NCBI RefSeq assembly: GCF_006345805.1
Contig: NC_043003.1
Span: 112,840,001 to 112,904,000, forward strand
Origin: Octopus sinensis
Lineage: Eukaryota
Reading direction: 5' to 3'
Length of the DNA stretch: 64,000 nt
The notes under the pieces were generated by a model. It had not been told where the DNA came from. It was given only the letters and a program-made list of their open reading frames with translations, and did no database searches. Of the stretch, positions 1 to 64,000 are shown one piece after another (positions within the stretch are counted from its first letter, which is position 1; the number at the start of each line of letters is the position of its first letter). Made by a program: the position numbers and the translations under genes.

Positions 1-438
1 GACGGCCACTTTTATCGCAATGGCCAATTTATTTCCTTATGAAATTCTGGTAAATTGCATCGATTCAATTATCGTCAAATCCAATTATTATAGATGAATT
101 AAGAAATCAATTAATTAATTAATTTACTTATTAATGAAATAATTAAGATGATTATAGAATTACGATATAGATACTGCTTCCATGTTACAAGCCGCAAGAA
201 ATTGTTGTAGATGATAAAATGAATGTTGATAGCGAAAGGTGGGCGACTTACCCGTCGCTCATCTTTAAGTGACTGTTTAAACGCTTCTTTGGACAGAAGC
301 TTTGAAACATACAAGAATGTCACTCGTTAAGTGGATGGGTTATTCTTTGTCTCCCTTTGTCATTTTCTCTCTTTCTGTGTCTTTCCCCCCTCTCTCTCTC
401 TGCATCCTGCTCTTTCCCTACTTTCTCTAATAATTCAT

Positions 439-439
439 G

Positions 440-525
<86 letters not shown>

Positions 526-530
526 AATCA

Positions 531-564
<34 letters not shown>

Positions 565-565
565 A

Positions 566-602
<37 letters not shown>

Positions 603-620
603 GCCTGTCTGTCTGTCTGT
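439..620. repeat. (TATC)n microsatellite grading into (TGTC)n
   Basis: Direct reading; produces the YLSI/IYLS pseudo-ORFs at 331-1044. Confidence 0.95.
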
Positions 621-747
621 CAACATTTTAAATAGGTGTCAGACTGATTACTGCATATCTGTGCAGTACCTACATATCGAACTATCGATCTACTTCTTGT
701 TTCAGTTTCTCCCTGTGTCTCTTTCACACTTGCCCTGTTGCTCGTTA

Positions 748-836
748 TATATATGTGTGTGTATGTGTGTGTATGTGTGTGTATGTGTGTATGTGTGTGT
801 GCCTATGTGTACATATATATATACATATACATATAT

Positions 837-933
<97 letters not shown>

Positions 934-1040
934 CACACATATATATACATACAAACATTTATGTACATACCTACAAGCATACATACATACATACGTGTTC
1001 ATACATATACACACAGACACAGACACACATACATTTATAT
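748..1040. repeat. Compound (TG)n/(TA)n/(TACA)n microsatellite
   Basis: Direct reading. Confidence 0.9.
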
Positions 1041-1604
1041 GTAGGTAGGTGTATACAAACACAGATATCGTCACACAACGCTGATTATAAGACCTACAGA
1101 AATATAAATAAAGAATTAATTCTCTGGCACTTCTCAAGAAAAACAGTGTCAGAATTATATTCCATGATACAAACAGTCCATATAATGTCTAACAGTAGTT
1201 AAGACATAATCTAAAGAATGAAATTTCGAGCTAAAAATATCACAGTGTCACAGTATAGACAAGATCATCAGATACTGTTATACACCGATGGTCACAATGC
1301 ACTTCCAATTCTGTCTAGCAATATAGATGTTGAAATTATTGATTGCTTAGATGTTTTGCAACATTCAATTTCCACAGAGAATTAAGTATTCAGCTGTTAA
1401 CCGGAATTCTTTCTACTTTCACTTAACATCACTTAATAGATTCTCCCTCCGGCTACTTTAATCTATGTTAATTACGTAAAAATGCATATTGCGCTTCATC
1501 ATAATGGAAGAGTACACATAGACACGTGATACACACACACACACACACCACACACACACACATAGAGGCATACATGTATACACACGTATATATATATTCA
1601 TATC

Positions 1605-1723
1605 TAGAAGCAGATGTGGGGATAAGCAAATCAGAAACATCAATATATAAAGTGTATTAAATACATCAAATGTATTTTATATATTTGATGTTTCTGATTT
1701 ACGTATCCCAACATTTGCTTCTA
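1605..1723. repeat. Imperfect inverted repeat (hairpin, about 45-bp arms)
   Basis: tagaagcagatgtgggataagcaaatcagaaacatcaatatataaa pairs with ttttatatatttgatgtttctgatttacgtatcccaacatttgcttcta. Confidence 0.85.
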
Positions 1724-2193
1724 TACTCACACAGCCTGATCCCTCTTAGTTTGAATTCTATACTCGCACAGCCTGATCCCTCTTAGTTTGAATTCTATAC
1801 TCGCACAGCCTGATCCCTCTTAGTTTGAATTCTATACTCGCACAGCCTGATCCCTCTTAGTTTGAATTCTATACTCGCACAGCCTGATCCCTCTTAGTTT
1901 GAATTCTATACTCGCACAGCCTGATCCCTCTTAGTTTGAATCTATACTCGCACACAGCCTGATCCCTCTTAGTTTGAATTCTATACTCGCACAGCCTGAT
2001 CCCTCTTAGTTTGAATTCTATACTCGCACAGCCTGATCCCTCTTAGTTTGAATTCTATACTCGCACAGCCTGATCCCTCTTAGTTTGAATTCTATACTCA
2101 CACAGCCTGATCCCTCTTAGTTTGAATTCTATACTCGCACAGCCTGACCCCTCTTAGTTTGAATTCTATACTCGCACAGCCTGATCCCTCTTA
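1719..2193. repeat. 37-bp minisatellite, about 13 near-identical copies
   Basis: Unit ctatactcgcacagcctgatccctcttagtttgaatt; unit starts at 1721, 1758 etc.; no spacers. Confidence 0.95.
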
Positions 2194-2352
2194 TGGCCTT
2201 TTGTGTAAAGGCATCGGTGTCTATGTTTCAATTGCTTGAGCACTATAAGTGTCTTCTGTACGGAGAATATCTGGATTTCATCTGTGAGCTATACATTCAT
2301 ATCTATACACGTATGTGTACATGTTTATATATAGCTGTGTGGTAGGAAGCCA

Positions 2353-2810
2353 GGCGCAGGCGTGGCTGTGTGGCAAGAAGCTTCCTTTCCAACCTCATGG
2401 CTCAGGGTCCAAGTCTCAATGCGTGGAACCTTGGGCAAGAGTCCTCCACTATTGCCTCGAACCAATCAAAACCTTGTGTGTGGATTTGGTAGACGAAAAT
2501 TGAAAGAAATCCGTCGTACACATACACACGCACACATTTCTTTATATATAAATATATATGTATGAATATATATGTATAAATACGTATATGTATATATTTA
2601 AGTGTGTGTGTGTTTGGGTCTGTCTTTGTCCCCCATCATCGCTTGACAACCGATATTGATGTGTTTACGTTCCTGCAACTTAGCGGTTCGGCAAAAGAGA
2701 TCCAAACAATAAATACTAAACTTACAAAGAGTAAGTACTGGGGTCGATTTCTTCGACTAAAACACTTTAAGGCAGTGTTTCAGTATCGTCGCATGAAACA
2801 AATAAAAGAA
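2353..2810 (+). mobile_element. tRNA-derived CORE-like SINE (family A, OR1/OR2-like), diverged
   Basis: ggcgcagg..tggctgtgtgg A box, degenerate B box, ccttgggcaag CORE-like motif; matches copies at 9446, 24837, 33448 and 49988. Confidence 0.85.
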
Positions 2811-3222
2811 TATACACACATGCAACCACACACCGATAGGTTTTGGGGAACGTATATGTGTTTGAGCGTGTGTATTTTTATACATGCGTATAAATATATA
2901 AAGATCTCGCTCATGCCGAGATGTAAAGCTTTATACATAGACAAAAAGCAATGAGTGTTTAGATCATATATAATTTCTCTCTTCAATGGTTTGCGTTAAA
3001 TACTTACGCATTTGTTTAGACAGGGGTGTTTTGCGAGAGTAAATTCGTCGCTGCTATTGATTGATTTATTCACCTCTGAGATGACGATCGTGTGTTTACA
3101 ATAAGCGAGAAATTGTTTGCTACACTGTAAACTAGAGTGAGATTGCCTTTAGAGGTTAAAATATATCACAAACATTCAAACTTACCTAAAGCGTATACAA
3201 ACATACATACATAGATATATAC

Positions 3223-3277
<55 letters not shown>

Positions 3278-3285
3278 CATATATA

Positions 3286-3318
<33 letters not shown>

Positions 3319-3490
3319 GCATATATGTATGTATGTATGTATATATATATTTCTCTATTTTGTTGCACACACGCATTTTTACTAATACATACGCGGTGAA
3401 GCTACACATTAGCGTCGTATTTTTACGTTCGCTATTTCCAGTAAATATCGGTACTTAGTTGTGCCATTTATTTACTAATTTGTATATATG

Positions 3491-3521
<31 letters not shown>

Positions 3522-3633
3522 ATGTGTCTATATATATATATATACACCTTCAGTCACTATTAGTGACAAATGGATTTTTCCGCTTTGGTTGTATATTGCA
3601 AGCCACATTAGTTATCTTATATACATTTATATA

Positions 3634-3726
<93 letters not shown>

Positions 3727-3780
3727 CAGACAAGAAAATAGAGAGATAATAAATTTTTATTTATAAATTAAAAAATTGAC

Positions 3781-3960
3781 AAAAATCCCTTACTACTGTT
3801 TCAATTCAAGACCTTCAGAAAATGAATTAATAGAAATGAACTGAATATCTATTTTGCATATCTTAAACTACATCTGACAAGATTCAACTTTCACATAATT
3901 TTTAATTTATCAACTAATTTTCTGAAGGTCTTGAATTGAAACAGCTGTAAGGGATGTTTG
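3781..3960. mobile_element. MITE-like element with about 40-bp TIRs
   Basis: atcccttactactgtttcaattcaagaccttcagaaaat vs attttctgaaggtcttgaattgaaacagctgtaagggat. Confidence 0.75.
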
Positions 3961-4914
3961 TTTAGTTTTTTTAAATTTATAAGTAATAATATATTATCTC
4001 TCTATTTTCTTAACTTATTATAATAAATAATATATATAAACCACGGTTTATATAGTTACCGTGCATTACTAACTGTAATGTTTAACACTCTTTGTATAGG
4101 TAACTAACCAATACTTTCATAGGATTTTGCCATCCCTTAATGAACTTTGTAAACTTTATACCTTTATTTGCATGTAAGTATATATATATATATATGGACT
4201 CCACATGTGGACTCTCTCTCATTACTGTATTAATAATTTTTACTGTATCCCAGTCTTTATACACTAGGCCACTTGGTGTTTTAAATTGATGTTATTAATT
4301 AATATTCAATTTTTTTCACCCTTATTGTGATTATATATATATATATATATATATATTAATCAATTTAGGGTAGTAAAAAATTCGATAGAAATTTATCACT
4401 ACCAGCGGCCCAGTGGAAAAGAAAAATAGTCATGAGACTAAAATGTAAATATATAACAATTTAGGAATGGCCTTAACAGGCCATTCGTCCACTAGACAGA
4501 GCAGCCATAACTCTAACCGCAAAGTAATATAATTCGGAAATAGGTGAAAAATTAAAAACGTTTACCCTAATTCATCTTTTAGACGATGCATCGTTTCTGC
4601 GTGATATGTATAGGAAATACCATGAAAGAATAGATGTAAGGAATTTATGATAAGTGATGTAACCGCAACGTGCGTCAGCCAGACAATTGTGAGTCGCATG
4701 TAGGTGAAATGTTAAAAAAGCATTTTATCCTTAACTACTGATGCAATTAAATTATTCTGTATAAAAGAATCTTGACACAGATCTAGATATATACCAATAA
4801 TATGAAAATATTGACAGTAGGCAAACTACCTACATAAACTGAAGCCACTTGCACATTTAATAATACAAGTTTACGAGACATTAATCAATAGTGCAATACT
4901 AAAGCAACTATGTG

Positions 4915-5195
4915 GAGGCACATGACCTAGTGGTTAAAGCAGCGGACTCGCGGGTTCGAATCTCAGACCGGGTGATGCGTGTGTTTATGAGCGAAACACC
5001 TAAGCTCCACGCGGCTCCGGCAGAAGGTAATGGGGAACTTCTGCTGACTTTTTCGCCACAACTTTCTCTCACTCTTTCCTCCTTCATCTTGCAGCTCACC
5101 TGCGATGAACTGGCGTCCTGTCCACGTGGGGAACCTATACGCCAAGAAACCAGGAACCCGACCTTATGAGCCAGGCATGGCTCGAGAAGGAATAC
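4915..5195 (+). mobile_element. tRNA-derived SINE (middle M1 + tail T2) with 19-bp TSD
   Basis: A/B boxes (tagtgg, ggttcgaatc); atactaaagcaactatgtg at 4896-4914 and 5196-5214; homologous copy at 50735-51047 on the minus strand. Confidence 0.9.
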
Positions 5196-6249
5196 ATACT
5201 AAAGCAACTATGTGTCTGGCAGAAAGCTCAGCTGTTAACCCAAGACTAAGCTTACACATGGTACAGAGTCATCAAGCATTATGATGGTAGGATCGATGGT
5301 AAATTCCAACGGCAATACTTCAATATCTATACGTTCTGAACCCTTTGAATCACATTGCGTATCACGATGTATTATCACTATCGGAATATATCATTTAGAT
5401 GAAACATAATTACAACTGAACGTAGAACAATTAGTTGTCGGACGTTTTTAAAGAATATTACTAATATAAGTGAAGAGAAATAGCTTCAGCAAAATGTCTG
5501 CATTGCCTAAACTCTGTCTCCATAACTTAGAGTCACTTGAGAGCAGATACTATCCAGTTTGATATTATTCAATGGCAATTCAATTCAAACGAATACAACG
5601 GGGATTGTTTTTGGTCCAATCATGCTACTCAGCACATAACTGTTTCTTTTCCTTGCAGGAAACATCCCTAGTAAATGTTCTAATCTCATAATGTAGTTCG
5701 TCAAACATCTGGTGCTGCCATTCTGCTGTACCTGAAGAAATCGTTAGCACTATGTCCTGTTAAAAAGGTACGGGTATTAATCTACTTTTTGACGCAAAAA
5801 CATCATGCATGAGTATCTTTATTTCCAATATTGGGTTTGCGCACGCGCTGGTGTGTGCTTTGAATTCAAAGCATTTAAAAAAAAATTATAGTACCAGCCG
5901 GATAAATTATAACTTCAATGCTTGTTATCGTTCTGCTTAGTATTTATAAGGCTTTCCTTTCTGTAAAATATTTCTGTGTTGAAAAGAACGATCTGATATC
6001 AGAAAAACTGTGACACTACGACTTTCTTTTTTTCTCCTTTATTAGAATCTTTCATATTTAAGGGAGTTGAAGTTAAATAGAAATGCACTTCAAGATAGGT
6101 TGCAAAACAAGTGAATATATGCAAGTAAATAGAAAAACAAAATGAATGTTAAAGTTTGTAAAGAAGCAACAAATCTAATGGTATGGATGACAGAAAATAA
6201 AGTGACATCAAATTTTAATTGTATTTTCTAGATTAATACGATGATTTCA

Positions 6250-6412
<163 letters not shown>

Positions 6413-7249
6413 ATTTACTACTTATTGTTTGATATTTAGTTGTTGTGTAGCATAAAACATATCGCATTAAATAGTGAAATGAAAAGAGTAGAGAGAAAAT
6501 AGGAGTTGGGAACAAAATGTTGTTAAACGTAAATGACAAAAAAGATGATTACTTGGAAGAATGGAAAAGTAAAATAAAAAAACAAAATGCACAAAATGAA
6601 ATATGGTTTATACTTTGTAGCTAAAAAAAAAAGAAGCAAACTAAAAACAAAAACTTAACACGATACAATGATGATAGAAGCAGACAGCCATAAGTAGAAG
6701 AAAAAATACGAAATTTCTATATGTTGTTAGAGATGTATACTGGAAGGAACTCGAAATGATGAATTTGGAAAAAATCACTAGAAAATGGATATAAAGGAAA
6801 TTAGATGTTTAGGAAAAAGAGACTGAGACGTATCGGCAGAAAGTGATGGGGGAAAAGTCATATATACAAAGATGCTGAGCGTCTCTTTAAGGTTCATTTG
6901 ATATATAGAACAAGATCATGTGGTTTTCATAACTATTTGCTCAAAGAAAAGCTATAGCTAGACTGTTATTAATGTGGAGTGTATTAAAAGAGATATTGTA
7001 GATGAGCAACATTGCTTAACCAACGTTCCAGAAAAGTTTCTGTGAGAGAAAGTTCTCACTTGACAGAGAACTTTGAGAGACAAGTTAATGACAGAGGGCA
7101 GAAGAGTGTAGAGGTGGGCCGAAATAGAGGCTGTTCGGATTCTAGTTCGATCCTAACTTCCAGTTGGATCAGAAATCGCTGGAGGTAACGAATAGGTTGT
7201 TATCTAGTCTTGCCTAGATGTGGGCCGACAGAAAACTCGCTGAAATGTG

Positions 7250-7900
7250 AGGATGATTGCATTATATTCATAATCTAACTTGAAAAGTCCTGCTGTGACC
7301 CAGCTACTATCGAACCAAAGTAGAAAGTTTGTATGTCAGGTTTTTGTGGAACTGATACGTTCCGTTAGATAGACAGCAAGTGCATTCTGCATGCAGTCTA
7401 GGCAAGTTCAGAGAAATGATCTGCAGAAAAGGCGATGAGGCGTCTAGGAATCATTGCACTTCGGTTCCTTGATAGTACTGCAGTCTTGGGTAAGCAACGA
7501 CTGCGACTGTGCGTCTGGCTGTCAGAATATTGTTTGCCATTTACCAATCACGAAGTCTTGCATTGGCAATCTATAGACGTTTGCAGCAGAAGAGTAAATG
7601 TGCGTGGAGCAACAGGTGCGTGGGTACGGGCGAAAATGAGATGGCTAGTCTTCCAGGTTTACAGGTCTTCCAGGTTTACAGGTCTTCCAGGAAGTTTACA
7701 GGTCTACTATAGATGAGTTTTGGGCTTGGCAATACTACAAAGGATGCTACAGATTTGAGAAGACGCCACCTGGTAGCAAAATGCTGTCACACGAGCCTTT
7801 TCGAAACGCTGCAGAGCAACTGATCTGTTTTGCAAGGTTATTGTCCAGATATTGATGACGTCATGAGTTATGTCGAACAACAGCTGTCACGTGTTCCATA
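7250..7900 (-). mobile_element. Heavily decayed APE-type LINE fragment (CR1/L2-like), tentative
   Basis: Minus frame MQNALAVYLTERI resembles the HMHGLAVYVRE-like AP-endonuclease segment; many stops. Confidence 0.3.
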
Positions 7901-7916
7901 GCTCCGCCCATATGTT

Positions 7917-8166
7917 GGCGGCGAGCTGGCAGAGACGTTAGCACGCCGGGCGAAGTGCTTCGCGTATTTCACCCGTCGCTACGTTCTGAGTTCAAATTCC
8001 GCCGAGGTCGACTTTGCCTTTCATCCTTTCGGGGTTGATAAATTAAGTACCAAGGATTAAGTCGATTACATCGACCCCAGTGCGTAACTGGATGTAATCA
8101 ACTTAATCTCTTTGTCTGTCCTAGTTTGTCCCCTCTATGTTTAGCCCCTTGTGGGTAATAAAGAAA
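7917..8166 (+). mobile_element. tRNA-derived SINE family B (Deu/Nin-domain-like) with internal micro-inversion
   Basis: ggcggcgagctggcag head, gagttcaaattcc B box, gtcgactttgcctttcatcctttcgggg domain. Confidence 0.85.
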
Positions 8167-8199
8167 CATATATGTTGAATCCATCATGATAGTGCCTCA

Positions 8200-8460
8200 C
8201 CTCCCCTATTTTGACAGGGCGGGAAAGATATGTTTCTTAGTTTTGTGATCATAGGGAAAGAGGTTCGGTCTCTTATCGAGTGTTTACATCTTAAATAGAA
8301 AGGAATGTGGGGGGGCGTAGTGGGAGGTGATGTTGTTAAATGGAGGTCATATTCTCAAATGGAGGTCATATTAAAGAGGAAAACAAGACTGTGAAAGGGA
8401 ATTCCAAAGTTCAGAGGTGAGAAGGAAGAAACTGGTACTGCAAAGTGCTTTACGACACAA
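8200..8460 (-). mobile_element. CR1/L2-clade LINE 3' end fragment
   Basis: Minus translation CRKALCSTSFFLLTSELWNSL resembles the SFFPRTxxLWNSLP C-terminal motif. Confidence 0.5.
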
Positions 8461-9285
8461 AACAGGTTATCTTCCAAATTAAAAACATCTCAACTTCTTG
8501 AAAAAAATATAATAGATTATTTGTAATAAACAATCATAGATTTTACACTTTAGCGACACCAATTTATTCAATTAAAAAGAACAGCTTGCTACCGGTCCCA
8601 AAAGTGCTTTTCCCACTTTAGCGACATCAGTACTCCATGCAATTCCTTTTGGTAGCTGGTGCCACTATGAACGAAAGATAAAAGGGAAAAAATACCGCTC
8701 CTGAAAATGTATATATATGTAATGTACGTACGTACGTATGTATGTATGTATGTATGTATGTATGTATGTATGTATGTATGTATGTATGTATGTGTGTATG
8801 TGTGTGTGTATGTGTGTGTATGTATGTATGTATGTGTATGTATGTATATATGCATGCTTGTGTGTGTATGTGTGTGCTTGTGCGTGTGTGTGCGCGCTTG
8901 TGTGTAGGTGTGTTTGCGTGCGTGCGTGCTTGTGAGCATGTGTATGAATGCATATACATATAAAGAATTCTTTCTTTCAACGCAGGACTGAGCAATGACC
9001 TTTTAATGATCACATAAAGGCACACACGCACAATACGCACGCACACAAACGCCCGCATACGCACGCACACGCACGCACACGCACGCACACGCACGCACAC
9101 ACATATATTGGCCACTATTAAACTTCATTATTTGAGCGAGGCATTGAAAATCGGTTTTCTATTACGAATGAGCAAATAAGTAGGGAATATGCTCCAAAAT
9201 TAAAATTTTTAAATGTTTTCTATAATCAAATTATGTCTCTCAACAGCTCGAAGTACTTTTTTGGTTTTAGAATTATCGCTTTTAT

Positions 9286-9946
9286 GGGTACTACTTGAGA
9301 ACAGTGGTCCCGGTGCGCGCACTCGCGTAGTCGCGCATCCACGCTAGCTAGTCGTGACTAGTCGATCTTACAACGACTAGCTAGCAAAGTAAATAAAAGA
9401 CAAAATATTTTTTTTACACAAAGTAAATAATTTTTGTTAAACAAAGGCGTAGGAGTGGCTGTGTAGTGAGTAGCTTGTTTACTAACCACATGGTTCAGGG
9501 TTCAGTCCCACTGCGTGGAACCTTGGGCGTGTCTTCTACTATAGACCCAGGCCGACCAAAGCCTTGTGAGTGGATTTGGTAGACGTAAACTGAAAGAAGC
9601 CTGTCGTGCGTGTATGTTTGTGTGTCTGTGTTTGTCCCATCCAACATCGCTTGACAACCGATGCTGGTGTGTTTATGTCCCCGTCACTTAGCGGTTTGGC
9701 AAAAGAGACCGATAGAATAAGTACTGGGCTTACAAAGAATAAGTCCCGGGGTCGAGTTGCTCGATTAAAGGCGGTGCTCCAGCATGGCCGCAGTCAAATG
9801 ACTGAAACAAGTAAAAGAGTAAAGAGTAAAGTAAATAAAACACAAAGTAAATAATTTTTAAAACAAAGTAAGGATCGACTAGTCATGGCTAGCTAGCGCG
9901 AGTACGCGAGTGCGCGCACCGGGACCACTGTTCTCAAGTAGTACCC
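9286..9946. mobile_element. Non-autonomous TIR element (GGG..CCC termini, 44-bp perfect TIR, 6-bp TSD ttttat) with nested SINE
   Basis: gggtactacttgagaacagtggtcccggtgcgcgcactcgcgta at 9286; reverse complement ends at 9946; ttttat at 9280-9285 and 9947-9952. Confidence 0.9.
9446..9827 (+). mobile_element. CORE-like SINE family A, full length, nested in TIR element
   Basis: Same head, CORE-like motif and aaagagt tail repeats as the 24837 copy. Confidence 0.9.
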
Positions 9947-10249
9947 TTTTATGTTCTTTTGTTTTTCAGTAAATCGAATTTTTTTTTCTTTCTTTGTTTT
10001 TTCAATAGTTTTCTTCATTTTGTCAAATACTTGAAATTACTGTAGGGGAGTGGTGCAATATTGGTAACTGGTGCAAAGTGTGAAACCTCTACATTGCAAG
10101 TATTGCATCACCATTGTGTACTAATTCATCGTCTTTAGGAGTAAACATTGGTGGCCAAAGTAGTTGCAGTCGATAGAGTTTGAAACAGGCAATGTTTCCG
10201 CAAACTTAACCCAAAGGTAATTGAGGATACTAATAAAATATCTGGATGG

Positions 10250-10540
10250 GTGGAAGGGTGTCTTTTTTTCTTCACAAATGTAAATAAACCCAATCTGTTT
10301 CTTAAACGAGGGACATATTCATACGGCACAGAATGTTTTTTTTACCTCAACAGACGTCATTGGTTGAAATTGCAGAAATTGAAGAAAAAAACAACAAATA
10401 TCTTACAAACTATAGAATTTTCTCAATAAAGCCAAGAGAAAAAGATGTTTTATAAACACATTCTACCAGTATACGAAGTTTAAAATTTTTTAGTTACCTA
10501 GAAATTATGTTAAAAACTGCCGTTCAAACCGAAAAGATCC
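10250..10540. mobile_element. Truncated copy of the MITE at 35873-36280
   Basis: Reverse-complement match to about 35873-36140, ending in aaaaactgccgttcaaaccgaaaagatcc. Confidence 0.8.
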
Positions 10541-11553
10541 CATTTTGCTACTATTTCTAGTAGGTAGAATCGCAACATTCTCATTTGCATAACGAACTCA
10601 ACAAATTGTGTGCAATGTAACCAACTCTTTTGAAGCAATCTTCCTTATTTAATTTCTACAAATGTGCTCGCTCTTTTGCAGTGATTGTCGGCTTGAAAGA
10701 AGTCGTTGTTGTGGCATTGGCGAATGGAACGGGATATTGTGTTCTTTTTTTTTACCTCCGATTTGATGTTTGCAGCGGTGTTTGTGGTAATGATATATAT
10801 TTTCCCACTGTGTTTTGAAGACATCTCATTCGTGGTTTGTGGACATTTCATTCGCACTGTGTGTTGGTCTTACGCATCTTGATTTAACGCAAGTTCCATC
10901 AGCAGCTTACTAAATTTAGTGTTTAAGACTAAAAGCGGTAATGACAATTCAATTAAATGAAACTTAATGAAGCAATGACTCTGTAATTGGATGAAGAATT
11001 GATTTAAAGTGCGAATGCTTTTACTATGTTACTTTGACGATAATAAATTTTGTACAGGTCGGGCAGGTGAGGAATAAAAAAGAACAATTGAAAAAGAAAC
11101 AACGAAGAAGATAACGGAGACAAGGAGGGAAGAGAAGGAAATGCTGAAGGGAGTTGTAAATAGAAAGAGGAGACTGTTGATGAGAAAGAGAGAACGATTC
11201 GCAGACACAAATGAACGAGTGTCATAGAAGAAAGAAAAAAATATATGAACTGAATAAGGAAAAACAGAAAAACAGAAACAATTAACGAGATGCGGAAAGA
11301 AGAAAAATAAAGAAGACGAAAGGAGAAAAGTACGAAAGAGTGTAAAAGGAGTGAATGTGCTGAGTAAAGCAGAATGATAGTAAATGCATGCATGTATTTA
11401 TGTATGTATGTATGTATGTATGTATGTATGTATGTATGTATGTATGTATGTATGTGTTTATGAATGTATGTATGTATGTATGTATGTATGTATGTGTGTA
11501 TGTATGTATGTATGTATGTATGTATGTATGTATGTGTGTATATATGTATGTAT

Positions 11554-11921
11554 ATGACATGCAGTGTCTGTGCAAGACCGTGCCTCAGTAAAGCTGGACT
11601 TAAGAGTCATCTTGGTAGTCATAAAGCGAGACAGATGAGTGGCAACCTGGCCACCGGTGGTGGTGTAACACACCATACTAATCATATCTGTCGGGCATGT
11701 GGAAGAGAGTGTAATTCGGCAGGAGGACTTAAACGACACGCAAAGGTACATGAAGCTCAGTTACAACTACAGCCGGCTATTACCGGTAAAGGTTTTAGTT
11801 GCCAATTCTGTACAAGACATTGTAGTTCTTTGGCTGGGTTAAAAAGTCACATTCGATCACAGCACCAGTAACAGTTAAGCTTCGTGCAATGGCCATACTC
11901 GATAAAGAGGGGGCAGCCATC
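11554..11921 (+). mobile_element. Probable 5'-truncated RTE-like LINE 3' end encoding three C2H2 zinc fingers
   Basis: CSVC-X12-HLGSH, CRAC-X12-HAKVH, CQFC-X12-HIRSQH, all with a CxSxxGLK pattern; stop at 11871; short hairpin 3' UTR; (ATGT)n on both sides. Confidence 0.6.
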
Positions 11922-12234
11922 ATGTATGTATGTGTTGATGTATGTATGTATGTATGTATGTATGTATGTATGTATTCTTAAAACAGAGCTCAATCCGAAA
12001 AACAAGACTATAAGCATCAAAACCCTTTCTGTGTTAGTTATAAGTTACTGCTATAGTATTCTTAACCTAATTTTTCTCTCTTCGATCACATTGTTTACAT
12101 TGACATATTCATTTACATTACGTATTCGTATATGAAACGAAATAGCTTGCAGGGACTACTCTGAATTCTATAGAAAATATATTGAGATAAACTTAAAAGT
12201 GAGTACACACATGCACATACACACACACACGCAC

Positions 12235-12265
<31 letters not shown>

Positions 12266-13025
12266 TACACACACACACAAAATAATAATATATATATAGG
12301 TATATGTAAGTATGTGTGTATTATTATATAATATTCATACTCATTCGTTTTATGTTTATTGTCCCCACTGTGGTGTTGTGTCCGTCCTTGTAGTGTCCGT
12401 CCTTGTAGTGTCCCTCTCTGTGTTTAGTGGTCTGAGTGCCAAAATAAAGACACATACAGACACACAGACTCAGACAGATACACACACGCACTTGAATGTG
12501 GAAGCAATTATATGTATGAGATATTTTGCAAGTTTGTTTCACTGGTATCTTATTAAGATTTAACTGGTGGATTGAAATTCACAAATATGCTTACGAGCAA
12601 AAATTCACTTAAAATAGAATTCTAAGTCTTATGTTACATTGTTTGCCACGCGAACACTTAACTGTAGTGATACAGAAAACAATTGGAGACATCGAGTATT
12701 TGATGAAGAGTAAGGAGTTTTCTCAATTCGATTTGTATCTATGAATTTTTAGACTGAAAATTCTGTCTTCGGAGCTCAACAAACTAATATATACAATGGA
12801 ATCGCTTGGCTTTAAATGTCATCAGACATTATAGAGATATAACAGATCAGCTGCATGAATTCTACATGCTCTTAAATAGACTTTAATGACTATTTTTCAA
12901 GTATGGAACGTAGGAGGACGTGCTATGACATTCTAGACATATAAAGATTTGCCAGAAGGAGCAAATTTTCATGGATTTTATAATAGCTTTCTGTAGTAGA
13001 ATCAGGAACTTTAGTACTAAAGATA

Positions 13026-13591
13026 TTCTTTTCTACACAAAGCCCGAAACTTTTGGGGGAAGGGGCCAGTCGATTAGATTGACCACAGTATGCAGCTGGT
13101 ACTTAATTTATCGACTCCAAAAGGATGAAATGCAATGTCGACCTCGTCGGAATTTGAACTTAGAACATAAAGACAGACGAAATACCGCTAAGCAATTCTT
13201 TTCTACTTTAGGCAAAAGGCTCGAAATTTTTAAGGAGGTGGCCAGCCAATTAGATCGATCCCAGTATGCAACTAGTACTTAATTTATCGACCCCGAAAGG
13301 ATGAAAAGCAAAGTCTACTTCGGCGGAATTAGAACTCAGAACGTAAAGACAGACGAAGTACCTACTTCTTTAGTACCCACAAGGGGCTAAACACAGAGGA
13401 AACAAACAAAGACAGACAAACGGATTAAGTCGATTATATCGACCCCAGTGATTTACTGGTACGTATTTAATCGACCCCGAAAGGATGAAAGGCAAAGTCG
13501 ACCTCGGCGGAATTAGAACTCAGAACGTAAAGGCAGACGAAATACCGCTGAGCCTCTCGCTCGACGTGCTAACGTTTCTGACATCAAGCTA
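13026..13591 (-). mobile_element. Head-to-tail trimer of family B SINE units
   Basis: Three successive atcgac(c/t)cc(g/a)aaaggatgaaa..gtcgacctcggcggaatt blocks; only the unit nearest 13591 has the 5' head. Confidence 0.85.
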
Positions 13592-13777
13592 CCTTTCAGC
13601 ACTAAAAATAGTATCTTAATTACATGTTTAGAATCACAAATCGACGATTGTCAAGATGTTAATAGTTATTGAATGTGTAATTTTTGGTACCCTGGTAACT
13701 GCTTATTTTTTCCGTGCTATTTGTAAACACTGGAAAAAACACATACACATACATACATACATACATACATACATACA

Positions 13778-13811
<34 letters not shown>

Positions 13812-13847
13812 CATACATACAAACATACATACATACATATATTTATT

Positions 13848-14070
13848 TCTTTACTACCCACAAGGGGCTAAGCACAGCGAGGACAAACAAGGACAGACAA
13901 ACGGACTAAGTCGATTACATCGACTCCAGTGCGTAACTGGTACTTATTTAATCGACCCCGAAAGGATGAAAGGCAAAGTGGACCTCGGCGGAATTTGAAC
14001 TCAGAACGTAGCGGCAGACGAAATACTGCTAAGCCTTTCGCCCGGCGTGCCAACATTTCTGCCAGCTCAC
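13848..14070 (-). mobile_element. Family B SINE, full-length monomer
   Basis: Reverse complement of the 7917 and 39752 copies. Confidence 0.9.
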
Positions 14071-15003
14071 CGATGTCCGTACAATATCCAGTGGTAAAAT
14101 AAAGAAATTACAATATCCAGTGGTAAATCACCCGTATCAATTTATTTGTATTTTCTACCGTTAAATTTTGTTTCAATTTACAGATGCCACTTTTCTTTAT
14201 ATTCCTCTACTTCGGTGAGCAACAACGCTGTCGTTTCGTTTCTCCTCGTTGTTGACGCAGGCATCGTATAACAATATCCACTCTTTCACAAGCTGCAAGT
14301 AGGTATTGAAATCAGTTGTAAAAGACAATTGACCTCACGTCAACTTTCACGTGCTTCCACTGCTTTCTGTCTTGGTTTCTGTCTTGGTTTACAATGTTCT
14401 ATCCTATTTATTTAGATTTAGAAGAACTCAGCCGATTGGCTATTAAGTATTTTGACTGCTGACACAAGGCATTAAAACAGACAAATTAGAAACTTCTTAC
14501 CTGTTCTATTCGCGCAGTTTCGTAAGTTCTGACACATACTACAGATACACTAAAATCACGTATAAATACACACTCCCACGCCTTACCACACACACACACA
14601 AAGACACACACACACACACACACATCTACGATGTACATAATAAATGAAGGAACAGCTTCACCAACAACATCGTGGCTGACGTGTCATAAATTCATATCGT
14701 ATATAAATGTTCAGATGTGATTTAATGCAAAAGCCAGGTACTTTTACTGCGAAAATTTTAGCCTTTTTTATGGAGCAATTTTTAACTTTTTTGTACCATG
14801 ACACGTTAGGTCGGAGGGCAATTCAGTTACACCGAATCAAAAAGAAGCAAATACTCTTTTTGTCATTCTTTGTTGCAATCATTCTCTCTTTTTCTCATTC
14901 ACATACACGCACACAAATACATATACAAACTCAAGCAAACAAACGCACTCGCACACACACACACACCACACACACACACACACACACACTATGTAAAGAC
15001 GTG

Positions 15004-15384
15004 AGGCGCAATGGCCCAGTGGTTAGGGCAGCGGACTCGAGGTCGTAGGGTCGCGGTTTCGATTCCCAGACCGGGCGTTGTGAGTGTTTATTGAGCGAAA
15101 ACATCTAAAGCTCCACGAGGCTCCGGCAGGGGATGGTGGTGATCCCTGCTGTACTCTTTCACCACAACTTTCTCTCACTCTTTCTTCATGTTTCTGTTGT
15201 ACCTGTATTTCAAAGGGCCGGCCTTGTCACTCTCTGTGTCACGCTGAATATCCCCGAGAACTACGTTAAGGGTACACGTGTCTGTGGAGTGCTCAGCCAC
15301 TTACACGTTAATTTCACGAGCAGGCTGTTCCGTTGGTCGGATCAACCGGAACCCTCATCGTCGTAACCGACGGAGTGCTTCCAC
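15004..15384 (+). mobile_element. tRNA-derived SINE (middle M1 + tail T1) with 13-bp TSD
   Basis: tggcccagtgg A box, gtttcgattcc B box; atgtaaagacgtg at 14991-15003 and 15385-15397. Confidence 0.9.
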
Positions 15385-15956
15385 ATGTAAAGACGTGTGT
15401 TTATTTTTTGCTTGCTCGTAACCATCAATCAATCAATCAATCAATCTATGTATGTAAGTATGTATCTATCTATTTGTGCAGATGGATAGATAGGCAAAAT
15501 GGATCTCTGTATTACTGTCCGTGTACGAATATGCGAATATGCATGCATATATCATACGTGTGTGTATATGTGTGTATAAATTTCAATATTTTGTAGAATA
15601 ACTGAAGATGGAAATTGGCGACAAAGAGATGCACGAAAACAAAGTCCACCGAGTTCCAGACATTCTCTTGACATTCCTGATGTTAGAAATGTTGAGAACT
15701 GTACTTGTAGCCCACATGCAGAGAAATAGAATCAGAAATAACTGATTGACTTATCTACCAGAGTAAATAATAGTTTATAATATCGATGCAGAAGCATTAA
15801 TTTATGTGTCGGTATTATATCAACTTCACTTAAGAACTTGACTGATATTGTATTTTCTCAAGCACCGATCATTGACGGGATAAGAATTATTACTGATTTA
15901 ATTAATACCACTAAAAATTGTACCTTTCGATCAAATAATGTAGCCATTCTCTAGAC

Positions 15957-16157
15957 CAGTGCTTTTCAAACTTTTTGCTGGAGCGGAACCCCAAGGAAAC
16001 ATTCCACTGGCTCGAGGAACCCCTGTGCAATAATTTCATAGTCTTATGCACACATATCTGCACAGGACAATTAAAAATTACTGCCGATTTTAGCAGTTTT
16101 GTAACTTCTTGCGGAACCCCTGGACTGTGCTGGCGGAACCCTGGTTGAAACCCACTG
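15957..16157. mobile_element. hAT (Charlie-like) MITE with perfect 8-bp TSD
   Basis: cagtg..cactg termini; ctctagac at 15949-15956 and 16158-16165. Confidence 0.85.
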
Positions 16158-16165
16158 CTCTAGAC

Positions 16166-16538
16166 CAATGGTTCTCAACTGTAGTCCGTATGGCTCCTGA
16201 AGGTTCATATAAGATGTTTGAGTGTCCATGCAACAGAATAGTAAATTAAGCGTCCACAATAATATTTTAAGGGCAACTGAAAAACGTTTTTCTTTAGATG
16301 TATGTATTGGTATGCATTGCAAGAAACAGTTATGTTTCTCTAAAATGTTACACTGTTCAACCTACACAAACCAATGTATGAAAGAAAAAGAAAACAAAGA
16401 ACAAAACGAAAAGCAGGAATTTTGAAAGAATTACCTATAAAACTAGTTTTTAAACATTGCCTGGTTACGAGGATCCATGAGAATAAGATAATAATCAAAA
16501 GGGTCGATAGATAAAAAAGAAATGGTTGAGGACCCCTG
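16166..16538. mobile_element. Older hAT MITE abutting the previous one
   Basis: caatggttctcaac..gttgaggacccctg termini; flanks ctctagac / cactaggc look like a decayed TSD. Confidence 0.7.
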
Positions 16539-16624
16539 CACTAGGCTAAACGTGAGATGTGCTTTTTTACACAGACACAATGCTTCAAGAGTCAGGGAAT
16601 CTTCTAATCTTTATTTTCTACTTG

Positions 16625-16945
16625 TTTCTGTCATTAGACTGAAGCCATGCTGGGGCACCACCTTGAGGAATTTTTAGTTGAATGTATGTACCGCAGTACT
16701 TATTGTTGAAGCCTGATTCTTATTCTTTCGGGTCTTGCCGGATCACTAAGTTACGAGGACGTAAGCACACCAACACCGACTGACAAGCTGTGGTGGTGGG
16801 GAGGACAAACAGACACATGCACACACGCACATATATAAACATACATATATACGACGGGCTTCTTTCAGTTTTCGTCTGTCGAGTCCACTCACAAGGCCTT
16901 GGTCGGACAGGGGCTGTGTTAGAAGACACTTGCTCAAGGTGCCAG
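16625..16945 (-). mobile_element. CORE-like SINE family A, head truncated
   Basis: Reverse complement of family A body (gaagacacttgctcaagg, cgacgggcttctttcag). Confidence 0.8.
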
Positions 16946-17452
16946 GCAGATAATTTATATCATTCACTCCGGCAAGATGATCTCAGTGGGATTCGAGCTC
17001 AGAGCATAAGGGGTCAAATAATTCTGCTAATCCACGATACTCAAAATAGTGCTAACGATACCTTCTAACACTGAAAGAAATTTGGGACAGGCCATTAATC
17101 GATTAAATCAGCAGCAGTAACGAACTGTTATTGTTTTGCCAACAAAACTGACCTCGGTGAGAATTGAAGGAACCTACACTTAGTCGCTTGACATGCTAGA
17201 AATAGTAGATAATTCTCTCATGATTCATACCGCACCTTTTTTAGAAATCAACTGCTGGATTGAATCTAGGTGGTTTCAATTTAGGCTGGACTACTTATCA
17301 CATATACCACGAAAATAATATAAAGCCCATAGCCCCATAGTTTCCTTCCCTCTAAAATATAGAATATCATATCGCATCAAAATAATCCAATGTTTCTTGT
17401 AGTGTGGCGTGTATAGAAAACAAAATCACAGAGAGGTATGCGTATGTATGTA

Positions 17453-17562
<110 letters not shown>

Positions 17563-17689
17563 TATGTGTATATATAAATAGTTATGTGTATATATATATA
17601 TATATTGTATGTTTCTCTGTATATATTGGTATGTGTGTATGTATATATACATATACACATACATACATAAATATATATATATATATTTC

Positions 17690-18240
17690 GATAGGTGAAG
17701 GAATTATCCTATGTTTACCGTCAACATGGAAAATTCGATGAACCGATACCAGGGTACCAAATTCACGTCAGAAACACGGTTGAAGCGACCTGTCCAAGGG
17801 TAGAAACTCTGGGTTCATGTGCAGAAATTTGTGTGTTATATATGAATAAATAAATAAATGGAGTTGAACGAAGATGTTAACAAAATTCCTTTACTCTCGA
17901 CATATGTTTCGAAGACAACATGGTTTTATTCCAAAGGAATAAACGGTGCAAGGTGCAATCTTCTCATCAGGAAAGAAAGGGAACCTCTCTCAACAACAAT
18001 TCAAAACAATAATTGCGATGACTGCCTACATGGTAAACAAAATGATAATAATTGTTTTAAAAAAAACCGTTAGTAGAATTGACGTCAAAGTTAGATAGTA
18101 GGAAGAAAAGGGTTAAAGGAATAATAAGTAGGGAACAAGTAGAGAGGGAGGGGTACGTTGATTAAAAGAATGTTCAAAGGCTTAGGAAAGAATTTCTCTA
18201 TTGAAGTGGGGTGGACGTTAAGCTAATTGTTCAAACTATA
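17690..18240 (-). mobile_element. Putative PLE-derived non-autonomous element or pseudo-LTR carrying a hammerhead
   Basis: Non-repetitive segment bounded by TA-rich microsatellites and containing a type I HHR; the PLE link is inferred, as no ORF is present. Confidence 0.45.
17888..17980 (-). ncRNA. Type I hammerhead ribozyme with intact catalytic core
   Basis: CCUUUCUUUC-CUGAUGA-GAAGA..UCUUC-GAAAC-AUAU-GUC|GAGAGUAAAGG; stems I, II and III all pair. Confidence 0.85.
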
Positions 18241-19146
18241 ATGACTATAGTATATATGACTATATACTATAATGACTATAGTATATATATATATTGTCGT
18301 TAGCATTACCTCAATCAACATTAATCAAAGTATAAAAGATATTGCGCTTCATATCAAAATTTAGATAAAAAGTGTGATGTTAATGGAATGAACACCATCG
18401 CCAACAAAGTGTGGCTTATTAAAATATTATTAGAAATAATTTTGATGGGGTTTATCATTCATGAATATCTGCAAAATATTGGTTTTTAGCTGAGAGTGAA
18501 CAGCGTCTTGGCAATTATGAGTTTATTTCCCGCTATTAGGAAGCATGTCTCTCAAATGTAATATTCGAAAACAATTTGGTGAATACAGATTTGTGACACT
18601 GAGTCCGGGATTCCTAGAAATATATAGAAGATAATAGTATGGTATTAAATAGACATCAGCGGCTTACTGGCACTGCTGTTGCCGATACCTGAAGGATAAA
18701 TGCTGAAAGTGATACCAATTTATCTGAACTCAATCTGAGTGAGATGAAACTAATTGTAAGTCAGTTTGTAAGATCCGTATAATTATGACAACACATTTAC
18801 ATTAATTTTCCTATAAATTTTCGAATATTTGAAACTCACTTCAAGTAAATTACTCATTCCACAATCCTATGCAACTAAAAGAATGAGACAAAAATCCGGT
18901 CCATATAGTATTAAATAGATCTAAGAGGAATATTCCTGTGTAGGAAATACCGAATAAAGTATTTTGCTTGGAGACTCGGAGAATCTTCTGGTATACCCTC
19001 ATTGTTTCCTATATTATCTTGGCAATTTCAACTCTGTTGTTTATACGGGGAATTCATAAGGCAGTTCTTTAATATTAACACTGCTGGCTCAGACTTCATG
19101 AAGTGCATTATGGGAAACCAGTTTTACGGTCCCTACCTCATATTAA

Positions 19147-19375
19147 GAGGAGGTGCGTGGCTTAGTGGTTGGGGCATTGCGTCCATGACTGAAGAATTGT
19201 AGTTTTGCTTCATGGAGCAGGTGATGCGTTTTGTTCATGAAAAGATACTTTATATCACGTTACTTCAGTCCATTCAGCAAGGAAAAATGAGTAGTCTTGT
19301 GTCGGGTTAATGTCCCGTCCAGCGGGCGGAGTTGAGTGAATCCGCTACAGAATCCGAAAAACCAGGTTTATAAGT
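19147..19375 (+). mobile_element. Old SINE (CORE-like middle M2 + T2-like tail)
   Basis: gtggcttagtggttggggca head and tttatatcacgttacttcagtccattcagc match the 52218 copy; gtcccgtccag resembles tail T2. Confidence 0.6.
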
Positions 19376-22300
19376 CTTTTTTGATCTCATACTAAACTTT
19401 ACTCATAGAAGAATTTGAGTTAAATAGAAAATGTTAACAATATGCGATTCTCACTACAAATGTACTACATCTTATGACTGCAACTACAGGCTGATACTAT
19501 TAACATTATAATTTGCAGACTGACCAGGTTATTTAGTAGTTAGATATATCGGCCATTATAATAACCGCCGATGATTTAATGATCGCTACAATTCAGTTAT
19601 CCTCAGATTATTATTGAATATGAAGTCCCTTCCATCTGCTATCGATATGAAATTGGGTCTTTATTTCGGCATAGTGTGTATTTGTAATTATTGCGTAACA
19701 TCAAGGGGATGCTTCCCGTTACACAATTATGCCTAATTTCCCAGAGAGTCTTGGTGAAGTTGAAGATTCCTACATACATAAAACCTTGTAAATTCAGTGT
19801 CAGTAACTCTCGCAAGACTTGGTTGTATTGGGAACACTGCTAGCTTGGTACAAATTCAAATGAGAAATTTGAATGTATGTTTTGAAAGGTAACACGACAC
19901 TCATTCATTACGCATCGCTCCCATCAGGCATCTTTATGTTATTGTTTAGGTTTCTTCTTGCTGATCTGTAATCAAACCCTTATCAATTAGACCTGTAATC
20001 AAAGCACTGACCACCCCAACTTATTTTCACTTATAGACCCATCCAAATTATATACTCTAGCCGTTGGGTTCTTTAAGGATTCAGGTTGTTATTTGAAGGA
20101 AAGTTGGTTATTATTCCTAGCAGAACGAATGGCTCGCGAGGTATTACTCCAACATGGCTTATCTGTACGTAGTCACTGGATCTGATAGAAATAAGAACCC
20201 AATCTCTCTCAACAAGCGTCCTACAACACTCAGAAACGATGGAACATATTCAATACTGTCGGTGCACAATGATTGAAAGTGAGACAGAATGGCCAGTACT
20301 AGAATGGTTTTGATTCAGTAACTTTTAACTAGCTGAAACCTTACATATCGTTGTCATAGGTATGAACATTACATATTTTTGTCATAGGTATAATGTCAGA
20401 AACAAAACGCATGAAATTGTTAAAATTGAAATTTGTTTAATGACTTCAAATCATATTTACTCTGGCAAAACAACAAGAACAAAATCTCTCTCTCAATTCG
20501 TACTCTATCAAATCTAAATGAGTTGAGAGAATACAAGTACATTGTTTACATAAAGGGTAAAAGTTCACACTTAACTCTACACTAGTGGCGAAAATTAATG
20601 CGAGTACATATTTTCGCCTTCGACTACAAGATTTCCATCTTCAGTGTATTCCGAATATCTAAACTTCTTCACGAGCTGTAATGCATTAAAAAAAGAGATA
20701 TATATAATCTAATGTTTTTGCTCAAATAATTGCCAACGCAAAAATCATAATTCTTGAAGATAAAGAGAAAATAAACAAATAAAATAGAAACCAAAGAATT
20801 ATAAAGCTTTACAACGTAAAAGTTTCGTAAATAATGTTTATTTATTTAATCTAAACTTTAGATTCTAAAGGAAGCCTAGAAAACACATGAAAAGAATTTA
20901 CATATATGTATATGTGTATATGTGTATCCATATTTGTCTATACATATGTGTGTGTGGAGTGTAAGTGTTAGTAAGTGAGTGTGTGTGTGTGTGTGTGTAC
21001 ATGATGTAGGCTTTTTAACTAAAAAGACTTTCTCATTCAAGAATCCTTCCTCAATAAATATCACTTAAATTTTGAAATATCATTTTTGCTGCTTTGTAAT
21101 GGAGAACAAGAAGAAAGTTCAGTTGTAAAAATTTTTAAAGTGTATTTAAAAAAAAAAATTCATTGCAAGTGTAAACTTTAAACAGTAACGATGTTAATTT
21201 TAGAAATCTTTATTTTAAGAACGGTGAAGCTATGAAATACGAGACCAAAGGTGATGTACCATGGATGGCTTGCTAGTTGGCATATTTCGAAGCTTGATCT
21301 GCCTCATGTTGAAAGAACACCAATTAGAACAACTTTTTATCCATTGTAGGCAGATGGAAGCTTTAGAAACCAAACGAGAGGAACTTTAATAATTGATGAA
21401 AGATTTTGGTTTATTTAATGATTAACCGGTCTTTCTGTTATTTTATACTTGCTTTTGTAATTGAATGTTTTGTATCTCTTTGTTTTGTTATATTTTTCTT
21501 TTAAAATTCTAATAACGTACATTTTCTACACAGAATATTCCAACTACGACAAATGTAAAACAAGTACTGACATGTTAAAAAGTATTTGCATTTACTAGGC
21601 AGAAAACGGAAGATCTTATATTTATCTGATTTTCTTTCATTGGTTTGACTAAATATTTACGTTGGACTTTTCCATAATTTTATTTCCATGAATATTATAA
21701 ATGGTTGAATATGGTAGCATTATACTTTCAATAAACCAATGTGTAGCTTATATTTCACATTGTAAAGAAATTCATATAAAAGTAGTAGTTACGATGAATA
21801 TTTGCAATCTGTAAAATTACCGACTAGCATATATGCCGTATGTTTGCAGCAATGTAGCACGATAAACGAAACAAAGAATGAACAGCCTTCCTATATAACT
21901 GTATAAAATGGGACAGAAAGTTTGACTAGATATTATCTAGAAAGAAAAATGTTAATTATCTATATGCTTAAAGTAGGTGGAATGAATAATTTTCCCGAAA
22001 TATTTGTTTACCGAACAAATAATACGATTGTGGACAAATATGCTTACGGGGAAATATTAGTATTGAAGCTTAAAATATAATCCACGTATAGAGATATACA
22101 ACGTAAAGGATATTTTATATAGAGAAATGTTGTTTGTCCAAAGCAAGTTGGGAAAAATAGACTCTATTAATTGTAAGAAGACTTATGCATCTTAAGAAAA
22201 TTGGCATACACCATTCAAAGTAAAAGATAGAAAACAAAGATCAAAAGGAGGAAAGAAACAAGAAAGCAAGAAAAGAAAAATAAAGCTAAGCGAAAATAAG

Positions 22301-23659
22301 ATGTTATTAAGTCAAAGTAAGAATAATGATATTTACAGCTTGTATGTAAAACAGCGTTTACTTAGATAAATATATCAATTGTGTGATACATTTACTTTTC
22401 ACACTACTCTATAATACATTATACATACCTTTACTTTGATATTTTTTTTCTAAATTCTGTCGTGATTATTGTTGTCAAATATATATTTCGAATACTCCTT
22501 GTAATGATTGATTGAAACCAATACCTCCGAGAATTATTGGTGTTGGAGGAGGAAGCGCTTGCTTTAAGTGTGTCTTGGCTATTGATTTCATGTTGCACTA
22601 ACCATCAAGTCAAAACTTTCAAACAGGTGATGGCTTTTAACTCAATAATATGGTCGAAATAATGTCTTTACTTTAATAGAGTCGATACGGAAACTCTATG
22701 TCTCTCAATAATATATGTTTCTTCCCGCATGCACGTCTTTTTAATTACTAGTTCTGGAGAAAGCATCAATGTCAATAGCACTCGTAGCAGGTGAGATTAC
22801 TGCCATTAATATTTCTCTACAAAGCCAACTGCTGCTGGAAAGATAGTTTCAGATGGCTGACGGTCTTGTATCGACTGGTTGCAGAGACAATTGCAAAGTC
22901 TAGGAAGATGGCGTCAGCAAAGGGGATAAGCGGAGGAAAGAAGAGTGAGAGGGAAATGCCAAAGTGGAGCTGGCATGGACACACTCATTTTCGAGGCAGA
23001 GGGGTCATTATAGTAGTAAAAGAAAAAGACACAGAGAGGGCGTTGCGCTCACGTGGACGGGACATTAAAGAAGAAATCAACACTGAAATGATTATAGATT
23101 ACAATCAATTAAAGACACACTCTAGTCAGATGTCCCTTTTTTCAGAATGCAGTCTATGATATTTCTGCGTACAACATCAGCATCGTTCCAGAAGTGAAAA
23201 TCACCAAGTTAAGAGATACAAGTATTAGTGAAGCTCTTAGACACGTACTTTGAGAGATTTCCATGTAGGACAAGGCCGAATGCTTTGTAAAAATCTATTT
23301 GTTATTTGTTAGATAAAGTGGATATTATAGAATGTCAATACTTGGTGGTAACCCAAGTATTTTCGAGATTTCAACAATATTATCAGTCTTTAAGATGCAG
23401 TTCTCTCTGTGGCAAGAATAGATTTAGTCTATGAGAGATATTACATATGAGGCTCAATATCTGAAACTACGTATGAGTAGTTGTTGCACATGATGTCAAA
23501 ATGGACGTTGATTTCCCGGAGAGATAAGATCGAAGGACAAAACTGAACCAAGTGAAATTCACCAAGTTAAGAGATACAAATATTAGTGAAGCTCTTAGAC
23601 TCGTACTTTTGAGAGATTTCCATGTAAGACAAGGCCGAATGCTTTGTTGCAGTCGAGGG

Positions 23660-24830
23660 CAACGGCATTGCTTTGATCAGCATTCTCCAAGACTAGAGTT
23701 CACTACAGAGTAAGAGAGAAGTATTATTCTCCAGTGATTGGTAATTAAGGAAAAAGTATTGATTGGCATCGAGGAGAGAGTCAGACACTCTAGGTATTGA
23801 AACAGAGACAGTGTGAGTGCAATAGGGTGGTAGTTGGTAGGGTCAAAAAGATTAAATTTCGGGGAAATGGGTTAGAGTTTAGGACGTCTCCATTGATCAG
23901 ATATCTGTAGGGAGAGAAATACTGAAGAAAGTATATTCATGTATCTCTGGTAACATGGTTGTGGTGAAATACAGAGAGATATAACAGTGACACCGTAGAG
24001 AAGTAAAATTTGAAAATTCTCAAACGAGGATTTCCAAAACTCTCCTCATTGTTCACTATTCATATGATATATTTATGTAGTACATATAACAATTTTAAGT
24101 TGTCTTATTGTGTACAATTTGAGTGTCATACACTGAGTCTGAATATGATAGCAGGACCTGCGGCGTGAGATTCTCTCGGGTGTACGCAGCAACTCTTCCA
24201 TGGCTCCTCTCTTTTCTGTTTGGTCGTATTATAACATATTGTAGAATGTCTCTTTATGTATACTCTATATCAGGTCTAAGATGCGTTTCCACAATTGCTA
24301 TGCATAAAGCTGCATACAGCGTGGTCTCTCAGGAACAAGATTTGTATTTTGCAGTTAGGGTGCAACAACCCTCCGATATTTAGAAGAAATATTTTTGTGA
24401 CGCCTGTGTTGGTGCTAGTGGTGGCCATCCTGTATGTTGTCAGTGGCGGTTCTGTGTGGTGGTGGGTGTGATTCCAAGTTTGTATTTGTAACCAGGTCAG
24501 CTTCTGGATAATCTCTTCCGCTATGCACAAAAAAGATTGTTGTTCAGCTGCTGCCCTTTTCAGATTTGCGTGAGGCTGGTTGCTTGTTGGGTTACGCACT
24601 ATATCTACATAACGACTTTAGAGAGTGGATAGTGCGCGATCTTTTGTTATTTGGTACCTTTCCTTTTGTCCTCTTCGTAGAAGGGAGTATTGCGTTGGGC
24701 CCATGCAACTTTGGTAGGGCTTCTAATGTGCAAAGCGGCAGTTTGCACTATCATCACCGTACCAGCAGTTCCCCTGCAGGTAAAATTTGCATAAGCTTCT
24801 ACACTTGCTTTTGTAATTCCTGTGAAAATG
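23660..24830 (-). mobile_element. Decayed CR1/L2-like LINE 5' part: ORF1 CCCH finger plus AP-endonuclease start
   Basis: CKFYLQGNCWYGDDSANCRFAH (C-X7-C-X8-C-X3-H) followed downstream by KIFLLNIGGLL..KIQILFLRD, an APE motif I-like segment; a SINE abuts at 24837. Confidence 0.6.
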
Positions 24831-24836
24831 TATATA

Positions 24837-25228
24837 GGCGCAGGAGTGGCTGCGTGGTAAGTAGCTTGCTAACCAACCACATGGTTCCGGGTTCAGTCCC
24901 ACTGCGTGACATCTTGGGCAAGTGTCTTCTGCTATAGCCCCGGGCCGACCAATGCCTTGTGAGTGGATTTGGTAGACGAAACTGAAAGAAGCCCGTCGTA
25001 TATATGTATATATATGTGTGTGTGTTTGTGTGTCTGTGTTTGTCCCCCTAGCAATGCTTGACAACCGATGCTGGTGTGTTTATGTCCCCGTCACTTAGCG
25101 GTTCGGCGAAAAGAGACCGATAGAATAAGTACTGGGCTTACAAAGAATAAGTCCCGGGGTTGATTTGCTCGACTAAAGGCGGTGCTCCAGCATGGCCGCA
25201 GTCAAATGAATGAAACAAGTAAAAGAGT
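24837..25228 (+). mobile_element. CORE-like SINE family A, near-consensus full length
   Basis: A box tggctgcgtgg, B box ggttcagtccc, cttgggcaagtgtcttc, aaaagagt tail. Confidence 0.92.
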
Positions 25229-26132
25229 ATAGACTTTAATCCAATATTTTTAACCCTCTCGATTGTAATGATAAGAGGAGCACTTCGCACTTAGAACGAA
25301 CTATTTTATAGTTTAATAACTGATTGATTGGTCTGTGAACAAAACCTAAAATAGCTTTGTTTTATATTTTGTTTAATCATTTGAGAAATTCTTAAAGAAA
25401 TTCTTGCAGTTAATACAAACTTAGGAGCGGCAGAGTGAAATTCACGTTAATTCAGAGACCTTGACCAAAGAAGTCATAATAATAGTTCCAATGCCATATT
25501 ATCTTGAAATGAAATCTCTTTGAAGTCTATTTTGGTTTCTCATCTTTTAAGATCGATAATGCAAAACCAATCTCACTAGACTTAATATTCTGTTTAGCTT
25601 TGCGTTTTGTAATTGAAAAATCTAATTTAAACAATAATAATATTAAAATGTAGTTCACTACTATTATATTTCCATAAACTTGTAAGCATACTAGTTATGC
25701 TACTGGGACAGTGAAAGGTGAAGTGAAATATTACAAATATCTGGATGAAAATCTTAAAGCATCAACCGCATTGATAATATTCTCTGTAATACTGCTCAAA
25801 ATGCACAGAGAGATTTTTATGATAATAATTTTCTTGTAGAAGAATACACTAGTTGTAGATTGCAGAATGAGCGCAGAATCAGTAACCCGCGGGTAAAAAT
25901 GTTCATGTGGTATCTTGTCCTTTTCCTCTTCCATTCTGATTTTGATAGTTTTTATCCTTCCGGTGTCGATGTGTTACACATATGTGAAGTCCTGTGGTCA
26001 ATTTAGTCAGCGGTTTTCCCTCCATACACTTGTGGCACATTTCGCAACTGTTAAAACACGATTGTCATTGTTATAATGTTAGCACCTAGAATATATGTTA
26101 TTCCTTGTGAGTGTGTGTATGTATGTGTGAGC

Positions 26133-26228
<96 letters not shown>

Positions 26229-26324
26229 GTGTTTGTCTACATACACTCACATACACGCACGAATATATATATGTATGTATGTAGATTTTCTCTCTCTAAG
26301 GGAAAAATCCCAAACAATCAACGA

Positions 26325-27150
26325 CTATGGATGCTCTGAAACTGTATGACAAAGATGAGAAACAAGTGAATTCCTTGATGAACACGGTCAACTGTTTTAG
26401 TACTGATATTAGAATTTGGACTCAAGAAGTGCGGAGTAATCTACCTAAAAAGAGGCAAGAGACAGATCCTACCAGGGATAGAAGTACGGGTCACAGACGT
26501 GATTAAACGAATTGAAAGGGAAGGAAATACCTTGGTGTTTTAGAAATTAATGAGATAATGGAAAACGAAATGAAAGAGCAACTGAAGATGGAGTATTTCC
26601 AAAGACCGAGATTGGTGTTGCATTCAAACTCGGCTGAATGGAATGAACTCCAAGCAGTTAATAGGTAGGCAATAGTATCACTTTAGTATGGAGTGGGAAT
26701 AATAAAATGGTAAAAAATAAGAAATGAAGAAAAGGGATGCGAAGACCAGAAAAATGATGACAGTACACGGAGCTTTCCACCCTCAGATTGACACCGATAG
26801 GCTGTACTTGTCCAGAAGAAAGGGTGGCAGAGGTTTGATCAGTTGCCAGGACTGTATCGAAGCAGAGTAAAACAGCCTAGCGTGGTATATAAAAAATGCC
26901 GTGGAGCCACTATTGAAACACACGAGGAAGTCCGGTATCATCAACATAGAAAATTGTGTAACTAGAAAAATTTGAATAAGAAATGAAAAAAAAAGAAAGA
27001 AAAGTAAAAGCATGGAAGGAAAAAAATGTACGGTGAGTTCGCAAGAGATGTGAACACCAAGACAGATTAAGAGAAGCGGTGGCTCTAGATGAGGAAGAGT
27101 GACCTGAAGATAGAGACAGAAGCACTCGTATGCGCAGTAGAAACGAGCGT
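26325..27150 (+). mobile_element. R4/Dong-type non-LTR RT fragment, decayed
   Basis: MDALKLY (YMDD region) and HPQIDTDRLYLSRRKGGRGL motifs. Confidence 0.75.
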
Positions 27151-28093
27151 TAAGGATTTTTGCTGGTCTAGCGTCAATATTTGAATCCGCCTACAACCAT
27201 CAACACCACAACGGCCATCATCATCGTCATCGTTGTCATCATCATCATCATCATCATCATCATCAAGATTAAGCGGGAATAAGTTTTACCTGTCGGTATT
27301 GATACTGACTCTGTTAATATATATGTATGTATATATATATATATATATTTAAAAGCTCACTGGCTAATCGTGACACGAGCGACTGTTCTGGCACTGGTAT
27401 TCTATATTGCTGGCGGAGAGATGAGTCGCTGCTATCTCAAGCTGTCAAGCATCCGTCATTGATGAGATCAAGGAACGTCGAAATTACGTGACCTGGTGGG
27501 CTCGGCGCTGGAGTTTGTGCGGATTTATCTCCCCGTTAGCGATATAAACAATCGAGCTCTTTACATCGAAAAACCTGTGTGAGTCTTTCTCTTGTAGTAT
27601 CAACCGCAGTATAGTTTGTTCTAAAAGAACGTCCATGTTTATGGGGAAAGAAATATCACTTCTCGGTATTAATAATGCCTCCGTCGCTAATATATCATTA
27701 TCATCGTCGTCGTCGTCGTCGCCATCGCTATCATCATCATCATCATCATCATCCATCATCACCATCATAATCATCGGCATCGTCGCCATCATCAATACTG
27801 GTTGTAGATGCTCAATCGGTAGAACTCCGATGAAAATTTGTAACGTTCTTCTTCCTTCGACATTTTTATTTTAAGATTACCGAAATTCCCCAACCTTGTA
27901 TTTCGTAGGATTAAAACTTGGTAAAATAATGTCAGTCACCGTGCACTGAGTTAATTCCATCGATGAAAACCATTTTTATATATTTCAGCTTTCATTTGTT
28001 TTTCTTTATCTTAATTTTTCTTCTTTCTATTTTCTTCTTTGTTCTTTCTTGTACTACTTTTCTTTTTTGCTTAATTTCTTCTTTCTTGTCTTT

Positions 28094-28129
<36 letters not shown>

Positions 28130-28327
28130 TTTTCTTTCTTTCTTTCTTTCTTTCTTTTCTTATTCTTTTCTTTCTTTCTTTCTTTTCTGTTCTTTTCTTA
28201 TCTTTCTTCTTTCTTTCTCTCCAATAAAAAGAGTAATATTTAATTTATGAAATACATTGAAGTAATGGAGTGAAAAATTGCCATAGATACTGATTAGCAA
28301 ATATCACATTAGGGTCACTCTAAAGAA

Positions 28328-28413
<86 letters not shown>

Positions 28414-28599
28414 GGTTTTTGTTTACATCTTTAAGAGATTTCTTTTTGCTCCTTTCTGGCAAATATAACTTTCGGAACATTCGTTTCGCAAAATTATTTT
28501 TAAGAACATTTTACGTGGCAGCAATTTAGCAAGATAATGAGCAAAATAATTGAGAAGGAGAGGATGCTATTTAAAACATCTTCATTGAAAATGGTTAGT

Positions 28600-29960
28600 C
28601 TACGTGTTGATTGAAAAGAAGGAGGACCGCTCTGGATTCCGCTTATGCTGTGCATCCGAGCCATGACGTTCCAATGACCAGCAGTAATCCGCCATCATGC
28701 TGACATTCCATTTACCCAGCTATCGAGGATCCATGGCAGAAATATCTTGATCGAATCGCTCTCCTTGTTCCTCACGGCAGTCCCCATAATTCGTAGCAAA
28801 ATAGTCACGATGTGAGTGCAAAAAGTGCATTTTTGACACTCATTCTAAACCCAACTTGTTGGAACCTTGGAATCGGGTCTGGGGAACGGCTGTTTCCCAA
28901 TAAATTTGAAGAAAAGCCAGGCATTCACCTCGACATCTGCGAATGCTTCCTCAAAATGCTTGACTTCCATCAATTCCCGAATCTGAGGACCAACAAAGAT
29001 TCCTGCCGTTGGCTTACCTTCACTTATACGAAAAAGCCTTGTCTCTAGATACTTGAAGACAGCTCCACTCTTGTTCGGGGTCTTCACAAAAGTTTTCATA
29101 AGCCCCAATTTGATGTGGAATGTTGGCAGCAGAATTCTTTATGGTCAACGCGTGGCACAGCTATCACTTTGTGTATTCCGGGTAAGGAGTTGGTTCTTGG
29201 CGGCCAGTCTTTCTGTTCAAAATGCTGGCTATCTGCTCTACTATCTCAAAGACAAAGGAAAGAGGGATACATGGTGTATCACCCTTGAAGATCTAGTAGG
29301 AGTGCAATTACGTTTAAATCACCACAAGTGAGAAAATTGTGATGATGGTACTTGATAGCAGTTATTAGTGTCTTCATGGTTTCATAAGATTCTGAATTTT
29401 GGACACCATCGCCAATTGGTACAGATGCAGCTGCGTCGACATTGCAGAGAATACCTTTAAACTTCCATTCACAGTTTTGTACGACATCCCCATGTGTTCA
29501 ATAAGGTCAGAAAGTTTTGAACTGGAAACTAAAGAATCCTGTTTCTCAAATACCTGAGTGAATTCCTCTTCACGATGACGATAGCAAGGTAATGTTCCAG
29601 AAGCTAGAAGCCTGTGTTCTTTCAGTCTAGAGTCAAGTAACTGAGCACTTTCTCTTGGAAAGTGAAAGTCCCTCACTGAGTAATTGAGTTCAACTTCGTT
29701 GAAGAGTTTGCGATCGTCATTTGTTGGTGGTTCATAGTCTACTTCTATCGCATTAGTAACACTAGTATCAGACCATGATGGAATTTTCCATGTCTCAGGT
29801 GGCAAAAATATAGGAATATTATCTGAGTGTGAAACAGGCCTTATTGCTGACGGAATATTTGTGTAAATTATGCGATCCGAATTCTTCTTATTGAATCCAG
29901 CCACTATAGTCCTACAGAAATAGCATTCATAAAAATATGTTCAGCAAAATATTTAATAGG
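28600..29960 (-). pseudogene. Chapaev3-like (CMC superfamily) DNA transposase remnant
   Basis: CYFC..GFNKKNSDRIIYTNIPSAIRPVSH; HIKLGLMKTFVK; GIFVGPQIRELM; EEQGERFDQDI..MMADYCWSLER; frameshifts and stops present. Confidence 0.8.
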
Positions 29961-30039
29961 CAGACCCTGAGAGTTTCATTTCGCTGAGCACCCAATGCAA
30001 AAAAGGTTTTTAGTAGGTAGGCTCACACCTGAGACAGAG

Positions 30040-30430
30040 GCAGGAATCTCATCCACCGAACGGCTTCTGTAATACAGAGACCGTCGTATACGAGGCAGAG
30101 GTATCAGCAATAGGCAACCAAACGTGCGAAAGTACGTGGAAGCAACTGAAGGCCCATTCAGAACCCACTATAACAACCACAAGTCCTCCTTCAACACATC
30201 GGGGAGACGTAACATCACAACCCTGGCCAAATACGTATGGACGTTGAAAGAAAGCTTCACAGTGTACAGTAAAAAGTGGAGGAACTTAAACCGTACTTCA
30301 TTAGCAGCATGAAGTGTAGATTATGCCTGGCTGAGAAAAGAGCGATATTAAAGAGCTCCCAGCATCCTTGTTTCAACCTGAACAGCAGAAGTGAAATTTT
30401 TAATCTTTGCCCATATGTAAAGAAATATAT
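30040..30430 (+). mobile_element. Penelope-like element GIY-YIG endonuclease C-terminal fragment
   Basis: VVYEAEV..KYVEATEGPFRTHYNNHKSSF..TTLAKYVWTLK..CRLCLAEK..LNSRSEIF. Confidence 0.75.
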
Positions 30431-31502
30431 CCTATTCCTGCGTGCCCCATTGTGACTACAATCACCAACACCACCAGCTTCGGCCCTCCCTCAACTAATA
30501 CCTGGGAGTCCGCCAAAGCGTTTGGCCAGAACATACACAAGCGCACTCACAAACACACAGGCCCCAGCACAACGAGCGTTCACCCATAGACATTTTTCCA
30601 TCTCCCCATATAATCCTCCACACATATAGTACCTCTATACATACTGTATGCATACATAAATGCCCCAAGAATTTAGCCAAAACATAAAAGAAAGAAAACA
30701 CACTAAAGAAACAGATGTGTGTGCTCCCCATCCCCGCAAAGGCTATACATATAGTACCACTACACACATTTCATTTCTACAAGAATACCAAACTTAAAGA
30801 TACACACATTTTCCATAAACTCTCTTCCAGAAAACTCTTGCCAACTTGAAAAACTCCCAGAGATGGTGTTTTTGGTACCAAAGGATATAACTATTAACTT
30901 AACCCCTGCTCAGTTCGTGTCACCGATTTTTTTCATAGCAGTCACAAAACGGATGTCACTGTTCATCTTGAACAAGAGACAACAATCGCCATATTTCATT
31001 CCATAGCGGCTACTTCTGAAAAGTGCAGGGTTACATATTCGGCCTGTTACCTACTGTTCAATCCCTAGTGCGAAACCGATTTGTAAGATCATCCGTAATG
31101 AATATATAATACTGTACACTGAACTGACAGATATACGAATGTATTTTATCCTGACTTATGGACTTTTAGACGGCTTACACACATACACATACACACACAC
31201 ACACACATAGACACGCGCGCACGCGCACACACACACACACACACGCACACACTCGCAGTCATATATACACCTACAAAAATTTCAATTGATTCAGCGAGAT
31301 GCTATTTAGTACATGTAAATGTAGAGTATTCTTTAATAATTTATACCTGAAAGGCTGAGAATTTCAATATTCTAGCAATGTTTTCTGTTAAATTACTTGT
31401 TGAATTATTGAAATATTATAAATGATTTTAAAATATTATATGTATGAAATATTTCGTGATTGGATTTGGTTTGCAAGATTCTTTATATGAGTTCGTGTGT
31501 TG

Positions 31503-31801
31503 AAACATATACTGTTGTGTCTGGGGAGAGTCATTCTCTTTTAGTGCCTTATTATTTAATACACTCCACTTATTTCTTATTTTTATTTTCTAAAAATTTC
31601 GTTGCGTGTTGCAACCTTTTCAATAATCTTGACTATTGAAAAGGTTGCAAGACTATTGCAAGACTATTGAAAAGGTTGCAACACGCAAGGAAAATTTTAG
31701 AAAATAAAAATAAGAAATAAGTGGAAATTTTATCGGTGTGTGTGTTAAATAATAAAGCACTAAAAGAGAATGACCCTCCCCAGACACAACAGAATATGTT
31801 T
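31503..31801. mobile_element. Foldback (palindromic) MITE-like element with locally duplicated centre
   Basis: aaacatatactgttgtgtctggggagagtcattctcttttagtgc vs gcactaaaagagaatgaccctccccagacacaacagaatatgttt; centre repeats gactattgaaaaggttgcaa. Confidence 0.8.
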
Positions 31802-33130
31802 GAAAGTTATGAGGAAAGGCTTTTCATTGTGTTTCCGAAAAATATCGCGTAAGGGACACGTGCAAAGCAAAAAAAAAACGGCTCACGTTTTTCATTTCCA
31901 TTTCTGTCTCTAGTGTCAGGAACAAGTCTCCTCAACGTCTTAAATCTTATACAAGGCACATGTGTGCGCGCGCGTGTGTGTGTTTTTATAGCAACGTAAG
32001 TAAAATATACTGGACATTCAGAAATTTCATCAGGAGAGTTGCACAAGTGATCGTCGGCCGAATGAACGCATCGAATAAGAAATACCAATTAGCTGTAATC
32101 GGAGATCAACAGTATCGTGAAATTCCCTCTATTCGGTTTCCTGTCCCTCGAAAATGAAATGTATGTATATTTATGTTTACTGTCTAGGTTTGTGAGGTGT
32201 GTGGTTGTGTGTTAGTTCGTACGTATGTATGTTCAAAGAGAGAGATAAAGAGAGAGAGGAGGAGAGATGGATATAAGGGAAAGAGAGAGTGTGTGAGAGA
32301 GAGAAAGAGAGAGTTGTGTGGGAGAGACAGAGGAGAAATAGAGTTGTGTGTAGAGAGGGTGAGAAAAAGAGAGAGAGAGTGAGGGAGCGAGGGAGTGGGA
32401 AAGAAAGAGGGAAGGTGTGAGTCTTACAAAGAGACTCAAAGATATTTCCAAATAAAGAAGAATTAAATGTATTCACAATAACCAACGCTCTGATTGCTAT
32501 CAGTTGGAATATACAAATATGTCAAAGGTGAAATGGAAAGAGAAGCTTTGCTTAAAACAATGTGAAATTCAATAAGCCCACCAACAAAACTAACAACTAT
32601 CAACAATATCAAGGGCCTAACTCTACCCCACCCTTAATCATGTCAACACTAACAACAATAAGAAAACGAATACTGATACGCGTTTTACTGTGGTTTGATG
32701 TTTTAATGGGCGTTTAGGATTTCAGATAACAACTTCTAGAATTCTTGGCTGTTTGAACCATTTCTTAGGAAGAAATCTATAATGGCTGACTTAAGTAGGG
32801 ACTGGTGAGGTGTACATTGCATTCTTGTCTTAACTATTTCTATTTCCCCCAGTAACTTTGAAGCTCTGTCTTTATCTTTGAGATAAATTGACTTATATTT
32901 GGCCTTGATGTGTCTTGATTTATGAGAGTCTGGAGTAAAATGCTTGACAACGAAGATAACTGCAGTTTTCATCACACTTTTGATCTTCTTCCTCAAATTT
33001 CTGCAATGTGAGAATATTTCCCTTTGTAATCCTTGAAACCCGTCAAAGTTAACATATATCGCGCTTTCGGGTCAATCAATACTTACTGAATAAAATTTAG
33101 CAGGGGAAACTATATGGAAACCCAGAATAT

Positions 33131-33164
<34 letters not shown>

Positions 33165-33304
33165 AGTTTTGAATGGTACAATGCACTATAATTCAAATAA
33201 CGGGTATATACCTGTTGTTTGAATTATAGAGCATTGTTGTACCATTCAAAGCTTTTTATTCTTCACAAACAATACACAGTGCTTCAGGCGAACTACAATA
33301 CTCT

Positions 33305-34099
<795 letters not shown>

Positions 34100-34100
<1 letters not shown>

Positions 34101-34430
34101 TCTCCAACGCCGCTGGGAGCGCTACATCATTTGTGTTATGTGGAAAATATTCCATCAATATGAATTCGGCATCAGTTTTAAAATTCATCCATGTCTTGAG
34201 CCCTGTTCTATCCGCCCGCTACAAAAATCGAGCTCGGTATACATAGCAAAATTATGTCACAATTACTTTACCAGCTCTCTTTAATACCTTACCAAATATG
34301 TCAAAACGAAAACGGATCCCATAAAATTCAAATGTTCACTGGACAAATTTCTTCAAAAAATCCCAGACCAATCACCTACACCCGGTTATGTCTCCAACAA
34401 TAATAACTCTTTGCTAGAGTGAGCCATGGT
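34100..34430 (+). mobile_element. CR1/L2-clade LINE 3' end
   Basis: LQRRWERYIICVMWKIF..HNYFTS..KFKCSLDKFL.KIPDQ..PGYVS motifs. Confidence 0.7.
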
Positions 34431-34534
34431 ACCCCATATGTGACTAAAAGACTTCACCAGGTGGTGCTATTAAGTTAGACATGGCCTGGGCCCATACTGG
34501 CAGAAACCTATCAAAGTTATTAGAGTTATCAAAG

Positions 34535-34568
<34 letters not shown>

Positions 34569-35380
34569 GCGAGAAAGAAGCAACAAGAATGGATAGGTTT
34601 TTAGTACGATCGTTTCATACAAGGACAGGTTTTATTAAAAGTTGCAAAGATTACAGCATATAAACGAGTCCCGTACTCATCAGCTAAAATACATGTGAGT
34701 TCTCTAGACATCCTAGTGTTTGAGGCTATACTCATGAAGTAATGTAGATAATTAATTAACATAAACAGATTTCTAAAGTTCATTAAAGTTCTTTAAAGAT
34801 GATGTACAGTCTTATCACAGAATTTTAAAAAGTTTTGATAGCATCACAGAGAAGGTGACCTAATCCATATGAATTTCCATAGATATGATGAGGGATTATA
34901 TACTCACAGAAGACAAATTTATCCATTGTTAATTACAACGAGGTGGGTCTCAATTCCTGCTTATTAGCATTACAGTAATGCTAATAAGCAGGAATTGAGA
35001 CCCACCTCGTTGTAATTAACAATGGATAAATTTGTCTTCTGTGAGTATATAATCCCTCATCATATCTATGGAAATTCATATGGATTAGGTCACCTTCTCT
35101 GTGATGCTATCAAAACTTTTTTAAAATTCTGTGATAAGACTGTACATCATCTTTAAAGAACTTTAATGAACTTTAGAAATCTGTTTATGTTAATTAATTA
35201 TCTACATTACTTCATGAGTATAGCCTCAAACACTAGGATGTCTAGAGAACTCACATGTATTTTAGCTGATGAGTACGGGACTCGTTTATATGCTGTAATC
35301 TTTGCAACTTTTAATAAAACCTGTCCTTGTATGAAACGATCGTACTAAAAACCTATCCATTCTTGTTGCTTCTTTCTCGC
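34569..35380. repeat. Near-perfect 812-bp palindrome (405/406-bp arms, 1-nt spacer at 34974)
   Basis: Centre gcattac-a-gtaatgc; the only difference seen by eye is A5 vs T6; the same 60-aa ORF is reported on both strands. Confidence 0.95.
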
Positions 35381-35872
35381 TTATAATCACCCCACATTAC
35401 TGTATTGTTAAATCAGTATAGTTTTTTTTGGTGCATCTAAGTTAGGTACCATATTCAAGTAAATTCATTTAAATTAACTTGAATCTTTATTGCTCTTTGA
35501 ATGTATATATATATATATATATAATTGCTGTGTGAGTGTATAGTGAACTCAAAAGTTACTCTTTCGAAAACAACTGCTGTTTCAACATGTATACAACAAT
35601 TCTTTAACGAAAACAATAGAACAAGACCTGGAAATGCAATTATAACTTTTACTGAAGGAAGTCAAAGCAATATCAGGTTTTTCAATTAAAACCTTGCTCA
35701 ATTCAAATACAATTTGTTTTTATTCCTCACCTTAAAAGGCCACTAAGTACTAAACAAACAAGTCTATATCACTACTGTCCATATTTGTATATAAAATACA
35801 ACAATTAACCCTCATTTTTGACGGCACAGGGTCAGCTGGTATGTATATAATGCGTATTGAGTAACACACACC

Positions 35873-36280
35873 GGAGCTTTTCGGTTTGAACGGTAGTTTT
35901 TTAAAATAATTCCCACGTAACTAAACACTTTTAAACTTCGTATACTGGTAGAATGTGTTTATAAAACATCTTTTTCTCTTGGTTTTATTGAGAAAATTCT
36001 ATAGATTGTAAGATATTTATTGTTTTTCAATCAGTAACATCTATTGAGTTAAAAAGCATTCTGTGCCGTATGAATATGTCCCTCGTTTAAGAAACAGATT
36101 GGGTTTATTTACATTTGTGAAGAAAAAAAAATACCCTTCCTTCACCCCTAACCCTAATCCTAACTAACCCTAACCCTAAAAGAGATTGAAATGCAATAGA
36201 TCGATTCTAAGGTCATAATTATGGGTGACAATTTCATATGACATCGCTAGAAAAAACTGCCTTTCAAACCGAAAAGATCC
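35873..36280. mobile_element. MITE with about 30-bp TIRs and internal (CCCTAA)-like repeats
   Basis: ggagcttttcggtttgaacggtagtttttt / aaaaaactgcctttcaaaccgaaaagatcc; cccctaaccctaatcctaactaaccctaaccctaa at about 36146-36180. Confidence 0.85.
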
Positions 36281-37429
36281 GAGATATTTTATTAATAGTT
36301 TCTTTAAAAAACATCAGTTAAATTATCCCTTGTCAGCGGGAAAAATTGGTAAAATCACCAACTGGAATTGAACCTCTTGTCTATTATATACCGAACAGCC
36401 AGAATAAACATTCTTCTGATCTGAAATCTTAACTGTGAAGATTATAAGTTTTAGCTGAACAAGTAAGAAAGTAAGCATTATTCAGTTCGTTTGAATCAAT
36501 GGCGATTTCGATAATGAATATTTAAGAAGCAGCTAATATGCAAATTGAGTTATAAATAATTGCTTATGTATTGGCGATGATAATTTCAATGGTCGATGGT
36601 TGTCAGATTAGTTTGGATAATGGCTGTCGCTGTTGTTATTTATAAAGCAGAAATGAGATGCGATATCCGTGGGCAATTTATTCCAACGTAGTCGTCGACA
36701 AGTTGTGTTTTACACAATATATAAAGAACTACTATTTATTGCTTCACTTACTTTGACGTAAATTCTTAAATATCTATTTTCATTTTTTTTATCGATGCTT
36801 TAATCGATCTAAATTTTTTTTTTAAATGGTTGCTTTTCTAGTCAAAATTTCTAATTTTCTTAACCGAGAGTATTAGTTTCATAGCGACATTTAGATGAAA
36901 GAAGATATTTAGAAGACACGTGATTAGTTGAAGGGATGGTAGGAAAAGGATGGAGAAGGGAGGGGAGAGGTGACAGAAATGGGAGGCGAAAAAGGAGGAG
37001 CAACTGGGGGGGGGGGAGAGTGGCAAGGAGAGGAAGAAGTTGTGGTAATCTTTTAAACTAAGTTTTTTTCCGCCGTTACTTAGCCCAACAGTAACGCTTT
37101 CACGTAATTAGCTGAAGGAAAAGAGAAAGGCGAAAGAAAAAGGAGAGTGAAAAGGGAGAGAGAGCAGCAAGATAGAAAGAAGAAGGGTGTTGTGTATTGG
37201 GTCTATAAAATTGTGCATAATGTATATAAAGTGCATTAAGTAATCATCGTAATCCAATTTCATTCACTTCTCAGGGATTAGCAGATGAGCGACTATCTTT
37301 TGATACAGACGCAACACAGGCAACGCTTTCAGGTTTTTTGGATAAAGTTTTCAGAAATAACACAATAAGTTTACCATTAATTCGTTAAATATTGACGGGT
37401 GCCGCTAGTAATGATAATAATGACAATAA

Positions 37430-38630
37430 GGAGGGGACAGCAGACACCAACAATTTAAGTGATTTAAGTGAGGAAGACCAGAAGGTTCTAAATCAGTTGC
37501 AGGAAGTAGTGAGTAAAGAAGTATGAATAAGATTGCCAGCATTAAAAGGTACCAACAGAAGGAAGCTGCTAGTTATGACTAGGAAAGTAGATTCTGTTGT
37601 TAGTAGTATAGATACTAAAAATATAAGTGACACTAACTTATTGATCTATGAAGCGGGGATAGTAGTTATTAGAAGATCAGATATTCCACAAGGAAAGATG
37701 AAAAGAGAGAAAATGGGGAAAAGGAGACCACAAAATGAAATGAAGACTTTAAGACAAGATCTGAGTAGAATAGGAACTTGGAAACACAAGATTCAAATCC
37801 CCTCTTGAGCAAAGATACTTAGTGAAAGAGAAAGGATTTGGAACAGCCTTAGAAGTGTTGAAACAGAATATCATAGCAGTAGCAGGCAAGCTTTCCAGAT
37901 ATCAGAAAAGAATAGATGAGTATCAACAGAATAGATTATTTCAGACAAACCAGAGGAGATTTTATAACCAAATAAGTAGTGGAGAAGAAAGTACTGAAGA
38001 TGAGAAAACTAATGCAGAAGAAGTTAGAAAGTTCTGGAGTAATATTTGGGAAAAGCCAAACAATGGAGATGCTGTATGGTTAAAGAAAGTGAGTGAAGAA
38101 GTAGTGAGTGAGAAGCAGCCAGATAGAAGACTAACTAGTGCATTAATGGGTAAAGTGTTAGGAAAAATGCCGAATTGGAAGGGCCCAGTACCATACTTAG
38201 TTCAAGGGTACTGGTTAAAGATGTTTAGTAGCTTACGTGGAAGGCTAAGGGAAGAAATTTAGGATTGCCTCAATATGGGAATAATAACTGAGTGGATGAC
38301 TAGAGGTAGACCAACACTCCCTATGAAGCACAAAAGCAAGGGTCATACAGCTAGCGACTATAGACCAATCACTTGCTTACCATTAGTGTGGAAGCTCTTA
38401 ACAGGAACCCTTTCAGAAAGCATTTACGAGCGCCTTGACAACCAGGATTTACTGCCAAAAGAACAGAATGGTTTCAGGAATAAGCCTAGCAGAATGCATG
38501 ATCTATTATACATAGACAAAACAGTGCTACATGAAGTAAAAGCTAAAGAGAAAATCTAACAAAATCATGGATAAATTATAAGAAAGCCTATGACATGATC
38601 TCACTCAGGGATAAGTGAATGAGTATATTT
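37430..38630 (+). mobile_element. R4/Dong-type fragment (pre-RT region and RT N-terminus)
   Basis: QQNRLFQTNQRRFY, NWKGPVPYLVQGYWLK, DYRPITCLPLVWKLLTG, LPKEQNGFR; begins just after an aat-rich stretch. Confidence 0.8.
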
Positions 38631-39751
38631 AGTCAATGCACCACAATTGGAGACGAATTTTCTGGTCATGATTGCCCAGATCTCAGCTGGAAAGACAACT
38701 TCTGCTTTCCTATTTAATTTCAAAAGTTGTTTAACCTCTGACAGAATTGTCTTCTTATCGCTTAATGGGACGTTAAAGAACTACATTGATTTTGTCGCAA
38801 TCTCAGCAAAAAAATTGTTTGTCCGTGGGGTCACTCCCACAACCTTCTCTGTATTCTTCATAATTCATGTTCTTACTCCTATTATTGTTTTTGTTGTTGT
38901 TGTTGTTGTTAATTCTCCTCACTGCTGCTGCTGCTGTCGCTGCTCCTGATGTCTTTGTGTTTATTTGCGTTAAGACTATGAAATATAATCCTTTTCTTCC
39001 TTCACGTGCTGTGGAACTTGTTGCTTCTTTGTTGTTGCAGTTCTTGTTGTTGGTGGTGGTGTAGGTCGTACATGCATCGCTTTCATTTTTGTCCTGCTTG
39101 TCTTTGTCGATGTTACTTCTTGCGAAACTCCATCATTTTACCTGGAGATTCCTTTATAAAGAGTTCAGCCTTAGCATGATCATAAACATGACATCGTATT
39201 AGTCGTAGAAATAAATAGTTATAATGTAGACAATCCAAGCAAAATGTTACCTAACTTAAAGCCATATTTGTGGTAGATATTTCTTTCTTCTTGAGACTGA
39301 ATTCGTAAAATGCTTTTATGGACATCTTACGGTTTCCTTTAGTTTAACATCATAGCAATCTTGGGTCTAAAAAGGATTCTTGGGGAAAATGCATTTGAGG
39401 TCATACTCTTCTAATTTTAAATAGATTCGCTTGGCAGTAGATAGCATGCTAATAGAGCACAGGTTGGGCAATACTCGGTTAAAACTCTATTCATACATAT
39501 AAATATGCTTTCTAGGTCATTAACTGTCACATATTTCTGCCATTCATTTAATCATTTCTCTCACGGGATGATAAATACTCTCAACCGGCAGAATTTGCGG
39601 CGTTGTCAATTTGTAGATCCCGAAAGCTTGTAATTGCGACTTTTCAAAACATTTGTCATGTCATTTTTCTAGAAAAAATAATTATTTTTCGGAAACAAAA
39701 AAACATAGAAATAGTGGAAAACTAAAGGAATAATATAACTCGGATCCATAA

Positions 39752-40135
39752 GGCGGTGAGCTGGCAGAAACGTTAGCACGCCGGACGAAATGCCTAGCGG
39801 TATTTCGTCTGAGTTCAAATTCTGCCGAGGTCGACCTTGCTTTTCATCCTTTCGGGGTCGATTAAATAAGTACCAGTTACCCACTGGGGTCGATATAATC
39901 GACTTAATCCGTTTGTCTGTCCTTGTTTGTCCTCTCTCTGTTTAGCCCCTTGTGGGTAGTACAGAAATAGGTATTTCGTCTGTCTTTACGTTCTGAGTTC
40001 AAATTCCGCCGAGGTCGACTTTCCCTTTCATCCTTTCGGGATCGATAAATCAAATACCAGTTACGCACCGAGGTCGATGCAATCGACTAGCCTTCTCTCC
40101 CCAAATTTCGGGCCTTGTGCCTAGAGTAGAAAATA
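39752..40135 (+). mobile_element. Family B SINE dimer (tail A unit + headless tail B unit)
   Basis: Junction cagaaatagg|tatttcgtc at about 39970. Confidence 0.88.
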
Positions 40136-41085
40136 ATATTAATTCTTCATGTTAACATATTAATTGTTTCAGTTTCATTATTTTTTCACGAAATAGAAAG
40201 ACCCTATTAAGATAATGGCGTTATTTCAATCGTGTTTTTCTATTACACGATCTTTGTTGAAGTATCTGGTAAGAGACTCATTTGTCGAATGCAGTCATAC
40301 AAGAACTGTTCAGCCCAGTTAAAAAGGAGACGATATAACTTAACAAACATAATGGCTCCTGGTTTATTAGCGAGGTTTGTGATAACATGGAATTTTTTTA
40401 AAGCTAATGTAAGACATGGAATGTTTATTCCCATTCAGAATGGTCTAGGAGCAGACACAAATGTGTTTTCTATGTGTCTATAGTGGCTATAAAATATAAT
40501 TGGTTCTGTTTTGAATATAAAGAATGATAACACCAATTTTTCACATCAAACGACGACAAAAGAAACGAACAACATCTAATCCATCTCCACAAATGAAACA
40601 ACTAGGAAAAAAGAAATATGAAGGCCAAATATAAAAAAAGTATGTGTTTATATAGAAGAGCATAATAACACTAATAACAAGCACAGAATAGAGAAAAGAG
40701 AACAACCTCTATACCCAACATGTAGAAATAGTAAGCAAATCTCCCACATCTGAGAGTCTTAAAGAAAGCAGGTCACACCTGAACTGATAAAATGGGATTA
40801 TCTTTACAAATAAGCTGAACAGCTTATATCAAACTGGCTTTGTGCATTCTCTGGTCAACTCTGATCAAGTGTATCGAGAGCTATCATGACCATCGTGTTA
40901 ATTTTCCACACCCAATTCGCCCGAATCCCTTCATATCATGAATTCATTTTTGCTAAGAGAGTTGGATGGATGCAATTTGAGACAAAATTGACTATTATTT
41001 CTAACAGTTCAAGCTGTCTCATAGAACTCCTTTGATTGGTTCATCAAAGGTATGGTACACATACATATATATATATATTATATAT

Positions 41086-41120
<35 letters not shown>

Positions 41121-41182
41121 TGTATGTGTATAAGAATGTATGTTTAAAATATAAATGTGTTTTCTAATGATGGTTGAAGTAA

Positions 41183-41217
<35 letters not shown>

Positions 41218-41542
41218 GGTCCCGGGTTGAGTCGGGGTTAACCACAGTAAATAAGGTACTCAATACATAGCAGAGTAAATTAATTTATTTTATAGAAGGA
41301 GGTAGAAGCTCCTTCTATAAAATAAATATATATATATATATATATATAATAAATAATTGAGATTCAGTTGAATTAGGTACTTAATTTGAAGCACCAAGTC
41401 AATGCAGTGTTATCCGTACAGCTCAAAGTAAAGTGAATAAAGTCAAAATAAGCAACGATATCCTGTTGCTTATTTTGATTATATATATATGTGTGTGTGT
41501 GTGTATATATATACATACGCCTATACACGCACACACACAGAC

Positions 41543-41641
<99 letters not shown>

Positions 41642-42270
41642 ATACACACACACTTTCTATTGGTTATTCGGATAGCTTTCTTCAAGAAGCTAGCGATGCT
41701 TAAACAAGCCTGATGCAATAGTAACAATAAACATAACGAGAACGCTCACTACATTGGTAGGCAAGTAGAGCAACAACAACAAGTACAGTCTCTGTAAATT
41801 TCTTGTGGCTGTTCAATACAAATTAATTGAACGCCTCTGTTTATACACAAATAGAGTGGAATGTTCCGTTGTTCTAATTAAAGGAGAATACATTTCTACT
41901 CTGCATAAAATAAGGATTCAACATATCTCACAATTATCGAATCTTCTCATTTCTCAATTAAGCTCTTATTGATTAACAATACTATCTTAGCTTTGGCACA
42001 GGTATTCAGCCCGATCACCAGTTAGAAAAACTGACACCCCACCATTTTGCCAAGCCTTGCCAACGCCCGCCGCCCTCATTAACTTCAAAGTATGAAATAC
42101 AACTAAACGCTAATTGCCTAAACAAAAGAACTTTATGTCTATCAAGTGTTGAGCATTGGTTTCGATTGATTCAGACCCGGAAATTTGGCTCCAGGGTCAC
42201 AAGTTCATATTCTGCCAAATATATATCTGCCTAAGGCTCCACAACTCATGAAAGCTCTTCTAATATTGTT

Positions 42271-42410
42271 TTCTTCTTCTTCTTCTTCTTCTTCTTCTTC
42301 TTCTTCTTCTTCTTCTTCTTCTTCTTCTTCTTCTTCTTCTTCTTCTTCTTCTTCTTCTTCTTCTTCTTCTTCTTCTTCTTCTTCTTCTTCTTCTTCTTCT
42401 TCTTCTTCTT

Positions 42411-42440
<30 letters not shown>
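42271..42440. repeat. Pure (TTC)n, about 56 units, followed by (TTA)n
   Basis: Direct reading. Confidence 0.95.
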
Positions 42441-42472
<32 letters not shown>

Positions 42473-42514
42473 CATTATTATGATTATTATTATTATTATT
42501 ATTATTATTATTTA

Positions 42515-42725
42515 GGCGGTGAGTGGCAGAATTGTTAGCACGCCGGGCGAAATGCTTTGCGGCACTTCGGCTGTCTGCACGTTCTGAGTTCAAATTCCGC
42601 CGAGATTGACTTTGCCATTCGTCCTTTCGGGGTCGATAAATTAAGTACCAGTGAAACACAGGGATCAATGGAGGCGACTAGACACTCCCTTAAAATTCTA
42701 GGCCTTGTGATTATAGTAGAAAAGA
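42515..42725 (+). mobile_element. Family B SINE monomer (tail B)
   Basis: ggcggtgagtggcagaattgttagcacgccgggcg head plus Deu-like domain. Confidence 0.85.
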
Positions 42726-42744
42726 TTATCATTAATATTATCAT

Positions 42745-44500
42745 TATCATCTTCTTTCAATTTTGCTTCCATTTCTTGCTGAGTGTCTTCCTAACACCTA
42801 GGGCAGAGAAACTCACTGTATACATTGATAGATCATTAAACACACCAGAATGTGCATTTACAAAGTCATGTGATAGAGAAAAAGATGAAGAAAGACAGAG
42901 AGAAAAATAAAAGGAAAAATCAAAGGAATTTAGCAAAGAAAATAAAGGGGAAAAAAAAAAAGAAAAATCGCAGGGACAATGCTCTTCGCAGTAGGCGTGA
43001 CGTAGCAGTCAAGACACACTTTTGTACTTCCTGTATGGATAGTAAACCCGGAATCATTCTTAAGTTCTTTTCTTGATCATTCCAAGTGCTCCTACAATCA
43101 TTAGTATTGTAACCGTCTCGAGATGCCACATCTTTTCGATTTCGATTAGCACATGTCTATATTTGCTGTGCTTATCAAATGCTTTTGCCGAGATATTATG
43201 TTTATACCAATCAATAAAGAGACTTTATTGTTTTGGTCTTTCACAGCAATATCTGGTTTATTTGCTTTGATGGTCCGGTCTGTACATACGGGAAAGTCTC
43301 AAAGAACCGTTACATTTCTCCCTCAGTTACAGCCTCAGGGTGGTGCTTTTACCATTTGTCAGCAGTTTTGATTTGGTAATACCGACATATCACCCAGTGT
43401 AGATATTGGCCAACTTTGTCATGTCTTGATTTATACTCTACAAGTGCTAAAACGTGATACCCAGGGATTAGGCGGTCCACTGTTTCGATTCCTTCGTTGC
43501 AGTATCAATACTTTGGGTCTACTCCATTTTTCATCACACTGGCTTGATAGTTCCGGGTCAATAAGCTCTGATCTTGAGCAGCCAAAATAAAGTCTTCACG
43601 CTCTCCATTTAGCCTTGAGCTCCATAGCCACTTATGCGTGTGTGTGCATCTGTTCTACATCAGTTTATTTGCTACGGGCCACATATTTGCCATGCAGAGG
43701 TTTTTGCTCCCACCTATCAGCCAATTGTTCAAACGCATTTTGTTTTGCTATTGATTTCACCCTCTTTGCAACTACAGTTGCTATACTTCCATCATGCTGT
43801 TCAACCTGGGTATTATGCATAAAATCGCTTGAAAATATTTTGTTCTCTTTTATAACAGAATGAAACTTGTTACGTGTTTCATGGTTTTCAACGAGCTTTA
43901 GCATCCTGTCGTTAGATGTTTCAAGATATTTTGCCAGTCCAATTGTGGTGGTTTTGTATGAGATTTCAAATTGGATCAAACCTCAATATCCTTGAGCTCT
44001 GGGTAAGTAAACACGATCTGCATCTGCCTTTGGGTGGTCCATCGTATCGTAAGTCAGCAGCTTAAGGTTTTCCTATCAATCTTCTTTATTTCGCTCATAT
44101 TCCAGTTCAACACGTTGAGACTTTAAATAACAACCGGAACTGCTAAGGAATTTGTAGCTAACACCTTGTTACGTGCATTTTAGGAGTGTTCGAATCCTTC
44201 TGAAACATTCCTTCCTAGTCTTCTCTTTCATGCTTGAATGCTGAATGTCAGATCCCTCATGTATTCCGAGGTATTTGTGAGTGTGTTCCTGCTTAAATTT
44301 GTTTCTTTTGTAACTGTGTCAACATCTAACACCACTGAATATGAGGTATTCAATTTTCCTTTCAGGAAGGCAGCCTTGGCACATTTATCGAAACCAAATT
44401 CCATTCCGGTGTCACCACTGAATGCTTTCACTGTGCGCAATACTCTTTGGTATTCCTTTTGGAATACCAGTTACGTACACTCCCATTCACAATATGCCAT
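42745..44500 (-). mobile_element. R4/Dong-type element 3' half (RT thumb, CCHC region, RLE, 3' UTR)
   Basis: TVKAFSGDTGMEFGFDKCAK, WEQKPLHGKY, IQEVQKCVLTATSRLLRRALSL; 3' UTR matches 48350-48410. Confidence 0.85.
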
Positions 44501-45110
44501 ACAGTCTCACCGTTATCACCGCACACCTTGAACTTGTTACTTTCAGCTGTATTGTCAATTCGGCATTTGGTATAATTCGTCCTGCGCAGCACAGATAAGC
44601 GCATTTGTCTTTGGTTTTAAGTCATTCTTCTTTAGCCAGTGCCATTTTCCATCGGCATCTGTAATCCTGCTCACATCGCTCGCAAACTGACCGTACATCT
44701 TTTGACCATTCCATTTTCTTTCGTTTCCTTATTCTATTTTCCACTGTGCTCTTTTGTCCCCACGCAAGTATCTCTCTCGACTAAGACAGATATTCTCACC
44801 TGAACCAGCAATGTTTCTTATGGCACCCGTGATATACCACCCAAAGCTATTTCGTTCTGAACCTATACAACGTTTACTGTTCATTAACCCTCGCACACTT
44901 TTGTGCTTAGTTAGCTACCTTTCAGTTTCACACTTTCGGTAAAATGCTCCGCGTATTTTATTTAGTTTTCTCGAATTTTGGTCCAGCCTCTGTAACTCTG
45001 CTCTTCTCCAAATGACAATGCCTGCACCAGAGCTCAATAATGCATACATCAATGTATTGATTGCTTGAAATTATTTCTTCTCTTCAGTTTCATTATTTAA
45101 TTTATTAATA
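44500..45110 (-). mobile_element. Second, older R4/Dong subfamily fragment
   Basis: SSGAGIVIWRRAELQRLDQNSRK-like reading and tail-region similarity to other Dong pieces. Confidence 0.5.
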
Positions 45111-46644
45111 TTATTTTTGTTCTCAGATATTAGAAACAAATGTTGAACGCCTTCATCTGTTTCACCAAATAATCTTGTTTTTGGCCAATTAGGGAATTTG
45201 TTGCGGCATTCAAACTATGTGAAATTGACAATGAGATAACACTCTTTTCTCTTCTTTGTTGAACGTCAAATTCGACGTCACACTTTCTAATTTTTACAAT
45301 AAATTATTAAACAAATCTTTTTAGGAATTCTATATGGTACCTCAACAAAGAGGTTGTGCTCAGTTTCATAAGTTCAGTTTTGCGCAGTAAATTCCAATAA
45401 CATTTCCTTTAAGCCAGAAGTTGAATAACACATATTTAACTTGTTTATAAATTTAGAAGATTTGTGATAATGATTTGTCCCGTGATACGCTAAAAGATTT
45501 TACACGCTGTGTATAAATTGGCAAATAGATCTAATCTTTATTTAAAACTGGTGTAATTTCTCCCCTGTATCTCTTTAACTCTTATATGTGTGCCTGTGGT
45601 TATATATGAATGATTCTTGATAGCGCATTCTTTACATCTTGCAATCATTATTACATACAAAACTTAATGGGTGGCATTGAATGAACAGAACTGTTTATTT
45701 GTTCAGATTGTCAGGTTGACTACATTGGGTTTATCCAAGGCCAGATTGTTCCTAACTATTCTTATTAATGAGTAATACAGATTAGGACAAAATTCAATGG
45801 ACACCCTCAATTTTTGAATGTGTGTACGCGTGTGTTTGTGTTTGCGTGTGTGTGCACATACACACAACACACACAAACACACGTACATACATGTATGAAT
45901 GTAATGTATACATGTATGTATGTATGCATGTTCACAAATATCACAAAGACACTTGATAGACAATACAAACCACAAACGAAATCTCACCCTTTTTCCCTTC
46001 TCCCTCTGTATCCACCGCAGCTCCATTTCAAACTAATATGGCTGTCTCCCTCCTCTCTTTTCCTCATTATTTTTTGTTTTACATTATACTTATTCTTCTG
46101 TCATTGCGTGTACTCCCATTTCCCATTTTTATCTTGGTTCCTCTATATTTATTTTTCTTATCTGTCAGTGTTATTGTACCGTATTTCATCAAAGAATACT
46201 AGTATTATCCATTTCGTCTCTTCGTAACCGCTTTTAATATCTCCAGACATGACAGGAAACTTCAAGATATGTTGAAGTCAGAAATCTACGTTGAGGACTA
46301 TATCGCAGAGTGAATACATACGGTGTCAATCTAAAATCTTACATTTTGCTAATACACTGGCTTAAACAAGATATACAACTTAAAAAAAAAGAAAAGAATA
46401 TGTCATCATCTGTTCTTTCATTCCGAGATTATGGAAGACATTGGTTGATGATATACACAACATACTTTCTAACTTTTGTTGAAGAAAACAATGGAAGGAT
46501 CTTAATGCAAAACTGAGGGTAATCATTAGTTTGAGGAGTAGCTTATCACAGCAATATGCAGAAACTAGTTCCGCGTCTCTGTTTCGTACATTTATATACA
46601 ATGTGTACTACTTTAAATATATATCTGGCAATATTAATAATAAT

Positions 46645-46988
46645 CCTTTCTACTAAAGACACATGGCCGGAAATTTTGTTGGTGGGTGGGGAGGGGTCTA
46701 GTCGATTACATAGACTCCAGTGTTAAGCTCAGAACGTGGCGGCAGACGAAATACTGCTAGCCATTTCGCCCGGCGAGCTAACAACGATTCTTTTCTACTC
46801 TAGGCACAAGGCCAGAAGTTTGGGGGGAGGGGACCAGTCGATTATACAACTGGTACTTAATTTATCAAGTCCGAAAGGATGAAAGGCAAAGTAGATCTCG
46901 GCGAAATTTGAACTCAGAACGTAAAGACAGACGAAATACTGTTAAGCATTTTGCACGACGTGCTAACGATTCTGGCAGCTCATCACCT
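46645..46988 (-). mobile_element. Family B SINE dimer (tail B), second unit internally deleted
   Basis: Junction gtagaaaagaat|cgttgttagc on the minus strand. Confidence 0.75.
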
Positions 46989-46992
46989 ATTC

Positions 46993-47041
<49 letters not shown>

Positions 47042-47059
47042 GTAATAATAATAATAAAG

Positions 47060-47402
47060 AAGAAAAATATATACCACACAAAGAGAAAAGGTTAAATATG
47101 GAGAACGGAGAATTGAGATCGCTAAGATGAGGCAGCTCTGAGACTCAAACATAAAGGTTGTCCTTATTGTCATCGGAGCAGTGGGTTTATTACCACCGAA
47201 TCTGAGAAACCATCTGAAAACCTTAGGAATACCCTACAACCTAGATGTATTGCAAAATTCGGCATCACTTGGAACTGCACGCATATTGCGTAAAGTACTG
47301 TCTATCTGAGGTCCTGGTTATCACTTGACAAACAGTACAAACCCCCGGTAGACACAATATCTTCAATCAACAACATCACAATGTTGTATATTGTGCGACG
47401 TC
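47060..47402 (+). mobile_element. R4/Dong-type extreme 3' end with (TAC)n tail
   Basis: IVIGAVG..LQNSASLGTAHILRKVLSI*; preceded by (TAA)n, followed by (TAC)n then (TAA)n. Confidence 0.8.
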
Positions 47403-47404
47403 TA

Positions 47405-47457
<53 letters not shown>

Positions 47458-47474
47458 ATAATATAATAATAATA

Positions 47475-47509
<35 letters not shown>

Positions 47510-47547
47510 TTAATAATAATAATATTAATAATAATAATAATAATTAC

Positions 47548-47577
<30 letters not shown>

Positions 47578-47578
<1 letters not shown>

Positions 47579-48410
47579 GTGAAAGCGGAAAGTGAAGGTT
47601 TCATATTAGCTGCTCAAGACCAAAGCTTATTAACCCAGAACTACCAAGCCAATGTGATGAAAAATGGAGCTGACCCAAAATGCCGATTCTGTAACGATGA
47701 GATTGAAACAATAGACCACCTAATCTCAGGATGTAGAGTCTTAGCACCTGTAGAATATAAAGCAAGACATGACAGAGTTGGCCAGTATCTACACTAGACA
47801 ATATGTCGGCATTATAAAATCAAAACCGCTGACAAATGGTATAAACATCATCCTGAAGTTGTGACTGAGGGAGAAAATGTATCGATTCTATCGGACTTCC
47901 CCGTACAAACCGACAAAACTATAAATGCTAATAAACCGGATATTATTATAAAAGATGAGACAAAAAGGATGTGTGTATTAATTGACATGAGTATCCCTTG
48001 CGATCACAATATAGCGGCGAAAGAATTTGACAAGATCAGTAAATATAAAGACTTGCTAATAGAAATTGAAAAAAATGTCGCATCTCAAGGCAACTACAGC
48101 ACCAGTGATTGTAGGATCTCTAGGAATGATAAAAAAGGTACTGAAACCTATTTTAAAATGATACCAGGCTTACCATCCTTACAGGAAGTGCAAAAAATCG
48201 TGTTAACTGGAACGGCTCATGTACTGAGAAGAGCATTATCGCTGTGAAAACAACATCCATTCATGAATTTATTTATAAATTTTTTAAATACATATTTTAC
48301 CTGTGAATTTGCGTGTGTAATCTGGGAATGCATACAATGAGCTTCTCTGTCCTAGGTGTACGGAAAACATTCGGCGAGAAACGGAAGAAAATTTGAAGAA
48401 TGAAGGAAAA
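47578..48410 (+). mobile_element. R4/Dong-type 5'-truncated copy (CCHC + RLE) between (TAA)n tracts
   Basis: KAESEGFILAAQDQSL, CRFCNDEIETIDHLISGC, NKPDIIIKD..LIDMSIP..KISKYKDL. Confidence 0.9.
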
Positions 48411-48424
48411 ATAATAATAATAAG

Positions 48425-49740
48425 TACCATGTACGCATAATATTAGAAGATGTAATTATACAGGTATCAAAACTGCAAAGCTGGAAAGAGGCAAAACCAG
48501 ACGGGATTCAAGGTTTCTAGCAGAAGTAGTTTAGGTCAAGACACAAACGAAGTGTGCTGCAATTAGATAATTGCCTACATAGTGGTGCAGTTGTAGAGAG
48601 AGAGAGAGAAGCATTGTGGAAAGATTAGTCAAAGGGCAGTGAGATTAGTAATTACCGGCTCATTACGTGTCTTAGCATCTTATGGAAAGTGCTAAGTGGC
48701 ATCCCCACACAGAAAAATATATTTTCCTTGCGGAAATCAATCAACTTCCAGTGGAAAATAAGGGATCCCGAAAAGAATCCAAAGGTCCACCTTGTGATAA
48801 TAGACTGTACGGGAGTACATCAACAGTGAAAGAAGAAATATGGTAGAGTATCTGGTAAACAGCAAACAAAACCCAGTTCAGTATGCTGCTAATGCAGAAG
48901 GATTTACCAGAAATGGATTTGAGAGTATTAATGTAGTCTACTCCGTATGGAAGTTACATGGTCAGTTTCAAAGTGAAACTAACAACTTAAAAGATCAGGA
49001 AGCATCATGGAGGTGACTCAGCAAGGTGACTTTAAAAAGAAGCCTGAAAGCTTAATCCTCGCTGCCCAAGACCAGGCATTGAAGACCAACTCAGTGAAAA
49101 GAGATATATACCAGATAATGTGCAACACATCTCAGAATGTGTAGAAAGGAGGTCGGAAGCGTGATTCACATTGTTAGTGCTTACGAAAGTCTTGCGGAGA
49201 AAGAGTAGAGGCGCAGGCACGACCGGGTAGGCTCAAACATTCACTGGTTAAATATGCCAGAGACGAGGTTTTGGTATGGATACGAGCTCGGTACCAACAT
49301 ATACCAGAAAAGGTAATTAACGAAAAGGGTAAGGCAAAGAACCTGACTTTCACACAAACAATATCAAGAGCACTGAATATAGTAATCTTTAGGCGGGATA
49401 AAGAAGAGTGCCTAATAATCGGTACGGCAATGCCAGAAAAGATGATAAATATGGAAACCTGAGAATTGAGATCGCCAAGATGAGGTAGATGCAAGAATCA
49501 AACATAAAATTTGTCCCTGTTGTCAATGAAAACATTGGGTTCGATACGACCGAACATGAAGAAACATCCGGAACCTTTAAAAATGCCTTATAATGTTGGT
49601 GTATTGTAAAAATCGGTTTTACTTTGAACACACGTCTTCTGCGTAAAGTAGTGTCTGAAGAATTTGTTGTGATTTGACAGAAAGGGCAGATCACCGGTAA
49701 ACACAACATCTTCAGTCTACGGAATCACAGTATTGGATAC
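48425..49740 (+). mobile_element. Decayed R4/Dong-type fragment(s)
   Basis: Nucleotide similarity to 47060-47402 at the 3' end (gagaattgagatcgccaagatgagg); gctgcccaagaccaggca corresponds to AAQDQA. Confidence 0.65.
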
Positions 49741-49987
49741 TGTGCGATGACAGAATGTTGGGTAATTTATTTCCTCCTGGGTAGCAACGGCAAATCTCTA
49801 GATGCGAGAGCAATACTACATCCTGGGCTGTTGTTAGTATTATAGCGAGTCATCAACTGATGGGGATAAAATATTTTCTGATCTCAAGGGGACATGTAAC
49901 TTCCATACAGAGTAGAATTTTATAATGCCGACATATTGTCTAGTGTTTTACTAGTCGAAACTTCGAAGTCACAGTCAATTACACGCT

Positions 49988-50404
49988 TACTCTTTTACTC
50001 TTCTATCTGTTTTAGTCATTTGACTGTGGTTATGCTGGAGCACCGCCTTTAATCGAGCAAATCGACCCCAGGACTTATTCTTTGTAAGCCTAGTACTTAT
50101 TCTATCGGTCACGTTTGCCGAAGTGCTAAGTTATAGGAACGTAAACACACCAGCATCGGTTGTCAAGCGATGTTGGGAGGACAAACACAGACACACGAAC
50201 ATATACACACATATGCATATATATATATATATATACACATATATACGACGGACTTCTTTCAGTTTCCGTCTACCTAATCCACTCACAAGGCGTTGGTCGG
50301 CCCGAGGCTGCAGTAGAAGACACTTGCCCAAGGTGCCACGCAGTGAGACTGAACCCGGAACCATGCAGTTGGTAAGCAAATTACTTACCACACAGCCACT
50401 CCTA
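49988..50404 (-). mobile_element. CORE-like SINE family A, full length
   Basis: Reverse complement of the 24837 copy. Confidence 0.9.
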
Positions 50405-50489
50405 AGAATAATAAATTTGTACTCCACAAAAGTGTAGAGTGACCCCTCAGCTTATTTTTTTATAACTAAACAGAACAAGCATTAATGGA

Positions 50490-50557
<68 letters not shown>

Positions 50558-50734
50558 GACAAGCAATACTTATAAGGATATAGCATATGGAGACTGATAC
50601 CTCATCAAATTTATTTCCTTTTATTTTACAATTTCATACAACGTATTTTATGGTAATTATGACCCACACGTTCTTCCTGTGCGCAGAGTATGGGCAGTTG
50701 CACATGCAACCGACCAATATCTTCTGTGCTGCTT

Positions 50735-51047
50735 TTGTTGTTTGTTTGTTCCTTCTCGATCCATGCCTGGCTCATAAGGGTCGGTTTCCCGGTTTCCTTG
50801 GCGTATAGGTTCCCCACCTGGACGGGACGCCGGTCCGTCGCAGGTGAGCTGCAAGATGCAGGAGGAAAGAGTGAGAGAAAGTTGTGGCGAAAGAGTCAGC
50901 AGAAGTTTTGCCATTATCTTCTGCCGGAGCCGCGTGGAACTTAGGTGTTTTCGCTCATAAACACACACATCGCCCGGTCTGAGATTGGAACTGGCGATCC
51001 CTCTACCGCATGTCCGCTGCTCTAACCACTAGGCCATGTGCCCCCAC
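50735..51047 (-). mobile_element. SINE M1+T2 (same family as 4915)
   Basis: Reverse-complement match across head, middle and tail; (AAAC)n-like tail. Confidence 0.88.
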
Positions 51048-51875
51048 CATTGGGCTGCTTCGTCCAGGGTTGTAACAAACATAAAAATACACTACAGATA
51101 ATATTAATTTGATACCTAATAGTGTCTGAATGTGCAGATAAGTTCGTCCTAAGACGGTGCTTCTATTTAAGTACCTAATTCAACTTGGATCTAAGGTATA
51201 TTTTATATAAAAGAAGATATATATATATATATATATATATATGAAGAGAGCGAGAGAGATTGATAGCCAAATGGATAGATAGATAAATATGTGCGACGAA
51301 GCAGAGATAAATGAGGGGCGTGACTCTACGAATGTTAGAAGAGAGGGTGCTTAATGGGTGTTACAGCAATGTGTCACGCCAGTTTTATACTTGATCAGAC
51401 AAGTATGTGATGATGTGCTGGTGCCTGAAAGAATTACAGTGGAGAATGGTAAACCTGATGTATACAGATAAATGCTCGCTCTCTCCTGGGGCAAGTTTGT
51501 AACTGATAGTCCCGTTCCTTTGCTAGTGAAATGGCTTTTTCTTCTTGTCGTTTTACTGATAACGTTAGAGCGATAAATTATATTCCTTAAATCCTCAAAA
51601 AATATTTTAGCCCGAAGGTCGCGGCAATGCTGGGGCACCACCGCATATTGTTAATGCTTTTTTATAAATTTCTGTTGGTCACTGTGTTGAGCTGTCTCAA
51701 ATATTGTGTAAGATATTGGGTCTCATTTCTCTTTCGATCACACACACACACACATTTAGATCGATTGATATACACACATACATATACATACACAAACACA
51801 CTCATACATCCATGCGTGCACACATACATACAGACACATGCACACAAACACTAGTGGAGAGGGAGGAATATATTT

Positions 51876-52173
51876 ATCGTGAAGTATTTTTGCCACTTAA
51901 ATGTGGCTAACCCTTAAGGGTGGATGCTACTGTAGCTTGTAGCCCCAGGGGGACACCTCCTCCAGCTGTCTATTGACAAACTATCAGTATTTGCAAAGGG
52001 AGTCCGTGTGTATCATAGGTTGAAGAGGGGAAGGTTGGCTTCCCTTTGCAAATACTGATAGGGCACAGAAAGTGTGTCAATAGCCACCTGGAGGAGGTGT
52101 CTTCCTGGGGCTACAAGCTACAGTAGCATCCATCCTTAGGGGTTATCCACATCTAAATGCCAAATATACTTCA

Positions 52174-52178
<5 letters not shown>
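51876..52178. mobile_element. GC-rich foldback element (about 100-bp outer arms plus a perfect 21-bp inner inverted repeat)
   Basis: tatcgtgaagta..ggatgctactgtagcttgtagccccagg vs cctggggctacaagctacagtagcatcc..tacttcacgata; inner ctatcagtatttgcaaaggga (51981) / tccctttgcaaatactgatag (52041). Confidence 0.85.
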
Positions 52179-52217
<39 letters not shown>

Positions 52218-52219
<2 letters not shown>

Positions 52220-52545
52220 TCTTTGACTCCGCCGGTTACGACGACGAGGGTCCCAGCTGATATGATCAACGGAACAGCTTGCTCGTGAAATTAACGTGCA
52301 AATGGCTGAGCATTCCACAGACACGTGTACCCTTAACGTAGTTCTCGGGGATAATCAGCGTGACACAGAGAGTGACAAGGCTGACCCTTTGAAATACAAG
52401 TACAACTCATTTTTGCCAGCTGAGTGGACTGGAGCAACGTGAAATAAAGTGTCTTGCTCAAGGACACAACGCGTCGCCGGGAATCGAACTCACAACCTTA
52501 CGATCATGAGCCGAATGCCCTAACCACTAAGCCACGCGCCCTCAC
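52218..52545 (-). mobile_element. SINE with CORE-like middle M2 + tail T1, inserted in (TA)n
   Basis: Head gtggcttagtggttagggc, B box gagttcgattcc, ccttgagcaagacacttt; tail matches about 15200-15380. Confidence 0.88.
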
Positions 52546-52560
52546 ATTATATATATATAT

Positions 52561-53752
52561 AATGCTTCTGTATTTCATGTTTCTGTATTCCATTATTGTT
52601 TTTTGCTTTTTTTATATTCGTCCCTTTTGCTGTCCCGGTGTTCGTATGCATTCGATCCTTCTTCCAGGAAATCTACGCTCCCAGCTTAGTTTTTCTAATG
52701 CTCGTTGCTTAGTTTTTTCTTGGAGGGCAGGCCGTGATCTGGTAATCTCAAGATTAATCAGCCGAAATTACTACGATGATCCGGTTCTTGACTGAAGACT
52801 GAGGGTTTCGAATGCCCTGTCCGTGTTTATTGTATCGTCTTCTAAGAGTTATACGTTCTTGTCCATGTTGTATTTTTCTACATACCTTAATATATATTCC
52901 AGGCGCCACGTACCCTCTTAACATTAATGTGAGCACATATTCTTAAAAATTGGTACGACTCTCTGTTTGTCTCTCTCTCTGTCACTTTTACTTGATCTGT
53001 CCCCTTCTCTCTCTTTTCTCTCTACTCATCCTCTTTTTCTCTTCTCTTTCCTCTGATTCTTTGGTCTAATCTTCCCCTACCCTTCCATTTCTTTGTCTCG
53101 CTCTGCACTCACAGGTCAATCTTCGACACCCATCCCTTCTCCTCTCTGATTCCTTCTTTCTCTCTCTCTTCTCTCCCCTTGTTGCGTTTGTCCCTCCTCT
53201 CTCTCTCTTCCTTCCTTTGCTTCTCTTTCTTTTCTTTTCTCTCTTCTCTGTCACGTGACCGCTGGCCGAAATCTGCCTTTCAGCTTCCCACCAGCGACGT
53301 GTTAACATCGTTGTTTTTCGTCCGCCGCCAAGGCATCGCCGATAAGGCTCCTTTCCATTGCGCCAGAGAAAATTTGTTTGCTTGTTATCAGTCGTAAGAC
53401 ACTTGTTGTTTTCACCGTTAATGCTTCTGTATTTCATGTTTCTGTATTCCATTATTGTTTTTTGCCTTTTATATTCGTCCTTTTTGCTGTGCCGGTGTTC
53501 GTATGCATTCGATCCTTCTTCCAGGAAATCTACGCTCCCAGCTTAGTTTTTCTAATGCTCGTTGCTTAGTTTTTCTTGGAGGGCTGGCCGGATCTAGTAA
53601 TCTCAAGATTAATCAGCCGAAATTACTACGATGATCCGGTTCTTAACTGAAGACTGAGGGTTTCGAATGTCCTGTCCGTGTTTATTGTATCGTCTTCTAA
53701 GAGTTATACGTTCTTGTCCATGTTGTATTTTTCTACATACCTTAATATATAT
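52561..53752. repeat. Two ~335-bp direct repeats (52561-52897, 53420-53752) around a ~520-bp spacer (TRIM- or pLTR-like)
   Basis: Both run aatgcttctgtatttcatg..ctacataccttaatatat with a dozen or so small differences. Confidence 0.85.
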
Positions 53753-53762
53753 ATATATATAT

Positions 53763-53807
<45 letters not shown>

Positions 53808-53825
53808 CATATATACATACACACA

Positions 53826-53866
<41 letters not shown>

Positions 53867-53879
53867 GTATACATACATT

Positions 53880-54140
53880 ATAGCCTCAGACCAACCAAAG
53901 CTATGTGAGTGTATTTCGTACACGGAAACTAAAAGAAGACTGTCCTATATATGTATATATTTGTGTGTGTGTGTGTGTGTATCTGTGCGCCTGTGTCTGT
54001 TCGTAGCCCCACAATTGCTTGCCAACCGATGTTGGTGTGTTTACGTTCTCATAATATAGCAGTTCGTCAAAGACTCTGATAGAATAAGTACCCAGCTTGG
54101 AAAGAATAAATCCTGTGGTGGATTTGTTCGAGCAACACTC
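53880..54140 (+). mobile_element. 5'-truncated CORE-like family A SINE
   Basis: tatagcctcagaccaaccaaag..gatagaataagtacc body match. Confidence 0.75.
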
Positions 54141-54563
54141 TACTTATTCCACGTTCTCGCGTTGTTGTTTTTTCTTGCTTGTTCATGTTTGGATTGTGTG
54201 TATATATGTATGTATATATATATATACTTATTATATTATATTTAAATTGTTTATACTTTTTGGTTAGTTATATATATAAAAAAAAATTAAGTTTAAAGAT
54301 TTAAAGATTTAAAAAGTTTTAAATATAAATATTTTAAAAACTTTTAATTTCAAAATTTTATATCTTATATTTTATATATATATTATATTAATTATATTTA
54401 TTTTTTGTCTTTTATGTTTTGGTTTATGTCTATCATTGTTTGAGTTGCCTAATAGTGGTTTTATCTCTAACTGAATATATATTTATTCTGTGAAATTTGA
54501 TTTAATCCTAAATCTAATTTTTCCCTGTAAGTTTGGATATACTCCCTATTATCATTATTATTA

Positions 54564-54610
<47 letters not shown>

Positions 54611-54613
<3 letters not shown>

Positions 54614-57444
54614 TAGTTTTATTTTTATTTTTATAGCGTGCTTTCACTTCACTACCGAGCGCAGCTCTGTGTGCCTTGGGTATGTGCTGTGATTTGTTGT
54701 GATGCTCTGATGGTTATTGTATGGAAAGTGTTCTGCGTAGGATGTGTGCAGTGCCTAGTAGTGCAATTTTCTGTATGTTATATGTGTTTGTAAGTCCTGG
54801 TGTTTTTGTTATGTATTTGTCTGAATATTTTTTTATCATGCCTAATGCACCTACTATGATAGGAATTGTTTCTGTTTTCAGATTCCACATTCTAGTTTCC
54901 TCTATTTCCAGGTCTTTGTATTTTGAGAGTTTCTCCATTTCTTTTAGAGACACGTTGTCATCTGCCGGTACTGATACATCAATTAGAAAGCATTTTTTTT
55001 TTTCATGGTCTCTGACAACTATATCTGGTCTGTTGGCCTAATTTCTCTATCTGTGTGTATCGGCATATCCCAGAGTATGGTTGCTTTCTCGTTTTCTGTG
55101 ACCTTTTCTGGTGTGTGCCTATACCATCTTTTTTCTGTTGTTATTCCATAATGTTGGCATAGCTTCCAATGTATGTAAGTTCCAACTCTGTCATGTCTGT
55201 GAATATATTCCTTCTTAGCCAGGACTGGGCAGCTAGAGATAATATGATTCATTGTTTCTTGTCCATCTCCACATATTCTGCAGTTACTTGTAATATTTCT
55301 TTTCATTACATGTCTTTGGTAATTTCTGGTGGGGAGGCTTTGGTCTTGTGCTGCAATTAAAAATCCCTCTGTTTCTGCTTTGAGTCCTGAGCTTCTCAAC
55401 CATTGCTGGGATTTTTCTTTGTCTATTTCTTTTGCGTTTAGTTTAGTCCAGTATTTACCATGAAGGGGCTTTTCTTGCCATCGTTTTATCATGGTTCGTT
55501 GCTGTTCTATTTTTAGTTTGGATTTCATTTTTTTTATAGCTTTTGTTGTTTCTTCATCTTCTTCTTCTTCTTCATGTTTATTAGGTGGTATGATTTCTTG
55601 TTTGTATTTGTCAGCTTCCTTAAATACGGAGAACAGTTTTTTGTTTTGCTCGTGTTTTGCCGCTATCTGGATCAGTTTTCCTTCCTTCTGAAGTAGATAT
55701 TTTTGCAGTCCTATGGTGGTTATTTTATAGTAGTTTTCCAGCTGTATAAGGCCTCTACCACCTTCTATACGTTGTATATATAGTTTTTCTATGTCAGATT
55801 TTGGGTGATGCATCCTAGATCCTGTCATTATTTTTCTTGTTTTCCTGTCTATTTTGGACAGTTCATTTCGTGTCCAGTTAAGGATATTGTAGCTGTAACT
55901 TATAACTGGGACAGCTAAAGTGTTGATACCTATTATCTTGTTTTTAGCATTGAGCTCTGTGTTTAGTATTGATCTAACTCGTCTATAATCTTTTTTATTT
56001 TCTCTTTCATTTGTGTGTGTTGTGTCTTATCTAGTTCATGGATTCCTAAGTATTTGTAAGTTTGGCTTTGGTCTAATTCTTTTATTTCATTTGCTTCATC
56101 TAGTGTGATGTTGTTACTCTTAACTAGTTTTCCTCTTTTCATGGTTACTTTGGCGCATTTTTCTAATCCAAATTTCATATCTATTTCTTTGGTAAATCCA
56201 TGAACTGTCTTTAATAGTGTTTCCAGCTGCTTGTCATTTGCAGCGTATAGTTTTAGGTCATCCATATATAAGGTGGCTGATCGTTTTGCCGTAACATTTA
56301 TATCCGCATCCAGTTCTATTTAGCATATCAGATAGAGGTGACAGTGCCAAGCAGAAAAGGAGTGGAGAGAGCGTATCTCCCTGGAATATTCCTCTTCTAA
56401 TGGGGATGTCTTTGGTTTTCATGAGTCCCTCTTTTGTTTGGAGGTGTAGGACTGTTTGCCATTTATTCATAGAGTGCTCTATGAATTTTATGATTGTTGG
56501 TGCTACTTTGTTAATGGCTAGTGTTTCGAGGATCCATGTGTGGGGGATGCTATCAAACGCCTTTTTGTAGTCAATCCAGGCCATACTGAGGCCTTTCTTC
56601 TTTCTGTGGCTGTCTTCAGTTATGGCTTTATTAATCATTAGTTGATCTTTACAGCCATATGAGCCTTTGCGGCATCCTTTCTGCTCTTCTGGGAACAGTT
56701 TGTTTTCGTCCAGGTGCTTGTTCAGCCTTTGTGATATCACTGCAGTAAATGCCTTGAACATAGTAGGGAGGCAGGTTATTGGTCTGTAGTTTTCTGGTTT
56801 TTCTGTTTCATTTGATTTGGGAATTAAGATGGTTTTCCCCTTCGTGAGCCATTCAGGCATTGTCTCTGGCTCTGCTAGTATGCTGTTAAAGTTTTCAGCC
56901 AGCTTTTTGTGCATTCCTGTTAGATATTTCAAGCAGAAGTTGGGGATCTTGTCATGCCCAGGTGCCTTCCAGTTGCTTAGTCTTTGCAGTGCCTGGGTGA
57001 CCTCTTCAGTTGTTATGGGGGTCCAAATTTGTTCAGATGCCGAGTTTGTTATTTTGATACTCCTTTTTTGGTGGTTCGTTCGCCGACCATATTTCTCCCC
57101 AGAATTCTTCCAATTCTTCTGCCGTTGGTGCTGCAGTGACTTCTATTTTATTTTTGCCCAGTTCTTGGTAGAACTTTTTGGGGTTGGAGTTGAACTTTTT
57201 GTTTCTTCAAAGAAGCGTTGGCGTTTCTTGTACCGGCGGATCCTTTGTGCTTTGGCAAGGATATCTTGCTTCAGCTTTTCTTTTATTTCAGGCAAATCTT
57301 TTTCTGTGATGTTATATTTGCGGAGTATTTTTGTTCTCTTTTTGTTGCTCAGTAGCGTTGATTCTTTGCTGATTTCATTAAGAATCGACAGGTCTTTTCT
57401 ATTTTTTAAATTTTACTTTGGATGTTATTTATCCACAGGGTTTG

Positions 57445-57446
<2 letters not shown>
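54611..57446 (-). mobile_element. Well-preserved 5'-truncated R4/Dong non-LTR retrotransposon (RT, CCHC, RLE) inserted in (TAA)n
   Basis: YRPITCLP, EQKGCR, GIFQGDTLSPLLF, YMDDLKLY, LYIQRIEGGRGL, CRICGDGQETMNHIISSC, NRPDIV..LIDVSVP..KLSKYKDL; a few small frameshifts; (TAA)n at both ends. Confidence 0.95.
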
Positions 57447-57479
<33 letters not shown>

Positions 57480-57515
57480 CATTATTATAATTATTATTAT
57501 ATTATTATTATATTA

Positions 57516-57561
<46 letters not shown>

Positions 57562-57639
57562 GTTGTTATTATTATTATTATATATAGGTTTGTATGTGTG
57601 CATGTGTATAACAAAACAGAAATCCGGAAATTTCAATTT

Positions 57640-57743
57640 CTAATTGGCATTACAAAGATTTACATGTGAGGTATGTAAGGAATTTTCTATTAGAAATTCT
57701 TCACATGCCTATCTCACGTGTCAAACTTTGTAATTCCTATTAG
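57640..57743. repeat. Imperfect ~100-bp hairpin (degenerate MITE-like)
   Basis: ctaattggcattacaaag vs ctttgtaattcctattag, with inner arms also pairing. Confidence 0.6.
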
Positions 57744-58896
57744 TATGTGAAACACGTGTAACGGTGAATAAATAATACGAAAATCTTCCCAATTTCCCTG
57801 TTTTGTTATACAATAATTCTGCAAATAGTATTCTCTATTTTAATATGTATTTTGACTAATACACAGAGGCTACTGAGACTACACATTGAGACTACATATA
57901 TAGTTATGTGTGTGTGTGTGAGTATGAGTGTATATGTGTTTGTGAGTATGAGTGTGTATGTGTGTGTCTGTAAGCGTGTGACTCATCTCGACTTACTTAA
58001 AGAATCTTGGGGTAGGTACAGTCCATCTTATCAACTGTAACTCGAAACCAAATATTCACTTAATCGTTTATAAATGGAGATGTATGTATGTATGTATGTA
58101 TGTATGTATGTATGTATGTATGTATGTATGTATGTATGTCTGTCTGTCTGTCTGTCTGTATGTATGTATGTATGTATGTAGGCCTGTATGTATGTGTGTG
58201 TGTGTGTGTGCATCTGTTTATATGACAATATGTGTGTGTCTATACAATTTATGTTTGCATGAAGGACATTGGAATCTCAAACGTGATTAGTAGATGAAAC
58301 TTCATTTAATGGCAGAAATAATTCTGTTGATGAACATTACACTGCAAGTATTGTGTTTCTTGTTGCCATTTCGCTCCAAGTCCAAATCTTATTGAAGAGT
58401 TATCCTATAAAATTTATCTCACAATACATTTGGCGTGCGTTTACTTACTATGAAGTACAAAACAGAAGCATTAAACGCCATCAAATCCCGGTTTGTTTAG
58501 AGATGTTTGCCTCAAAATCACCTCAGGAAGAGAATGTCTTTAAGTAATGTTTACATCTTTCCAATAGTTTATGAGACTGTCACCAGCGCTGTTATACCTG
58601 TATAATGCTTAGCATTTCTGAGATCTGCTATATCAATAGGTTAATCTCATTATCCCATTGTCACGCCTGAGGCAACCTATTTTGATAAAGCTTAAAGATC
58701 TGACACTTGCGGTTTGACGGATGCAAACATGATAGACAGTAACATGAGAATGGTAAAGCTAAATTTCTCTATTATTAAAATTATCCAAGTAAACTACAAA
58801 CTGACATACACAACTCGCTGGTGGGTGAGTTGTAACATAAGTTTTAACGTATGAATAATTTAGAAATTAAAATATTCAATTCTTCTTTTTAATGTT

Positions 58897-59465
58897 TAGC
58901 GAGCTGGCAGAATCGTTAGCACACCGTTTTGTCTGCCGTTACGTTCTGAGTTCAAATTCCGCCGAGTTCGACTTTGCCTTTCATCCTTTCGGGATCGATT
59001 AAATAAGTACCAGTTACGCACTGGGGTCGATATAATCGACTTAATCCGTTTGTCTGTTCTTGTTTGCCCTCTCTGTGTTTAGCTCCTTGTGGGTAGTAAA
59101 GAAATAGGTATTTCGTCTGCCGCTACGTTCTGAGTTCAAATTCCGCCGAGGTCGACTTTGCGTTTCATCCTTTCGGGATCGATTAAATAAGTACCAGTTA
59201 CGCACTGGGGTCGATGTAATCGACTTAATCCGTTTGTCTGTCCTTGTTTGTCCCCTCTGTGTATAGCTCCTTGTGGGTAGTAAAGAAATAGGCATTTCGT
59301 CTGCCGCAACGTTCTGAGTTCAAATTCCGCCGAGGTCGACTTTGCGTGTCATCCTTTCGGGGTCGATTAAATAAGTACCAGTTAATCACTGCAATCGACT
59401 TAATTCCCTTGTCTGTTCTTGTTTGTCCCCTCTATGTTTGCCCCCCTGTGGGCAGTAAAGAAATT
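58897..59465 (+). mobile_element. Family B SINE head-to-tail trimer, period about 184 bp
   Basis: Junctions aaagaaatagg|tatttcgtc (59109) and aaagaaatagg|catttcgtc (59293). Confidence 0.92.
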
Positions 59466-59693
59466 AAAAAAAATGTTTAGCTTAGCGTCAGCTTTGCTCG
59501 AACACACTAGCGTCCAAAAATGATTTTCTTCTATTTCCAGTAGCCATTGTTTGTTCAGCATTAAATTTGTTGTGCTTTGTTTAGGCCGATCACACAGAGC
59601 CTCTGATGTTGGCCCATGAGCTAAATTGTCAGTGGATATAGATATTTAGAGAGAGAGAGAGAAATGGGGCGGAGGTGACTTTGTGTGTATATG

Positions 59694-60340
59694 TACGAGG
59701 CTCGGCTGAAAAGTTCATAGGCTGACCAAGATATTCTCATGGAATGTGACCAAATGAGATTTACTCTTCAACATGTTCCCCTTGCACTCCACACACTTCT
59801 TCCATCAGTGATTGGATCCCATTGCTGAAGGAGCTTTTATCCTGTTGGTTAAAAATGTTATCAGTAACAGATATGAAGTCATCACCACAGCGATACTGCT
59901 ACCCAACTGTGTTTTTTTTTTTTAAATTTATATTGTGGAAGAGATGATTGTTAGAAAGGGCCAAATCAGGAGAATAGGGAGGCGGATCAACCAGTTCAAA
60001 GTCACAGTTATACGCAGCGACCATTGAAACCAAAAACGTTTTTCTGGAGCGTTGTCCTAATGAAACAAGACCCCACTCTTTCGTCAATTTTGTAGGGTAT
60101 TTGGTTTTGATACCCTGTCATAACTGCCTCAGCAATTTGGCATTGTATTTTTCATTGATGGTGTGACGCTTTTGAAGGTAGTCAATAAACATAATGCCTT
60201 TTGCATCCCAAAAACTGAAAATTGGTAACGAGGAGTGTGTATTGGGCGATGATGAGTGCAAGAGATAACGAGGTATTCGTATTGAACTGGTAATTCATTA
60301 TCGCCGAAAGCATTGGTTTTAGGTTTCACTGCCCAGAATC
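59694..60340 (-). pseudogene. Mariner (Tc1/mariner) transposase remnant with one TA-flanked TIR
   Basis: DPPPYSPDLALSNNHLF resembles HPPYSPDLAPSDYHLF; ta|cgaggctcggctgaaaagttcataggctgac terminus. Confidence 0.75.
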
Positions 60341-60599
60341 TTCATCATGTTAACGACAATAACAACAAAACTCAAGAACGAGTAGATACAAAAAAAAAAG
60401 CCGAAAATGTTGAGAAACTAATCTTTCACAAGAAAAAAAAACAAAACAGAAAGAGCAAAAAACTGTAAACAAGTAATAAGAATATGAGACGGTGTGAGAG
60501 AAGTTAATGTAAAGTGGGAATATATCATAAGGGAATGGAATATTCATCTGGAATAGATTTAACAGTGATGAGCGAGACAGAAAGAAAAAGAAAGAGAAA

Positions 60600-61093
60600 A
60601 CATATTAAGAAGAAGAAGAGGAGAAGAAAAAGAAGAAGAAGGGGAAAAAGAGGAGGGAGAGGAGAAGAAGAAGATGAGGAAGAGAAAGAAGAAGAAGATG
60701 AGGAAGAGAAGTGGAAGAAGAAGATGAGGAAGAGAAGTGGAAGAAGAAGATGAGGAAGAGAAGTGGAAGAAGATGAGGAAGAGAAGTGGAAGAAGAAGAA
60801 GATGAGGAAGAGGAGAAGAAGAGGAAGAAAAAGAAGATGAGGAGAAGTGGAAGAAGAGGAGGAAGAGAAGTGGAAGAAGAAGAAGAAGATGAGGAAGTGA
60901 AGTGGAAGAAGAAGAAGAAGATGATGAGGAAGAGGAGGAGAAGAAGAAGATGATGAGGAAGAGGAGGAGAAGAGGAAGAAGAGGAGGAGAAGAAGAGGAG
61001 GAGAAGAAGAGGAAGAAGAAGATGAGGAGGAGGAAGAGAAGGAGAAGTGGAAGAAGAAGAAGAAAAAGAAGAAGAGAAGAGGAGGAGCAGAAG
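60600..61093. repeat. Polypurine (GAA/GAG) low-complexity tract with gatgaggaagagaagtggaagaa subrepeats
   Basis: Plus strand is almost only A/G with sparse T. Confidence 0.9.
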
Positions 61094-62554
61094 AAATGTC
61101 CACAGAACCAGTATCAAAAGTAAAATCAATAATCAATAAAATAATTCCGTCCTTTCATCTGTCGTTAAGAGGACAACAAGAAATCGTCATTTTGGTTTAT
61201 ATTACAAAATATTTTGATATATTTGGGATCAATAGATGTAGATGTGAGGAAAGGAGAACACACATCTGCCAATGTGTGTGTGCGTGTGTGTGTGTGATAA
61301 AGTGTTCACATAAGATATCAATTTGGAAAGGGAAGAGAAGGCGACGTGGTGATGTGTAAAGATTAGGACCAACAATTATGCCGGCGCCACGGTGTTATCT
61401 ATAATCAGTAAAACAATGGAATTAAAAATAAACGAATTTTCTTAGCTTCTTAGATTTTAGAAATAATTAACTTACTCGCTACTAAAAACATACGCTGCTC
61501 TGTTTTTCCACCAATAATTATGGATTTTCTACTGTAAATATTGTTTATTATTTTGTTATGTTTAGTCGATACAACAGTTAATGTCGACTTTAGATTTGTT
61601 GCTCTCGCCCCTAATGAGCTACAGAAATATACTTATGCAATCCCACGAGATGAATTAATATCGACCTTGTTAATTCGATGTTCCACAGTGAATTAACATC
61701 TGCAGCGATGCAACAAAGTTATTGAAAAAGTTGCGATCATTAGCAAAGACATTTTGGGGACAGATACTAATATCGTGGATTCGGGTCTGTATGGAGTCGC
61801 GGTGATGGTGGTGGTGGTGGTGGGGGTGGGTTAGGAGGAATTCTAAGAAAATAACTTTTCTGAAAGTTTAGTTTCCTGTCATCGCAAGATATCTCAGATT
61901 TCAATGTGTGAAGTGCTTTAGAAATGATTGATCCCAAAAGTTGATTATTCTATAGATAATCAAGTCAGCTATCGTCAAAATCCAATATATCTCCGAGCCT
62001 ATTTTTGCTAAATAAACTGTTTTAAGACTAAAGCAGAGAAGTCAGACTGATATCCGATACTTACTTGGCTGAAAATCGCACAATGGGAGAAGAAAAATAG
62101 TTAGAAATCTCGAGTCATGGGTTAGTTATCCAATGACAGTAGATTTTGGATGAATACTTGCAACAAAATCCGGTAACAATCAGCATCCAGGAGCTTCAAA
62201 CCACAAAGTATTGCCAAAACTTTAGCAGGTAGGCTTCCATAGTTTCTGCCACAACGTTTATTGGATAACGTTTTGGCGACTCTCATATTTCATAACACAG
62301 TTGATATGCTATCTAATATTAACACATCTAGGACTCATGTAAGGTATACTAAAATGTTTTGGCCGGTAGACGATAAAGCACCTGTGGCGTACTTCATTTT
62401 ATGTCACATGCTTTGATATACCAGCATATAAGCTTATCCTCATCAACACTAGACATAGTGACATAGATACAGTAAATAAATATATAGACGTATATAATGA
62501 GTATATATATATATATATATATTATCCCAAAACTATAGTATTAAATATCCATCA

Positions 62555-62648
62555 CAGCTGATCTTACCAATCGGTTTCCTGTAAAGAATACAATGGAATG
62601 TTAGGTAACAATCCGATTATATAACTTTACGCTCATCAGAGATAGCCG
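62555..62648 (-). ncRNA. Type I hammerhead ribozyme, stem II base damaged
   Basis: CGGCUAUCU-CUGAUGA-GC-GUAAAG..CUUUAC-AG-GAAA-CCGAUUGG-UA|AGAUCAGCUG. Confidence 0.65.
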
Positions 62649-62649
62649 A

Positions 62650-63530
62650 TATGGAAGGGAATATGGCGACTGCTCGTTATAGTTGGAGGTTGCACAACCG
62701 GTCAGCGGCTGCAGTGAAAAAAGGTGGCAAATACGAAACAGGAGCCATGGGAGTTATATCCCTTGGTTGGGCATGTTGTGAAGCCGGCAAGGGTTGTCTT
62801 GAAGTGGGGAACATGTGTATAATTAATGTGGTGCTCCTGTTGGGATGGGGTGTATGATGTGTGTAGTGGTATCATATACATAATTTTATCCGGGGTGTAA
62901 GTGTATATAGCTGTGTTCGTTGGTCTGTTTTCTTTCTGTAAAGGATAAAGATACCAGGTCTAGGGTTACGTCAAGGAAATCTATCGTTTTCAGGTTGGTC
63001 TCTATAGGTTGGTCCCTCAGTCCGAGGGAGTTCATGGTGCTTGTGTGGTCTTTTCTGAACCTACCTAGCGTGTGGCTGTTGGCACCCCTTGATATTGCCA
63101 GCGCGTGGTTCCTGTAGAGGCCAATATTTATATATATTAGTGTGGAGGCGCAATGGCCCAGTGGTTTGGGCAGCGGACACGCGGGTGTAGGATCGCAGTT
63201 TCGATTCCCAGACCGGGCGTTGTGAGTGTTTATTGAGCAAAAACACCTAAAGCTCCACGAGGCTCCGGCAGGTGGGGGGCATCCCTGCTGTACTCTTTCG
63301 CCACAACTTTCCCTCATTCTTTCTTCTGTTGGCATGCTCGCTTAGCCAGCGGGGTGGTGTCATTTGAAAGCTTAAACAATGCGAAGCGCATTGTGACCAG
63401 CGATGTGTAGCAACATCTGATAGACTGGTCGGTAACGGTAACGGTGATATATATTAGTACTGGACTGCAGTCATACTGGGACAGCACTCTAAAACTGAAG
63501 TATGGCCGCGATGACTGGATAGATGTGTAT
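62650..63530 (-). mobile_element. Penelope-like RT fragment interrupted by a SINE, upstream of the hammerhead
   Basis: NIGLYRNHALAI (decayed GLYRDDGLAI) and TIDFLDVTLDL..RKQTNEHSYIH motifs. Confidence 0.75.
63142..63446 (+). mobile_element. SINE M1 + tail T3 with 12-bp TSD
   Basis: atatatattagt at 63130-63141 and 63447-63458; tail ends in cggtaa repeats. Confidence 0.88.
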
Positions 63531-64000
63531 CTCATTGTTCTATGCCGTGTAATGTTGGAAGTATCAGTGTCTTATTGAAATTAAAGAATTTATGGCATCT
63601 ATGTATTCTTATGAATTGCTGTCATATCATCGTCGGAAACCAAGATATATTAATGGAAACAACTTGATTGAATTGACGACTAAACCAAATTATCCGGTTT
63701 TTTTCCAGCGCTTTTCGAGATGTGAGTTATGGATCAACTTATTAGTAAGGCCATTCCTCAGTACTGCCTTGTTACAATAGGGTGAAGACCTGTTACCTCC
63801 CTCTGTTTGTCGATAAATTAAAAATTCCTTTACTGTTACATGAAATCAGGTTTCTATTTACTGTAATGGATTGGTTTGACATTTTATAGGGGCAGTACGT
63901 GCCTAACTCGACGAGTAAAGCTTAGATCCAAGGCTTCGACTTTCCTAAAGTTGGTGGTAACTGTTATAGGTAGGTCGAATTCACATAAATTTTCCATTAA

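What the first reader, a model, noticed from the sequence alone, without database searches (positions are those of the whole stretch)
34569..35380. 812-bp near-perfect palindrome with a 1-nt spacer and a template-switch signature
Seen: arms of 405 and 406 bp match except for one homopolymer base. The left arm ends in CATTAC (34973), and just outside the right arm CATTAC-T-GTATTG (35395-35407) is itself a quasi-palindrome resembling the centre. Deleting 34974-35400 would rejoin ..gcattac|tgtattg.. Inference: a very recent fold-back/template-switch inverted duplication. Such perfect palindromes are normally unstable (cruciforms) and would yield ~400-bp dsRNA, a substrate for siRNA production or A-to-I editing, which is extensive in coleoids. 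A sequencing or amplification fold-back artefact is a serious alternative.
Basis: partly seen in the sequence, partly recalled or inferred. Interest (0 to 1): 0.7.

Follow-up and report, generated by a model that had tools for sequence, protein, structure and literature searches.

The report
Very young 812-bp DNA palindrome
A 405-base stretch of non-coding DNA has been copied backwards right next to itself, with junctions that carry the marks of a DNA polymerase jumping between strands; this is a known kind of mutation, unusually large and fresh here, and whether it exists in the animal or only in the assembly needs the raw reads.

Summary
The palindrome is real in the sequence. The left arm is 34569-34973, the centre base is A at 34974, and the right arm is 34975-35380. 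The arms are identical except for one homopolymer base (A5 against T6). The arm occurs nowhere else in the window and matches nothing in the databases I could search.

The template-switch reading is supported. Removing 34974-35400 rebuilds a site, TTAGCATTAC-T-GTATTGTTAA, that is a rare quasi-palindrome (8/10; P~0.001). The inserted block is bounded by a CATTAC direct repeat (P~0.004). The centre base A is the complement of the rebuilt T. That fits a nascent strand switching to the opposite template, not a self fold-back.

New finding: the left arm starts 0-1 nt after the (TA)16 tail of an old, degenerate LINE fragment, so the backward copy stopped at a hairpin-forming TA tract. Fourteen bases (35381-35394) have no template in the window.

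A whole-read fold-back artefact does not fit, because the arms stop after 405 nt and the flanks are not mirrored. An in-vitro polymerase switch or an assembly error cannot be excluded without reads.

Eight older, decayed palindromes lie in the same window, and 4 of the 9 abut TA tracts.

Verdict: new member of a known kind, moderate interest.

The parts
34569..34973 (+). Left arm (405 nt). Inferred to be the original copy. Ends in CATTAC.
   Evidence: It directly follows the LINE tail. It has no other copy in the window.
34974..34974 (+). Single centre base A, the complement of the T (35401) that follows CATTAC in the rebuilt empty site.
   Evidence: This base separates an inter-strand switch (predicts A) from a self fold-back (predicts T).
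34975..35380 (+). Right arm (406 nt). Inferred to be the inverted copy.
   Evidence: It is identical to the reverse complement of the left arm except for one homopolymer base.
34827..34831 (+). A5 homopolymer in the left arm. Its partner is T6 at 35117-35122. This is the only difference between the arms.
   Evidence: alignment and the sequence.
35117..35122 (+). T6 homopolymer in the right arm, partner of the A5 above.
35381..35394 (+). 14-nt filler TTATAATCACCCCA between the copy and the return point. No template was found for it.
   Evidence: one match in the window, itself, with up to 3 mismatches. (no k-mer of 10 or more bases shared with nearby sequence).
34968..34973 (+). CATTAC, first copy of the 6-nt direct repeat that bounds the inserted block (donor end of switch 1, return point of switch 2).
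35395..35400 (+). CATTAC, second copy of the direct repeat.
   Evidence: P=0.004 for a random 30-nt piece of the window.
35401..35411 (+). T + GTATTGTTAA, the right half of the quasi-palindrome in the rebuilt empty site. Inferred acceptor for the first switch: GTA pairs with the primer end TAC.
   Evidence: 8/10 complementarity to TTAGCATTAC; P=0.0012 of window positions.
34096..34568 (+). Degenerate, 5'-truncated non-LTR retrotransposon (LINE) 3' end with a (TA)16 tail at 34536-34567. It bounds the left arm.
   Evidence: translation ends ...KFKCSLDKFLQKIPDQSPTPGYVSNNNNSLLE*; relatives P0001/L001 and P0002/L004 end in (TATCWAAG)3 TATATATA[C/T], followed by unrelated DNA.
35504..35523 (.). Second (TA)10 tract, 123 nt to the right of the palindrome. 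Context only; no role shown.

Best explanation
This is a very recent in-vivo inverted duplication made by two polymerase template switches within one replication fork or repair tract (the 'four-point' template-switch mutation).

The rebuilt ancestral locus is: old LINE fragment, then its (TA)16 tail, then a 405-nt unique sequence ending TTAGCATTAC, then T-GTATTGTTAA...

Step 1 (inferred from the junction). A nascent plus strand ending in ...CATTAC left its template. It paired its 3' TAC (5 of 6 and 8 of 10 bases further back) with GTATTG.. on the other, plus-sense template, for example the lagging-strand template.

Step 2 (shown by the sequence). It copied that template backwards. T gave the centre A, CATTAC gave GTAATG, and the copy ran on through all 405 nt, giving the right arm.

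Step 3 (inferred). Copying ended where the template enters the hairpin-prone (TA)16 tract.

Step 4. Fourteen bases of unknown origin were added. The strand then returned to the original template at CATTAC and carried on into TGTATTG...

Net effect: a 427-bp insertion (34974-35400) that turns a weak quasi-palindrome into an 812-bp near-perfect palindrome. The one homopolymer difference is either a slip during the error-prone copy, a later mutation, or a consensus error.

No function is implied. The expected consequences are a cruciform or hairpin-prone fragile site and, if the locus is transcribed, a ~400-bp dsRNA.
For: The arms are identical over 405 nt with a 1-nt centre.

The inserted block is bounded by the direct repeat CATTAC (P=0.004).

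The rebuilt empty site TTAGCATTAC-T-GTATTGTTAA is an 8/10 quasi-palindrome, found at only 0.12% of window positions. The 10-mer CATTACTGTA is shared by the centre (minus strand) and the right flank (P=0.003).

The centre base A equals the complement of the rebuilt T (direct reading).

The left arm begins 0-1 nt after the canonical end of a LINE whose relatives end in the same TA tail. The LINE relic carries an in-frame stop and indels while the arms are identical, so the LINE came first and the copy stopped at its tail.

The flanks are not mirrored beyond the arms. This excludes a simple whole-read fold-back as described in PMC12870357.

Eight older palindromes (74-89% arm identity) lie in the same 64 kb, and 4 of the 9 abut a (TA)>=6 tract at one outer end, against 0.14 expected (P~5e-5). 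Decayed palindromes cannot be sequencing artefacts.

Literature. Leading-to-lagging template switches at 2-14-bp interrupted inverted repeats are documented in yeast (PMC10766183). The four-point model is described in great apes (PMC7954356). AT repeats stall replication (PMC11797062).
Against: No reads, no second individual and no outgroup could be examined, so the empty-site allele is a reconstruction, not an observation (all came back empty).

The 14-nt filler has no template.

The base after the right arm is T, not the G expected if copying had run into the LINE tail.

The 406-nt copied tract is far longer than in catalogued short-range events (median 12, maximum 128 nt in great apes).

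The other palindromes in the window are all 89% or less, so there is a gap rather than a continuum up to 99.8%. This one is an outlier in both size and identity.

Perfect long palindromes without a spacer are the most break-prone class (PMC7999016).

An in-vitro polymerase would leave the same junction signature.
Confidence: 0.55

Rival explanations
1. Artefact: the 427-bp inverted block is absent from the animal's genome. It arose by polymerase template switching in vitro (whole-genome or PCR amplification before long-read sequencing), or from one aberrant read that survived consensus, polishing or gap filling.
For: In-vitro strand-displacing polymerases make inverted chimeras with microhomology. 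Assemblies from amplified DNA contain many inverted duplications (PMC6218980). Fold-back reads make up ~0.6% of ONT genomic reads (PMC12870357). Single-read inverted junctions are treated as PCR artefacts in PMC10766183. This palindrome is the only near-perfect one in the window and an outlier in size and identity. The one difference between the arms is a homopolymer length, the typical residual long-read error.
Against: The described fold-back read artefact is symmetric about the read midpoint, with arms running to the read ends. Here the arms stop at 405 nt and tens of kb of unmirrored sequence lie on both sides. Two coordinated switches 427 bp apart are needed. A single aberrant read would normally be voted out by consensus (my knowledge of assemblers, not tested). 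The copy stops at a TA tract, as do older palindromes in the window that cannot be artefacts. I have no evidence that the library was amplified.
Confidence: 0.25
2. A fold-back or MITE-like transposon: an ~814-bp element that is one long terminal inverted repeat, inserted at a TA at the edge of the LINE's TA tail.
For: The window holds eight other hairpin-like palindromes of 45-321 bp that could be MITEs, several of them next to TA tracts. TA is the target of Tc1/mariner-type elements (established knowledge). A TA|...|TA duplication can be drawn at 34566-67 and 35382-83. Being single copy in 64 kb does not exclude a family of hundreds of copies in a genome of gigabases.
Against: A TA 'duplication' inside a TA tract is uninformative, and the terminal bases (C...T) are not complementary. 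No second copy or fragment of the arm is in the window. No terminal motif is shared with the other palindromes, which are unrelated to each other. Insertion does not explain why the flank 15-30 nt away repeats the centre of the element and forms a quasi-palindrome with the arm end (P~0.004 and ~0.001). MITE arms are not normally 100% identical over 405 nt (my knowledge).
Confidence: 0.08
3. An older and originally longer palindrome, with arms kept identical by gene conversion between them, later truncated on the left by the LINE insertion.
For: The left arm ends exactly at the LINE junction. TTATAA|GCGAG would be a plausible TA-rich target for a LINE with a TA tail. Arm-to-arm conversion is known for large palindromes (PMC6790999, listed).
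Against: The displaced outer part of the left arm (GTAATGTGGGGTGATTATAA) is nowhere in the 64 kb, even allowing 3 mismatches. The DNA 5' of the LINE fragment is a SINE. The LINE relic is degenerate while the arms show no substitution. The similarity between centre and flank would have to be coincidence.
Confidence: 0.04
4. A selected hairpin-RNA (endo-siRNA or miRNA-like) gene, with the palindrome maintained because its transcript is processed. This concerns function and does not exclude a template-switch origin.
For: A perfect 404-bp RNA stem is predicted. Template switching is a documented source of new hairpin RNA genes (PMC10710096). dsRNA abundance tracks A-to-I editing across animals (PMC5625713).
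Against: There is no evidence of transcription. Rfam gives only generic miRNA-hairpin hits, all below their gathering scores and equal on both strands. The arm has no copy elsewhere in the window and no protein-level relative, so no target is visible. Zero divergence means there has been no time for selection to show.
Confidence: 0.03

Closest known systems
Short-range template-switch mutations (four-point model; quasi-palindrome-to-palindrome conversion): PMC7954356, PMC10710096
   Same: A reverse-complement copy of the adjacent sequence is inserted in place. The switch occurs at a pre-existing imperfect inverted repeat. The strand returns to the original template at microhomology, and a perfect hairpin results.
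   Different: The copied tract is 406 nt, against a median of 12 and a maximum of 128 nt in the great-ape set. There is a 14-nt untemplated filler. No ancestral sequence is available to confirm the reconstruction.
[quoted passage not shown]
   Same: [quoted passage not shown]
   Different: ODIRA junctions use repeats spaced 40-80 bp apart and give kb-to-Mb inverted triplications through extrachromosomal intermediates. Here the spacing is 1 nt, the strand returns after 420 nt, and the product is a small interstitial palindrome.
Human palindromic AT-rich repeats (PATRR11 ~450 bp, PATRR22 ~600 bp, PATRR17 ~190 bp): PMC1851657
   Same: Germline, non-coding, near-perfect palindromes of several hundred bp without a spacer. 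They are prone to cruciform formation and hard to sequence.
   Different: PATRRs are defined as AT-rich. This arm is 67% A+T against 63% for the window, so it is barely richer than background. No translocation or polymorphism data exist for it, and its origin signature is readable because it is so young.
Fold-back artefact reads in long-read sequencing, and WGA palindromic chimeras: PMC12870357, PMC6218980
   Same: Near-perfect juxtaposition of forward and reverse strands with little or no sequence between them.
   Different: Artefact reads are symmetric about the read midpoint, with arms running to the read ends. This structure has 405-nt arms embedded between long, unmirrored flanks and a second junction that returns to the original strand.
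Fold-back / hairpin MITE transposons
   Same: The whole element is an inverted repeat, lies next to TA-rich DNA, and has a size in the hundreds of bp.
   Different: There is no demonstrable target-site duplication, no second copy in the window, arms are 100% identical, and the flank repeats the centre of the element, which insertion does not predict.

Membership tests
Template-switch mutation (four-point model) | The descendant carries a reverse-complement copy (segment 2->3) of sequence lying within the same local region | tested here: met
   The right arm 34975-35380 is the reverse complement of 34569-34973, 405/405 plus one homopolymer indel.
Template-switch mutation (four-point model) | The switch points show complementarity or microhomology that allows re-priming (pre-existing quasi-palindrome at 1/2; homology at 3/4) | tested here: met
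   The rebuilt site is an 8/10 quasi-palindrome with the inner 3 bases perfect (P 0.0012 and 0.0004). There is a CATTAC direct repeat at the return point (P 0.004). The centre base A is the complement of the rebuilt T.
Template-switch mutation (four-point model) | An ancestral or outgroup sequence lacks the inverted copy and matches the L->1 / 4->R fragments | not testable with these tools
   No eukaryotic genome or read set was available. An arm 29-mer and the empty-site 27-mer were both absent from metagenome contigs. Arm ORFs were absent from the protein collection.
Long-read fold-back artefact (Breakinator definition) | The two halves map to the same place on opposite strands, symmetric about the read midpoint, so the arms extend to the ends of the molecule | tested here: not met
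   Complementarity ends after 405 nt (plus 4 trivial TA bases). The left flank (LINE tail) and the right flank (TTATAATCACC...) are unrelated. Definition taken.
Long-read fold-back artefact (Breakinator definition) | Not supported by the other reads covering the locus | not testable with these tools
   No reads were available.
WGA/MDA inverted chimera | The library was made from amplified DNA, and chimeras are frequent along the assembly | tested here: inconclusive
   Library type is unknown. Only one near-perfect inverted duplication occurs in 64 kb, which does not suggest pervasive chimeras but is too small a sample.
PATRR-like palindromic AT-rich repeat | Near-perfect palindrome of hundreds of bp without a spacer | tested here: met
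   812 bp with a 1-nt centre.
PATRR-like palindromic AT-rich repeat | Markedly AT-rich relative to the surroundings | tested here: not met
   Arm GC is 32.8%, the central 100 bp 37%, the window 36.6%.
Fold-back / MITE transposon | Multiple dispersed copies | tested here: inconclusive
   There are 0 other copies in 64 kb. A genome-wide count was not possible.
Fold-back / MITE transposon | Target-site duplication flanking complementary termini | tested here: inconclusive
   Only a TA|TA can be drawn, inside a TA tract, and the terminal bases C/T are not complementary.
Rfam miRNA families (mir-4477, mir-95, mir-583) | Score at or above the family's gathering threshold | tested here: not met
   Scores are 54, 46.9 and 46 bits against thresholds of 74, 67.5 and 80. 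Scores on the two strands are equal, as expected for any perfect hairpin.
hpRNA / endo-siRNA locus | Transcription, small RNAs from the stem, and sequence identity to a target gene | not testable with these tools
   No expression data. No second copy of the arm in the window and no protein-level relative.

The most novel reading that the evidence does not exclude
The 812-bp palindrome may be the newest product of a recurrent process in this genome. In that process a nascent strand switches to the opposite template at a tiny quasi-palindrome and copies backwards until it meets a hairpin-forming (TA)n tract. This would spawn spacer-less palindromes whose one outer end abuts a TA microsatellite. 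It would explain why 4 of 9 palindromes in 64 kb sit against TA tracts. It would also provide a steady supply of long perfect hairpins, which are raw material for dsRNA, ADAR hyper-editing substrates or new hairpin-RNA genes, and of new fragile sites.
Probability: 0.15. Interest if true: 0.6.

Novelty: new member of a known kind. Interest (0 to 1): 0.35.

Why it matters
If it exists in the animal, this is an unusually clean snapshot of a large template-switch event. There are no later mutations, so both junctions, the primer-template pairing, the centre base and the stopping point at a TA tract can be read directly. The copied tract is about three times longer than the longest short-range events catalogued in great apes.

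Spacer-less palindromes of this size are the most break-prone DNA known. A germline example would therefore be a natural fragile site and a candidate polymorphism. If transcribed, it would give a ~400-bp perfect dsRNA.

If it is an artefact, it is a useful warning. An embedded inverted duplication with convincing microhomology at both junctions could pass assembly quality control, and fold-back filters that rely on read symmetry would miss it.

Either way the finding is ordinary in kind. Its value lies in the detail.

Tried and rejected
1. Independent assemblies of the locus. Exact look-up of 10 ORFs from the arms and flanks found none in the protein collection. A homologue search with the longest arm reading frame found no candidate. 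Metagenome scans for an arm 29-mer and for the rebuilt empty-site 27-mer gave 0 hits each. No independent evidence was obtained.

2. A template for the 14-nt filler. It was searched in the window with up to 3 mismatches and by k-mers. Only chance-level 7-9-mers turned up. A 10/15 resemblance to the LINE 3'UTR, noted by eye, is not significant.

3. Self fold-back (snap-back) of the nascent strand. Rejected because it predicts T at the centre. The rebuilt site also does not fold into the quasi-palindrome hairpin as its minimum-energy structure.

4. Fold-back at a break inside the TA tract. Rejected on geometry, because it would put the TA tract at the centre of the palindrome, not at an outer end.

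5. The mirror model, in which the left arm is the copy and deleting 34569-34973 rejoins TATAC|AGTAATG. It has only a 3-nt TAC repeat and a terminally mismatched 4-nt match, and it leaves the centre/flank similarity unexplained, so it was ranked lower.

6. The LINE inserting after the palindrome formed. Rejected: the displaced arm piece is absent and the LINE is degenerate.

7. Rfam. Only sub-threshold generic hairpin hits.

8. Species identification. The best relative of a reverse-transcriptase ORF in the window is a Logan contig of run SRR7158634 (93%), followed by an unnamed NCBI assembly, GCA_024449705.1 (72%). Neither accession appears in the paper library. The taxon is therefore not established by tools. 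'Octopus-like SINE' is only my recollection.

9. The same centre/flank signature in the older palindromes. There is an 8-mer (TTGCAAGA) for 31500-31804 and a 7-mer for 33164-33254. Both are too weak to claim.

Full report
1. THE OBSERVATION

The sequence, the repeat finder and a gapped alignment of the left half against the reverse complement of the right half agree. The left arm is 34569-34973 (405 nt), there is one centre base (A, 34974), and the right arm is 34975-35380 (406 nt). All 405 aligned positions are identical. The single difference is a homopolymer length, A5 at 34827-34831 against T6 at 35117-35122.

Four further bases pair beyond the arms after one mismatch (TATAC / TTATA). Next to a TA microsatellite this carries no weight.

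As RNA the 812 nt fold into a 404-bp stem with a 3-nt loop at -709.8 kcal/mol, against -165 +/- 6 for shuffles. This is the only repeat of >=100 bp at >=97% identity in the window apart from a 37-bp minisatellite and a (TA)70 tract.

2. WHAT THE ARM IS

The arm is single copy in the 64 kb at word size 7. Its GC content is 32.8% against 36.6% for the window. It has no convincing reading frame. Its longest frames are absent from a 15-billion-protein collection, both by exact look-up and by homology. Rfam gives only generic miRNA-hairpin hits, below threshold and equal on both strands. It looks like ordinary unique non-coding DNA in a repeat-rich region.

3. THE SURROUNDINGS

Two tRNA-derived SINE copies lie upstream at about 33446-34095 and are 79-86% alike.

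From 34096 to 34568 there is a 5'-truncated, degenerate 3' end of a non-LTR retrotransposon. Its translation ends ...KFKCSLDKFLQKIPDQSPTPGYVSNNNNSLLE* and contains an in-frame stop. Two relatives from metagenome contigs are 59-63% identical at the protein level (P0001/L001 and P0002/L004). They align through the 3'UTR and end in (TATCWAAG)3 TATATATA[C/T], after which their flanks are unrelated. In the window that tail is (TA)16 followed by C at 34568.

The left arm therefore starts 0-1 nt after the retrotransposon's own end. The relic has decayed, with a stop and many indels, while the arms show no substitution. So the retrotransposon was there first, and the outer limit of the duplication coincides with its TA tail.

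4. THE JUNCTIONS

On the minus strand the centre reads CATTAC-T-GTAATG. The right flank at 35395-35407 reads CATTAC-T-GTATTG. They share an exact 10-mer, and 15 of 17 bases match.

I tested three things empirically against the window itself:
- A match of >=10 between the 25-nt centre and 40-nt flanks has P=0.003.
- CATTAC occurs in a random 30-nt piece with P=0.004.
- The site rebuilt by joining 34973 to 35401, TTAGCATTAC-T-GTATTGTTAA, is a quasi-palindrome with 8 of 10 complementary bases. Only 0.12% of window positions reach that, and 0.04% if the three inner pairs must also be perfect.

The last two tests use different flank bases, so they count separately. Together they make chance an unlikely explanation.

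5. MECHANISM

The product ...CATTAC|A|GTAATGC... requires a primer ending in CATTAC and a plus-sense template reading CATTAC-T. That template is exactly the rebuilt ancestral plus strand. The primer's 3' TAC pairs with GTA (35402-35404 in present coordinates). The next template base T gives the centre A, and CATTAC gives GTAATG. The rest of the arm then gives the right arm.

This is an inter-strand switch, for example nascent leading strand to lagging-strand template. A self fold-back of the nascent strand would have kept T at the centre, so that variant is disfavoured.

The backward copy covers the whole 405 nt and ends where the template becomes (TA)16. That tract can form a hairpin in single-stranded DNA, and AT repeats of this kind stall replication (PMC11797062). 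The stop at the TA tract is an inference.

Fourteen bases follow (TTATAATCACCCCA, 35381-35394), and I found no template for them. Synthesis then resumes on the original template at CATTAC, which duplicates those 6 nt.

What is shown: the inverted copy, the direct repeat, the quasi-palindrome, the identity of the centre base, and the coincidence with the LINE tail. What is inferred: the replication-fork setting, the role of the TA tract, and the order of the switches.

6. REAL OR ARTEFACT

The fold-back artefact described for long reads is a read whose two halves map to the same place on opposite strands, symmetric about the read midpoint. It makes up ~0.6% of ONT genomic reads and is almost absent from HiFi (PMC12870357). 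That anatomy is not met here. The arms stop at 405 nt and both flanks continue for tens of kb without mirroring.

Amplified libraries do give assemblies with inverted duplications (PMC6218980), and an in-vitro polymerase would leave the same microhomology. Nothing in the window says whether the library was amplified. I could obtain no reads and no second assembly. The question therefore stays open. I put about 0.55 on an in-vivo event and 0.25 on an artefact.

7. CONTEXT THAT LEANS TOWARDS BIOLOGY

A self-comparison of the window finds eight other palindromes made of complex sequence:
- 1605-1723
- 3712-4032
- 31500-31804
- 33164-33254
- 41283-41327
- 41437-41484
- 51868-52185
- 57631-57752

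Their arm identities are 74-89%. Each is single copy in the window, and they are unrelated to one another. Four of the nine, including this one, abut a (TA)>=6 tract at one outer end. Random placement expects 0.14, giving P~5e-5.

Decayed palindromes cannot be read artefacts, so something in this genome makes or places palindromes next to TA tracts.

Two cautions apply. First, they may be hairpin MITEs that target TA, which would also explain the association. Second, there is a gap between 89% and 99.8% identity, so the 812-bp palindrome is an outlier rather than the tip of a smooth age series.

8. OTHER RIVALS

A fold-back or MITE insertion (0.08) explains the TA neighbourhood. It does not explain the repeat of the element's centre in the flank, nor the perfect arms, and no informative target-site duplication exists.

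An older, longer palindrome cut by the LINE (0.04) fails because the displaced arm piece is absent from the window and because the LINE is the older feature.

A selected hairpin-RNA gene (0.03) cannot be tested here and is not needed to explain the structure.

9. COMPARISON WITH KNOWN SYSTEMS

In mechanism it matches short-range template-switch mutations (PMC7954356; PMC10710096) and the first step of ODIRA (PMC10766183). It differs by its 406-nt copied tract (maximum 128 nt in the great-ape catalogue), its 1-nt spacing and its filler.

In structure it resembles the human PATRRs (~190-600 bp; PMC1851657) but is barely more AT-rich than its surroundings. A catalogue cited in PMC7999016 counts 718 spacer-less near-perfect palindromes longer than 200 bp in the human genome. 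Such objects are rare but known.

10. VERDICT

The template-switch interpretation is supported and refined: an inter-strand switch, a stop at a LINE TA tail, and an unexplained 14-nt filler. Existence in vivo is unproven. The dsRNA, siRNA and editing consequences, and the coleoid origin of the window, are untested. This is a new member of a known kind. Interest 0.35.

Noticed in passing
window 1605-1723, 3712-4032, 31500-31804, 33164-33254, 41283-41327, 41437-41484, 51868-52185, 57631-57752: Eight further palindromes made of complex sequence (45-321 bp, arm identity 74-89%, little or no spacer). Each is single copy in the window and they are unrelated to each other. Counting the 812-bp one, 4 of 9 abut a (TA)>=6 tract at one outer end (expected 0.14, P~5e-5). 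They could be hairpin MITEs or old template-switch products.
   Followed up: partly
window 31500-31804: This 305-bp palindrome has an internal direct repeat at its centre (TTGCAAGACTATTGCAAGACTATTG). An 8-mer from the centre (TTGCAAGA) recurs within the 40 nt outside its left end, a faint echo of the centre/flank signature seen at the 812-bp palindrome.
   Followed up: partly
window 34096-34568; L001 174-655; L004 ~400-575: Degenerate 5'-truncated LINE 3' end. Its only detectable relatives (59-63% protein identity) are on short metagenome contigs (JGI 3300037538, ENA ERZ23499376). The family ends in (TATCWAAG)3 followed by a short TA run, which has expanded to (TA)16 in the window. No target-site duplication is visible for the window copy.
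   Followed up: partly
L001 642-890 (minus strand): In the JGI contig, an 82-residue gene is called on the opposite strand just downstream of the LINE tail. From a by-eye translation of the L001 sequence printed, it looks to me like a GIY-YIG-type nuclease fragment of a Penelope-like element. I did not check this with any domain search.
   Followed up: no
window 33446-34095: Two tandem, head-to-tail copies of a tRNA-derived SINE (~300 bp each, 79-86% alike). The second is cut off where the LINE fragment begins.
   Followed up: partly
window 33307-33445: An almost pure (TA)70 microsatellite. At least 24 separate (TA)>=8 tracts occur in the 64 kb, about one per 2.7 kb.
   Followed up: partly
window 36148-36179: A short interstitial telomere-like array, (CCCTAA)-type units: cccctaaccctaatcctaactaaccctaaccctaa.
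   Followed up: no
window 1719-2193: A 37-bp-period minisatellite of about 13 units at 95-99% identity. It starts right after the 1605-1723 palindrome.
   Followed up: no
window 55019-56932 (minus strand): Reverse-transcriptase ORFs of a non-LTR element (224 and 269 aa). The best relative is 93% identical on a Logan contig of run SRR7158634, and the next is 72% in NCBI assembly GCA_024449705.1. Named hits are only ~50% identical (starfish, hydrozoan, shrimp). The species of the window could not be established from these.
   Followed up: partly
window 35873-36140 and 10252-10540: A ~290-bp dispersed repeat, 85% identical in inverted orientation, carrying a 31-nt inverted repeat at 35872-35902 / 36251-36281. 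Unclassified.
   Followed up: no
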